This document shows positions 1-64,000 of a DNA stretch of 64,000 nt, piece after piece. How positions within the stretch are numbered: the stretch's first letter is position 1; each line of letters begins with the position of its first letter. A program made the translations under genes and the position numbers. Under the pieces are notes generated by a model. That model was not told where the DNA came from and did not search any database. It was given only the letters and a program-made list of their open reading frames with translations. This DNA is from Centroscyllium fabricii (lineage: Eukaryota), in contig JBNRSN020000015.1 of NCBI GenBank assembly GCA_051313645.2, forward strand, positions 134,292,001 to 134,356,000. Reading direction: 5' to 3'.

Positions 1-1355
1 ATTGAATACCCCAGTCCCTGGTGCTGTTACTCCTGAGAGCTAATCCGTAAAAAGAAGGATAAATGTGTGTCCTATTATCCCACAGCCAGACCCACTGACG
101 CTGGCGTTAGGATTTGTTGTCTACAATAAGGCGCTGGGAAATAAAATCATTCCTTAGTTTCTTAGTGTCTTAATCATTCACGCGGAAAACAAGCAAGGAG
201 ATAGCAAGCCAATTGCGGCACCCTTTCAGCGCCCCGGCTCAGATGGGAAACACTCTGCCCTTCACTATAAACCTTGTGAAAGGGAAAGTGTCTAAATCCT
301 ATAGAAGGCTTTAGCCCTATAGGGAAAAAAAAGATAAGAAAAAAACCTGTCACAGCGATCCTTAAACCCTAATTCGCTGGAGAATGTCCCACTGCCCTGA
401 TTGAAGGGTAGGGTTGATAGAGATGTCTCCCTTGCACTATTGTCACATTATTTATTTTTTCCGCTGCTGGTTGACATGAATCAGCTGGAAACCATATTCC
501 CCCTGATGAGACCTAACCCTGACTTGTGCTTCGAATAATGGACTTTTAAAAATCTGCTCAAACATCCCGGGCACCAGGTTGCGTGCAGCATTAATAAAAG
601 CAGTGTGGATATTGGAAAAAAGGGGTCCCGCTTATTATTTGGGACAACATCGCTTTAACGGTCAACGATACAAAGACTGAGAGACCAGTTAGAGAGAGGG
701 CAGCAGCCGTTCCAATTTGGATTTTAAACCAATTACTGCCTCCTCATATTATTCCGTGTGCTTTAAACGAGATATTAAATGGGACGTCCTCCTATTTGCA
801 ATAATCCCGCTTGCATGAATATCTTTTTTTTAAAGCTAATTGAAATAAAACTTTCACAGAGAAAGCCCCAGAACTCAGTTGGGCTTCCTTTAATCGTTTT
901 ATTTCCGTTTTATTCACCTCAACCGGTGGCGAAAAAGTCATTTTAAGACGGTTTATGTCTGATTCTTAACGTGTTGCACATTGCTCATTGACACGGCGGC
1001 TGGCATTCAGAGGCAACACACTCGATTTCTAACCCCGTGCAGGACAAATTCAGATAACTTCGAAACGCAGCCAGGGTCAGCTGGCCAGAGTATAAAATAT
1101 TCCATTAACAGAAAACGAAACGAAATGACTTCGTATTTTTATTGGCTAAAATGTTTACATTTTTGTTTGTTTCAGTGCAATTTTAGACGCAGGTAAGAGG
1201 TGAGATTCAAACTTCCCTTGTGATCTTTCTCGGACTATTACAGAGGCAGTTGTGATTACACGATTGCTATCGGTGTTGCAATCTGCCCATAAAGAGCGAA
1301 AGTTAATGGTCGGAATTGAGATTTTTTTTAAAGAACTGTTTGACTTTAAATCTGC

Positions 1356-1535
1356 AAGAAGTCACACAACACCAGGTTATAGTCCAACAGTTTTATTTGA
1401 AATCACAAGCTTTCGGAGCGCTGCTCCGAAAGCTTGTGATTTCAAATAAAACTGTTGGACTATAACCTGGTGTTGTGTGACTTCTTGCATTTGTCCACCC
1501 CAGTCCAACACCGGCACCTCCACATCATGGCTACA
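1356..1535 (+). mobile_element. Penelope-derived short palindromic insertion
   Basis: Perfect 67-bp inverted arms (1353-1419/1423-1489) plus tail; TSD TTAAATCTGC at 1346-1355 and 1536-1545. Confidence 0.8.
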
Positions 1536-1734
1536 TTAAATCTGCTGTAACTCCGCCTAAATTATAAACGGTTTCGATTTAGAAATGACTTCAGAAACAG
1601 TTGATGCAAAGGCATTGTTGCTGAAAACTGTTCAGATACAACACGGCTATCATTGGCAAAGCAATCCCCTCTGTTTCGTGTGAAAGAAATGATTACATTT
1701 CATGATCAGGTGAAGTTAAATTGAATACCAGTCC

Positions 1735-1925
1735 AATGGACGACTTGCATTTCTATAGTGCCTTTCGCGTCCTCGGGACGGCCCGGAGCCCTTTTTACAG
1801 CCAATCAAGCACGTTTTTGAAGCGCAGTCACTCTTTTCATGTTGGACACGTGGCAGCCAATTCGCGCACAGCAAGCTCCCACAAACAACACTGTGGCGAT
1901 GAGCAGATACTCTGTTTTTAGTGCC
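1735..1925 (-). mobile_element. SacSINE1/DeuSINE-like 3' fragment
   Basis: Minus strand TGTTTGTGGGAGCTTGCTGTGCGCGAATTGGCTGCC...GAAAGGCACTATAGAAATGCAAGTC (Deu domain + L2-like tail). Confidence 0.7.
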
Positions 1926-2120
1926 GCCGATGGCAGCGTAACATTGCGCACGTTCTGTTGTTCAAAACAAGAGTTAGCAAGTAGCACGATTGATTGGCAA
2001 GGCAACATTTACAGGGCTGTGGAGATAGGGTGGGTGAGTTGCATAGTTATCCATTCACTATGTCTAGTTATGCATTTGTATGTTGAGTTGTATGTGTCCT
2101 TTTTCTGTGCTTTGGCAACA

Positions 2121-2512
2121 GGGGCGGCACGGTGGCATAGTGGTTAGCACTGTTGCCTCACAGCACTGGAGACCCGGGTTCAAATCCAGCCTCGGGTACT
2201 ATCTGTGTGAAGTTTGCACATTCTCCCCGTGTCTGCGTGGGTTTCCTCCGGGTGCTCCGGTTTCCTCCCACAGTCCAAAGATGTGCGGCTTAGGTTGATT
2301 GGCCAGGATAAATTGACCCTTAGTGTTAGGGGGATTGAATATGTGGGGTTACGGAAGGGTGGGATATGTGTCGGTGCAGGTTCGATAGGGATGGGGCAGG
2401 GACAGGGTGCTGGGTTTGGATGATCAGCCATGATCTCATTGAATGGCGGAGCAGGCTCGAAGGGCCGAATGGCCTACTCCTGCTCCTATCTTCTATGTCT
2501 ATGCTTTCTATG
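2121..2512 (+). mobile_element. HE1/V-SINE, full length, inserted in a LINE 3' tail ending (TTGAA)n
   Basis: tRNA-like head with A/B boxes, V-domain GTGTCTGCGTGGGTTTCCTCCGGGTGCTCCGG, CR1-type tail. Confidence 0.9.
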
Positions 2513-3619
2513 TATCTTGTCATGCCAATAAAGCAATTTGAATTGAATTGAATTGAATTGAGTGGGACCAATTGGAAATCGCCTTCACAGAGCACAGACT
2601 CAGGCACGATGGGCCGAATGACCTCAGTTTGATCCTACAATACCGTGTCTGTAAATATTTGTTGTTCTGAATGCGGTACTTTGTTTTGCACGTGTTCCCA
2701 AGCAGTGTACAGTATTTTTTTAATTTAAGGCCCGCCTTGACAGTTGCTCATTAAGGTCTGGCGGAGACTCTGTGTATTTATTAAACAACGATCAAGGGTC
2801 CGAGTGTAGAGCATTCAAAACTCGACATGATTGCGCCCGCGGCGTGCACCGTCCCAACCATTCAAAGCAACTGTCAAGTAAATCCCACCTCCACCGACAT
2901 CATTACCATGTAATTGCCGTAAACAAGTTTGGATTTCCCTCGCTATCCCTCGGGATTCCAATCAACACAATTCACCTAAAATATCTAGACAGGCCTCAAC
3001 AGTCACTTCGGGTTCCTGGCCCAAACGAACCAGACCCAGGCCCTTCTCTTCAAAACACAGCACAGAATGAAATTAAATATCTATTGAAATGATTTTTCTC
3101 CGTTATTTAAATCTTGACCTATAGCAGAAATAAAAGTTGGCTTGTCTTTTACATTAAAGCAACTGCGACAACTTAAAGCATATTTTTTCTTTAAAAAAAA
3201 AGTTATAATCGCCTTATCCAACAATATATTCAAATTACACCAGGACAGTGACCTCTTGTATTGGCACATATAATTCACAGTAAGTAGAATAAAATCGAAA
3301 TCTTTTTTTAAAAACACGATTATGAAATAAAATACCATTGGATGCGAATTTGAGCGATTCATTTAATATTGGTGCCTTCCTGCACTTCAGATATAGATCT
3401 ATTCAAGGCACCAGAAGGAAATGACTGTACGTTTCCACTCGGTGACTCGGCTGCCCAGCCCCTCAGCAATGGTCGCAGTCCCAGATTTATTTGTACGCTT
3501 ACTGTGATGGGTAGCGAGTTAAAGTTGTTTAGAAGTTTGGTGTCGGGACTGTTGAAGCGCCCTTGTGTTGCAATACACTGGTTGTTCGTTGTGTCGATGG
3601 CTTCATTAAGAGTGCTATA

Positions 3620-4170
3620 ACAAGCTGGGGATATTTTACAGAAAGCAATGCGCTGCTGTGTATCTTTCGAGTGCCCTTCTTATATTGTTTGCTTCTCAGA
3701 AAGCTGACATGTCTAATTGGCAAGTGGTGCGATATGGTGTCCAGGGGTCTCATGTGTAACATTTCTACAGCTGTCTCCTAGAACTAGACGCTTATTCATG
3801 TTGCTTAATGAGAAACAAAACGCTCTCTAATGAGCAATTACATAGCGACAGAATTGTTCCCATAACAAATTCTTGCGTGTGGCAGAAACATCCTTTGTAC
3901 AATATATTCCGCACACTGTTGCTGATTCTGCGAACAAAAAGCAGGTTGTAGACGGGACACCTCCTCCCCAGGCTGATGACTGTCACGCACAGGCTCACTA
4001 ATGACACACAGGATACAGAAAATGATTCACTCGCCATTCTCTCTCTCTCTCCCCACCCCAACCAGTAACATCACATCCAATTACACTGCAAACTATCTCG
4101 CTGCTATCGCGATAATAAACAGGGGCTAAACCTTAAACATGAACAACGTCAGCTCGACAGTTGACATCAA
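3620..4170. promoter_or_regulatory. Candidate intron-7 conserved enhancer (7CE2-like)
   Basis: Non-repetitive block rich in TAAT, TGACA/TGTCA and Sox-like motifs, in the intron known to carry 7CE1-3; which CE it is is inferred from position only. Confidence 0.5.
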
Positions 4171-5379
4171 GGCGAAGAAGGTTATCTGTAATAATGTAGG
4201 GTCTTAGAACCACTTCCACCCGTGTTCTTGTAAGATTACTCAAATATTGAAAGATGGTTTACTTCAAAAATTAGAATTATATCAAGCACTGTAGGTTTTT
4301 AAAAAATAAATCTGGATATGTATCTCAATTTATTCTCCAGAATGACTGGCCCGGGAGTTGTTTGTGTTCTGAGTTGTGTGTCTCTTATGCGGTCAGCAGA
4401 GTGACCAGAAATGGTCATTTAACCCTTTCGCTTGCTCTTGCTAACTATATTTTCAGCCTCCCCTAACCTTCAGGCAAAGCGAGCAAGGAAGAAAATAAAA
4501 ACATTTACCAATGATCAGATTGTATTTTTCAACAATTAATACTTTTTACATACCTCTCTGGGGCTTTGCAACTGACTGTTTCATTGCGCCGTTTAACCCG
4601 TTTACATTCACTGTTCTCCCGAGGGCAGATAAAGGCCGCACTATTTACAACAATGATGCGATTTTCCGACTTACGATCAGCGCTGTCGCACAGTTTAAGC
4701 TTGTGTTTAATTGCAGGTGATGTTTAGCCATTGAAATATACAAGGGTGAAACTTAAGATGCGAAACTAGACCCTTTATATTAGCATTCATCGTCGTTATT
4801 AAGTTTCATTCTAAATGTGTAGGTGTGTATAATGAGTAATACAGTCATATTTAAACATAGGACAGCGGAAGCAATGCTTTGGCCAATTGAATGGACAGAT
4901 AATTCTAACACTGGCGCCATACCCAGTCTGGGTGTAGGGTACTGGAGCAATTTAACAATCCCGCGCATCAACTTATCCCGTTCTTGTCTGAACTTGGAGA
5001 TGGGAAGGACACGACATTGGGAGCGGGCTGATTTGAGCAATTCACCTGAACGGAACTGTTAATTCCGTGAAAGGCGCAATTTAAATGCAAGTTGTTGTTG
5101 GTCGGTATAGCGCCGATAACGTCCCCGCCGCTTATAGCGGGCACGCCGATAATTACGTAATTTGCCCGCTTTACGGGTTGGACGGTTTCAGTGTTCAACA
5201 AAAAAAGGTCTGACACGAATTAAACCTTGAAATGGACCCCCAAAAATTCTTTCAAGGGTGGCCGTGCACTTGGCATAGAAAACGCGTCCTTTGGTTTCAT
5301 ATGTATCGCCTATTTGACTTGACTTTCTCTCTGACAATGATTGTCTGCAGCGTTTTTACCGTATTTTTTTAGATATTAG

Positions 5380-5620
5380 TCTGAATGTAATTGTCGAATC
5401 CAATAAATTGTCCACTTGAACGAAATAAACGAGAGGCGGTGGCAGTGGTGGAACCTGAATATTGGCACTGAGAGCAGATGACAAACAAATGCCAAAGATA
5501 AACAGGCTCTCCCATACACCGCTGGTTGGGTCAGGTACACCTGAACCGCTTGGCTGGATCTGGATCCTGTCATTTACTTGGAAGTTGATCTTAACGAGTT
5601 GTGTGGACGACTTGACTGAA
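5380..5620. promoter_or_regulatory. Candidate intron-7 element next to exon 7 (7CE1-like)
   Basis: Position plus motif density (CAGATG E-box, TGACA, GATAAACA); inferred. Confidence 0.35.
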
Positions 5621-5750
5621 CACCTGCCCGGAGTAGCCGCACTCACTCTATCTGCCCATCTATCTGCCCATCCAGGAACGCTCTACATTGGGTCATCTCG
5701 CCAGCCTGTTAAAGCGCAGGTGTCGCCCCCACCCCCCCAGCATCCCTTAC

Positions 5751-5916
5751 CTTGGTTTGGCTGCCCTGGGACCGAACTGCCCGGATACCAGCCAGGCCGG
5801 GTACCCCATGCACCTGTCTGCCCGTTCAGCATCCTCAGCTTATCATACATCCCATCCGCTCCCATCTGCTGCTTTTCGCTAGCCAGGTTGCGAAGGACTC
5901 GGTTAATCGATGACAC
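5751..5916 (-). CDS. pax6: Pax6 exon 7 (end of paired domain + linker)
   Basis: 166 bp, ttcag|GTG...CAAG|gtaagg; encodes [55 protein letters not shown]. Contains the MGADG Met used by paired-less isoforms. Next exon lies beyond the left edge. Confidence 0.98.
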
Positions 5917-5954
5917 CTGAAAGCAAATCAGACACTCTCCTTAAATAACAATGG

Positions 5955-6030
5955 ACGAAAACGCCGGAGACCCCTCGGCAGGTCCGGCAGTGGAGAGCGA
6001 AACAGAGTTAACGTTTCGGGGCTGTGACTG
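5955..6030 (-). mobile_element. Degenerate Penelope-derived fragment (family 2)
   Basis: GGAGAGCGAAACAGAGTTAACGTTTCGGG is similar to 42740-42790. Confidence 0.45.
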
Positions 6031-6750
6031 TTAAATATCTCGCCGCTCTTCAAGTGATCAGTTTGAAGGTTGAAACGCGCACGAATAATCAGCTACTAAA
6101 CTAACGTTAAACAGACAAGAATTATGCTTCTCTAATCGATACTAATTGATCTAGGAAATGCATTTCATATGAGGCACTAGGATAGTTCAGGCTCCACCGA
6201 ATGCTGATGGGTGAAGTATATAGGTGAAGGTTTGACAATATATGCGTCCATCTGCATTCATTATCAATAAGCAACGCAAATTTTACTTTTTGCTTTTCTA
6301 CATTTATGGGAGTGAATGGGGAGTAAGCATTCCATTGTACGAGTTACAAATGGCAATAAAATTATCTTGAATCTTGAATCTTGAAAATGAAATCAATCAC
6401 AAACTCGGGTTTAATTAATACATATTAATTGACCCAAAGTTGTGGCTGGGTCTGCACCAAATGATTGCGCGCGTTGCACTGTTCAATGGTGAACAGCCAG
6501 CCTTTCACACTCCTCCAGTAATCGCTATCAAATCCAGGAGTAATCTTTCAAATCATCACTGCAACCAGGATTACAACATCATCATATTATGGCTGGATTT
6601 AAACAAATTCGCTTCACATCACTGCAGATTTATCCGTCGAAGAAAGATGGCAATATTTATTTCAACCCCATGGCCATAATCCAGGAGTTAAAATTCGCCA
6701 GCAATGTTAATTTCACGAGAAATCGACGCCTGCGGGAGATCGGGGTTTCA

Positions 6751-7092
<342 letters not shown>

Positions 7093-7215
7093 CTAAATGT
7101 ATATATATAGGAAATCACATGCATCAAAAAAAGTTTTACAAATAAAATGGCTCTTTTTTTTGATAATATATATTTATGCAGGTATGTAAATATAGTTAAA
7201 CAATGGTGAGCTTAC

Positions 7216-7257
7216 TTTTCGATTATCCACTACTTGGACTTTTGCATCAGCATGGGT
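7216..7257 (-). CDS. pax6: Pax6 alternative exon 5a (14 aa)
   Basis: 42 bp, tgtag|ACCCATGCTGATGCAAAAGTCCAAGTAGTGGATAATCGAAAA|gtaagc = THADAKVQVVDNRK, cf. human THADAKVQVLDNQN. Confidence 0.96.
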
Positions 7258-7348
7258 CTACAATACAAAAATATACCTTAAATGGCAATGGGAAACGGAC
7301 CAATATTGCATCGATTTCAAGAGAATTTCAGGCGCGTGCCAAAGTTAC

Positions 7349-7398
7349 TTTTTAAAAAAAAAGTTTCAAACTTAATTTTTTTTGCATCAACATTGGGT
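7349..7398 (-). pseudogene. Degenerate tandem duplicate of exon 5a (pseudo-exon, 50 nt)
   Basis: 7381-7471 repeats 7241-7330; tgtag|ACCCAATGTTGATGCAAAA...AAAAA|gtaact; a 1-nt insertion gives ACC CAA TGT TGA (stop). Confidence 0.8.
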
Positions 7399-7696
7399 CT
7401 ACAATACAAAAATAAACCCTTAAATGGCAGGGGGAAATCTTACCATTTCTCAATCATTTCAAGATAATTTCTTGCTTTTTTTTCCTTGCCAATTGTGAAA
7501 GAAATTACTTTGAAGGCACGAATGCAATTTTTAGGAAGCATTTTTGGATTGTAGAAAACCCCTTCTAGAAAATGTTTCAATAAGCTGATTGCATATGCAA
7601 TATTAACACTATGACATCTTGCATGCGTTTTTTAGTTCGATTTTTGCAATGATCTGAATATATATATATATACTTATTAACGACACACCGATATCA

Positions 7697-7903
<207 letters not shown>

Positions 7904-8361
7904 TCACAGCGCCCGTCCTTAATCCCGCAGGAGAGCCCAATTGCGAGAAAAAAAAACTGACCTATAAACGCGCTCTCTTGCTCAAAACACGAAAACTGCC
8001 AATCAAAAACAGAATACCTTACGAGCGACGAAAGCGTCGGTGTGCTCACAAATCCTCTCCACCCGAAAGAAACGCAACAGACCACTCACTCAACGTGGAC
8101 AACCAGAGAAAGCCAACACAGGCGAGATTTTCGCGAAATTGAACGAGAGAGCGCCTAATCGAGCAACTAACAGTTCCTCCTTAAACTGACAATGCAAACT
8201 CAACTGGATTCAAGATTGCAAAAATGACACGTTATCTTCCCGAAATTACAACAGATGCCCCACAAATGCACCACAACAAGCCAATTTTTTTTTGCGTTAT
8301 TATTTTTTTTTAAAACACCCAGAGAAGGGACAGTAATTGTAAGCGCATGGAAACTCCTAAC

Positions 8362-8820
8362 CTGAAACTCAGGCTGGTAACCGTGTCCCTGGAGGAAGCT
8401 CCCCGGCTTATGGAGAGAACCTGTTCTCCTCTCCCTGGGAGCGCCTGCTAAATTGGCTCTACAAAGCCCAGCCACTTAACCATAAATAAGCTCCGAATAT
8501 AGCAGGGGAGGCAAACTGATGAGGCTTGCTGACATTTGTCTCGAAAATCAAGCTAGCTGCACGTCAACTTTGAGCTTAATTTCTAGAAATAAGCGGAAGT
8601 CTCCCTGGATAGTGCACGGAAGGATAATTGAAAAGCTCAGTCCCAAACACTTGTGGCAGGCATGTCACTTTATGACACTGTTCCACTTTGAAAATCGCAT
8701 CGTCACGACAAATGGTAGCATGGCAAAACGTCCCTTTCTGTCCGCATTTGTATATCATTCATAGTGTCTTGCACTATCCTCATTACCCTTAAAGGAAGGC
8801 TTCATTTTAAGGTTGCCTGG
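8362..8820 (-). promoter_or_regulatory. Neuroretina enhancer (NRE/alpha element) and exon alpha, intron 4
   Basis: Minus strand has TTTTCAATTATCCTTCC...GACTTCCGCTTATTTCTAGAAATTAAGCTCAAAGTTGACGTGCAGCTAG...GGAGCTTATTTAT, matching the recalled mammalian alpha region; donor TTTCAG|GTTAGG at 8362/8361. Confidence 0.85.
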
Positions 8821-9529
8821 GGGGCTAGGCGCGGTCACGACACGGGGACGCGCGCCCTACTTAATTCAACACTGTTAAAAAGATGCAAAAACGCTAACCA
8901 TTTAAATTTAAAAAAAAATAATCACATGCATCTAAACATTTTTTTTTAAAGCACATACAGTACATATTTATAGCCTTTTTAAGTTTTAAAATGCCTTTGT
9001 TGATTAGAACCAGGACTCCACAATTACACTTTATCTCCGTTAATCCTGCTATGGTACCTGGACATTCATTTAAAAAAATCTAACTAATGACAAATAATGC
9101 AGTTTTGGGGGGGGGAAGTCAAAAGTACAATTTTTACATAAATTTGAAATACAAGTATTGTAACTATGATAGCGTTTTCTTTTTTTTTAAACCAATCCAT
9201 TAAATTCACATACCACACAGCCATCAGTTCTGAAACGAGCTGGGCATTCTCAAATAACAGCAAAAGGTGTGATTCTTTTGAAAGATACAGTCAGCCCCAG
9301 CTACCTGGAGTACTGACGTGTAGGTGTCTCGAGTTCCCCATCAAAAGGCTGTGTGTACATTAAGCAGTGTACCTTACACTGACTCACACATGCCCAGGCC
9401 TTGACTGCACCCCATCCCGCCCCCTCCCCACCCCCACGCCAAGACTTCCACATGCAAGTTTTATTTTTTTTTGAAAGAGAGGAGATCGTACAAACAGAAG
9501 TTTTTTTAAAAAGTACATCTTAAATCGCA

Positions 9530-9800
9530 GTATTAATCTCTGTGCTGGGGCGTGCGAGAATCGCACAGTGGCAATGATTATGCGCCATGCATTCTATTGC
9601 GAGACATCTAATACGAAAACATATGGTGGCAATTTGGATGCTATGCAGCATATACACCCAGGAGTTATTAGCACAAAGCCCGTAGTGCCCGCCGCGACCT
9701 TTAAACAAACTAAAGACTTCAGCCGAATGATATCTCCTCAGCAATTCGCGCACCAGCTTACTCAATCACACACACACACATCCCATTTCAATTAATCCCA
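9530..9800. promoter_or_regulatory. Candidate intron-4 CNE (ele4-like)
   Basis: Complex non-repetitive block between exon 4 and the NRE; positional inference. Confidence 0.35.
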
Positions 9801-10214
9801 TTATATTGAACTTTTAGTTACACCTTCCGTTCTCAGTGGATATTCTGATGGTACTTTGGAGCGGTTTTAATTTGCTTTTGCAACTAATGTATTTTCCCAA
9901 AACAAAAATAATAGATTATTTTTTTTGGGGGGGTGGTGAAGGGGAGGGGGCGGGGTGTGAAATTTGGAGCAAATGGCTGAGATTAAATATGATCAATATC
10001 CGGTTAGAAAGCAGCCGTGATTGGAAATGGACAAAGAACTCACTGGCGCGCCAGCAAAGCTGCAGATTCAGTTCTGTGGTGAGGTTCGAGTGGCAGGGAA
10101 CCAAGCGTCCTTGCTCAATAAGGGTCCACAGGTAAATGAAGGGAATCGCGCGTATTCTGTGCCCCCCCCCCCCCCCCCCCCCTGTTGAAGTGGTCAGTAA
10201 ATTCAGGGAATAAC

Positions 10215-10310
10215 AACCGAAAATGCTGGCAAAACTCAGCAGGCCAGGCAACATCCGTGGAGAGAGAGACAGAGAGTCGACGTTTCGGGTTCGGACCCTT
10301 TGTCAAGACA
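10215..10310 (-). mobile_element. Penelope-derived fragment (family 2), decayed hammerhead core
   Basis: Minus strand TTGACAAAGGGTCCGAACCCGAAACGTCGAC; similar to 42685-42790. Confidence 0.6.
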
Positions 10311-10682
10311 AGTAAATTCAGGGAGTCGTTTTTTTCTGTTTGGCCTTTAGCACGACATCTCCTGACAACACATAACTGGTAGCCCCCCCTTCCAAACACG
10401 GCCCCTGTCTGACAGTCACAACGGTTACATGCCAGCAATCTTACAACACGGACGCTCGAAACTGCCGGCCAAAGTCTGGCTGGGAAGCTAATTTAAACGT
10501 GTGTTTTTGTTTTAACAATTCTTATTAATTCTGCAACCTGCATATTTGGACTTAACACTTGAAGTACGGGGGGGGGGGGGGGGATGGGTGTCGGGGGGTG
10601 GGGTGGGAGCGACCTGTTCTTTACGCACATCAATGTTTGGCATTTTTGGGTGATTGATATAAGCACATGGAGCATCACTTAC

Positions 10683-10692
10683 TGTTCTGCAT
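10683..10692 (-). CDS. pax6: Pax6 exon 4 coding part (ATG CAG AAC A = MQN-S)
   Basis: CAGCATGCAGAACA|gtaagt; phase 1 joins exon 5 to give [13 protein letters not shown]. Confidence 0.95.
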
Positions 10693-10737
10693 GCTGAATT
10701 GTTACACCAGTGTCCCACGTGGCTTGCTTATCGTATT
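10683..10737 (-). other. pax6: Pax6 exon 4 (55 nt; 45 nt UTR + 10 nt CDS)
   Basis: Acceptor ttttattactattag|AATACG, candidate branch site TGATTAAC upstream. Confidence 0.85.
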
Positions 10738-11048
10738 CTAATAGTAATAAAAGTATGCGTTAATCAGGGTCAAGTCACAGACAACAAGGTTTTTGGAAAC
10801 ATTTATCATCGCTGAGAAAGCTGACTGTGAAATACTCTATAAAGAGCACTTTCAAAATAAGAATTGCTAAAAACTAAACAAGCATCCCGCCGCGAGCGGC
10901 CAGACACACGATATATATATATATATATATATAGGTGTCTGTGTGTGTTTAATGCAAAGCAATCGCTTGCTGGCATTGGAGTTTGTTTGGAATTTTCAAT
11001 TTTAAATGCTGCCCGATTGATTGAAAGCAATAATATTTCAAAACTTGC

Positions 11049-11111
11049 CTGAAAGCTGTGTTGGCAGTCTGTGACCACAGACATCTGTTTGTCACTATTA
11101 AAGTCTTCCCT
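11049..11111 (-). other. pax6: Pax6 exon 3 (5'UTR, 63 nt, GC donor)
   Basis: ttttcccccaatag|AGGGAAGACTTTAA...CAGATGT...TTTCAG|gcaagt; resembles recalled human exon 3 (GGGGAAGACTTTAAC...TTTCAG). Confidence 0.8.
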
Positions 11112-14100
11112 CTATTGGGGGAAAAAAAAGCAAAAAAAAAAGTTTATTATGGTAACCTGGTGGGTGCTTGTTTTTTTAAAATTATATTATTGGTGCAGTT
11201 TCCTGAATTTCCCTATTTAGACCACAATATGCATCCGTTCATTCCGCTACAATTTGACTGTTTAAAGGCATTTGGCCTTGGAACTGGGCTGCCTAAAGGT
11301 TGGACAAACATAGCAATGGGGACCGCTCCTTTTAAGACGATGTAACCCCCTCTTGTGCAAAGTTCCCCCAGCACCCACCCGTCCCCCACCCCCAACTCCC
11401 ACCACCTATCAGTTACTTTGAAGAGGGGGGTAAGAATTTTCGCCCGAATTCTATCTTACATCGCCCACAGTGAAAACACCCAATTGTATTCAACTCAGGA
11501 ACTTCGACTGAGGCCCGTCCGAAAGTGCGTTGCCTCCTCGCACTGATTTCTTGTGTGTGTGTGTGTGTGTGAGCGAGAGAGACTGTGGCCCCGATCTTAT
11601 TGCTTCAGTTTCTTAATGGTGAATCTGACCAGTGAAGTCACACTGTCTCATAGCGGCAGGGGCATGCGTGGAAAGTGGTGTGTTTTAATACCTTGAAAAT
11701 ATATTTAAACTCAGTTATTTCGTGTCTGGTTTCGACGGGACACGCCTTATTGAAAACCTCTGTGGTGTTTCGCCGTTGCAAATACTGTATACTATCCGGC
11801 ACTGTTTATTTTGGGTAGCCCAGGAGTTCTGTGCTTTCTTTTGGACTCAGCAACAGACTAGGATTCCAGCAAAAAAAAACTTCTTAATGTACTGTACTCT
11901 ATAAGATACTTCTGAACTTAGTTACTCTTGATTAACTTTCTTCCCTGGTCTTTAGATCTTCTTTTATGCTTAGGTATTCTGACACACGCTGTCTACCTCG
12001 CCTCAGTGCTTAAAAAGTAGTAACGGGAGGGGGTCAGAACTGATCGACAAAGACTACAGAAAGTGAACAATGCTTTCTATTCTGCTTACAGCCCAAACTC
12101 AGAGAGCAAGCCCCCCCCCCCCCCCCTCTCCCTCCCTCCCTCCCTCCTAGGCTCCCCAGCCAGCAACACAGCGTCCAGCTAAACGCAGCGCACTCTTCAA
12201 CTCACACTTACTCAAGATAGAAGGACAAACTTTCTTCAACATCAAACAGTGACTGCGTAGAATTATTATTTTTTTGGGGGGGAGGGGGTTGCTTTATTTC
12301 CCCCCTCCCTCTCACTCCACCCAACCCCTCCCCCCACCACCTCCTGAAATAAAACAAGTAATTTCTGTTATGAGTATTTGGAGGTAATTGTGTTGCTGGT
12401 ATGGGTTGTTAAGGGTTGTAAAAAGACACAACAGCTCGGTGGGGTGCTCAATTGCGAGAAGACAATCACAATAAAGGATCTATTCAAGGGGTTTGGTAAA
12501 AGAGGGGTACAATAACGAAATAGACCAGCTTTCATTTTCTCTTTCTCGAAATACTTTATTCTGTTTGCTTTTGCCACCATAAGCATAACGCATATTGTGC
12601 CCCCCACCCCACTATTGCATCTTGAGCTAAATTCTCCAACGCTCGCCTGTCCTGTCTCCCTCTTCTTTCCATTCATTACACACCAGCGGAAAATAATTTA
12701 TAGACTAGCTTTGTCATCTGTGCCTGCACACACACACAGACACAAAAAAAATAAACTTCAAACAAACACTTTCTCTCAGCATGCAGACTTCCCTGCGTAA
12801 ATATTTACAGCAAGGAAGGGTGGCTACCTGATTACCCCAGAACTCAAGCGAGCAGGAGAGATACCGGGGCGTTTAACTTCTCCAACTGCAGCCAGTCACA
12901 GAGACTCCCAGAAAGATCATTTGTGTTTTCTCACTTTAAGCAAGGGGCCGTCACATTTGCAACCATTTTCTTAAATAATAATAACAACAACCAAAAATGA
13001 ATAAATGAAGATTTCTTTTTTTGACTGTGATTGGATTTTTTGTCATCCTGCGGTATGGGAAACGCTTTCCTAATAATTACTCGGCTTGCAACAAAAATAA
13101 AAAACGATTTGTCACTTTTCTGAAAAGTTCGCACGACGTTTTATTTCTTCATCAAAATGTCTTTAAAAATTAATAATATTCATAATAACAAGGAACCGGC
13201 AGCCGATAGCGTCCTGACATATCCCAGTGCTAGTATTTTAAGCCCACTGTTTACTATTGTCTGTTCGGTACAGTGATGAACACAAGTGCTGAACAAGCAG
13301 TTCTCAGAGGCCCAGCCTGAGAGTCGCATCTGTGTCTCCCGTTCTATATATCTACAGATATCTAGATCTATATATATATTAATATGCAGGTCTAACCGCG
13401 GGCCTCAAATACAGCGATTGTGATCTTTCTTATTTTGTATTTTACTGTGGATTTCGAGCCAAACTCTCACCCTTTTCCGTGGGCCTAGCTTTCCCCTCAA
13501 CGCCGGCCGAGGGTACATGTCACCAAGTATTGAAATGTTTCTCAGAAGCACGCCCGCAAATTACACAATAAACCCGCCGTTTCCTCTGTCCTTTTCTGAC
13601 TTTCATTTTACTCTTTATTCCCCACATTTCTGCATTTAAAAAAAAACGCTGCCAACTTTCCGTGCATTTAAAAAAAAATGCATTAATATTATTCCCACCT
13701 GCGTTGCTATTTCCCAGATTGTGACTGTTAAGATGCGTGCAGTCAGTAATGGGAACACTTATACCCACAATATGGAGAAATCTGCACTGTTTTTTTCAGG
13801 ACCAGAAATTGGAAATCTTAATTATAATAACGCGAGGTGCGGAACAGTTCGGGTGAGCGCTCATTAATTTCTTATAATCTCGAGTAGTTGAGGCAGTTTA
13901 AACCTAACAGAGACAGATCTGTATACTTCAGCTCTTCAGTGTTAAATGTCTTATTATTGCTTCTTGTTGAAGCGGAATTTGACGTCAAATTTTCGGTCTT
14001 TTAATTGCGAATGCGTATTAATATCCTCCCCATAAAATACACACCACAGACAGCGATGGACTTGGCTTTCTCGCCCAGGCCATGCTCGTTTTAAATGGCT

Positions 14101-15182
14101 ATTATTATTCCTTTTAAATAAAACAAAACAAAGTTTGTAACACACGAGAATCTGGGTTGAAGAGGAGGAAGAGATATTGATCGAATTACGGAATGGAAAG
14201 CCGAGCCGACTACAGAAGTCTCCTTTCAATTAATTAGCGTTTTAACAGGGACACATGCAGTTTTGGAGTTAACTCGCTTAGCCCATTGATTCTCCAGAAG
14301 GTAACGCACGTTAATATCTAGATTTAAAAAAAAACACAACCCTAACGTTTGCATCGAGTTATGATGAGTTGGAATAACTCTGTACAAACGGCCCTAATGA
14401 ATCGTCTGATTGCTTAATTCAAACTGACACTATGCATCGCCGGGTCAATGCACCGTCCTCAAACAGCGAGCTTTGGCCTAAAGTGACTTATTTTACTATT
14501 TCTTATCATTAATAAACATCAACGATTTATAAACATGCAGAAAAAATGACGTTAGACAAGCCCACATTACAACATCTCAAACACATTTCCAGTGACGCCT
14601 GAGTTACATTTGCCCGAGGGGTGGTGGTTGGGGAGGGTGTGTGTGTGTGTGGGGGGGGAGGGGGGGGGGGTAAATAAGAGGATTTTTTTGTAACTAAATG
14701 GTGCATCGTTCGGAAAATTAATTGTTTTCCTGTTAAAATACACGGATGCGTTGCCGCCGAATCCGATTAAAATAAATCTGTGGTCATTAATACTAGTCAA
14801 GCAGAGAGTAAACGGTTTGATGAATGGTAGATGGGAATAGAAAATAATCCCAGAAGTTAAAACGAGAGAATGGTCACACACAACGGCCGAGGATTTCGCT
14901 GAATTCCCATTGCATTTCCTAAAGATTGCCTAGCGATATATTTGCCCCCTTTAAGGAGTGCGCGGTTTGCTCAGAATGCAGTATTTCAAAATAACCTCTT
15001 CAAATGATTTTTTTTTAAAAATCTCGTTAAAGTGTAAAATAATGTTGTACTAAATCGGAGTTAGGCAATAAATCATAGGTGGGAACTAAAGGAAGCTTAG
15101 CTTTCGCTGGCGATTAAGAAATGTTAAATAAGAGGCCCCAAAAGTGCAATAAATAAAATATAAGGAAAACAAATAAACTCAC

Positions 15183-15325
15183 CTTTATGGGGCATTCTGC
15201 GTCGCTGCCAACACGTCCTGTTAACAGTTAAGATGGGATATGACGGGCGACTTTTTTTTAAGACTTGCCAGTGAATTCTAGTTTCTCCACACACACACAC
15301 ACACACACACAGATAGGGCAAATTC
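15183..15325 (-). other. pax6: Pax6 exon 2 (5'UTR, ends with uATG ATGCCCCATAAAG)
   Basis: tccttcgcag|GAATTT...ATGCCCCATAAAG|gtgagt; cf. human ...ATGCCTCATAAAG|gtgagt. Confidence 0.88.
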
Positions 15326-15474
15326 CTGCGAAGGAGACAGAGATTGACAATTAAATCTACTGTCACTATGGAAAGAGTGAGTTGTTGATGCACGGGTAGA
15401 GAAAGAGAGAGAGAGAGAGAGCGGGGGCAGCAAGACAAGAGAAGGAGAGACAGAGAGAGAGAGAGAGAGTACAC

Positions 15475-15720
15475 CTAGCTGATTGCTGATGGTGCCAGTT
15501 GTATTAATGTATGTCTGGATTCAGGAGGTGCGCTCGCCTCGCCTCGCCTCGCCTCCACTTCACTGGCCCATTAGCGGAGGGTGACCTTTGTCATCATCCG
15601 CAAGGAAAACACTTCCTCCCTGCGCCTCACCAGAGCGGGAAATCCACGTTTTCAAACCCACTAATCACTCCACACCGTTTTTATGCACCGCATGCAAATG
15701 CACACAAATAAATATCTCCT
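15475..15720 (-). promoter_or_regulatory. pax6: Pax6 P1 promoter and exon 1
   Basis: GGAGTGATTAGTGGGTTTGAAAA...TTTCCCGCTCTGG...GGAGGAAGTGTTTT...GGATGATGAC...GCTAATGGGCCAGTGA...CAATCAGCTAG|gtgtac matches the recalled human P1/exon 1; ATATTT TATA-like motif near 15715. Confidence 0.85.
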
Positions 15721-15830
15721 TATGCAAAGCGAAGGGGACGGCGAGCAGGCCGGGCAAGCGGGCACGGGAGACAGTCCTCACTGCTACATTTGTCTTACGT
15801 GCATGCATGGGAGGGTTTCATGGCTATATT

Positions 15831-15934
15831 TAGTGTGTGTAAAAGTTTTATCGCAGGATTCGGAGAAATTACACCGAGTGAGTGGCCATAGTGTTACTTC
15901 ACCGAATCCTGCGATAAAACTTCTAAACACACTA
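15831..15934. repeat. Inverted repeat/hairpin (44-bp arms, 16-nt loop)
   Basis: TAGTGTGTGTAAAAGTTTTATCGCAGGATTCGGAGAAATTACAC vs GTGTTACTTCACCGAATCCTGCGATAAAACTTCTAAACACACTA (5 mismatches). Confidence 0.9.
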
Positions 15935-15952
15935 TTATATATATATATATTC

Positions 15953-16099
15953 NNNNNNNNNNNNNNNNNNNNNNNNNNNNNNNNNNNNNNNNNNNNNNNN
16001 NNNNNNNNNNNNNNNNNNNNNNNNNNNNNNNNNNNNNNNNNNNNNNNNNNNNNNNNNNNNNNNNNNNNNNNNNNNNNNNNNNNNNNNNNNNNNNNNNNN
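15953..16099. other. Assembly gap
   Basis: N run flanked by AT-rich tandem repeat. Confidence 1.
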
Positions 16100-16245
16100 T
16101 CTATTCACTTATTTTATACACACTATAATATATATATCTATTCACATATTTTATACACACTATTATATATATACACACACATTTTATACACACTATTCTA
16201 TCTATTCACATATTTTATACACACTATTATATTCACACATTTTGT
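16100..16245. repeat. AT-rich minisatellite (CTATTCACATATTTTATACACACTATTATAT-like units)
   Basis: About four degenerate units after the gap. Confidence 0.75.
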
Positions 16246-17121
16246 CATGTAATTTTACATGAATTGAACATTTTAAGAATTTTTTGCTTCGTTCAGGGGA
16301 TGGTTTTGGAAGATGGTTAAAATGATTTTTAAAATGTCAGGCATCAATTGCGTTGACAATCGCAGTTATTAGATGGATGGGCTTAATTTAAATGGATTTT
16401 CCCCCATCTCTACATTAAGATGACCTTTATAAAGTAGTCATTTTAAATGAGTATGGATATTTATAATATATATATATATATACTCTTTACCTTTTAAAAA
16501 AAACCACCTCATATACATTTAGGTCCACGGTGAATTAACACAAATTGCCCATCTTTGGTAATGTTCTGAGCAAAGAGTGGCACTCTCGTCCCCTTGACAG
16601 CGGCTGATTAAATACACATTTACTTTGTGGATTCCAGGCTCTGGTAAATAGGCCTGAAGTGCCTGCACAGAAAACACTCACAAACCTCTCCCACGCGCCC
16701 TTTGTTTGCCCATGGCTGTTATTAGCATTTTTTTGGTGGCTGGAATAAGTTAAACCTCAACTTTTCTGAAGGGGATGCTCCGACTTTTGGAGGAGGGAGG
16801 GGTGGTGTGTGGGGTGGTGATAAATAAAAAGCATATTTAACACGCTTCACCGAGAGCCCGTGCCGCCGGTATTGCAGAGGCTCAGTGCAAGCTCTATTAG
16901 TTTTAATTGATAATTTCCAATCGGCTGGGCCACTTCTGCGGCTGCCAGGAAATCGCAGGGAAAGTAAGTAAATGAACGCGCAGCTGACCACACACCAGAA
17001 CTACATTTGTTGAATGCGCCACTATTAATGCACACCTCAGTGCGTCGCAAAGCAACCCCTCGGCGCCCGGTCTGAGGTTACATAGGTAGCACCAGTCTCC
17101 TCTCAGGGTGTCTCCATTATT

Positions 17122-17663
17122 NNNNNNNNNNNNNNNNNNNNNNNNNNNNNNNNNNNNNNNNNNNNNNNNNNNNNNNNNNNNNNNNNNNNNNNNNNNNNNN
17201 NNNNNNNNNNNNNNNNNNNNNNNNNNNNNNNNNNNNNNNNNNNNNNNNNNNNNNNNNNNNNNNNNNNNNNNNNNNNNNNNNNNNNNNNNNNNNNNNNNNN
17301 NNNNNNNNNNNNNNNNNNNNNNNNNNNNNNNNNNNNNNNNNNNNNNNNNNNNNNNNNNNNNNNNNNNNNNNNNNNNNNNNNNNNNNNNNNNNNNNNNNNN
17401 NNNNNNNNNNNNNNNNNNNNNNNNNNNNNNNNNNNNNNNNNNNNNNNNNNNNNNNNNNNNNNNNNNNNNNNNNNNNNNNNNNNNNNNNNNNNNNNNNNNN
17501 NNNNNNNNNNNNNNNNNNNNNNNNNNNNNNNNNNNNNNNNNNNNNNNNNNNNNNNNNNNNNNNNNNNNNNNNNNNNNNNNNNNNNNNNNNNNNNNNNNNN
17601 NNNNNNNNNNNNNNNNNNNNNNNNNNNNNNNNNNNNNNNNNNNNNNNNNNNNNNNNNNNNNNN
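17122..17663. other. Assembly gap
   Basis: N run. Confidence 1.
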
Positions 17664-20600
17664 GGGAAAAAGGCGATGGAAGGGTTGGCGAGGGTGTGTG
17701 TGGGGGGGGGGGGGGTCTCAAGAAACGCGCAAAGCATAAAATGAAGCCGTGGATGCATACACTTGACTTCGCTTGACATGTGAAAAGTGCTAAAAGTCAA
17801 AGCTCATCAATAAAGTATCTTGAAGGTGAATAAGAGCAGTGACAACCATTGCATTCCTAACTAAAGTACAATGCGGAGACAAACGACTCTGCCAAATACT
17901 TTGCATCAGAGTGAAAGGGACGCCTCAATGGGAGTTGGATAATGAGCTGCCGAACCCGTCATGCACTATCATCTCCAGTGCTGACCAGAACTGCCACTCT
18001 CTCAACATCCACCCAACTCCCTTCTGCTATCCTTTCCCCTCACCCAGCACCAATATTGCTGGATCCGAATGGAATATTTCGAATCTTTATATATTCGAGG
18101 ATATCCGGTCACTTCGGGAGGGGTGGTGGGGGTGGGGTGGGGAGGGTTGGAATAAAGAAAAAGAATGCATGTTTTGTTGGAGGGGAGTTACAGGTCATGC
18201 TGTGACCGAGTACAGAGTTTGCCTGGGAACCTAGGCTCTCACAGCAAATGTCCAGAGAGAGAGAGAGAGAGGTGGTGGGTAGAGGGGCGGGTGAGGAATC
18301 GCGTTTAACAGCTTAAAGTGGCGAATCATGCCCGTTCTATCGTGGCCAAGAGGGCAAGACTCGCCTTACAGTGCCACAGACACAAGACAAATGCACCTTC
18401 TGGTTTTTTTTTTGTCTGGGTAGCAAAAACCAGCACTTGGGTCACAGGGCGCGCTGCACTGGACCGCTGGCCTTTCGCTTTCCCAAAGTGCGACTTCAAA
18501 CCGCAAGAAAACAACGTTTTACAAAAAGCCCAGAAGAGGGGCGTTACAGACACAGGCCGGCGCATTAAAGTTTGCAACTAGATCCAGTAAAGCGCAGGTG
18601 TTAAAATAAAATAAAAAGTGTCCTTGTATCAAAATGAACTTTCACAATTCAAAAGCTGTAACTGGTTTCTGACCGTAAACACACACACACACACACACAC
18701 AGGGAGACAGACAGCCAGCGTTGAAATCAGAGCAAAGGCCTTGACTACAGCGCACAGAAACTTGGCCATGTACGCCAAAAGGGGGACGAGCAATAGACAC
18801 ACGAAACAAAAAAAACCTCTTCCCAAGTTTTCGCACAGAACTTCAAGCCGAAACCTCGCAGTCGCAACAAAAAGCAATGGACGTGTTATTTTCAGTTGAA
18901 GTACAAACCCGTTTTCCTTTGGTAGGTGTGGCTTTGAGAAAAAAAGCGCTTTTTTTTGCAAAATTAGCTGGAAACAATAGTGCATTAGTCAGAGTCTGAT
19001 TATTTGCCGGAGAGTATCCGCCCCGCCGTTCTCTCGCTCTCTCTCTCACTCTTTTGAAAAACAGAAGACAATTTGAAATATATTTCCACCTTTTGTTTTT
19101 GGAGAGCGTTCAATAAAAAGAACTCGACTCTTCCGATCAGTTCGTTCTTGCAGCTAGTTGGACTGTAGCTTTTTTTTTAGGGGGAGGTGTGGGGGAAGTA
19201 AAAGCGTCTCTCGTCAACAAACAAAATTGGAAGAACTAAAGTTGGTTCTAATTCCGCAGGCGACCATACTGATTCTCTCTCTCTCTCTCTCTGTCTCTGT
19301 GAGTCTCTCTCTTTCGCGGCGAGCTCAATTAGCACTCTCGGGATTAGCAACCAGTAATACGGGCCAGAAGAACCTTAATCTTGTCGCTATTTCCCCCGGG
19401 GGCAAAGTGTTCTTTGTGCCCCCACCCCCCCCCGCCCCCGCTTTAAAAAAAAAGTTTTAAACACACACTCACACACAACACAAAAAAAATCACGCGGAGG
19501 GTGGGAAATACTGAATACAACTGACGTCATTCTCCCAGAGAAAGGGGTTTATTAAAGCGCATCATCCCAAAGAGCCTGGGAGTTTAGGAATAGGCGCTGG
19601 CAGCCAATGGGAAAGCGCAGCAGCCAAGGTTTATCATTACAATAATTCTCTAATTGTTAGGGGGGGGGGGTGTAGAATTCCTCATTGCCTTTGGTACACC
19701 GTGTTCGACTTCAGTATCATTGCACCACTAATATATATATATATATATATGTATATATTAAAAATCCCAACCAGGCCTGCTTTGGGAGTTCTGTTGTTGT
19801 ACCTGCACCAGTTAATTCTGTAAAATGTTTGCAGGAAGAGTTATCAGGAACTCACCTGATCGACAGTTTTTCCTATTTGGTGTGTGTGTGTGTGTTGTGG
19901 GGAGGCGAGGGGATGGGGGGGGGGGGGAATCCCTGCAAAAAAATATATATTTCCCTCCCTCTCTCTCTCTTGAGTTTGGTAGGGGGGACGGAGTGACGCC
20001 ATTTTACTGAAGTTAGTTACTAGCTGAACTCCAGCCTTCCACACACACACACACACAGAGGGGGGGGGGGGGGGGAAACGCCGCTTTAATAAGTCTTTTA
20101 ACTTGGACTTTACAGGGCTGTCCCTGCTGCCAGATTGCATGTTTTGCAAAATGACATTTAAAAAAAAGAGAACAACCGATAGCACCAGTGTGATCCGAGT
20201 GTGGATTTAATTATTTGTGAAGCACAGAGAGGCTTTAAAAAAATACCCAAAACATTAAAATGGGAATCTCAGGTGGAAGTTCTGTTTAATTTTCTGCGGG
20301 ACACAGAACAGAAGAAGGAACAGTGATTTGGCGATCGCTGCTCGGATTTTTTAGGCAGTCGGGCCGAATTAGTTGGTGCAGTTTTAAATTTGAATATCAA
20401 AAGTGTTGTGTTAAAAAAAAACTGCGAGGAGAAAAAAAATGGACCGTGAACTTGTCAAAAGCTCCTTGTTTTGTTATGAGCGATGAACGCAAAGGACTTT
20501 CTCCAGCCCGACAGCCCCAGAATACAAAATGAAGGGCCATGAAGATTAAGAAAGTTGATATTGGACAGGACTGCAAAAAAAAGAAAACAAAGCGGAAACC

Positions 20601-23462
20601 CAATTACTGGAATCAGGAATAAGAAATAAACTTGATCCAAAATTTAAAAAAAACTGAAGTACTTGAACAAAAACTTGCGTGATATCTGATTGAAAATGAC
20701 ATCAACATTGTGAAAGAATATATTGTGAAATGATGGCTGATATGGATACACAATTACACGATGTTAGGGTTGCATTTTATTGCGTGGTTGTCATACTATG
20801 CTTGGAAACTTTTTCTATTCATCTGTCTTAAGTAATATAACTCGCCTGACAAGACTGAGAACAATCCCAGAACTTAAATCCTGTCCTTTCCCAAGGCGAG
20901 AAAGCCCAAAAGTTACACCCACACACACACACATATTTATAATTATGTTGTCTACAAGGAACATCAAATATCTGGAAGAATGCGTATGGCCCGCTTAAAA
21001 TCAGTCGCCCCTGCTCTTCATACAGACTTGATCAAATAAACCGTGTTTTGCTGTGGCAGTTAAGATTATTTTTTGATTTTAAAAATCAATAAGGGATTAG
21101 GTGACAGGAGCCAATGGCTCCACCCCAGGATTCGCTTGCCTGTGGGTTAATAACATTAATCATTACCGTTAGCGCAGGTTGGTGCAGCCCAGTGCGATTA
21201 AAACACTGTCTGCCTGGAACAAAAATGTTCAAAAATCACCCAATTAAAGTCATTATTATAAAACATGCTTCGTTTATTTGTACAGGCATTGTGGCAGAGG
21301 TTGTGGCAGCTCATAGACTGTGTACAAAACCCCGAAAATTACCTTGTCGAAAAGTATATTAAACCATCTGTGCAATTCGTTTGAACAGGTCTTCTGACAA
21401 TCACAGATTACGTCTCTCTAGGATTCTGTGTCGTTGTAAAGTCGTCTGATTTACACGACCAAGGCCGCGGTGAGTAGATTCGGTTTCAGGAGAGCTAATA
21501 AGTCGGTAAATTAACGTCTTAAACCCCCTCCTCCCCTCCTCCCCCCCTCATGCTTCTCACCCTCAAGAAGTCTAAATCACTTAATCGGACTCATGCAAAA
21601 AACTGACCTCGTCTCCTTGTATTAGCAAACCAAACTACCAAGTACCTTTCACAATCCTCAGAATACTTAAAAGTCCTCTTGTCTAGTCCAGTCGGCAGAT
21701 TGTGGAGATGCACGATTTCTGACAACTTATCCCGGCGCCCGTGCCTTGCGGATACTTTATGCTTATCTGTGCATTGAACACAAAATGTATTTTAAGCTAT
21801 AATACCGACACACAAATGAGATAACACCTCACTGCTCTCCGCCTGCACTCTGGGCGAATCTTCGCCGTGTCTCCCTGCTGGTTCATTTTCTAGTGTCATT
21901 CATACTCGGTTTACAAACATTTACCAAAAAAAACCACACACACAATCGGTGTTAGGCAACTCTGAGAGGACAACCCCGTCCAATGGTTCATCAGTCTCTG
22001 AATCTCATCACACATGGAGGATAGATGTATTTTATTAACACCTAGGGAACGCTGCTAGATCAGAAGATAGATGCCTGTAAAGGTCAGTGAGAGAATTTGT
22101 TTCAAAGCACATTCTATGCGAAATGTATTAGGTTTGTATGTACATTAGTAGGAGGGAGGGGGGTATTCAGGCAAAGGGCTTCTAGTCAGGGCAATTATGT
22201 TACAGGCCTATCTCGACATGACAGCTGGATAAACAGTATCTCTGATAAACATCTCTAATTAGGGAGGAGGGTCTGTAATGCAGGGCGCTTGATTTATTAG
22301 CGAGGTATGGTCCACTAACGGTGTGCCCCCATATACAGTAGTACCTTCAATTCTAATACCTGAACTCCAGCCATACCCAGAAGAGCGACCTCGGAATTTC
22401 TCTCTGAATGATTTAGGATCCTGGCAGAGGGGGTAAACAATTGGGATGCACACAGCAAAGTGGAGCCACTTAAGGTGAGTTGGTCTGCGCTTTTTATTAA
22501 TTATTTTTAAAAAAACTAAACCATATTTCCCATAAGATTCTTTAAAATAAAAAGAGGGTTGCTAAATTCTAACCTTGATTCCCACACAGGGTAGCTTTAG
22601 GCTGGTGACCACAGTGCAATTATCCCGGCCAGTGAAATGGGAGCAATCCCTCTTTAACATAGCCGCAGTTGGTTTGCCCTTTGAGACGCTTCCTTTAAAT
22701 TTCCTAATTTTTGCATTCTCAATGTGACATGCTTGATGTCCACGAGTAAACTGGCAGCGCCTAATCTCCCCGAAAATCGCGCCGACTTATGGAGCCCCCC
22801 CCCCCACCCAGTGACACGCACAAGGGTGTGACAGAGATTGGTGTAACCTGAGGCCGGTGCTTTACCTCGCTGAATAGAGTTAATTATACGCCGTTCAAAC
22901 GGCGAGCAGAAATCAAACAATTTCCTGGGGATTTAAAACTGCTGCCAGGGCCGCGTGAAGCACATTCTTCAGCCTTGTCACCTATGTTATTTTTAATTAT
23001 TGCTGGGAGGTGAGCTAACCGCCGACAGCTTCGGTAGAGAACACAGATACCCATCCACACACACCCTCACAGCGTTTGATTCAGGAGTGTGTGTGTGTGT
23101 GGGAGGGGGGGTTTGCAGAAATACTAACTAACCGTCTTCTCATTACTCCCCACCCCACAGCCCCGACCCCAGACAGACAACTGACAACAGAAAAAAGCTT
23201 TGGTCTGTTTCCGCGCCACCTGTTAACAGATGTTGAGAGCAACTTTGCTGCAATCCCACCGTTCGCCTCACCCCCCTCCCCACACAGACCTCCCCCCCCC
23301 CCAAAAAAATGAGCAGTTGTGGCTTTCTGTAACAGTACATTAAAAAAAATGATATCCGCCTTATCTAATTCAAATTGGCACGCCGCCCGTCGCAATAGAT
23401 GCAATAACTGCGAACTAGTGCAAGCTGTAGAAAACGTCCTCGAAATGCAAAGATTACCGGTC

Positions 23463-23779
23463 NNNNNNNNNNNNNNNNNNNNNNNNNNNNNNNNNNNNNN
23501 NNNNNNNNNNNNNNNNNNNNNNNNNNNNNNNNNNNNNNNNNNNNNNNNNNNNNNNNNNNNNNNNNNNNNNNNNNNNNNNNNNNNNNNNNNNNNNNNNNNN
23601 NNNNNNNNNNNNNNNNNNNNNNNNNNNNNNNNNNNNNNNNNNNNNNNNNNNNNNNNNNNNNNNNNNNNNNNNNNNNNNNNNNNNNNNNNNNNNNNNNNNN
23701 NNNNNNNNNNNNNNNNNNNNNNNNNNNNNNNNNNNNNNNNNNNNNNNNNNNNNNNNNNNNNNNNNNNNNNNNNNNNNNN
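23463..23779. other. Assembly gap
   Basis: N run. Confidence 1.
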
Positions 23780-23899
23780 GACAGGTCACCGAAAATGTAT
23801 AGCAAAAAAAATGTTAGGGGTGGAAAACAACAACAAAAAAGAAAGATGAAAGGACGAAATGTAAACTGATCGACACACAATAAAGAGAGGAAAACAGAT

Positions 23900-24260
23900 G
23901 GAGAAGGTGCTGGTAAGAAGCCACATCAGACAGCAGCAGTGAGGTAAGATCGGAGCCTGTTACAATACCTGAATCAGTCGCCCTGTGATGCAGACTCTGG
24001 TTGTCCCCCAGTACAGTCGGTGCAATAGAAACCGTGGCAGATTCGGGGGGGTTTGTGTTTTTTTTTTGGTGTCTCTTTATTTTTTCCACATTGGGCTGCT
24101 CGCTCAGAGTTTAAATGTCACCGGGACGTTGGGCCGCCTTTTCGTCCAACACAAACTTTCCCCCTTAATATCAGTGTCAGCTGGGCGCTGATTGGCCCAG
24201 GCGCCTGCGTGACGCGGCGACACCCTCTGCAAACACAAGAGGCTGCACTGAACGCCGAGC
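23900..24260 (-). promoter_or_regulatory. pax6: Pax6 P0 promoter and start of exon 0
   Basis: CCAAT (24195-24191), ATATTAA (24171-24165), then GACATTTAAACTCTG as in the recalled human exon 0; the exon 0 donor is uncertain (near gap). Confidence 0.75.
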
Positions 24261-25589
24261 CCAGCGCCCGGCTCGTCTCAAGTGGAGATTTCCTTATGCC
24301 TGGAAACTGGCCCTCCTCCTCCTGCCCACCCTTTCCCCACCCCACCCCACCGTTAAAGAAACGCCGCCTTGTGAAATATGGCAGGAGCACTCAGTGATTA
24401 TTCTTTTGTGGCACCCCCCTCCCCAAAAGAACTTATAGTGCCCCCTTTAAGAAAAGCGCGGCCTCCTGTTATTTCCCTAATATGGCCATTTATCCTCAAG
24501 CAACATTGCAAGTAAAATGACTCCATAAAGTTTGGATCGTCCTGACTCAGATCGGTGTTGATGGCACAGAGGGCAGCGCAATGGGTTCACTCATCATTAT
24601 ATAAATGAATGAATATGCAAACATGCCCCAATGTCTATATCTGATAGATCATATAAAGGGGAACAGTTCATTCCGCAAAATTACCACACTGGCGATATTT
24701 TAACGGTCGTGCAGTGAATGCTGCAATTATTGTGTAAGAATGGCACACTTTAAACCAATTCTCCAATAGCCCGTTCTTTTTTCTCTGGGCACATTTGGTA
24801 TTTCTGAGGGTGTTTATTTTTTTTGCGGGGACAACTGTGCAACTGGGTAAAGAAAGTGATGTTCATCTGGTGTGAAGTATTAGACACCAGCCTTCATATA
24901 ACCATTATTCACGTAATTAGGTCGCACTGCCTGACATTAAGTGGGAAAACATTCGCTAGGGCTAATAATTGCTTTATATAAATTTATCATTCTCCTCGGG
25001 TCTGCGGCCCGTCCCTCCGTGATTTAGTCCGAAGTCACCAATAAAGTAAACATCGATCTATTGGTTCTTGGTTCTGTTTATTGAATGGGTTCAGTCAGGT
25101 AGAAAAATCAACTTTCTGCTTTTGACTGGATACCTTATTAACACGGTAACTAGCCTCGGCACAGCGAAAACAGATCGAAAGTGCAACCCCCTCCAACCGG
25201 CTCACCTGACCCTTCATCTTTTACCAATACACCGTTTCACACACAGTCTATGAACATGTATTAAATACTTATCAAGAGGAATAAAATCAAGCTTTACACT
25301 CCCCCCCCCCCCCCCACACCCCCGTCCAATGTAACGCGCTGCAACAGAGACTGGTGTTGGGATTTTTGTCTGTATTCTTCATAACATCAGGAACACTGGG
25401 AAAGCGAGCTGTGAGAACCGCTGCACTGTTGTCACCCCGTATCTTCACTGCATTTCAAGTTATGCATCTGGGTCTTATTAATTGTTAAAGCACATCTGAG
25501 ATCATTCAGTTTGAATTATAAAAGCATAGGCACGCGTGCACATATATGTCTGTATGTGCCCTGTACGCGTGTCCTGTGAATGTGTCTGC

Positions 25590-25965
25590 ACATACATACA
25601 CACAGAGACATATATATCTATATACTCATATATCTACACACAACCATACACACATGCACACACACACACATATCTATATACTCATATATATATATACAGT
25701 CATACATGCACACATATATATCTATATACTCATATATATATATACACAGTCATACACGCACACATATATATCTATATATTCATATATATATACACACAGT
25801 CATACACACACATATATATACATACACACATATGTACACACACATATATTTATAGATATACACACATATATGCATACACTCATATATTCATACAGACACA
25901 TATATATGCTTACACTCATATATACTTATATATACTCATATATATACACACACACATATATATAA
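25590..25965. repeat. Compound (TA)/(CA) microsatellite
   Basis: Alternating purine-pyrimidine low-complexity tract. Confidence 0.95.
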
Positions 25966-27481
25966 ATCAATATGTGTGTGGATCTATTGATAACTGTGTT
26001 CTAATAGGTACATTTGCACATTTTAACGATTGTAGTCAGACTGTACATTTCAGCTATCACTTCCCGTGCAGTTCCAGTACAGTGTTACTGATTTTCAGAC
26101 AGACCATTATTTACACACATTTTGCAGAGTAAATAATTTATTAGGATCTGCCCTCTCACCGCCCGTTCTCAGCCACGGTTTACCGTTTATAACTAAACAT
26201 TCCAGGGAAACGATCTTCACGCGTGTACCGCTTTGCACAGTCCTGATTCGGCAACTGCGTGTTCCCAGCGAGTTTCAGTATCGCTGTGAAAGTTGCATTG
26301 AGGGACTGGGGAACAAAACTGAGCCATTTGGGCATGTTACAGTCAAAAGACGCTCGACCCCTGATCTTTTTAATATAATCTCTCATTCATAGAGGATCTA
26401 TGCAACCGGTTACAATGTTTTTTTTAAATAATAACGGGATAATATTCATTATTCCAAATGCAGGTGTAAGGAGAATCTTTGCTCCGCGTTGCTCCACGTT
26501 TTTATTGAAGGTAGGACCATTTATCAAGTTTTGATTTTTTTTTTACCTCGGTGCAAATGAAGCAATGAGTGTTTTGAAATAAATGTGTGTGTTTGCAATG
26601 TTAGGAAGGAAACTGAAGCAAGCGGTGTTTGCTCCCGCCGTGGATTTGATGGAACAATATGTTGGCAAGTATGGCAGGAAGTGAGTGGATAAGGTTTGAA
26701 CAGGTTTTTTTTTAGCTGTCAGGAAAAGGTGTCTCGCTAATGATCCAACCCGTTGCTATTAGAGGGGGGGGTACTGTGAAACCGTGCAACCGGCCAGGGT
26801 GCTCGAAGGCAGCGCTGGCAACGCCGCGGCCGCTCCTTCTCCGTCTCTCAGCAAAGGCGAGCGCCGCTGAAACCCCGCCAGGTGTTGCCTTGCCCTCTCT
26901 CCAACAGCTCAACTCCAAAAGGAGCTCACCCGTGAAGCAATCTGTGCCGCCAGACCCGTCGCCAGAACGCAAGCTTGTTTCCACGGCCTGCACCATGAGC
27001 ATTTGATCAGTTGATTTTTTGGAGGGGGAGGGGGGTGGGGAGGTTAGGTTAACAGTGGCTAGGTGTCAGAGGGAGCGGATACGAACTGCTCGTTGATGTG
27101 GCGGTCCCAAACATAGGCTGTCTCATCTTGTTTTTTTTTTGTTTGCTGTTGCGTGTGTCAAAAGTCAGGCACTGAGGGTTGCATTTGCAAAGAAAGCATT
27201 TGATCCAACATGGGGGCAATTTTTTATTTCAGATGACACAGTTGTGCACCTATCCACAGCTCTAACTGCCTCAGATACTATCAGTCATTTTATCCAAACG
27301 GATGAATTGCAACTGTGCAATTTACAGCGTCAATTCTGTCGTTACTTTATATATTAAAAAATGAGTTACCTCAAATAACCACACGATTTTTTTTTGGCCG
27401 CTGTTGATTATTTTAATAAGTTCGTATATTGAATCATAAAATAATACCTTAAGGCGAGCTTTTGTCTTCCGGAATTAAATA

Positions 27482-27707
27482 TAATGTGGAGGTGCCGGTG
27501 TTGGACTGGGGTGGACAAATGCAAAAAGTCACACAACACCAGGTTTATAGTCCAACGTTTTATTTTAAATCACAAGCTTTCGGAGCGCTGCTCCTTCCTC
27601 AGGTGACAGAAGAGACTGATTTAAAGATCACACATATCGGAGGAAGGGAGAAATCCGACCTCTTCCCCTAGAGCACACAAGCATATTAGCATACCTTATA
27701 CCTTATA
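27482..27707 (-). mobile_element. Penelope-derived insertion with hammerhead motif
   Basis: Same family as 1356-1535; TSD CGGAATTAAATA at 27470-27481 and 27708-27719. Confidence 0.8.
27571..27605 (-). ncRNA. Minimal type I hammerhead ribozyme motif
   Basis: CAC-CUGAGGA-AGGAGC-AGC-GCUCC-GAAA-GC-U-U-GUG. Confidence 0.6.
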
Positions 27708-28327
27708 CGGAATTAAATAAACAGTGATATTCTGGCATATCTTGCCCCTAAAGGGTGCAATTCTTGTACCTCGCTTTATGGTGGCACTGAAAGATGCCCA
27801 GTCAGGAAGGACCCCATTGTACATTTGCCAGTCCCCAGTGGGTGCACTGAACAGTGTGCTATGTCGGGTGGAAATTGATTGTCTTTAGTTGAGGGGAATT
27901 TACATGGCAGCATCAAAGCTGTATCACAAGTGTGGAGTATCTGAGGCACAATTAGGTGTCATTGAATCTGCAGGAATTAGCATTTCCGAATCGCCTGTTC
28001 GTTTATATACTGCCGATTTTGAGCAGGTTGATATAAATGAATAGAAGACATTCAGGACATGTGCAATACCGCAGCAAACAGGCAACGAGTTTAAGATGTT
28101 CTCTTGATGTTCTGAAGTGGCTTTATCTGATGTCACTTCACTGAAAAGAATACCAGTTGGTTGTTCGATTTGCTTTTTGCGCGGGGTGCCTGGATTGCTC
28201 TTTTGAAGCGCATTTTTTAAATGACCCGGTGCGTTTTTGAAGTCGGCTTTGGTCTTCAGTTGGCAATGACGAAAGAAAATCGCGTCTCCACCGAATGCAC
28301 TGAAATGCCTCCACTTTCTGTTTAAAA

Positions 28328-28450
28328 TGTTCAGAAGTCACACAACACCAGGTTAGAGTCCAGCCGTTTTATTTTTGTTGGACTACATAACCTGGTGTTG
28401 TGTGACTTCTTACATTGGTCCACCCCAGTCCAACACCGGCACCTCCACAT
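28328..28450 (+). mobile_element. Penelope-derived short palindromic insertion (older)
   Basis: AGAAGTCACACAACACCAGGTT...AACCTGGTGTTGTGTGACTTCT plus tail; imperfect TTCTG-TTTAAA flanking duplication. Confidence 0.75.
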
Positions 28451-30789
28451 TCTGCTTTAAAGGTCGAGAGTGGCAAAATATCTCCAATAATGCCGTCTGA
28501 TTTCTGCAGGATCTGGAACTCTTTATGTGACTTTAAGAAAAGGAAAATCTAGATTTGCAAGGTGCTCGATATGATGTCATCTGAATGTGACTAGGTACAC
28601 GCGTTGTGCATTCGGGCTAACCCCCCCCCCCCCCCACCCCAAAAAAAAGAAGAGCCTGTCTCTTTAATTATGGCATTCTTAACATGAATTGCAGGATTCT
28701 CCACAGAAATTTAAATAATTAACCTGCCTTGTTCACGCAGTTTCAGTAACATCGCGAACCTGGACCCGCGCGTACTAAATCTCACTGCAAAATAAAAAGA
28801 GGAAAGATTGATAATCCCGTGCGAGGGGGTTGGACACAAGTACAGAAGGACCCCCCCCCCCCAAAAAAATCCAATTTTCCGGGACTGATTAGAAAAAGTG
28901 GAATTGTACGAGATGGGTAGCAACGAAATGTGGAACCGAATCGTGGACAGGTGAGGTAAAGTAGACTAGACCCATTTAAAGAATCGCACCTTGACGCAGG
29001 CAACGTCAATGCACAACTAAATGAAAGGGCCGTTTTATAGTCTTCAGACAATAATTAACTCTATCAGCACAGTAATCCGCATGTCCCTCTCCCTCCCCCT
29101 CCCCCGCCCCCCACAACCACCCCTCCCCTGTCGCTGAATTTGACTGGACTCTTTCGCCCTGAAACCCCTCTAGTTACACACAGCAAGTCATGGCCCCCAA
29201 ACTGATATTGTGTAAGAGTGATACTAAATCGAAGTCGACCCGAGCAACAGCAATAAGCTCACGAGTAGATCTTACTAATGCCCGGTGGAGCCAACAACCC
29301 TGGACCTCCCTCAATCTAGCTGCAAAAGAAACCGAGGCGATCTTTATACAAGTTTATTATTTTATTTTTAAATCTGCCGACTGGTTTTGTTTTGAGTCCC
29401 CCCGGCATGCAAACAATTGCTGTTTGTTTCAGGGGCTGGGGGTCCCTCTGCTTGGGTTTAGCATGCCCGGGGATGAAATCCACGGTGGGTATGTCAAAGA
29501 GAGGAGGGTGGAAGCTTTGGGAATCGAACCTGCAGAAGGCAACAGTGAGGATCGGGACATTTTCCCTCCCACCTCGCTTCTTTGCTTTAGCGGAAGCAGC
29601 AACGCCAACGAAAAAAATAAAACGCGGACAATCGAATGAAAGAGTCCTAAAGTGACACCGGCCCTCCAATCGGTGCGAGTTGTGGCTGCTGGGGTCAGTT
29701 CGGACGGTGGGACATGTTTTACAGTCAGGGGTTGATCGGCATTCGCTGTCAACCGCATTGCAATTGGGCGGATTCCAATCTAATTTGATCAATTGCTTTT
29801 GCATTGAACCGGTCATTTGCAAATATTTTCTTTTCTGCATGTTAGAATGTGTTCCCCTAACTTCACCCGTGTCTTTGAGGCAGTTACTATCAGCAACAAT
29901 CAGGGAACTGGCCAACATTAGTTGGTTTAATATCAGCTGCCCGCTTGTGATTTCAGGGGATTCATGTCACTTTCACCTGATATGCGGTGCATGAAAGGAT
30001 CGGGGTGGGGGTGCGGGGGTGGGGGGCTCGTGTTAAAAACGGGTGTCCAGTTACAAAATACTGCGCCCAATTATCATGTACATTCCCCACCTCTTTGCCT
30101 GGCAAGGGCTATTTAATATAATTCGTTTTAAGTTGGGAAATCGAGGCCAGTTCTAAAGTGAAATTAAAATTTGTATTATGAGCCCCTGTTATTTTAACAT
30201 ATAACAAACGGCGGGCTTTAAAAAAACTGCATTGGATGTTGGCGCCCGTTAATCGAGTGCATTGTCCTGGCGGGTTATTTGTGAGCAGGCGAAAAATTCG
30301 CGCCACTTGGGGAAATTCAAGTTTGGCTCTGAAGAGGAGGGCTCCGATATCCCAGTGTTCTTGCTGCCAGTGTGGCTGTGAGTCTCATATCGTTCTGCAC
30401 GAGCTGTTGCATTATTATATGATTCCCTTCAGTAACCAGACACTGACAAGCAATTGCAAATGACTGACAGCTGCCAATCCAAATGACAAGTGATTTCTCA
30501 AACAAACATCGACTCGCCAGATAATAACCTTTCTGATCGAGCGCTTGAGGTTCAGGTGCTCTTCTGCATTTATTTTCGTGTTTAAATATCCACCTAGGTT
30601 CACACACACACATGTGTAAAAATCACATGAATACTATCTGGCTGACTATTGCAATTCCCATTTTCTCTTTATATATGCGATTTGTGTTGCTCGGAGGCGC
30701 TTTTAAAGTGTCTACAAACTTCGTGGCTGTTCTGTGCTCTTAGTTACTTGCCTGCACATTTTTTAATAAGCCTGGCTACAGTCTTTGAT

Positions 30790-31100
30790 TGTTTTTCCTC
30801 TCTCCCCGTGCCGGGGTTTTTTTTTTGGGCTGAAGCATTAGCCCTATTCCCCGGGGCTGATTGAATGCAACTTGCTGTATGTGGACAGGCACGTCCTGTA
30901 TGTTATAGACTCACTGCTTCCCGGCGTGACAAGGGCTGAGTTCGATCTACAATTGGAGCTGAAAGCGCAGTGAGCCGAGACACAGCCTCCATCATTAAAG
31001 CCTCCCTCTCCTTTAGGAAATAACAAGATGATTCATTTACACATAAACACTCATAAATATTCCATTAACGACCAAAGAACACCTGTTTAATGAAAGGCGC
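30790..31100 (-). promoter_or_regulatory. Pax6 ectodermal (lens/cornea) enhancer EE
   Basis: TTAATGATG...CAATTGTAGATCGAA...CTTGTCA (Meis-type site)...AGGACGTGCCTGTC...TTGCATTCAATCA match the recalled mouse EE; lies upstream of P0. Confidence 0.82.
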
Positions 31101-31184
31101 GGCGGCGCTCTCTCTGTTCCCTCAGATCCGAAATTATTGCCCCCTCCCCACTCCCACCCCCCTCCCCAAAAACTCAAATATGAT

Positions 31185-31420
31185 CATGTTTAACTTTTAC
31201 CATAAATCGGGAATAACAAGTGAGCTGTAACAAGGGGATTTGCACTTACTCCTTGACCCTTGTAATTGGATTAAATATAGACGGAGACACACAAAAAATA
31301 TACCAAGATTGACACCTGCCAACTGGACTTCCTTGTGATTGATTATGATGCATGGTGCTGGAAACAATAATGAAATAAACTGTATGGATAACACAGCACA
31401 TTTGTCATTTCCCTGCCAAG
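31185..31420 (-). promoter_or_regulatory. Pax6 pancreatic enhancer (P element)
   Basis: ATCAATCACAAGGAAGTCCAGTTGGCAGGTGTCAATCTTGG...TATATTTAATCCAATTA...GGAGTAAGTGCAAATCCCCTTGTTACA matches the recalled mammalian element; Pbx/Prep-type ATCAATCA. Confidence 0.82.
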
Positions 31421-32434
31421 AGAGAGACAGAGAGAGAGGGAGTTAGCCTGTTTGGCAAGCTGCTAGTTGACAAGACACCAACTAAACGCAAACATTGCAA
31501 GCAGGTCGTTCAGAACCTGACCCACAATCAACGATCCATCCAGGTTATACATTAAGGGGAAAATGCCCTCGCATGTTTGACAATAGCACTTAATTCGCCA
31601 GCTTCCTAAACTTACCGTTCTGCCCCAGCTCCCCCGATGCAGTCAGTACCCGCCGACACCGGTAAAGCGAAGGGTTCCTGTGAGTGTGCGAATCGGATCA
31701 GGGCTCCTTCCAGCGGCTCTGTATCAATTCTCCTCGTGTTCTGTGCACCTGTCCGATATTTCCACCCGTCCACCGCCGGTTACCGGACCAAGGCTTGTGC
31801 ACAATACCACACTGCAGGGCTCTCAACAGCACGTCAAACTACACATGTGGGTAACTTTAGTTGTAACTGTTGGACGAATCCGTTTTATTCCGCACCTCTG
31901 CCCCGACATGCACCTAAAACGTCCCCTAAAGATCACAGGGGCCATTCACACCCACTGCCCGCGCCTTTAACAATCTCCCTTTTTAACCTGCTCTTCGCTT
32001 ATACAGTCGTTGCAATGTCGTCGTGATCAAAATAACGCCAGGAATTATTGGCGTGTTTCCCTATCCGTGTGTACACTTTACAAACGCCTGCCGCTGGGGT
32101 TAATATATTGGCCTGAGAGAGGAAGGTGCTGATGGTAAAGTAATGCGCAATTACACCACGCAGATTACTGTGATAACTATGCCAAGCAATACCGCATTTT
32201 TAACCAGCCAATAAGGTCAGTATTAGTGCCTTATCTTCAGATCACCTGGAGAGCAACCAGGTGTTAGCCCCCCCCCACCCCACCCCACCAAAAAAAAGAC
32301 CCGATTTACTAGATTCAACTTCCTAACTCGATATGGTGAGATTTGAACTCACAACCTTTGAGGTTACTCGTACCAGCAGCGTAACCACCACCTTACTGCG
32401 CCTATAACAGTTAGGAATGCGCCGTTACTGATCA

Positions 32435-33215
32435 GCAACAACCACGTGCATTTATGTAGCGCCTTTAAGAATTAAAACGTCCCAAGGCACATCACAGGGC
32501 GGCACGGTGGCATAGTGGTCAGCACTGTTGTCTCACAGCACCAGAGACCCGGGTTCAAATCCAGCCTCGGGTACTATCTGTGTGGAGTTTGCACATTCTC
32601 CCCGTGACTGCGTGGGTTTCCTCCGGGTGCTCCGGTTTCCTCCCACAGTTCAAAGATGTGCGGGTTAGGTTGATTGGCCAGGATAAACTGACCCTTAGTG
32701 TTAGGGGGATTGAATATGTGGGGTTACGGGGATAGGGTGGGATGTGTGTCAGTGCAGGATCGATGGGGATCGAGGGATATGGGGGGAAGGCAGGGACGGG
32801 GTGCTGGGTTTGGATGATCAGCCATGATCTCATTGAATGGAGGAGCAGCCTCGAAGGGCCGAATGGCCTACTCCTGCTCCTAGTTTCTATGTTTCTATGT
32901 TTCTAGGAGTGTTATAAGGCAACAATTCTTGACGCCGAGCCAAAAAAGGAGGAATTAGGGCCGTGGCCAAAATTTTGGTCAAAGAGGTTGGTTTTAAGGA
33001 GCGTCTTAAAGTAGGAAAGAGAGGGGGAGAGGTTTAGGGAGGGGATTCTAGAGCTGGGGCCCAGGCTGCTGAAGGCACGGCCGCCAATGGTGGATCGATT
33101 ATAATCAGGGAACACAGATATCTCAGGGGGTTGTGAGGCTGGAGAAGATTACAGAGATAGGGAGGGGCGTGGCCATGGAGGGATTTGGAAATGAGAAATT
33201 TGAAATCGAATGAAG
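32435..33215 (-). mobile_element. L2-like LINE 3' end interrupted by an HE1 SINE
   Basis: Remnant PDYNRSTIGGRAFSSLGP; tail GGCGCTACATAAATGCACG. Confidence 0.7.
32497..32904 (+). mobile_element. HE1/V-SINE
   Basis: Near-identical to 2121-2512. Confidence 0.9.
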
Positions 33216-33878
33216 CATTAGGCAACCTGGAGACCAAACACACCAATGTACCATTGATCTCAGGGTAACTTCAAGGCTGTGTTGGGCTTCAATGCAAGAA
33301 AGCCTCAGGTTGAGCTGATGTCCCTGGTTCAATTCAATTCAATTCAAGTTTTATTGTCATTGCAGAGTACTAGTACAATACAACGTGTTGGTGTGTTGTA
33401 GATGTCTAATAGTACATGCTCAACAATCTAAAGAGCCCCGTCCTCAAGAGCACCCTGTCATTTTCTTTAGATTAAACCGAATGCAACTTATGATAGTTGG
33501 ACTTAAGAAAAGTTTTAATATATTTTTGAATGATGTTTTTACTCGGGGTTAGTGAGATGCACCAAACGTCATTCCGATGCACAGTTGGGTACAGGTATGG
33601 TTTTTCCTGCTCTTATACATGAACAGCGAGGGCTGGAGTACAGACAGGACCTCACTGTAACTGTGAACATCCAAGCAAGAAAACAAAATCAATAAAATAA
33701 ATTCAGTTTGTTCCGCGGGCATAACATTCCAGATTGACTACTTGGAAATCGTTTCGTGGTCACAACTATATCACTGGTGAAGATTTGCAGTGGAATGCTG
33801 GAAAACGCAATGCCTCCATATTATAATTGTAAGAAGTCACACAACACCAGGTTATAGTCCAACAGTTTTATTTGAAAT

Positions 33879-33913
33879 CACAAGCTTTCGGAGCGTAGCT
33901 CCTTCGTCAGGTG
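33879..33913 (-). ncRNA. Minimal hammerhead ribozyme motif
   Basis: CAC-CUGACGA-AGGAGC-UAC-GCUCC-GAAA-GC-U-U-GUG. Confidence 0.62.
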
Positions 33914-34040
33914 GAGTGAAGAGATTCATTTAAACACAGCATAGATAGAGAGGGAGAGAACAATGTGGTCTCTCCAACTGAGAATACATTGTTCTCTCTC
34001 CCTCTCTATATATATGCTGTGTTTAAATGAATCTCCACTC

Positions 34041-34075
34041 CACCTGATGAAGGAGCTACGCTCCGAAAGCTTGTG
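34041..34075 (+). ncRNA. Minimal hammerhead ribozyme motif
   Basis: CAC-CUGAUGA-AGGAGC-UAC-GCUCC-GAAA-GC-U-U-GUG; palindromic AAGCUU at stem III. Confidence 0.65.
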
Positions 34076-34479
34076 ATTTCAAATAAAACTGTTGGACTAT
34101 TACCTGGTGTTGTGTGACTTCTTACAATTGTCCACCCCAGTCCAACACGGCACCTCCACATCATCCATATTATAAGGGCACAGAATCACAGGAGAAATGG
34201 CATTTATTTTTTTAACACGAATGATACCAGATCTGAGAGGGCAGAACTATCAGGAAAGACTGAACAGGCGAGGGCTCTTTTCTCTAGAAGAGAGATCATA
34301 ATCTTCGAAATTGTGTGACTTCTTACATAATCTTAGAAGTTGGATTTGATTGTCGACCTTATCAACCAGGCATTGAATTGGAGCTTTTTTACACACTCTC
34401 CTGTGTGTATGCCTACAATGTTTTAAAACGTTAGATGTATATTTTGAGTTGCTGGTTGTGATGGAGGTAAGTTGCACTG

Positions 34480-34960
34480 CCTGAATTAAATGTATACAGA
34501 ACCCTGCTAAGATCACACTTGGAGTACTGGGCACAGTCCTTGTCTCCGTATTACATAAAGGACATAGAGGCACTGGAGAAGGTGCAAACAGGATAAACAA
34601 AGATGATACCAGAACTGAGAGGATGTAACTAGCAGGAAACATCGAGCAGGCTAGGGCTCTTTTTCTTAGAAAGAAGACAGAGGGGTGACCTGATAGAGTC
34701 TTTAAAATGATGAAGGGGTTTCAACAGGGTCGAAGTAGAGAAGATGTCTCCACTTGTTGGGGAGATCAGAACTAGGGGACATAATTACAAGAGAGTGGCT
34801 AATAAACCCAATAAGGAATTCAGGAGAAACTTCTTTGCTCAGAGAGTGGCGGCAATGGGGAACTCGCTATCACAGGGAGTGGTTGAGGCGAATAGCATCG
34901 ATTCATTTAAGGGGAGGTTGGATAAACACACGAGGGAGGAAGGGATAAAGGATATCTCAT
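34480..34960 (+). mobile_element. Degenerate CR1-type LINE 3' fragment
   Basis: RTRGHNYK...EFRRNFFAQRV...NSLSQGVVEANSIDSFKGRLD. Confidence 0.8.
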
Positions 34961-34984
34961 GGTGTAAGATGACGAACATAGAGT

Positions 34985-35108
34985 CTCGATAAAGGGTCCC
35001 GACCCGAAACGTTGACGCCTGTTTCTCTCTGCGCGGATGTTGCCTGAACTGTTGAGTTTTTCCAGCGTTTTCTGTTGTTATTTCAGATTTCCAGCCTCTG
35101 CAGTATTT
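34985..35108 (+). mobile_element. Penelope-derived fragment (family 2), decayed hammerhead
   Basis: GATAAAGGGTCCCGACCCGAAACGTTGAC...TTTCAGATTTCCAGC. Confidence 0.6.
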
Positions 35109-36701
35109 AGTCATCAACATAGAATGGCCGGAGGCTGAGGTGCATCGACACCGGCACCAGCCAGTTGGGCCGAATGGCCGGTTTCTGTGCTGTGCGTTCT
35201 CTGTCATTCTATGTAACTTGCTCACAGGGAGGCTTGGAGCACCAATGAACTGACTCGGGAATGTTAGAACGGATAAAATATGCTTACATCAGAATTTCAC
35301 ACAATTCAGGCTCGATGTCAATTTCGTTACTAAATGAAAGTTTATATTTGAAGTTGTGATTTCAAATCTCTATATTGTGACCTGAGACATAAAAAGTCAG
35401 GGGAGGTGATAAATCTGAAAAGATAAGTCTGAAAAGATACAGCATTCATTTCATAATAATCCATAGAAGTGGTTACAATGCAGAAAGTAAACAGGGAAGA
35501 TAAAGACCCGAATCAAAGACACACTGTAGCAAGAAGTGGATTGTAGAGACTAACTCCAGGTTTGTAGCATTTCAAATGGTCGAAGCCAAATATACTGGAA
35601 TCGCCGATTAGAAATCACCCAGCCGGTCATTGTTACTGATGGAAATGAACTCACTTCTGACTTGCGATGTTTTCGTTATCCTTGTATGAAGCAAGCCACA
35701 ATAGCTCGAGAATGTCGTAACACTAAAACGGAATCAATCCACTGACAGTTGTTCACCTTTCTAACCCTTGGCTACAACGAGAAAAGAAACACTCCGGTAT
35801 GCAGCAATAATAACTTATTAATTATTTTTTCCAATGACCCCGGAGATATTTTAGGTGTTCCCAGCGTCATTAGAAAGTGAGGCACACCAGTTAGAGAGTG
35901 GATGATTTCACCATTGGAGTTAATATTGTAATCCAACTGTAAATTAAACCCAGGAATTATGGGGTCACTTTCTGCGCTAGGTTTAATGTGTTGGCGTTAT
36001 TTTAAAAAAAACTGGCCAATGATGAACCAAGTGCAGTAGAATCGAAGATAAGTCTATTGCCCAGTTTATTGGACTTCTTTGGAGATATGTCAACAAGGAG
36101 AGACCATCGTTGAGCTACAGTGCCCAGAATGACAACCTGGCCAGCGATAATTGTGCTTAAATATATTTTCCTGTTTAGTCAGTTAATTCGCCTCCATTTG
36201 AGAAACCTCTTTAAGTGGGTTTATGCCGGGGTAATAGAACTAAACACCATTGCCCTCCTCCTCACACAGCTGTCTGCTGCCGAGCGCACAGCAAGAGACA
36301 CAGAAGTAAGTGGCTCTAGTCCAATAGCATTTTATATATTCAGTGTAATAATAGATGGCTATCAGGCAAGTACAAGACAGTTACACAATGTCACCCTGAA
36401 CCTGGTATATAAATGTAGCTGCCTTTTGTTTCCCTCCTTGACATTTGTCATTTCATAAAATAGGCACAATACTGGGGACGGCTTGACAGTCAACGAATGC
36501 CTCCCTGCTAAAGGATTTCTCCACAGGCCTTTACATCATCGCGCGTTTAAATTCTAGATTATGAGATTGGCGATGTGTCATCACACATTGAACAATAGGC
36601 AGGGGGACTTAACGAAACAATAAAAAGGCCAGTCGGTTTATGAATCATATATGACTGTGTTGTGTACTTTTAATTCTCTCCTACACCTCCTGACATCTCC
36701 A

Positions 36702-37345
36702 GGGTGTCAGCCGTGGCCCAATGGGTGGCACTCAGAAGGTTGTGGCTTCAGGTCCCACTCCAGAGCACACAATCTAGGCTGACACTTCAGTGCAGGACTG
36801 AGAGAATGCTGCACTGTCGGAGGTGCTGTTAGACCAAGGCCCTACCTACCGTCTCAGGTGGACGTCAGCTGGTGGAATTTAAATTCAATTGAAAACCACA
36901 GCAATGTGGTTGACTCTTAATGCCGTCTGAAATGGCCGAGCAAGTCACTCAGTTGTAAACAACTGCTACGCAACATTGTGGGTGTACCTACACCATATGG
37001 ACTGCAGCAGTTCAAGAAGGCAGCTCACCACCATCTTCTCAAGGGCAATTAGGGATGGGCACTAAATGCACGCCTAGCCAGCCAGCGACACCCATATCCC
37101 ATCAACGAATAATTAAAAAAAAGATTCCGAGGCCCTATTTTGAAGAAGAGGAATGGAGTTATCCCCAGTGTCCTGGGCCAATATTTACATCTCAACCAGC
37201 CTCACTAACAGATTATCTGGCCAGTTATCCCATTGCTGTTTGTGGGACCTTGCTGTGCGCACATTGGCTGCCGGGTCTCCTACATTACAATAGTGACTAC
37301 ATTTCCAAAGTACTTCATTGGGATGTCCTGAGGTCGTGAAAGCAA
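36702..37345 (+). mobile_element. SacSINE1/DeuSINE-like element with nested fragments (~36865-37125)
   Basis: Head GTGTCAGCCGTGGC; Deu domain GTGTCCTGGGCCAATATTTA...TTGCTGTTTGTGGGACCTTGCTGTGCG. Confidence 0.75.
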
Positions 37346-37349
37346 CACC

Positions 37350-37765
37350 TTGATTTCAAAATCCTCATTCTTGTTTTCAAATCTCTCCATGGCCTCGCCC
37401 CCTCCCTATCTCTGTAATCTCCTCCAGCCCACAACCCTCCGAGATATCTGCGCTCCTCTAATTCTGCCCTCTTGCACATTCCTGATTATAATCGCTCAAC
37501 CATTGGTGGCCGTGCCTTCTGCTGCCTGGGCCCTAAGCTCTGGAATTCCCTCCCTAACCCTCTCTGCTTCTCTCCTGTAAGACGCTCCTTAAAACCGACC
37601 TCTTTGACCAAGCTTTTGGTCACCTGCCCTCATTTCTCCTTATGTGGCTCAGTGTCAAATTTATTGTCTTATAATAGTCCTGTGAAGCGCCCTGGGACAT
37701 TTTACTATGTTAAAGGTGCTATATAAATACAAGTTTTTTAAATATAAATGCAAGTCTTCCTTTCA
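37350..37765 (+). mobile_element. L2-like LINE 3' end
   Basis: HIPDYNRSTIGGRAFCCLGPKLWNSLP; tail GCTATATAAATACAAG. Confidence 0.75.
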
Positions 37766-37769
37766 CAGT

Positions 37770-38281
37770 AACATAGAAACATAGAAGATAGGAGCAGGAG
37801 TAGGCCATTTGGCCCCTTGAGCCTGCTCCACCATTCAATGAGATCATGGCTGATCATCCAAACTCAGTACCCTGTCCCTGCCTTCTCCCCATATCCCTTG
37901 ATCCCTTTAGCCTTAAGAAATATATTTAACTCCTTCTTGAATATATTTAATGAATTGACCTCTACTGCCTTCTGTGGTAGAGAATTCCACAGGTTCACCA
38001 CTCTCTGGGTGAAGAAATTCCTCCTCATCTCTGTCCTAACGGGCTGTGACCCCTGGTTCTGGACTCCCCCGACCATCAGGAACATCCTTCCTGCATCTCG
38101 TCTGTCCAGTCCTGTTAGAATTTTATAAGTATCAATGAGATCCCCTCTCATTCTTCTAAACTCCAGTGAGTATAAGCCCAATCGACCCAATCTCTCCTCA
38201 TACGTCATTCCTGCCATCCCACATATCAGTCTGGTGAATCTTCGCTGCACTCCCTCCATGGCAAGAACATCCTTCCTCAGA
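37770..38281 (-). mobile_element. CR1 (HER1-like) LINE 3' end
   Basis: MEGVQRRFTRLI...YEERLGRLGLYSLEFRRMRGDLI...NFFTQRVVNLWNSLP...GIKGYGEKAG; (TTTCTATG)n tail. Confidence 0.9.
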
Positions 38282-38866
38282 TATTCTTAACTATCGATTC
38301 CTTGAATAGTTTGCACAATTTTAGTGGGTGGAAGTTATTCATTCCTGTTGACTTACTGGATTCCGGCTTCACTCAGACTCAGGTAGCATGAGGTCATTGA
38401 ATAATCATTACAAGGTTTTGTGATCCAAGTAAACACATTGCAACAAATGCGATATTGCCAGTGGAGGTGCGATCGTGGCGGGAGAGGTGGCTGCCGGGTT
38501 CCAGTCCCGCTCATGGCTGCAGCCGCTCTGTAAAAAGGATTTTCCATTAATAGGGGTTGTTAAGCCGGCCCTGCGGGGTTCCCGGCCAATTAAATAGAAG
38601 CGGGTCTGATGACATCATTTGATGACACGTCATCAGCCAGTTTCCTTAAAGGGACCACAGCCGTATTCATTTTGACAGTGGTGCTGTCAGTGTTCTGCAG
38701 CATTGAGTTGCTGCAAACACCGATGAGCACTGCACAGCAGTGTATGCTTGCACCCAGGCTCTCGCATGACTCCCTCCATATGCTTATGGAGGGAGTCACA
38801 GCACGCAGGGAGGTTCTCTTCCCTTCCAATGGGCAGAAGAGACCTCCCCAGGACACCAACGTAGCC

Positions 38867-39195
38867 TCTGTGTGGAGTTTGCACATTCTCCCCGTGTCTG
38901 CGTGGGTTTCCTCCGGGTGCTCCGGTTTCCTCCCACAGTCCAAAGATGTGCGGGTTAGGTTGATTGGCCGGGATAAATTGACCCTTAGTGTTAGGGGGAT
39001 TGAATATGTGGGGTTACGGGGATAGGGTGGGATATGTGTCGGTGCAGGCTCGATAGGGATCGAGCGATGTGGCAAGAGGGCAGGGGCGGGGTACTGGGTT
39101 TGGATGATCAGCCATGATCTCATTGAATGGCGGAGCAGGCTCGAAGGGCCGAATGGCCTACTCCTGCTCCTAGTTTCTATATTTCTATGTTTCTA
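38867..39195 (+). mobile_element. HE1/V-SINE, 5'-truncated
   Basis: V-domain plus tail. Confidence 0.9.
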
Positions 39196-40213
39196 TGGTT
39201 GCACATTGCACAGGAGGAGACAAGCAGGGATGTCATCAGGAGGACCAGGCTGCAGTGGCCAAACCTTTCAATGATCTCAATAGATCACGAAACATTACTG
39301 CAAAGCCACACTCAACCTCATCCTGCTGTGCCACTCATCACATCCCCATAACTCTGCCTTCCCTACCTTACTCCTGCACATCTTTACTCACACCAACTTA
39401 CCTTGCACCTCCACCCATCCCTCTCTATCTACATAATCACTTCCCCATCTCACTAGCCACCCCTCATACTCACCATCATCCTAGTGCAATCATACTAACT
39501 GACAACACACAAGGGTAGCCACGTGGGTGTTTTATGCAATGTTCATGTAAATTTTCTGTTAATGTGTTGTCAAACATTGAAATCTTTATTTTCAACACTT
39601 TCCCTTATTGCACAGATCTGTGCTCACCTTTGGAAGTGTCTTAGTGTATTGCAGTGAATGGTGAGACATAATGGTATCCCTCGCAATGGTGATGAGTGTG
39701 AAAGGAGTGGCTTGGACATTGTAGAGATGCTTTATGGTGAAGGTGTGGGGTGGTGTTAACCTGGCGCATCATATGGCAGCCAGGATGGACAGCGTCAAGT
39801 GAAGTAAATCTGGCCAGGGTGATGTCATCGCTGACCTCCTGGGCAGCAGTGTGATCAGGTGCTGATGCCCTGTGTCCTGGGCAGCATCAGGTGATCGCAG
39901 AGAAGATTGGTATTGTTGTTGGTGCTGTTGGTATGCCTGGTGATGTTGGTGCTGGGGCTGATGGTGGAGGGATTTAGAGGACCAAGGTGAGATTATTTCA
40001 AGGGCATCAATGCTGCTGCAATAGATGGCAGCTAAATTTGAGATGACAGAAGCGATCTGTCAACGGTGAGAGAGCTTGCTCCAAGGAGGTGACAGTGGAT
40101 GGAGAGTTTACTCTAAACACTTCCAAACTGCATACAGCTCAAAAGTGTCTTCCAAGTCCTGAAGGCTCAAACTTCTGACATTAGAAAGTGACCAACTGTG
40201 AAATGGTAGCATT

Positions 40214-40606
40214 CATAGAAACATAGAAACATAGAAGATAGGAGCAGGAGTAGGCCATTCGGCCCTTCAAGCCTGCTCCGCCATTCAATGGGATCATCCA
40301 AACCCTGTCCCTGCCTTGTCCCCATATCCCTCGATCCCTATTGAGCCTGCACCGACACATATCCCACCCTATCCCCGTAACCCCACATATTCAATCCCCC
40401 TAACAGTAAGGGTCAATTTATCATGGCCAATCAACCTAACCCGCACATCTTTGGACTGTGGGAGGAAATCGGAGCACCCGGAGGAAACCCACGCAGACAC
40501 GGGGAGAATGTGAAAACGCCACACAGATAGTACCCGAGGCTCGATTTGAACCCGGGTCTCTAGTGCTGTGAGGCAACAGTGCTAATCACTATGGCAACAT
40601 GCCGCC
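40214..40606 (-). mobile_element. HE1/V-SINE
   Basis: Reverse copy with an internal deletion in the tail. Confidence 0.9.
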
Positions 40607-40914
40607 ACTTATGCAGCTGTCACCTATTCACAGCAATGGGGAGACATAGAACCCGACCTACTTACCTGACATGATCTCCGAACGATATGAATCCCATTAA
40701 AAATGTGAAAAAGCTGGCAAAAAAGTAGAAAACAAGCACTTAACAAACAGTTACATATCTTAAATGCCTCCCCCACCGCTTGGTGTCGGGTCTGTTCTGA
40801 AATCACAGACCCAACACTTTGGAAACTTACATGGAGGTGGGTTCGCAGCGGGTTCCCAACCCTGTCAATCATTTTGCATTTGACAAATTGCTTTTGAATT
40901 TTTCGAGGGGGTGA

Positions 40915-41650
40915 CTCTGTGTGGATGAGGGTAGTGCAGTGGATGTGGTATACATGGATTTCAGTAAGGCTTTTGATAAAGTCCCGCATAGGAGATTGGT
41001 CAAGAAGGTAAGAGCCCATGGGATCCAGGGCACCGTGGCACATTGGATCCAAAACTGGCTTTGTGGCAGAAGGCGGATGATGGAGCTGTACAAAATGCTG
41101 GTAAGGCCACAGCTGGAGTACTGTGTACAGTTCTGGTCACCACACTATAGGAAGGATGTGATTGCTTTGGAGAGGGTGCAGAGGAGCTTTACCAGCATGT
41201 TACCTGGGCTGGAGCGCTTCAGCTATGAAGAAAGATTGGACATGCAGGGGTTGTTTTCCTAGGAGCAGAGAAGGCTAAGGGGGGACCTGATTGAGGTATA
41301 CAAAATTATGAGGGGCATAGACAGGGTAGATAGAAAGGAACTTTTTCCCTTAGTAGTGGGGTCAATAACAAGGGGGCATAGTTTCAAGGTAAGGAGCAGG
41401 AGGTTTAGAGGGGATTTGAGGAGGAACTTTTTCACCCAGAGGGTGGTTGGAGTCTGGAACTCACTGCCTGAAAGGGTGGTAGAGGCAGGAACCCTCACAA
41501 CATTCAAGAAGCATTTAGATGAGCACTGGAAATGCCATAGCATACAAGGCTACGGACCAAATGCAGGAAAATGGAATTAGAATAGACAGGGCGTGGACGC
41601 AATTGGCTGAAGGGCCTCTTTCTGTGCTGTATAACTCTATGACTCTATGA
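40915..41650 (+). mobile_element. CR1 LINE fragment (subfamily B, internally deleted)
   Basis: DEGSAVDVVYMDFSKAFDKVPH fused to LYKMLVRPQLEYCVQFWSP; tail CTCTATGACTCTATGA. Confidence 0.9.
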
Positions 41651-42684
41651 CAGTGGACCCGCCTCCAAACTCGCATTCTGAGCGCCGGGAAAATTCAGCC
41701 CTTAGTAATAGTACCGTAGGTTTGTTCTGCTATTCTTTGTAGCATTATTCAGTACCTTATTTATATTATTTAGTTGTATGGGAGAGGATAGACTTTCCCC
41801 CTGTAAGAATTTGTATCACAGGTCCCATACAGATTACCCAAAGTGTCTTAGGAGTTGTAAAGCTACAGTTTAAGTGTAATTAGATGCTACATGCAATTGA
41901 AATAGACACAGTAGGCAGCTGAGGGTGATCTACGGTTCCTGAGCGGAACGGAACAGAATGACTAGACAGAGGGTGAGGTAAAATGGTGGTCTCGGATTGG
42001 GTGGATCCCTGCAGCCTGCGGGAGCGGTCACTTCCGTTTGGTCGTCTCTCGAGCTGTTGGAGGTGTTAGGCCATTGGCCAGCATCGATCCACCTCAGAGG
42101 CTAAACCTGACCAAGGTGTTAGGCCGTTTCCAGCCTGCAGCCACCTCAGAGAAGCCCTCGCCCCTAACTGCCTGCCTTCCTCTCCTGGTCGGCCATTTTC
42201 TTACCTTATTTCAATGGGATGGTGGATACCTGGTGTCAATCATTTTTACCCATCCCATTGTCCAATTACAAGGGAGAGGGTACCCCTGACAGCCCCCACC
42301 CCCCTCCAATCCTTCTGAGCTCAGCTATTTCCCTACTTCTGTTCTAAATATCTTGTGTTTCTAAAGACATCTCGCTTATCCTACTGGCTCCATGCAGTCC
42401 TCCTCATCAGGTTAGGTATGTTTGCTGGGAGGCCTGCCCTGGTGATGATCGAGCCCTCTCTGCAGATCTGATGTGAGTGGAATTCTCTCTCGGTCATCAG
42501 CCAGCCCTCATCTGGTGAGTTGGCAAACCTACTTTTTGCAGAATCGTTATTCCTTTTATAACTTGCGATATCTTTGTGTTTAAAGATTTCTTACACCCCT
42601 CTATTACTAGCAGATGTGCTTCAGCTGTTGGTATATTAGGCTGTAGTTGTGCTCCAGACATCAGTTTCAGACAGGCATCTGTAC

Positions 42685-42795
42685 ACTGAAATAATAACAG
42701 AAAGTGCTGGAAACATTCAGCAGGCCAGGCAGCATCTGTGGAGAGAGAAACAGAGTTAACATTTCAGGTCAATGACCTTTCATCAGAACTGTAGG
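42685..42795 (-). mobile_element. Penelope-derived fragment (family 2) with hammerhead motif at 42754-42790
   Basis: AGUU-CUGAUGA-AAGGUC-AUU-GACCU-GAAA-UG-U-U-AACU. Confidence 0.65.
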
Positions 42796-43394
42796 AGGCT
42801 AGAGATTTAACAGTTTATCGGAGAGAAGAGCAGATCTTCTTCAAGGTGGGCATTTCTGTAGAACGATGCTCATTTGGTAGATCCCAGCCGTACTGCTGGC
42901 TGTGCCTCATACTCAGCACATTGACCATGTAATTCTGTGTGTGCGTGCTTGGATACCTGTGCATAGATCATATCCCCAGGTGGCTGACTTTTTAAACAGG
43001 CAGGGCAAGTGCTTCATTCCTAATTTAAAAATAACATGTAAATGAACTAACTGGACACTTTTAAAATATGGTAAGATGTCAGGCTGGAGTACCCTGCACC
43101 CTGTACAAACTTGAGGCCATTAGGTCTGCCTGCTGGACAGGACTTTACACCTCTTGATTTATCGTCTGGTTGGACTGTGGTAAAAAGATAAGAAGGAACT
43201 TGCATTTATATAGCGGATTTGTCCCACAATGCTTTATAGACAATAAAGTACTTTAGAATTGTATTCATTACTGTAATGTAGGAAACACAGCAGCCAATCT
43301 GTGCACAGTAAGATCCTGCAAACAGCAATGAGCCAATGACCACATAATTTGTTCATTGCGGTGAAGGCTGAGGGATAAATATTGGACAGAACGC

Positions 43395-43810
43395 TAGAAA
43401 CATAGAAACATAGAAACAGAAGATAGGAGCAGGAGTAGGCCATTCGGCCCCTCGAGCCTGCTCCGCCATTCAATGAGATCATGGCTGATCATCCAAACCC
43501 AGCACCCCGCCCCTGCCCTCTCCCCATATCCCTCGATCCCTATCGAGCCTGCATCGACACATATCCCACCCTATCCCCGTAACCCCACATATTTAATCCC
43601 CCTAACACTAAGGGTCAATTTATCATGGCCAATCAACCTAACCTGCACATCTTTGGACTGTGGGAGGAAACCGGAGCACCCGGAGGAAACCCACGCAGAC
43701 ACGGGGAGAATGTGCAAACTCCACACAGATAGTACCCGAGGCTGGATTTGAACCCGGGTCTCCAGTGCTGTGAGACAACATTGCTAACCACTGTGCCACC
43801 GTGCCGCCCC
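43395..43810 (-). mobile_element. HE1/V-SINE
   Basis: Full-length reverse copy. Confidence 0.9.
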
Positions 43811-43856
43811 CTAGAGATAACCCCCCTGCTCTACTTTGAAATAATGCCATAGGATA

Positions 43857-44345
43857 CAGGTTGAGCACCGGTAATCCGGCACGGGCGGGACCAGGCCCAT
43901 GCCGGGAAAGTGAAAAAACCGGTAGAATGAAGTCGGTCAGTGCGCATGCGCGCACCATTCAAAATGGCCGCACGCATGCACACAACATTGGAAATGGCCG
44001 CCGAACGTCCTTACGGAGTCTCAGCTGTGGTTTGTGCCTCCTGATGACGGCTAGCAGGCTGCTCCGGGGAACCGCGCGCTTCACCATGGCGGGCGCTCGG
44101 GACTCGCACATTCAAAACGCGGTGCGAGCCGCCGCGCCCTGACGCCACGGAAGGCCCGGCTCGTCCGGTGGCCGTTTTGAAAGATCTGCGCATGCGCTCG
44201 CTGTTTGGCGGCGCATGCGCAGATCATTCGCCGAAGCCTCGATCGCGGCTGCCATTTTGTACATGCGCAGTGCAGTCGGGGCAATTTGTTCCGGAAGACT
44301 GAAGTTGCCGGCGTTTCGGGTAATGGATTACCGGTGCTCAACCTG
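43857..44345. mobile_element. Tigger/pogo-like MITE
   Basis: 21-bp perfect TIR CAGGTTGAGCACCGGTAATCC with TA TSD on both sides. Confidence 0.9.
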
Positions 44346-44864
44346 TATTTTACGTCCACCTGGGAGGGCAGACAGGGCCTCGGCTTTGCGTCTCATCTGA
44401 AAGACAGCACCTCCGACAGTGCTGCACTCCCTCAGCACTGCACTCGATTGTCAGCCTAGAATTCTTTTAGAGTTAGGGTAGGAGCAACCATACTCTCAAA
44501 CACACACACACACACACAAAAAACCTCAGGTTCAATAGACCATCTCAGCACTTTTTAAACTGAGCTCGACAGTGTACAGACATTATATTCTAGCAAGTGA
44601 CAAGCATCAGCAGTGCTTGATGGCCTCTCTGATAGAGCATCAGGCAGTTGTATATTGAAGTCAGATTGGGAACTAACTCTGGCCTGACCTGAGTTATACT
44701 GGCACACTTAGTTGCGGTGAAGATGAAGCCACTTTGTAATGTTGCAAAATTGACATCGTACTACTCTTCATGTCTTTGGGAATCAGATTGCCAACCTCAC
44801 TCCAGAGGTATATTGCCACATTCATATCAAGGGACACTCAAGACCACTTTGTCTTATTGCAAAA

Positions 44865-45267
44865 GGGCGGCACGGTTGCATAGTGGTTAGCACTGTTGCC
44901 TCACAGCACCAGAGACCCGGGTTCAAATCCAGCCTCGGGTACTATCTGTGTGGAGTTTGCAGATTCTCCCTGTGTCTGCGTGGGTTTCCTCCGGGTGCTC
45001 CGGTTCCCTCCCACAGTCCAAAGATGTGCGGCTTAGGTTGATTGGCCATGATAAATTGACCCTTAGTGTTAGGGGGATTGAATATGTGGGGTTACGGGGA
45101 TAGGGTGGGATATGTGTTGGTGCAGGCTCGATAGGGATCGAGGGATATGGGGACAAGGCAGGGACAGGGTGCTGGGTTTGGATGATCAGCCACGATCTCA
45201 TTGAATGGCAGAGCAGGCTTGAAGGGCCGAATGGCCGACTCCTGCTCCTATCTTCTATGTTTCTATG
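44865..45267 (+). mobile_element. HE1/V-SINE
   Basis: Full-length copy. Confidence 0.9.
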
Positions 45268-45356
45268 TAACTTCAGCCTAAGACACAATAGTGGATAATA
45301 GGGAGAGCATGGTGAATATCACCTGAAAGTCAGAATTGGGTTGTGGCTTTCAAGGA

Positions 45357-45950
45357 CAGGTTGAGCACCATTAATCCGGCACCCTCAGGACCAGGCCAGT
45401 GCCGGACCACTGAAAATTCCGAACCACTGAAGGTTCAGGGGGAGCGCGCGGTAGAACACTTGCCGGGGCCTGGAGCGTGCGGTAGAACACTCCCCGGGGC
45501 CCGGAGCGTGTGGTAGAACACTCCCCGGGGCCCGGAGCGCACGGTAGAACACTCCCCGGGGCCCGGAGCGTGTGGTAGAACACTCCCCGGGGCCCGGAGC
45601 GTGTGGTAGAACACTCCCCGGGGCCCAGAGCGTGCGGTAGAACACTCCCCGGGGCCCAGAGCACGCGGTAGAACACTCCCCGGGGCCCAGAGCGTGTGGT
45701 AGAACACTCCCCGGGGCCCGAAGCGCGCGGTAGAACACTGCCCGGGAGGGAGCCCGGGGACAGAACACTTACAAGACCTGAAAAAACAGAAACCCAAATG
45801 CCCGACTCCTTCGGCGCTTGCTCACCCGTCACGGGAAATGGTGGCGCCACCAAGCAGCTGCTCTGCAAGATGAAGAGCGCCAATTTCCAATCGTGCCGAA
45901 CCACTGAAGCTGCCGGACCATCGGGTGCCAGATTACCGGTGCTCAACCGG
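45357..45950. mobile_element. Tigger/pogo-like MITE with internal minisatellite
   Basis: CAGGTTGAGCACC...GGTGCTCAACCGG|TA; reverse-complement homolog at 56502-56778. Confidence 0.85.
45445..45745. repeat. 31-bp GC-rich minisatellite, ~10 units
   Basis: GGTAGAACACTCCCCGGGGCCCGGAGCGTGT starting at 45450, 45481, 45512 ... 45729. Confidence 0.95.
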
Positions 45951-46139
45951 TATTAGTAATTCTGTATTATAGCAGCAGATCACTTATGGCTTTGCTCATA
46001 GTTATACCTCTGTATGGAAAGGGTACTGGCTGTGAATCTGGGGCAGGGTTTCACTTCTCCATTGAGTTTGGAAAGAAGCTTGCAAGACAGGTCCTCAGAA
46101 ACAGTGCAGCATTTTTCATTCTTACACGAAAAACAAATA

Positions 46140-47337
46140 GGCTGAAAAATTGGTCAGCGCATGTTTTGGGGCGCTAACCTCAGCGCCGATAGAAAATTAG
46201 CGCCGGAGCCTCCAATCTTCGCTTTAGCGCCTGCCTTGCAGATTGCAGCACTAAATCAAGCATTGCATAGGTGCAAACGGCCAATATTCAGGCGCTAAGT
46301 GGCGAGTGCGGGCACAGCGCTCCATCTGCCACTTCTGGCCTTCCCAGCAATGCCGGCGCCGGTCAGCTCTTAAAGGGGGAGGGGAAATAGTATATGATCT
46401 CTCCTCACCGCCCTCTGTCTCTCTCTGTATCTCTCCTCACCTCCCTCTGTCTGTCTCCGATCTCTGCTCACCTCCCTCTGTCTCTCTCCTCACCTCCCTC
46501 TGCCTCTCTCTGTAACTCTCCTCACCTCCCTCTGCCTCTCTCTGTATCTCTCCTAACCTCCCTCTGTCTCTCTCTGATCTCCCCTCACCTCCCTCTGTCT
46601 CTCCCTGTATCTCTCCTAACCTCCCTCTGTCTGTCTCTGATCTCCTCTCACCTCCCTCTGTCTCTCTCTGTATCTCTCCTAACAGCCCTCTGTCTGTCTC
46701 TGATCTCCCCTCACCTCCCTCTGTCTCTCCCTGTATCTCTCCTAACCTCCCTCTGTCTGTCTCCGATCTCCCCTCACCTCCCTCTGTCTCTCTCTGTATC
46801 TCTCCTAACCTCCCTCTGTCTGTCACCTATCTCCCCTCACCTCCCTCTATCTCTCTCTGTATCTCTCCTCACCTCCCTCTGTCTCTCTCTGTATCTCTCC
46901 TAACCTCCCTGTGTCTCTCTCTGATCTCCCCTCACCTCCCTCTGTCTCTCTCTGTATCTCTCCTAACCTCCCTCTGTCTGTCTCCGATCTCCCACAAAAT
47001 GGCCACTGCACGAAAGGGAGGAAGTGTCTCCCTTTAAAGAACGCCACAGCGGCCCCACATCACCTCAGCTTTGTTTGTGAAAGCTGGCGTGGGCAGCGCT
47101 GGGCGTTAGTTAGGCGGCCGCTGGTCAATTTCGGGTGCAGCCCTGGGGCCGGGCGTTGCACCAGGATATCAGGAAGGATTCACGTTCCCCAAGTAGCGCG
47201 CGCTAACAGTTAGCACTGGCGCTGTTCGCTTGGTGAATTTTGGGCGTGGCGCAAAAGCTTTTGCGCCCGGCGCTAAAACCTCTTGCGCCCATTTTCGGGC
47301 GCTAATCGGCCGGCGCTAGAGTGCCAATTTTTCGGCC
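46140..47337. mobile_element. Non-autonomous Harbinger-like element
   Basis: TIR GGCTGAAAAATTGG / CCAATTTTTCGGCC (1 mismatch), 3-bp TSD ATA, many GGCGCT subterminal motifs. Confidence 0.7.
46395..46992. repeat. CT-rich minisatellite, ~63-bp higher-order unit
   Basis: 21-codon periodicity in the translation (ISPHLPLSLSVSLLTSLCLSL). Confidence 0.9.
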
Positions 47338-47361
47338 ATAGTGTTTTCCTTACTCGCTGCA

Positions 47362-47645
47362 GATAAGAACATAAGAACATAAGAAATAGGAGCAGGAGTC
47401 GGCCAATCGGCCCCTCGAGCCTGCTCCGCCATTCAATAAGATCATGGCTGATCTGATCCTAACCTCAATTTTATTTTTACTCTCCACCCCACCCAGACCA
47501 ATGTGATCACCTGGGAGAGGCGAAAAACCAGACAAAAAAACAAAAACAAAAAAAAACAGTAGCCAATTTTGGAGAAAAAAAAATCAGGAAAATTCCTCTC
47601 CGACCCATCTAGGCAATCGAAAACTGGTCCAGGAGATCACATGGC
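47362..47645 (-). mobile_element. CR1-type 3'UTR fragment (subfamily C)
   Basis: (TTCTTATG)n tail; homologous to 60480-60831. Confidence 0.7.
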
Positions 47646-47867
47646 CGTTAAATCGCAGGAACATAAATAAACCTCTGTGCATAATATGTGGAGCAGCCTT
47701 ATCACCCTTCTGGTGCACTCCCAGTCCATCTCCCATGGGAGAAAGGACCAAATGTTGGCGAGGATTGAGATATGCTGGGTCCCAGCCTATATTGGGCATT
47801 TGTGCTGGGATTTGTTAGTTGGGGGGGGGGGGGGGGGGGGGCCTGCCTGGCCATTACAGGGCCACAG

Positions 47868-48908
47868 ATGTTTTTGTGACTGGAAGCCTGTGTCCAGTGG
47901 GATACCGCAGGGATCGGTGCTGGGTCCCTTGCTGTTTGTCGTCTACATTAATGATTTGGATATGAATGTAAAAGGTATGATCAGTAAGTTCGCAGATGAC
48001 ATGAAAATTGGTGGAGTGGTAAATAGTGAGGAGGGAAGCCTCAGTCTGCAGGACGATATAGATGGGTTGGATGGGCAGAACAGTGGCAAATGGAATTTAA
48101 CCCTGAGAAATGTGAGGTGATGCATTTTGGGAGGACTAACAAGGCAAGGGAATACACAATGAATGGCAGGACCCTAAGAAGGAGAGAGGATCAGAGGGAC
48201 CTTGGTGTGCATGTACATAGATCCCTGAAGGCAGCAGAACAGGTAGATAAGGTGGTTAAAAAGGCATATGGGATACTTGCCTTCATTAGCCGAGGCTTAG
48301 AATATAAGAGCAGGGAGGTTATGATGGAGCTGTACAAAACGTTAGTTAGGCCACAGCTGGAGTACTTTGTGCGGTTCTGGTCGCCACACTATAGGAAGGT
48401 TGTAATTGCTTTGGAGAGGGTGCAGAGGAGATTCACCAGGATGCTACCTGGGCTGGAGCGCTTCAGCTATGAAGAAAGACTGGACAGGCTGGAGTTGTTT
48501 TCCTTGGAGCAGAGAAGGCTGAGGGGGGACCTGATTGAGATGTACAAAATTATAAGGGGCACAGATAGGGTAGATAGAAAGGAACTTGTTCCCTTAGTAG
48601 AGGGGTCAATAACAAGGGGGCATAGTTTCAAGGTAAGGGGCCGGAGGTTTAGAGGGGATTTGAGGATGACCTTTTTCACCCAGAGGGTGGTTGGAATCTG
48701 GAACTCACTGCCTGAAAGGGTGGTGGAGGCAGGAACCCTCACAACATTCAAGAAGCATTTAGCTGAGCACTTGAAATGCCATAGCATACAAGGCTATGGA
48801 CCAAATGCAGGAAAAGGGAATTAGAATAGACAGGGCTTGATGGACGGCATGGACGCGATGGGCTGAAGGGCCTCTTTCTGTGCTGTATAACTCTATGACT
48901 CTACGACA
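47868..48908 (+). mobile_element. CR1 LINE 3' ~1 kb (subfamily B)
   Basis: SGIPQGSVLGPLLF...KFADD RT motifs; frameshift near 48070; C-terminal ORF 48090-48824. Confidence 0.92.
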
Positions 48909-49464
48909 CAGTTGCAAAGGGGATAGAACCAGGAATTCCCTAAGTCAGGTGAACCTGCTCGCCGGCCTTCAGCTAAGCACTGGCATATGATTAGCACAGA
49001 TACACGTGGTCCCACCAGGCATACCTGACCAATCCAACAGAAGGGAGACCCATCCCAGGCTCCAGGCCAGTGTTTGGGTCTGGACTTCCAAAGTCAAGCA
49101 GCCCAAAAAGCTGTTGGTGGGGATTGAAGTAGCCCCTTTGTAAGAGGCCCACTCAGGCATGCAAAAAGATTTAATGGTGGGAGTGTCAGGTGGTCTACCC
49201 AAACGCACCTCCCCCCCCCACCCCCCCACGCCTGCCCAGACACCTACTGGACTGGTTGGGGGAAAAGCAAAGGTGTCCTCACCCCACGGAAGGTCCGCTC
49301 CTGAAGACTCAATCCCTGACCCATGAACTTCTGCAGGGCGGAAGACAGAGTTCTGCAGTGGTCCCAATCCTGGTAGATTTTCTAGGCCTCTGTTTTCCCT
49401 AATTTGCATTTTTCATTCTTTACCAAATATCTCTGCCACCGCAATTTGACTTACGTTGCGTCCA

Positions 49465-50295
49465 GGTCTGGCAATGCCTCCATTTAAAAATTCTCATCCT
49501 TTTGTGCAAATCCCTCCATGGCCTAGCCCCTCCCTCTCTCTGCAACCTACTCCAGCCCTACTACACTCCGAGAAATCTGCATTCCTCTAACTCTGGCCTC
49601 TTGTGCGCCACCCCCCCACCCCCCCAGTTCCCCCACCCCACCATTGGCAGCCGTGCCTTCAGATGGCTAGGCCCTAAGTTCTGGAATTCCCTCCCTAAAC
49701 CTCTCCGTCTTCACCTCCCTCTCCTCCTTTACACAGAAACACAGAAACACAGAAACACAGAAGATAGGAGCAGGAGTAGGCCATTCGGCCCTTCGAGCCT
49801 GCTCCGCCATTCAATGAGATCATGGCTGATCGTCCAAACCCAGCACCCCCCTCCTACCCTCTTCCCATATCCCCCGATACCCCCCAATTCTAAAACTATC
49901 ACATATTCCACCCTATCCCCGCCACCCTATCCCCATAACCCCCAGATATCCAATCCCCATAACACTAAGGGTCAATTTATCCTGGCCAATCAACCTAACC
50001 CGCACATCTTTGGACTGTGGGAGGAAACCGGAGCACCCAGAGGAAACCCACGCAGACATGGGGAGAATGTGCAAACTCCACACAGATAGTACCCGAGGCT
50101 GGATTTGAACCCGGGTCTCTAGCGCTGTGAGGCAACCATGCTAACCACTGTGCCACCGACTCTCTTTAAAACCAAGCTTATGGTCACCTGTCCTAATGCC
50201 TCCTTCTTTGGCTTGGTGTCGATCTTTGGCCTATCACAGCTCTTGTGAAGCTCCTTGGGATGTTACGTTATGTAAAAGGCCCTAAATAAATTGTT
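49465..50295 (+). mobile_element. L2-like 3' end containing an HE1 SINE variant (49732-50158, minus strand)
   Basis: KSLHGLAPPSL...TIGSRAFRWLGPKFWNSLP; SINE V-domain. Confidence 0.75.
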
Positions 50296-50414
50296 GTATA
50301 TCCCACCCAATGTTCTTGCTCAATGATAAAGCAATGCAAAGGAGAAGTGGGTGTGCTTTTAAAGGGAAAAATCACGCCTGTGCGGAATTTTGAATGGGCC
50401 ACACAGCCCGGTAA

Positions 50415-51940
50415 ACATAGTAACATAGAAGATAGGAGCAGGAGTAGGCCATTTGGCCCCTCAAGTCTGCTCCGCCATTCAATGAGATCATGGCTGATCA
50501 TCCAAACTCAGTACCCTGTTCCTACCTTCTCCCCATACCCCTTGATCCCTTTAGCCTTAAGAAATATATCTAACTCGTTCTTAAATATATTTAATGAATT
50601 GGCCTCAACTACATTCTGTGGTAGAGAATTCCACAGGTTCACCACTCTCTGGGTGAAGAAATTTCTCCTCATCTCTGTCCTAAATGGCTTACCCCTTATC
50701 CTTAGACTGTGACCCCTGGTTCTGGACTCCCCGACCATCAGGAACATCCTTTCTGCATCTGGTCTGTCTAGTCCTGTTAGAATTTTATAAGTTTCAATGA
50801 GATCGCCTCTCATTCTTCTAAACTCCAGCGAGTATAAACCCAATCGACCCAATCTCTCCTCATATGTCATTCCTGCCATTACAGGTATCAGCCTGGTGAA
50901 TCTTCGCTGCACTCCTTCCATGGCAAGAACATTCTTCCTCAGCTAAGGTGACCGAAACTGCACACAATACTCTAGATGTGGTTACACCAAGGCCCTGTAC
51001 AACTGCAGTAAGACATACTTGTTCCTGTACTCATACCCTCTCGCTACGAAGGCCAACATACCATTTGCCTTCTTCACTGCCTGCTGCACCTGCATGCTTA
51101 TTTTCAGTGACTGCTGCACAAGGATACCCAGGTCTCGTTGCACTTCCCAGTCTCCCAATCTATTGCCTGTCAGATAATAATCTGCCTTCCTGTTTTTGCC
51201 ACCAAAGTGGATAACCTCACATTTATCCACATTATATTGCATCTGCCATGCTTCTGCCCAATCACCGAACCTGTCCAAATCATACTGGAGTTTCTGGGCA
51301 TCCTCCTCACAGCACACACGCCCACCCAGCTTTGTGTCATCTGCAAACTTGAATATATTCCATCTAGTTCCCTCGTCTAGATCATTAATATATATATTGT
51401 GAATAGCTGGGGTCCAAGGACCGATCCCTGCAGTACCCCACTAGTCACTGCCTGCCACTCGGAAGAAGACCCGTTAGGGGGATTAAATATGTGGGGTTAC
51501 GGGGATAGGGTGGGATATGTGTCGGTGCAGGCTCGATGGGCCGAAATGGCCTCTATCTGCACTGTGGGGATTCTATGAATTCTATGAATTCCAACTCTTT
51601 GCTTTCTGTCTGCCAACCAGTTCTCTATCCAAGTCAGCACCTTGCCCCCAATCTCATGTGCTTTAACTTTACATGCGGGACCTTATCGAAAGCCTTTTGA
51701 AAATCCAAATACACCACATCCACTGGTTCTCCCTCATCTATTTTGCCAGTTACATCTTCAAAAAATTCCAGTAGATTAGTCAAGCACGATTTACCCTTTG
51801 TAAATCCATGTTGACTTTGTCCGATCCGGTCAGTATTTTCCAAGTACTCTGCTATTACATTTTTTATAATGAACTCTAGCATTTTCCCCACTACCGATGT
51901 CAGGCTTACCAGTCTGTAATTCCCTGTTTTCTCTCTACCA
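50415..51940 (-). mobile_element. CR1 (HER1-like) LINE 3' ~1.5 kb, with a SINE tail fragment at 51474-51589
   Basis: NYRLVSLTSVVGKMLE...QHGFTKGKSCLTNLLEFFE...VYLDFQKAFDKVPH...; CR1 tail. Confidence 0.92.
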
Positions 51941-52049
51941 CCTAAAGGGGCTGCACGGCGCAAAAGAAAATTAGAGGGAACTATGGTGTATAACGGTTGG
52001 TCAATCTAGTGCCAGCAATTATTTGTCATCGTCAAAAGTGAAAATCAAT

Positions 52050-52402
52050 AACAACTTGTATTTATATCACGCCTTTAATACAGTAAAATGTCCCAAGGCG
52101 CTTCACAGGATTGTTATCAAACAAAATTTGACACCAAGCCATATAATGATATATTAGGGCAGGTTTTAACGAGTGTCCTAAAGGAGGAGTGAGAGGTAGA
52201 GAGGCGGAGAGGTTTAGGGAGGGAATTCCAGAGCTTAGGACCTCAGCAGCTGTAGGCACAGCCACCAATGGTCGAGCAATTAAAATCGGGGATGCTCAAG
52301 AGACCAGAATTGGTGAAGCGCAGATATCTTGGAGGGTTGTAGGGCTGGAGGAGATTACAGAGATAGGATGAGGTGAGTCCATGGAAGGATGAGAATTTTA
52401 AA
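52050..52402 (-). mobile_element. L2-like 3' end
   Basis: Homologous to 37350-37765. Confidence 0.7.
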
Positions 52403-52922
52403 ATCCACTCCCATTGCTTTCCTATATTCTTAGTAGATCCTCATTGTACATTTATCTACCCACTTTACATCACATTCCCTATCCCCTCACTTGTGACTTG
52501 TTGGAATTATTTTATGAACTTGGAATTTCAAAGGATCAGCTGCAATATACTAAGACATGATGATTGAAGTGCAACCCCTGAAGCTTGGCACAAATAGTAT
52601 GTCTTGTTGGACAAAACATGTATTAGATACAACATTTTATATATATAGGTATATTAAATAGTGTTGTAAACAAAGTAAATTTTTTCACCCTTTATGTAGC
52701 AACCACATCAGATGTGATTGAGGCGCTGTGTGTAATATATAATCAAAGTCTACACATACACACAGAATGCAGATGTGACAATGTTTATTGCATCTGTTTA
52801 ACCTACAGCTGTATTATGTATTCTTGCCAACCTTCAATTTTCTTCCTCCCTCTCCTGCAGGCAATTATTTATGCTGGGTACAAGTCCATCAGCCCTACCA
52901 CTATTGAACCCAAGCATCTATT

Positions 52923-53262
52923 CATAGAATCATAGAATCCCTACAGTGCAGATAGAGGCCATTTCGGCCCATCGAGCCTGCACCGACACACATCCCACCC
53001 TATCCCCGTAACCCCACATATTCCCACCCTATCCCCGTAACCCCACATATTTAATCCCCCTAACACTAAGGGTCAATTTATCATGGCCAATCAACCTAAC
53101 CCGCACATCTTTGGACTGTGGGAGGAAACCGGAGCACCCGGAGGAAACCCACGCAGACATGGGGAGAATGTGCAAACTCCACACAGATAGTTACCCGAGG
53201 CCGGATTTGAACCCGGACCCCTAGCGCTGTGAGGCAACAGTGCTAACCACTATGCCACCATG
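52923..53262 (-). mobile_element. HE1/V-SINE, short-tail (type B)
   Basis: Tail GCTCGATGGGCCGAAATGGCCTCTATCTGCACTGTAGGGATTCTATG; ~30-bp internal duplication. Confidence 0.88.
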
Positions 53263-53467
53263 CTTCATTCTTCATGAATGTTTCTGGAGATTTTATGTCA
53301 AAAAGGTTACTTGTCAAAGTGGGTCAGAGCTGAATCCAGCCCTGTCCTCCCATATAGTCCATGCATGTAGATGTTCCAGGAGCAGGAATATTAGATAATT
53401 TCCACCCCCCCCCCCCCACCCCCACCCCCCCTTGCTATCTCAGAGTCACCAAGGATAATTGGAATCT

Positions 53468-53723
53468 AAAGATGTGCGGGTTAGGTTGATTGGCCATGAT
53501 AAATTGACCCTTAGTGTTAGGGGGATTGAATATGTGGGGTTACGGGGATAGGGTGGGATATGTGTCGGTGCAGGCTCGATAGGGATCGAGGGATATGGGG
53601 ACAAGGCACGGACAGGGTGTTGGGTTTGGATGATCAGCCATGATCTCATTGAATGGCGGAGCAGGCTCGAAGGGCCGAATGGCCTACTCCTGCTCCTATC
53701 TTCTATGTTTCTATGTTTCTATG
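53468..53723 (+). mobile_element. HE1/V-SINE, 5'-truncated
   Basis: 3' half plus CR1 tail. Confidence 0.88.
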
Positions 53724-54464
53724 AATTACCCAGCTTCTGTCTTGGCTGGGATGAGCTAGCTTAGGTCAGAGCAGGGATCGGTTCTGAGACCTTCTTGTTC
53801 TCTGTGGCCAACCCAGATCATGTGATACGTTACCCACTGTTCCAGTGGGGAACTCAGATCATTTTAGGTTTTAGGTCATTGGGAAACAAACAGAGATTAA
53901 AGAAACTGAACCTAATCCAACTGCGGAAAAAAAAATAAGTGTGATGCGAGCCAGATTTTTTATTATGATGAAGTAAATTGATTAAGTGGATGTAGAAGGA
54001 TAGAAGAACCATAGGAGATAATTCTAAACTAAAGAAATCAAAAGCTAAACTTAATATGTTTATAAAACCTTTCCTAGTAGTCACTGACTTATGGAATAGA
54101 TTGCCACTTTGTGCAATAATACTAACTCAGTTGAAGCATTCAAATGGTAATGGGACTGATTCCTGATGCAGATGTAACAGGTGGGTTCAGAATAGGAGAA
54201 GGGCAGTGGACAGGATTTAAGCAGAGCAATAAGGACAAGGGCCATAGGCTTGGGTGATGAAAAAGAAGACAATAGTTGCATTGATTCTGAACTGGGCTTG
54301 TTTGATGGATGGGTTGAATGGATGTTTCTTATTTCTACATCTTCTTCTTTAAGTTTATTGATAAATTATCATTGATAATAGGACATGATCATCTGACTGA
54401 TATGCTAGTTTTACATGGATGATAATAGATGTCCAGCCATGAGATATAAGGTAGTTAATTCAGT

Positions 54465-54890
54465 TGGCACCCCATCCACCACCTTAAACACGCACTCCCT
54501 CCACCACTGGTGCACCGTGGCTGCAGTGTGGACCATCTACAAGATGAACTGCAGCAACTCGCCGAGGCTTCTTCGGCAGCACCTTCGAAACCCGCAACCT
54601 CTTCCACCTAGAAGGACAAGGGCAGCAGGCACATAGGAACACTACCACCTCCAAGTTCCCCTCCAGGTCACACACCACCCTGACTGGGAAGTATATCGGC
54701 CGATCCTTCATCGTCGCTGGGTCAAATTCCTGGAACTCCCTCCCTAACAGCACTGTGGGAGCACCTTCACCACACGGACTGCAGCAGGTCAAGAAGGTGG
54801 CTCACCACCAGCTTCTCAAGGGCAACTAGGGATGGGCAATAAATGCTGGGCCTTGCCAGCGATGCCCACATCCCATAAACAAATAAAAAA
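54465..54890 (+). mobile_element. LINE 3' end (CR1/L2 group, unclassified)
   Basis: SLHHWCTVAAVWTIYKM...WNSLPN remnant; same tail at ~36975-37120. Confidence 0.65.
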
Positions 54891-55587
54891 TAATTATTGG
54901 AACTCTTTAATCCAATTCTTGCTTTCTGTTGCTCGTCCATTTGTCATCTTTATTGTATAAAATGACTGTTTGAATTTTTGGCAGTACTTCCTTCAACTAC
55001 TGAAGAATGAAGTTTGTACATGCAGATAATAAGATAATACAGACAAATGACAAGGCATTGGATGTACCTGGTATACAAGATCACATGTTGTATGCGATCG
55101 ATTAATTTGAATTTTCATTTGGAGGTAAAGGCAGTAGCACACATTAGATTGCATTTTCCAATAGTCTTCTGGACTTATACAATTCAGTGTACATTTCCCA
55201 CAGAGCAGCATGTCCGCTCGGCTCAGATTCCTGAGATATCTCTCCTCATTATGGGTTCTATCCAGCCCCATCCTCTTGTTAACTCAGCTGATACTTACTG
55301 CAGTACGTTAGAAGGTTTAGTGACATCAGGGAGCTCAGAGTGTACCCGTGAAACTCCAAACTTCTAATACAACCTGTAATTCGAAGTAGTGACAATCTTA
55401 TATCTGTTTATGGTTTTTTTTGACGCACTTTATGACTGGTGCATTCAGAACCATTGTAGAGTTCAGTATTACCTGCAAACTTCCATCATGCCATTCCTCT
55501 GAAAATGCTGACTTGATATCTCATGGTGTGACATAACAGAAGAATTTCGCTATGATTGTCTTTGCACCACCGCATTACCTCATCACT

Positions 55588-56042
55588 TCAATTCAATTCA
55601 AGTTTTATTGTCATTGCAGAGTACTAGTACAATACAACGAGACGAAGACTCGACGCTCCCGAGAGTAGTGCAAATAAATTACATGCAAATTGCATACAGT
55701 AAAGTACATTTTCAGGTGTGCAGGTACCGGAGTTTATTTTTAGAGTTCAGGTGGCTGACAGCCCTGGGGAAGAAGCTGTTCTTAAATCTAGTCGTGCAGG
55801 TGCAAATTGATCTGTAGTGTCTCCCGGAGGGCAGTGGGGCGAACAGACTGTGGCTGGGGTGTGTGGGGTCTTTAATAATGTTCAGAGACCTGTGTAGGCA
55901 GCGTTTGAGGTAGATGCTTTCCATTGACGGTAGCTGGGTACCGGTGATTCGTTGGGCAGTTTTGACCACCCGCTGCAGGGTCTTCCGGTCCGAGATGGTG
56001 CAATTTCCATACCAGACTGTGATGCAGCTTGTCAGTATGCTC
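55588..56042 (-). mobile_element. Rex1/Babar-like LINE 3' end
   Basis: SILTSCITVWYGNCT...DPTHPSHSLFAPLPSGR...RFKNSFFPRAV; (TTGAA)n tail. Confidence 0.85.
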
Positions 56043-56501
56043 ATGTGATAGGAATAGCCAATGCCAGAAGTACAATTTTGCTGCTGTGATCCTGGGAAGT
56101 AGCAGAACCATTAAAGGCTTTTTGTGCCACTATATGTGCAAGAGGAAAGAAGTGTTTGCATCTGTTCACCCAGAACATTACTCCTATATCATGTATTATA
56201 AGGCAATAAATTAATCCAAGGATACCTGTGGCATAAACTAAATCATAAAAGCATGAATATCAACATATTATAGTAGCGCATGAACACTGTGTTACTGCTG
56301 TATAACTCCTGACTAATTATTGCTCTAATGTAATAACATCTTGATATAAGAAAATTGATATTAAATGCCAACTGTGCTCCTTGTCATGGTACAATAATAT
56401 ATTAAAATAACTAACTTGCAATCGGGCTATATCAAATGCTCTCTTGTAACAGGACTACACTGAAACTCCTTATACTGTGACGGTTGGTAGAGAGTACAAT
56501 G

Positions 56502-56778
56502 CAGGTTGAGCACCCAATGGTCCGGTACCTTCAGTGGTCCGGCACGATTGGAAACCGGTGTCTTCAGTTTGCGGAGCAGCCGCTTGGTGGTGCCACTGTT
56601 TCCCGCGAAGAGTGGGCGAGCGGCAAAGGCGTCGGGTGTTTGGGTTTTTGTTATTTTAGGTGTTCTATCCCCGGGCTCCCTCCCGGGGAGTGTTCTACCC
56701 GCTCGCTCCCCCCAAACCTTCAGTGGTTCGGAATTTTCAATGGTCCCCGAGGGTGCCGGATTACCGGTGCTCAACCTG
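56502..56778. mobile_element. Tigger/pogo-like MITE (unexpanded form)
   Basis: CAGGTTGAGCACC...GGTGCTCAACCTG|TA. Confidence 0.85.
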
Positions 56779-56804
56779 TATTTGGGCTTAAGGAAGTCTT
56801 AGTT

Positions 56805-57302
56805 TACAATTCACCAGGCTGATACCTGGGATGGCAGGAATGACGTATGCGGAGAGACTGGGTAGACTGGGTTTGTACTCTCTGGAGTTTAGAAGATTGA
56901 GAGGGGATCTCATCGAAACGTATAAAATTTTAACTGGTCTGGACAAACTTGATGCAGGAAGAATGTTCCCAACGATCGGAGAGTCCAGAACCAGGGGTCA
57001 TAGTCTAAGGATAAGGGGTAACTCATTTAGGACAGAGATGAGGAGGAATTTCTCCACCCAGAGAGTGGTGAACCTGTGGAATTCTCTGCCACAGAGGGCG
57101 GTGGAGACTAGTTCATTGAATATATTCAAGAAGGAGCTGGATGTATTTCTTAAGGCAAGCGGGATCAAGGGATATGGGGAGAAGGCAGGGACAGGGTTCT
57201 GAGTTTGGATGATCAGCTATGATCTCATTGAATGGCGGAGCAGGCTCAAGGGGCCGAGTGGCCTACTCCTGCTCCTATCTTCTATGTTTCTATGTTTCTA
57301 TG
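56805..57302 (+). mobile_element. CR1 (HER1-like) LINE 3' end
   Basis: ORF 56831-57202 plus tail. Confidence 0.9.
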
Positions 57303-57600
57303 TTAACAATTTAACGAGTGGAATATTTGTGTGGCAGTGTGCTAGCATGGCTTTCAATCAGTATAGATTATTATTTTATCTCATGAGTGTGGAAAACCAT
57401 ACAGCCCATAATTGATGAAGTCACATGAGGGTTTTGAAGTTTATCCTCATGGCATAACATTCCATAGGTCCCCACTGAGTAATATATGCATAGCACTCAT
57501 TTAAAAACATCTTACTGAACCGAACTGAGAACTATCGTAAGTACAAAGGCCCATTGCTATTTTAAATAGTCATGTGAAGATTTGGGTTAAATGATTAGAT

Positions 57601-58170
57601 CATAGAATCATAGAATCATAGAAGATAGGAGCAGGAGTAGGCCATTCGGCCCTTCGAGCCTGCTCCGCCATTCAATGAGATCATGGCTGATCTTACACGT
57701 TCAGTACCCAGTCCCTGCCTTCTCCCCATATCCCTTAATCCCTTTAGCCTGAAGAAATATATCCAGTTCCCTCTTGAATATATTCAATGAACCGGCCTCC
57801 ACCGCCCTCTGTGGCAAGGAATTCCACAGGTTCACCACTCCCTGTGTGAAGAATTTCCTCCTCATCTCAGTCCTACAAGGCTTATCCCTTATCCTTAGAC
57901 TATGCCCCCTGGTTCTCGACTCCCCGGCCATCGGAAACATCCTTTCTGCATCTAACCTGTCCAAGCCTGACAGAATTTTATAAGTCTCGATGAGATCCCC
58001 TATTAATCTTCTAAACTCCAGCGAGTATAAGCCCAGACTACACAATCTCTCCTCATAAGTCATTCCTGCCATCCCAGGTATCAGCCTGGTGAATCGTCGC
58101 TGTACTCCCTCCATGGCAAGAACATCCTTCCTCAGATGCGGCGACCAAAACTGCACACAATACTCAAGAT
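57601..58170 (-). mobile_element. CR1 (HER1-like) LINE 3' end
   Basis: LEYCVQFWSPHLRKDV...GIKGYGEKAGTGY. Confidence 0.9.
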
Positions 58171-58179
58171 GATTTGACA

Positions 58180-58605
58180 AGAACAACAACTTGTATTTAT
58201 ATAGCGCCTTTAACGTATTAAAACGCCCCGAGGTGCTTCACAGGAGTATCATAACACAAAAAAATTGACACCGAGCCACATAATGATAAATTAGTGCCGG
58301 TGACCAAAAGCTTGGTCAAAGGGGTAGGTTTTAAGGCGCATCTTAAAGGAGGAGAGAGAGGTAGCGAGGTGGAGAGGTTCAGGCAGGGAATTCCAGAGCT
58401 TAGGGTCCAGGCAACAGAAGGCACGGCCACCAAAGGTTGAGCGATTATAATCAGGGGTGCTCAAGAGGGCAGAATTAGAGGAGCGCAGATATTTTGGGGG
58501 GTTGTGGGGCTGGAGGACATGACAGAGATAGGGAGGGGCGAGGCCATGGAGGGATTTGAAAACAAGGATGAGAATTTGGAAATTGAGGCGCTGCTTAACC
58601 GGGCA
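58180..58605 (-). mobile_element. L2-like 3' end
   Basis: Homologous to 37350-37765. Confidence 0.72.
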
Positions 58606-58779
58606 CCCTAAATTAAAGTCCCTAAATTATTTTTGCAGTGATCACAAACTAATTATAACTTTCATCTCCATGAGTAATTGGTACCACTGACAGTGTTTGA
58701 AATGACTTCAGCCTTTCAGTGTGAAATGAAAGCTTCACTTTCAGTGCAGCCGTTTATCAGAGCAAAGTACCCCAGTGCT

Positions 58780-59440
58780 CATCGACCTCCATTGGCTCCA
58801 GGTCCGGCAATGCCTCAATTTTAAAATTCTCATCCTTGTGTTCAAACCCCTCCATGGCTTCACCCCTCCCTGTCTCTGTAACCTCCTCCAGCCCTACAGC
58901 CCTCCAAGATCTCTGCACTTCATAGAATCATAGAATCCCTACAGTGCAGATAGAGGCCATTTCGGCCCATCGAGCCTGCACCGACACATATCCCACCCTA
59001 TCCCCGTAACCCCACATATTTAATCTCCCCTAACACTAAGGGTCAATTTATCATGGCCAATCAACCTAACCCGCACATCTTTGGACTGTGGGAGGAAACC
59101 GGAGCACCCGGAGGAAACCCACGCAGACACAGGGAGAATGTGCAAACTCCACACAGATAGTCACCCGAGGGCGGATTTGAACCCGGGTCTCCAGTGCTGT
59201 AAGGCAGCAGTGCTAACCACTATGTCACCGTGCCACCCCAAATTCACTCCCTAAACTTCTCTGCCTCTCTGTCCTTATTTAAGACACTTCTTAAAACCTA
59301 CTCCTTTGACCAAGCTTTGGTCACCTGTTGTAATATCTCCTTATGTGGCTCGGTGTCAAATTGTGTTCGATTAACGCTCCTGCGAAGCGTCTGGAGGTGA
59401 TTTATTACATTAAAGGCACTATATAAATGCAAGTTATTGT
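58780..59440 (+). mobile_element. L2-like 3' end containing a type-B HE1 SINE (58921-59238, minus strand)
   Basis: L2 halves flank the SINE. Confidence 0.75.
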
Positions 59441-59724
59441 TATTGACTTCTTAGAGGTATTACAAAGTCCAGGAACTAAAAGTTGCAATTAGTTCTTGTA
59501 AGAACCTGTTTTTAATCTGTAGACCACTCTACTCTGGGTCAGGCTCCCTTCCCTGAAGGACATTGGGGAACCAGTTGGGGTTTTACAACAACCCTGCGGC
59601 TTTCATGGTCATTCTTCTGAAGATAGGCCACAGATCACCAGATTTGTTGAATTCAATTTCACAACCTGCCATAGTGGGAGCTGAATCGCCAACCTCTGGG
59701 TTACCATTCCAGTACCCTAACCAC

Positions 59725-60900
59725 GGTGGTTGGCCAGATCACCAACAACGACGAGTCAGCCTACAGGGATGAGATCCAGCGCCTTGTGGGATGGTGTGCC
59801 GACAACAACCTGGCACTGAACACCAAGAAAATTACGGAGATCATAGTGGACTTCCGGAGGACTGAAAGCAGAAGACACACCCCCATCTTCATCCAAGGGG
59901 CTGAGGTGGAAAGGGTGTCCAGCTTCAAGTTCCTCGGGGTCCACATCTCGGAAGACCTCTCCTGGTCACTAAACACCTCCTCTCTGGTTAAGAAGGCCTA
60001 ACAGCGCCTGTACTTCCTAAGGAAGCTGAAGAAAGCCAGGCTGTCATCCGGCATCCTCTCCAACTTCTACCGCTGCACAATCGAAAGCATACTGACAAGC
60101 TGCATCACTGTCTGGTATGGAAATTGCACCATCTCCGACCGGAAGACCCTGCAGCGGGTAGTCAAAACTGCCCAACGAATCACCGGTATCCAGCTACCGT
60201 CAATTGAAAGCATCTCCCTCAAACGCTGCCTACGGAGGTCTCTGAACATTATTAAAGACCCCACACACCCCAGCCACAGTCTGTTCGTCCCCCCCTGCCC
60301 TCCGGGAGACGCTACAGATCAATTCGCACCCGCACGACCAGATTCAAGAACAGCTTCTTCCCCAAGGCTGTCAGCCTCCTGAACTCTAAAAAAAACCTCC
60401 GGTACCTGCACACCTGAAAATGTACTTTACTGTATGCAATCTGCATGTAATTTATTTGCACTACTCTCCGAATAATTTAAAACGGCAATAGACTGTTTTT
60501 TAGCAGACAAGGGAATTAGGGGTTACGGGGAGCAGGCAGGGAAGTGGACCTGAGCTATTGTTAGTATAGTAAGACCTGAGTGATCTCCTGGACAAGTTTC
60601 GATCGCCTAGATTGGGGTCGGAGAGGAATTTCCCGGATTTTTTTCCCAAATTGGCCTGGGTTTTTATCCGGTTTTTCGCCTCTCCCAGGAGATCACATGG
60701 TTTTTCGGGTGGGATGAAGGGTGATAGTGGGAAGAAGGTTAGGGTAGGATCAGCCATGATCTTATTGAATGGCGGAGCGGGCTCGAGGGGCCGATTGGCC
60801 GACTCCTGCTCCTATTTCTTATGTTCTTATGAGTCTTCGTCTCATTGTATTGTACTAGTGCTCTGCAATGACAGTAAAACTTGAATTGAATTGAATTGAA
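59725..60900 (+). mobile_element. Rex1/Babar-like LINE 3' part with a CR1 3'UTR inserted at ~60472-60831
   Basis: GQITNNDESAYRDEI...LALNTKK...FKFLGVHISEDLSW...KKA*QRLYFLRKL; (TTGAA)n tail resumes after the insert. Confidence 0.85.
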
Positions 60901-61492
60901 TAACCACACTACTGTGCACATGTACAGTTGGGGGACTTCAATAGCCAAATAATTAAGCTTACATTGCAATTCAGAGAATTTCCGCAAGTGCAGCCAGACC
61001 TGAAAGGAAGAGAGGAGCAATGTTAGTGTCGAACGACTTTTGTATTCGATAGTCCTTCAGCAGATGAGCCTGGTATAAACTGCATTTTTCAGTAACTGAA
61101 CTTGCACTTTCCCCCCATAAGATACAAAGAGATTCAATGCCCTGTACAATAAACAAACTCTGACTGTAATTTTCTTATAATAGAGCTAAAGTTACTGACC
61201 TGAAATTACAAGGGGCCATTTACTGTGCAGCTGCAATTCTTCCTGAGTAATTAATTTAAAGGGAAACTCCAGTCAGTTTACAAATGATACATACAAAATT
61301 ATAATGAGAAATTTGCAATGCAATTGATCATGTCCTGAAACATGCATTCGTTGAATCCTCTGATTGACTTTTACCTTTAAGTCGCTTTCAAGCCAGATAT
61401 TTATTTCATATATAATATTAATTATGCTAAAAAAAATTACAATGCATTTTAATTGCTTACCATTGTTGGTTGTGCCTACTGAGCACACAACA

Positions 61493-61894
61493 GGCGGCAC
61501 GGTGGCATAGTGGTTAGCACTGTTGCCTCACAGCTCTGGAGACCCGGGTTCAAATCCAGCCTCGGGTGACTATCTGTGTGGAGTTTGCGCATTCTCCCCG
61601 TGTCTGCGTGGGTTTCCTCCGGGTGCTCCGGTTTCCTCCCACAGTCCAAAGATGTGCGGGTTAGGTTGATTGGCCATGATAAATTGACCCTTAGTGTTTG
61701 GGGGATTGAATTAGTGGGGTTATGGGGATAGGGTGGGATATGTGTCGGTGCAGGCTCGATAGGGATCGAGGGATATGGATAGAGGGCGGGGCGGGGTACT
61801 GGGTTTGGATGATCAGCCATGATCTCATTGAATGGCGGAGCAGGCTCGAAGGGCCGAATGGCCTATTCCTGCTCCTATCTTCTATGTTTCTATG
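61493..61894 (+). mobile_element. HE1/V-SINE
   Basis: Full-length copy. Confidence 0.9.
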
Positions 61895-61897
61895 TAA

Positions 61898-62700
61898 CAG
61901 CAACTTGCGTTTATATAGTGCCTTTAACATAGAAAAAATGTTCCAAATGTCACAGAAGCGTAACCAGACACAAAACTGACACCAAACCACACAAGGAGAC
62001 ATTCGGACAGGTGACTAAAAGCTTGGACAAAGAGGTAAGTTTTAAAGACACAGAGAGAGGTGGGGAGGGTTAGGGAGAGAATTTCAGAGCTCAGGGCCCA
62101 GGCAGCTGAAGGCACGGCCGTCAATGGCGGGACGAAGGAAACGTGGGGGAATGCACAAGAGGCCAGAGTTGGAGGAACGCAGTTTTCTCGGAGGGCTGCA
62201 GGGCCGGAGAAGGTGACAGAGTTGGGGAGGGGCCAGACCATGGATGGATTTGAACATGGGGACCAGAACTTTAAAATCAAGGCATCGGTCGACCAGGAGC
62301 CAATGCAGGCCAGTGAGTGCACGGGGTGATGGGTGACTGGGACTTGGCGTGGGTTAGGTTACGAGAAGCAGAGTTTTCGATGAGCTCAGGTTGATGGAGG
62401 GTGGAAGCTGGGAGGCCAACCAGGAGAACACTGGAAAAGTCAAGTCTAAGAAAAGAATGGATGAGGGGTTGAGCAGCAGATGAGATGAGGCAGGGGCAGC
62501 GGCGGGAATTTTAACAGAGCTGCCAATAGGTAATCTTTATGATGGAGAAAATTCGGGGTCGGAAGTTCAGTTTACGGTCAAATATGAGGCAAAGGTTGCG
62601 AACCGTCTGGTTCAGCTTGAGACAGTGGTCAGGGAGAGCGATGGAGTCGATGGCAGGGGAAGACACTTCATTCGGTCTTCCCAATGTTTAATTGGAGGGG
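61898..62700 (-). mobile_element. L2-like LINE 3' portion
   Basis: Longest L2-like piece; homologous to the other L2 tails. Confidence 0.7.
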
Positions 62701-63277
62701 AAATTGAGATGTTGCAGCACAGGTGAATGTGTAAAATAAGATAGCAAAGAATGGTTTGACCTGTAGACAGGTACGGCAAATTTCAGGTATTGATGATTTT
62801 GTTTTTTTGCAGTTAAATTATATGTTATGCAACAGATCTTAATAGGCCTTTCACAAACACAATGCTGCACCCAATGTTCTAAGCCATAATGTGGTGTGGA
62901 GAAGTTCAGCTTGTGTTCCCACCATGGCAACACACTGTGTCCTACTTGTGCAGTGAGTTTCCAACAGTGTTATATGGCGGTGAACGCCAATTATTATTTT
63001 AAGACACAAAATTGTGGGAAGATCTGCCGTCTTATGGGCTCCGGACGCGCGGTGCGTTCGGCTGGTAAAATAAGCATTATACTGTCTAGATTGCTCGTTG
63101 TATTCTAGTACAGGTAACAAATAAAAATTTGAATTTGAATTTGAAACTACCACAGTGTTGCCATCCTGCTGAGAACACTTGACCAGGAAAATGAACGAAT
63201 AGACTTTCCCCGTTGGTGAGCGATGGTGTAAACTGCAGTTCACCACTAAATAGGCCCAGAATGGAGACAACACGTTT

Positions 63278-63510
63278 CATTTATATAGTGCCTTTATCAT
63301 AGTAAAAGATCTTCACAGGAGCACTATCAGTCAAACAAAATTGACACCAAGCCAAAGAAGGAGGCATTCGGACAGGTGCCCAAAAAGCTTGGTCAAAGAG
63401 GTAGGTTTTAAGGAGCATCTTAAATGGGGGGGGAGAGAGGGGGAGAGATGTGGAGAGGTTTAGGAAGGGCATTCCAGAGCTTAGGGCAGTTGAAGCATGG
63501 CCGCCAACGG
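63278..63510 (-). mobile_element. L2-like 3' end
   Basis: Homologous to 58180-58605. Confidence 0.7.
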
Positions 63511-63914
63511 TGTGCTGGTTTTCGAGACAACCTGGTTTCTGAACAACAGGTAGGGTGGAGTTTTACTCACAAAGTGTTGATGAGGGAGGCCCTGGGATTT
63601 GTCCATCTATGATGTGGAACCCTAAGCATCACCCCCACCCCCACCCCCTTCTCTCCGCTAACACAACTGGACTGTTCCTTGAATGACTTCATAGATTTCA
63701 CCTGCTCTGACCTACCTGGAAGAACAGCTGCTTTCTGATCATTCTCTGCCTGAAGAAGTGCCTTCTGGCACCCTACCCGGACTTGCCTTTGTATCTGTGT
63801 TCCTTGGCCTGCAGTCCATCTGGTACTGTTGTAGCTCTTAGCAACAGCCCGTGTTTCTGGTTTATTTCATATAACTGCTTTTAGTTCACAGATATTACAT
63901 ATTCTAATAGATAG

Positions 63915-64000
63915 ACCCTTAGTGTTAGGGGGATTAAATATGTGGGGGTTACGGGGATAGGGTGGGATATGTGTCGGTGCAGGCTCGATGGGCCGAAATG
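63915..64000 (+). mobile_element. HE1 type-B SINE 3' fragment (cut by window edge)
   Basis: GACCCTTAGTGTTAGGGGGATT...GCTCGATGGGCCGAAATG. Confidence 0.85.

Follow-up and report, generated by a model that had tools for sequence, protein, structure and literature searches.

In Centroscyllium fabricii, we found that intron 5 of Pax6 carries a tandem duplication of exon 5a and its upstream acceptor region, and that the duplication is genuine. The upstream copy has lost its reading frame and its donor, yet its acceptor block is unchanged across the relatives that share it. Our best explanation, to which we give a probability of roughly 0.45, is that the copy has been kept mainly as one arm of a predicted RNA stem that would hide its own splice signal. 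Coordinates refer to the window, that is, the whole stretch of 64,000 nucleotides of contig JBNRSN020000015.1 that was analyzed, and are collected in Table 1.

Table 1. Positions of the Pax6 exons, the two copies of the exon 5a unit, and the predicted pairing partners
Feature	Position	Strand	Details
Pax6 exon 5	7833-7703	minus	131 nt; donor CAG/GTAAAA; identified by translation; joined to exon 6 through a loose end in run X16
True exon 5a	7257-7216	minus	42 nt, THADAKVQVVDNRK; donor AAA/GTAAGC; joint with exon 6 skipping 123 nt (run X16)
Pax6 exon 6	7092-6877	minus	216 nt
Upstream copy, clearly homologous part	7380..7475	minus	-77 to +18 of the exon 5a acceptor; 79 of 94 aligned letters identical, 4 gap columns
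Acceptor of true exon 5a with its upstream flank (second unit)	7258..7334	minus	distal part drifts among species
Decayed exon 5a body	7349..7398	minus	1-nt insertion; TGA at 7389-7387 (codon 4); probable 20-nt deletion; variable A/T runs
GTAACT, weak donor-like site	7343..7348	minus	private to C. fabricii; lacks -1G and +5G
Donor-like site ATG/GTAAGA	7438..7446	minus	inside the invariant block; matches the donor consensus at 6 contiguous letters
Substitution-free run in B to E	7357..7516	minus	160 nt; copy plus 45 nt of unduplicated upstream sequence; one substitution in F (7495)
Upstream intronic arm, single copy	7539..7561	minus	complementary to either acceptor; predicted 19 bp, -19 kcal/mol; no substitution listed in B to E (7 places of E unplaced)
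8-bp hairpin predicted to cover the AG of the copy (7400-7399)	7395..7419	minus	from two copy-specific changes at -28 to -1; -8.1 versus -1.8 kcal/mol for true 5a
End of exon 6, with which the true 5a acceptor is predicted to pair as a second partner	6881..6905	minus	pairs with 7254-7277; 21 bp, -27.9 kcal/mol; best of 411 tiles

The sizes of exons 5 and 6 both match those given for vertebrate Pax6 in the available text of PMC4488758, and exon 5 lies 445 nt from exon 5a and 610 nt from exon 6. We observed a tandem repeat of about 141 nt (spacing, 140 to 141) that comprises part of intron 5 together with exon 5a. Local alignment of 7471-7380 with 7330-7240 scored 110, whereas 1000 dinucleotide shuffles reached a mean of 32.8 and a maximum of 54. 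The 21-mer around the acceptor (-16 to +5) is identical in the copy and in true 5a, and these are its two sole occurrences in the 7.2-Gb genome; no second locus of the duplicated unit was found in the species' own genome. An assembly artefact was ruled out, since four runs from two C. fabricii samples contained 95 of 95 sampled words (one of these runs being possibly the source of the assembly) and since contigs of four other species, B to E, covered 6850-7869 as one piece with no joint. Contigs of a further species, F, cover the copy as well, and the duplication is thus common to five other species. This bears out an earlier note on this DNA, which had reported the duplication from the sequence of C. 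fabricii, together with the identical acceptor, the 1-nt insertion, the stop at codon 4, the 50-nt body, and the 91 nt between that body and true 5a.

We then compared the copy with the working exon letter by letter. Clear homology to exon 5a stops 18 nt into the exon. Two differences fall in the first 18 exon letters and two in -28 to -1, while -73 to -29 is more diverged and the remaining body barely aligns. The earlier statement that the acceptor is better kept than the exon body is therefore accurate for most of the body but not for its first 18 letters, which are as conserved as -28 to -1. In the best global alignment, which is one of several possible in this low-complexity stretch, a 20-nt gap places the homologous donor at about 7375, where it reads TTAAG. 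GTAACT is thus probably not the duplicated donor. Moreover, its G at 7348 was missing in five of five relatives: E and F carry a plus-strand C>T at this position, so that GT becomes AT, and B, C, and D carry a two-letter deletion that starts there and includes that C (left-aligned indel convention, checked). Most simply, GTAACT reflects a private change in C. fabricii, and the probability of meeting a GTAA by chance within 70 nt is about 0.21. No change was listed in the TGA of the copy in any of the five relatives, the read-through frame of the copy contains further stops, and the length of the copy's exon differs among species through indels in 7354-7375.

These observations bear on the proposal of the earlier note that the copy might act as an NMD poison exon, here a 50-nt cassette (7398-7349) with its own donor that would tune the Pax6 dose. 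Poison cassette exons are a class of AS-NMD event, and the copy resembles them in its early stop in frame with exon 5, in its conserved acceptor, and in the strong conservation of the block around it; in C. fabricii, an AG and a GT do bracket the 50 nt with the stop, 91 nt away from 5a. Unlike such exons, the copy has no conserved donor and showed no junction among the contigs of the relatives, and the variable exon length, the poor match of GTAACT to a donor, and the chance frequency of GTAA count further against the proposal. Because the donor is absent from all five relatives, a poison cassette is refuted as a conserved device, and we regard this reading in general as very improbable. The donor described as intact is present in C. 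fabricii itself but not in its relatives; of the two splice sites, only the acceptor is conserved in the species that share the duplication.

The acceptor block of the copy is probably constrained, as judged from the alignments. Relatives were chosen by shared words and comprised four out of 11 DNA runs from other organisms (these four being B, C, D, and E) and three of six probable RNA runs (F twice and G once); B to D are close kin, each is represented by one contig, and D has a depth of 3.7. Substitutions of E and F were fully listed for 7030-7530, five indel rows were placed in 7093-7158 from offsets, and one further A>T in each of B, C, and D was placed at 7354-7356 from run totals and the A>T places of E. 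The counts leave unplaced seven places of E outside 7030-7530, as well as inserted letters, of which C has 9 and D has 7. Among the placed sites, the remaining intron showed 26 variable sites in 354 nt in B to E versus none in 7381-7471 (Fisher p = 0.004), and E alone showed 14 in 182 nt versus none (p = 0.006). By these counts, 7381-7471 was free of substitutions in all five relatives, including the AG, the U-rich tract, the insertion, and the TGA. The upstream flank of true 5a, for its part, carried three substitutions in E, and two plus an 8-nt deletion in F. Three of the four substituted sites there restore the letter of the copy, which indicates that the copy is the more ancestral side. 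The copy is thus both frozen and nearer to the ancestral state, and the duplication predates these species. No unduplicated outgroup was seen: the 5a pattern had no match in metagenome contigs, and none of 80 loci fetched with exon 6 held exon 5a or the intron.

The constraint is also regional and extends past the duplicated unit, with two variable sites in the 86 nt of 7517-7602, so that 7357-7602 is nearly invariant. In the flanking exons, we observed one listed variable site in the 131 nt of exon 5 in B to E, where synonymous sites hardly vary, and none listed in 7007-7092 of exon 6, compared to nine in 6877-7006. Little synonymous variation in exon 5 and in the 5' part of exon 6 amounts to an overlapping constraint around exon 5a. 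A predicted stem of 19 bp leaves this extended constraint (7357-7602, exon 5, and the synonymous sites of the 5' half of exon 6) unexplained.

Regional conservation invites the reading that the copy is a neutral relic in a slowly changing stretch, silent through the loss of its donor and exon signals. The species are few, closely related, and ascertained by shared words, nearby synonymous sites also change little, and an invariant run of 91 nt anywhere in the intron has a chance of 0.087. However, the 160-nt run was matched in only 0.0002 of 20,000 permutations, in E alone the neighbouring 123-nt intron between 5a and exon 6 accumulated 13 substitutions, and the copy is better preserved than the flank of the working exon, which renders a neutral relic improbable. 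The constraint might instead come from another element, such as an enhancer or a platform for splicing factors, which would have spanned the upstream breakpoint and remained whole only in the upstream copy; the look of an acceptor and the pairing would then be by-products. Such an element would fit the reach of the invariance 45 nt beyond the duplicated unit and as far as about 7602, and it would fit a copy that is frozen while the side of true 5a drifts. Moreover, Pax6.1 loci are rich in conserved elements according to the accessible part of PMC3554528, and an intron 5 splicing enhancer was inferred by the human minigene study PMC11936725, as far as its available text goes. It does not, however, predict that the longest identity between the copies should coincide with the footprint of the helix described below, nor the hairpin specific to the copy, and we consider it an unlikely source of the constraint.

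In a further step, we investigated the predicted RNA pairing of the two acceptors. The single-copy arm at 7561-7539 was the best partner of both acceptors within the upstream intron, with predicted duplexes of -19.1 and -19.0 kcal/mol and 19 pairs each. Shuffles paired equally well in 32 and 19 of 2000 cases for the two 5a-type acceptors (p of about 0.01 to 0.02), versus 650 for the exon 6 acceptor. Among 56 other acceptor-like sites in the window, one had an upstream partner that good, and that one was a perfect inverted repeat. The predicted helix spans 7414-7395 in the copy and 7273-7254 in true 5a, that is, 20 of the 21 letters identical between the copies. The acceptor pairs better with repeats elsewhere, the pairing with 7561-7539 ranking 12th among 411 tiles. 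Since no variation was listed in either arm, there was no covariation to score. Folding of the whole region was no better than that of shuffles (z of -0.63 and -1.04), and the search of Rfam gave four weak matches in 5500-12500, none in 7093-7702 and none at gathering score. An A/T-rich inverted repeat (7153-7175/7341-7363) was considered separately as a structural candidate and rejected, as both of its arms vary among species.

In five of six unconstrained folds, the arm was held by the copy with a stem probability of 0.77 to 0.92. The sixth fold (unrestricted, 7702-7200) gave the arm to true 5a (0.87, compared to 0.05 for the copy), and the copy then closed its own hairpin (0.92). Thus, the predicted owner of the arm depends on the folding window. 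All of the folds tried predict a paired AG in the copy. Comparable two-change variants folded as well as the hairpin of the copy in 35 of 3040 cases, a comparison made after the fact and in which either copy may be the one that changed. We also found the end of exon 6 to be unusually complementary to the acceptor of true 5a, more so than its peptide would demand. This predicted pairing, likewise found after the fact, was equalled by 10 of 5000 synonymous recodings and by none of 69 other animal loci; the helix stops 4 nt short of the exon 6 donor, and the single change of E there (6895) falls in a bulge. The true 5a acceptor is predicted to pair with its own exon as well (-9.6).

From the observed duplication, decay, donor loss, invariance, and complementarity, we infer a geometry, a capture of the arm, and a swap of partners. 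Before the duplication, 7561-7539 would have paired with a single 5a acceptor about 125 nt downstream. An old tandem duplication then copied the exon 5a acceptor and exon, and the upstream copy lost its reading frame and donor. This copy would have retained the geometry of about 125 nt and, being transcribed first, would capture the arm, for which the true 5a acceptor would compete. Whenever the arm is taken by true 5a, the copy would close the hairpin over its own AG. The copy would thereby stay silent in either fold, and the dosage-sensitive Pax6 would be protected from stop-containing transcripts. The choice of the exon 5a acceptor might then be run by competing helices formed with the upstream arm, the copy, its own exon, and the end of exon 6. 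A swap of partners could also shift the frequency of 5a inclusion, which is the weakest step of the scheme. Blocking the copy left the predicted accessibility of the true acceptor nearly unchanged (0.08 to 0.11 and 0.21 to 0.17), so that this tuning step is unsupported even in the fold model. That the dead copy really affects the Pax6/Pax6(5a) ratio in this lineage, as a structural sink capturing the arm, seems doubtful to us. The looser idea of the earlier note, that of a retained acceptor-like element that may bear on the Pax6/Pax6(5a) choice, gains support from the constraint.

We also looked for use of the copy in RNA, the evidence consisting of assembled contigs of relatives, from which rare forms get dropped and in which NMD would hide products. 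In run X16 (organism F), one contig joins 5a to exon 6 and another, which has a loose end at 7094, links exon 5 with exon 6, indicating that exon 5a is alternatively spliced in a species that bears the copy. An unspliced contig of the same run (7230-7530) crosses the acceptor of the copy at 7398, as does one of run X19 (7288-7530). Among the contigs of X16 and X19, from which rare forms are dropped, neither joints nor loose ends were observed at 7398, 7349, or 7444, and an exon 5-5a junction was likewise absent among the contig joints listed for these runs. Run X18 had no contig over the stretch, and no RNA run of C. fabricii containing it was listed. The listed depths were 9.14 for the unspliced contig and 561.7 and 360.7 for the junction contigs, and were not taken as inclusion levels. 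Separately, the X19 contig has a loose end at 7288 with 17 letters abutting a plus-strand genomic ATGGG. These letters presumably derive from a cDNA template-switch adapter, which they resemble; the loose end was therefore rejected as a splice joint and probably reflects an artefact of priming on unspliced RNA from intron 5.

The copy could alternatively work through proteins, as a decoy or minor alternative 3' splice site in competition with true 5a, with U2AF/U2 (and perhaps U1 at 7443) bound to it. Used at low frequency together with the 5a donor, 7398 would yield an exon of 183 nt that stops at codon 4 and is removed by NMD. The invariance of the AG, the U-rich tract, the insertion, and the TGA in all five relatives would agree with this notion, as would the stops in the read-through frame and the strong donor-like site within the invariant block; moreover, decoy acceptors are known (PMC2082412, available text). 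Against it stand the predicted pairing of the AG in all folds tried, the unspliced contigs that cross 7398 in two RNA runs (with the proviso on rare forms given above), and the fact that 47 nt around the AG are too short to demonstrate constraint alone. We consider a protein-bound decoy unlikely, and RNA pairing that hides the acceptor is the likelier route than use of the acceptor. As for the donor-like site, a GGTAAG is expected by chance in 160 nt with a probability of about 0.025, and the site was found after the fact. Donor-like sites lie about 43 nt upstream of each acceptor (7446-7438 for the copy and 7303-7295 for true 5a), and in the latter the GT..GT is kept in all species while the middle letters vary.

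The closest known systems are compared here as described in the available portions of the sources. The Pax6 locus would function most like the docking site/selector model, in which competing RNA structures arise when one stem arm is duplicated (Ivanov and Pervouchine 2018, PMC6071210), and the route to a masking stem at Pax6 would be the same as the one modelled there. Both involve a tandem exon duplication that includes one stem arm (predicted in our case), two copies complementary to one upstream site, and a kinetic advantage of the nearer copy. Unlike in that model, the arm at Pax6 would be the acceptor itself, so that pairing would repress rather than activate, and one exon is dead (frameshift, stop, and no conserved donor), leaving no mutually exclusive pair. 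With no second working exon and an arm that covers the acceptor, the Pax6 locus is not a member of that class. The In100 decoy 3' splice site of caspase-2 (PMC2082412) is likewise a conserved intronic acceptor look-alike with no productive use and an authentic look, the Pax6 copy being identical to the working acceptor over the 21-mer noted above. In100, however, lies downstream of the regulated exon, blocks a donor, and has U/C-rich PTB repeats, whereas the Pax6 copy, itself derived from the regulated exon, sits upstream of 5a and is followed by runs of A and T. Erythroblast-type decoy exons in retained introns (Parra et al. 2018, PMC6097662) share with the copy a conserved non-coding intronic acceptor, and unspliced intron 5 RNA was seen in our two runs. 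In contrast, those decoys are cryptic cassettes that show junctions when NMD is blocked and lie mostly in introns longer than 1 kb, while the Pax6 copy has no conserved donor and sits in the short intervals between exon 5 and exons 5a and 6 given above. Finally, SCN-alpha exons 5a/5b, which are accompanied by intronic elements that pair (bioRxiv 10.1101/2025.08.16.670673), are also an old vertebrate exon duplication in which RNA structure steers the choice, as is proposed here, but both SCN exons code and their structure was tested with minigenes.

We found no description of a duplicated Pax6 exon 5a, and none of an RNA-structure mechanism for the choice of 5a, in literature searched by titles and abstract openings, a coverage that excludes most subscription papers. 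Conserved Pax6 intron sequences were reportedly described by Jaworski et al. in 1997. The accessible parts of PMC3554528 and PMC4488758 do not mention a duplicated exon 5a, and the human Pax6 minigene papers PMC11936725 and PMC9863980 deal with 5a, with a short exon 6, and with skipping of exon 5, with no upstream 5a-like acceptor mentioned in their available text. Exon 5a alters DNA binding (PMC4488758 and PMC3554528, same parts), and Pax6:Pax6(5a) ratios are kept between about 3:1 and 10:1 in brain, as stated in the accessible text of PMC1489926. If the masking stem is true, a natural duplication has exposed a control element by marking both the arm and its partner, the copy is a pseudo-exon kept for structure and not for coding or NMD, and the same pairing deserves to be sought in human intron 5, aniridia being caused by splice variants there. 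A network of competing helices, if true, would provide a testable RNA-structure model of exon 5a regulation in vertebrates. If the stem is not true, the locus is still a neat case of a duplicated exon that fell silent by losing its donor.

Other features of the window were observed in passing. At 10692-10683, a start codon with the reading MQN is followed by a GTAAGT donor, which we take to be Pax6 exon 4. Upstream of the gene lie a GC-rich tandem array of a 31-nt unit (45441-45746, 9.9 copies) and a pyrimidine-rich 63/95-nt array (46395-46991). In the intron downstream of exon 7, 1353-1489 forms a perfect inverted repeat of two 67-nt arms with 3 nt between them, which would fold into a long double-stranded hairpin in the pre-mRNA and looks like a fragment of a head-to-head repeat.

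Follow-up and report, generated by a model that had tools for sequence, protein, structure and literature searches.

Positions 33815-34175 of the stretch analysed here (the window, 64,000 nucleotides of Centroscyllium fabricii DNA) hold a palindrome with a hammerhead ribozyme motif on each strand. Does this locus represent a palindromic element that moves as a unit with its pair of ribozymes, or does the palindrome result from the way in which an element of a known class inserts? In our best explanation, the focal insertion, copy D, arose when the terminal-repeat (pLTR) end of a Penelope-like element (PLE) inserted once, and the insertion is dead, a real but ordinary truncated end. It is probably a PLE-type insertion whose palindrome was made on landing. 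This assessment covers more than one version of the joining step and of the donor RNA, so that the likelihoods given below to the rival explanations overlap with it.

Anatomy and surroundings of the focal insertion

The insert occupies positions 33827-34163 and measures 337 bp, close to the approximately 340 bp of the initial annotation. It is flanked by the 12-bp target-site duplication that had been described, with TCCATATTATAA found at 33815-33826 and again at 34164-34175. Ten of the 12 positions are A or T, and the probability of such a duplication by chance is about 1e-4 when 30x30 boundary offsets are considered. The inverted arm begins within the left duplication, whose last 2 nt it shares. 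The arms, annotated as roughly 140 bp, are arranged head-to-head and span approximately 143 bp each (33825-33966 against 33986-34129). The left arm (33825-33985, minus strand) is an inverted, tail-less, 5'-truncated copy of the pLTR and includes 19 nt of the central loop, while the right arm (33986-34163, plus strand) is a direct 5'-truncated copy with the tail. The fold-back centre at 33967-33985 contains a 4-bp TCTC/GAGA stem and a 7-nt loop, with one mismatch and one G-T pair, and its letters are the linear family sequence of the left arm.

The two arms are identical in 136 of 147 aligned columns and differ by 3 substitutions, three internal 2-nt indels and one end gap. All of copy D folds as one hairpin of -253.5 kcal/mol (z -35), which beats 100/100 shuffles. 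A fold-back artefact of the assembly was rejected, because there are 6 internal differences between the arms and both a tail and a duplication belong to the unit.

The unpaired tail, estimated previously at about 35 nt, is an AC-rich segment of 34 nt (34130-34163, plus strand) that is found at one end only. The AATAAA hexamer is present at 34082-34087 on the plus strand as a putative signal, and a poly(A) tract follows the hexamer in no copy. Stops occur in all frames of both arms, leaving no coding function. Just upstream of the right-arm ribozyme, the region 34007-34040 contains a TATA-like run and, some 20 nt beyond it, an initiator-like word, CACT/TCACT. These putative promoter-like words recall the putative pLTR promoter of the rotifer element Pen2a (PMC3846280).

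Copy D sits at the edge of a repeat-rich stretch. A paired-box exon at approximately 6870-7092, minus strand, is closest to PAX-6. From motifs, we take the Pax6-like gene to extend over 6751-10692 on the minus strand, with the preceding paired-box exon near 7822 and a candidate start near 10692. These positions place copy D approximately 23 kb upstream of the Pax6-like gene, and nothing ties the two together.

The window contains several other repeats. Sharks and rays (Stegostoma, Chiloscyllium, Hypanus, Leucoraja and Mobula) come first among the named eukaryotic matches of a LINE frame at 48030-48821. The two top named matches of this frame are labelled Klebsiella and Proteus, lie on 1.6-kb contigs, and are probably vertebrate contamination of bacterial records. 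A dispersed family of approximately 400 bp occurs at 2116-2517 and at many places within 32487-64000, with at least 8 long copies that are 84-95% alike. Many shorter 3' pieces of this family are common to LINE ends, and it looks like a shark SINE/LINE pair, perhaps HE1/HER1. A tandem array at 45441-45746 consists of ~62-bp units that are ~91% alike. A LINE 3' fragment with a frame that matches Pfam ALKBH8_N occurs twice, at 55661-56041 and 60086-60468, the two copies being inverted relative to each other and 95% alike.

Relatives with shared ends and different centres

A BLAST search of the window identified four more relatives of copy D: A, B, C and a probable E. Copy A (1346-1545, plus strand), downstream of the paired-box exons and probably in an intron, is palindromic, with a 10-bp duplication and a 46-nt tail, which extends 8 nt beyond the usual end and takes in an ATG. 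It folds back inside hammerhead stem II, so that the CUGANGA box is in neither arm and no complete ribozyme is present. At 27470-27719 on the minus strand, copy B consists of one arm with a tail, a 12-bp duplication and a complete hammerhead at 27571-27605, and has no long inverted arm. The 5' 60 nt of copy B (27645-27707) are unlike the region upstream in copy D and comprise an imperfect purine/pyrimidine hairpin and a short TACCTTA repeat; judging from this sequence, they could be the pLTR of another subfamily or captured filler DNA. Copy C (28316-28461, plus strand) is a short palindrome that stops before the ribozyme, with a tail of 32-33 nt and a duplication of 11-12 bp with one indel. 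At 34297-34342 (plus strand), 12-17 nt of the family lie between 17-bp direct repeats with 2 mismatches (BLAST E 0.005). This probable copy E ends at the tail-less end in direct orientation, 120 bp from copy D, and is perhaps an extremely truncated fifth insertion.

The outer ends of these copies agree. In copy D coordinates, the tail-less ends are at 34126 (A, E) and 34129 (C, D), and the tailed ends at ~34161 (C), 34163 (B, D) and 34171 (A), an agreement within 3 nt for the inverted arm and within 11 nt for the tail. The earlier remark that the inverted arm starts at about the same point was therefore accurate, with 3/3 palindromic copies agreeing within 3 nt of family position. The inverted arm overlaps the left duplication by 3 nt in A and by 2 nt in both C and D. 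The duplications of D, A and B are perfect (12, 10 and 12 bp), with 26 A+T among their 34 positions. An inverted, head-to-head, 5'-truncated copy is present in 3/5 window copies. The BLAST comparison found no direct pLTR tandem among the 5, a feature that is optional in truncated copies, and the window contains no head-to-tail array.

The fold-back centres of A, C and D, by contrast with their ends, are at three different places (3/3). Small inverted repeats of the template underlie the centres of A and D, and none is clear at the centre of C. In all three palindromes the loop letters are supplied by the tail-less arm. Whole hammerheads are kept in one palindrome of the three, copy D. The shared outer ends, the differing centres, the presence of whole hammerheads in D alone and the existence of a single-arm copy together indicate that the palindrome is a by-product of each insertion.

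We looked at the family beyond the window in other sequencing runs. Part of the copy D arm was found in 20 of the 22 runs listed (10 studies), with half of its words or more in 8. None of the listed runs with the arm is on record as RNA, and run X5 is perhaps RNA. Four runs, labelled as four organisms, were aligned to 33985-34590 at 80% likeness, all of the records being contigs. The alignments comprise 32389, 5564, 7230 and 13576 contigs, counts that include contigs on two LINE fragments in the flank; among the contigs listed, none spans the full stretch. The summed depth over 34048-34131 is 0.3-12 million, against 0-53 in the unique flank bins 34174-34215 and 34300-34467. This depth marks a very abundant repeat, though it is no copy number. 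In runs X15 and X18 the depth falls below 100 upstream of 34027, and in runs X1 and X18 poorly agreeing loose ends accumulate before 34041. The drop and the loose ends indicate that stem I of the ribozyme is where the subfamilies begin to be alike. In runs X5 and X18, loose ends that agree poorly also occur after 34164.

Fold-back centres vary in these runs as well. Among the 15 joints listed, 4 switch strand (34041/34073, 34041/34110, 34041/34128 and 34065/34131, with 1-3 contigs each), constituting four further centres. The centre of copy D itself lies at the edge of the aligned stretch and could not appear as a joint. In run X1, 56 contigs extend before 33997 with the linear sequence of D's loop and not with D's fold-back.

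The idea of a fixed palindromic family with two ribozymes is not supported by these comparisons. The centres differ, two of the three palindromes are without whole hammerheads, the single-arm copy B has its own 12-bp duplication, and the contigs beyond D's centre mostly carry linear, unfolded sequence. That the palindrome moves as a non-autonomous unit, with a ribozyme on each strand switched by the antisense arm, would agree with the two intact motifs and clean duplication of copy D. We regard this as improbable, given that whole ribozymes occur in 1/3 palindromes, the centres differ, the tail is one-sided, the 56 X1 contigs continue upstream linearly, and both ribozymes are predicted to be masked even in a nascent transcript.

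Long inverted arms with a 10-12-bp duplication may also suggest a DNA transposon (a MITE or a Foldback/Mutator element), and Rfam microRNA hairpins match the locus below threshold, as a microRNA-like hairpin gene would. Such origins are very improbable. MITEs and Foldback/Mutator elements have inverted repeats at both termini of every copy. Here the arms reach only one of the two ends, the ends vary and the single-arm copy B has its own duplication; the one-sided tail and copy B contradict terminal inverted repeats, and these transposons were rejected. The microRNA gene was rejected as well, because the Rfam matches are at least 29 bits under the gathering scores, and such matches are expected of any long hairpin.

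A conserved hammerhead, predicted to be masked

The annotated hammerheads on each strand were recovered as minimal type I motifs, at 34041-34075 (plus strand) in the right arm and at 33879-33913 (minus strand) in the left arm, with predicted cuts after 34072 and 33882, respectively. A descriptor that requires stem I, both core boxes, four stem II pairs and a palindromic helix III identified 3 motifs in the window, these two and the one at 27571-27605, and none in 200/200 shuffles. The right-arm motif consists of stem I CAC/GUG, the core CUGAUGA, an extra A, a 5-bp stem II with a 3-nt loop, GAAA and AGCU. The extra A is at 34051, between A9 and stem II. A palindromic helix III exists as annotated, but it is not the full AAGCUU; only AGCU (34068-34071) can pair. 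U is the weakest letter at the cleavage site of a hammerhead. Rfam finds no hammerhead at the gathering score in the window, nor up to E 10 in 33700-34300, and minimal hammerheads seem not to be modelled there. The copy D motif bears the PLE-type marks of an extra base after A9, the pair G10.1-C11.1 and a palindromic 15.2-16.2 (features according to PMC4209133).

Copies B and D differ at 3 positions of the 35-nt ribozyme, all of them among the 4 free positions (N7 and loop II), a clustering with p = 0.0006 (0.01 when the change in the loop counts as one event). By comparison, 27/42 columns are identical just upstream of the ribozyme and 81/90 downstream. The N7 letter differs in each of the three window hammerheads and is C in the left arm of D. 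Among the 40 variants listed for the aligned runs, 19 are in the arm and 2 of these are in the ribozyme, both in loop II. A lack of preferential conservation of the ribozyme had been named as evidence against the ribozyme-bearing family; the window copies differ only at N7 and loop II, which is the opposite outcome. To judge from these comparisons, the conservation reflects selection that acted on the donor lineage and not on the copy inserted here. The hammerhead would be inherited from the pLTR, be kept there by selection and act as a dimer or with the help of a protein. Dimer cleavage of PLE hammerheads is reportedly the subject of a study by Lunse et al.

The antisense arm was expected to mask the sense ribozyme, and our folding calculations agree. 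The probability of stem II is ~1e-17 in the palindrome on both strands, compared with 0.94-0.96 in single arms, and the computed value holds also for a nascent transcript that ends 10 nt past the motif. Since the antisense arm of copy D is transcribed first on either strand, the model predicts that the ribozyme is masked and most likely silent. The head-to-head arrangement also means that one transcript never holds two sense ribozymes, which closes the intramolecular dimer route. For isolated motifs, a forced active dimer is predicted at -18.3 kcal/mol, against -14.4 kcal/mol for two stem II hairpins. The best predicted dimer (-25.5 kcal/mol) is another fold that beats the forced active one. 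PLE minimal hammerheads have been described to cleave weakly even as dimers (PMC4209133), and the hammerhead of the anole PLE depends on protein and can be dispensed with for in vitro insertion (PMC11167929). Long perfect hairpins, when scattered through a genome, may feed double-stranded-RNA pathways.

Donor, landing and known systems

We searched for the partner enzyme of the family. Among 150 of the 153 window frames of at least 85 codons, none encodes the PLE reverse transcriptase or GIY-YIG; the only domains found are PAX, the RVT_1 of LINE fragments, and ALKBH8_N. Exact-pattern scans of metagenome, viral and prokaryote collections returned 0 loci. Protein searches with the translated tail region gave 0 matches, which is weak evidence, because the query region is probably untranslated. 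The frame from the ATG of the ribozyme stops after 9 codons, and a candidate ATG is located at the tail end. As no PLE reading frame was found in these searches, strict membership of the focal family in the PLEs, which the enzyme would define, is provisional. Copy A continues past the usual tail end (1527-1535) through this ATG, and the contigs of run X1 continue likewise, as does their consensus. From its position in the sequence, the ATG is possibly the start codon of the partner ORF.

Since the autonomous partner was not found, the donor may be a short non-autonomous element in its own right (a SINE or retrozyme monomer that derives from the pLTR and bears the hammerhead), which a PLE mobilises in trans, with the palindrome still made at insertion. 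None of the 5 window copies reaches coding sequence, the arm is very deeply covered in 4/4 aligned runs, with likeness beginning at the ribozyme in two, and one chondrichthyan genome has been reported to contain pLTR-derived retrozymes (bioRxiv 10.64898/2026.07.22.740005). We consider this donor less probable than not. Strong 5' truncation of a full PLE would produce the same stumps (bioRxiv 10.64898/2026.07.22.740005), the copies have no common 5' end and the window no head-to-tail array, and the family continues past the tail into an ATG (copy A and contigs), as expected of a pLTR-ORF junction. One record of run X18 joins the tail (34148) to the ribozyme start (34042), perhaps representing a head-to-tail unit of ~120 nt like a retrozyme monomer or a partial tandem.

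The link to Penelope-like elements holds up on anatomy, with an AT-rich duplication, head-to-head arms and a one-sided tail, and on the minimal, dimer-type hammerhead. PLEs are described as typically having, at the 5' end, an inverted copy that is 5'-truncated and, at one end, a tail of 30-40 bp (PMC8557442). In a rotifer, one copy combines an inverted pLTR with a 31-bp tail and a 9-bp duplication, and its ORF begins within the pLTR and tail (PMC3846280); in D. virilis, copies contain a 34-bp repeat and inverted ends whose size varies (PMC2377424). In the anole, the PLE protein cuts both strands and extends them, favours AT-rich DNA and initiates at two internal sites, which delimit the tail (PMC11167929).

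In the preferred explanation, an insertion whose palindrome is made on landing, the PLE reverse transcriptase-endonuclease would nick both strands 10-12 nt apart. One nick would prime cDNA synthesis at a distal start site and produce the arm with the tail. The other would prime at a proximal start site ~34 nt further in, giving rise to the tail-less inverted arm. Both cDNAs would abort after ~40-180 nt and be joined, usually via a small inverted repeat of the template, after which the gaps would be filled. The joining repeat would be TCTC/GAGA in copy D and the ribozyme's own stem II in copy A. Constant outer ends and variable centres would be the trace expected of two primed, aborted cDNAs. 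Against this explanation, the centre of copy C is without clear microhomology and the tail of copy A, at 46 nt, exceeds the usual 30-40.

It is possible, with less than even chances, that one cDNA (or an antisense template) folded back and primed itself to form the inverted arm and that the tail was left by endonuclease resolution, which differs from the preferred explanation in the joining step only. The junction letters alone would fit both the joining of two cDNAs and the fold-back of one; a loop supplied by the tail-less arm in 3/3 leans to fold-back, and the centres of A and D lie on small template inverted repeats. The arms of D share the minority variants T34057, A34058 and A34127, each at 33-38% of the run X1 summed depth. 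Fold-back has also been proposed in PMC3846280 and, for the tail, in PMC8557442. However, in 3/3 the inverted arm shares 2-3 nt with the duplication and ends at a fixed site, as if target-primed, copy E seems to use the same fixed site in direct orientation, and both strands are extended in vitro (PMC11167929).

The origin of PLE inverted copies and tails is called unresolved (PMC8557442, PMC11167929). Copy D by itself matters little, being a fossil whose class and signature are both known. The family could be useful as material: its copies are very short, their duplications are intact and both ends are visible, so that rival PLE models can be tested by counting. A more speculative reading, to which we give rather less than half of our confidence, is that many PLE-dependent fold-back insertions of an abundant short shark/ray hammerhead element, possibly a true SINE, record how Penelope integrates, with a nick priming at each start site and the tail-less cDNA folding back on a template hairpin. 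If true, genomes alone would settle how PLE inversions and tails arise.

The focal family is probably catalogued in Repbase/Dfam. The parts of the literature on Penelope elements, sharks or elasmobranchs, and hammerheads that we consulted contain no description of it, nor of PLE twin priming. Shark names and short family motifs are absent from two supplementary files of PMC4209133 and one of PMC8557442, as far as their consulted contents go. Penelope is listed in the whale shark genome (PMC8455134), and the chondrichthyan retrozyme closest to the focal family may stand in the supplements of bioRxiv 10.64898/2026.07.22.740005.

Animal non-LTR retrozymes resemble copy D in being non-coding and pLTR-like with a type I hammerhead (bioRxiv 10.64898/2026.07.22.740005). 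Retrozymes, however, are head-to-tail arrays, which lets two ribozymes dimerise, while copy D is head-to-head. Minimal hammerheads on opposite strands, 100-700 bp apart, have been noted in Schistosoma (PMC4209133). Like the minimal type I hammerheads of metazoan PLEs, that of copy D has no helix III beyond the palindromic pair and a short helix I; unlike the others described there, it has a helix I of 3 bp, a helix II of 5 bp and U at the cleavage site (PMC4209133). In PAc, the Poseidon element of Anolis carolinensis, two preferred ends also delimit an AC-rich tail and the targets are AT-rich (PMC11167929). The PAc ORF starts at stem II and contains the tail more than 100 nt inside, whereas the shark frame from the ribozyme ATG is closed after 9 codons.

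The closest likeness is to insertions of EN+ PLEs (Penelope/Poseidon, Neptune, and Pen2a_Av of Adineta vaga; PMC3846280, PMC8557442), which share the head-to-head inverted copy, the one-sided 30-40-nt tail, the short duplication, the hammerhead in the pLTR and a small palindrome at the inverted junction. Copy D differs from them in having the pLTR end only, without an ORF or a second direct pLTR, and the duplications are 10-12 bp in the shark family compared with 8-10 in the rotifer (PMC3846280). While the enzyme frame was not found, copy D matches a PLE insertion on every structural feature tested.
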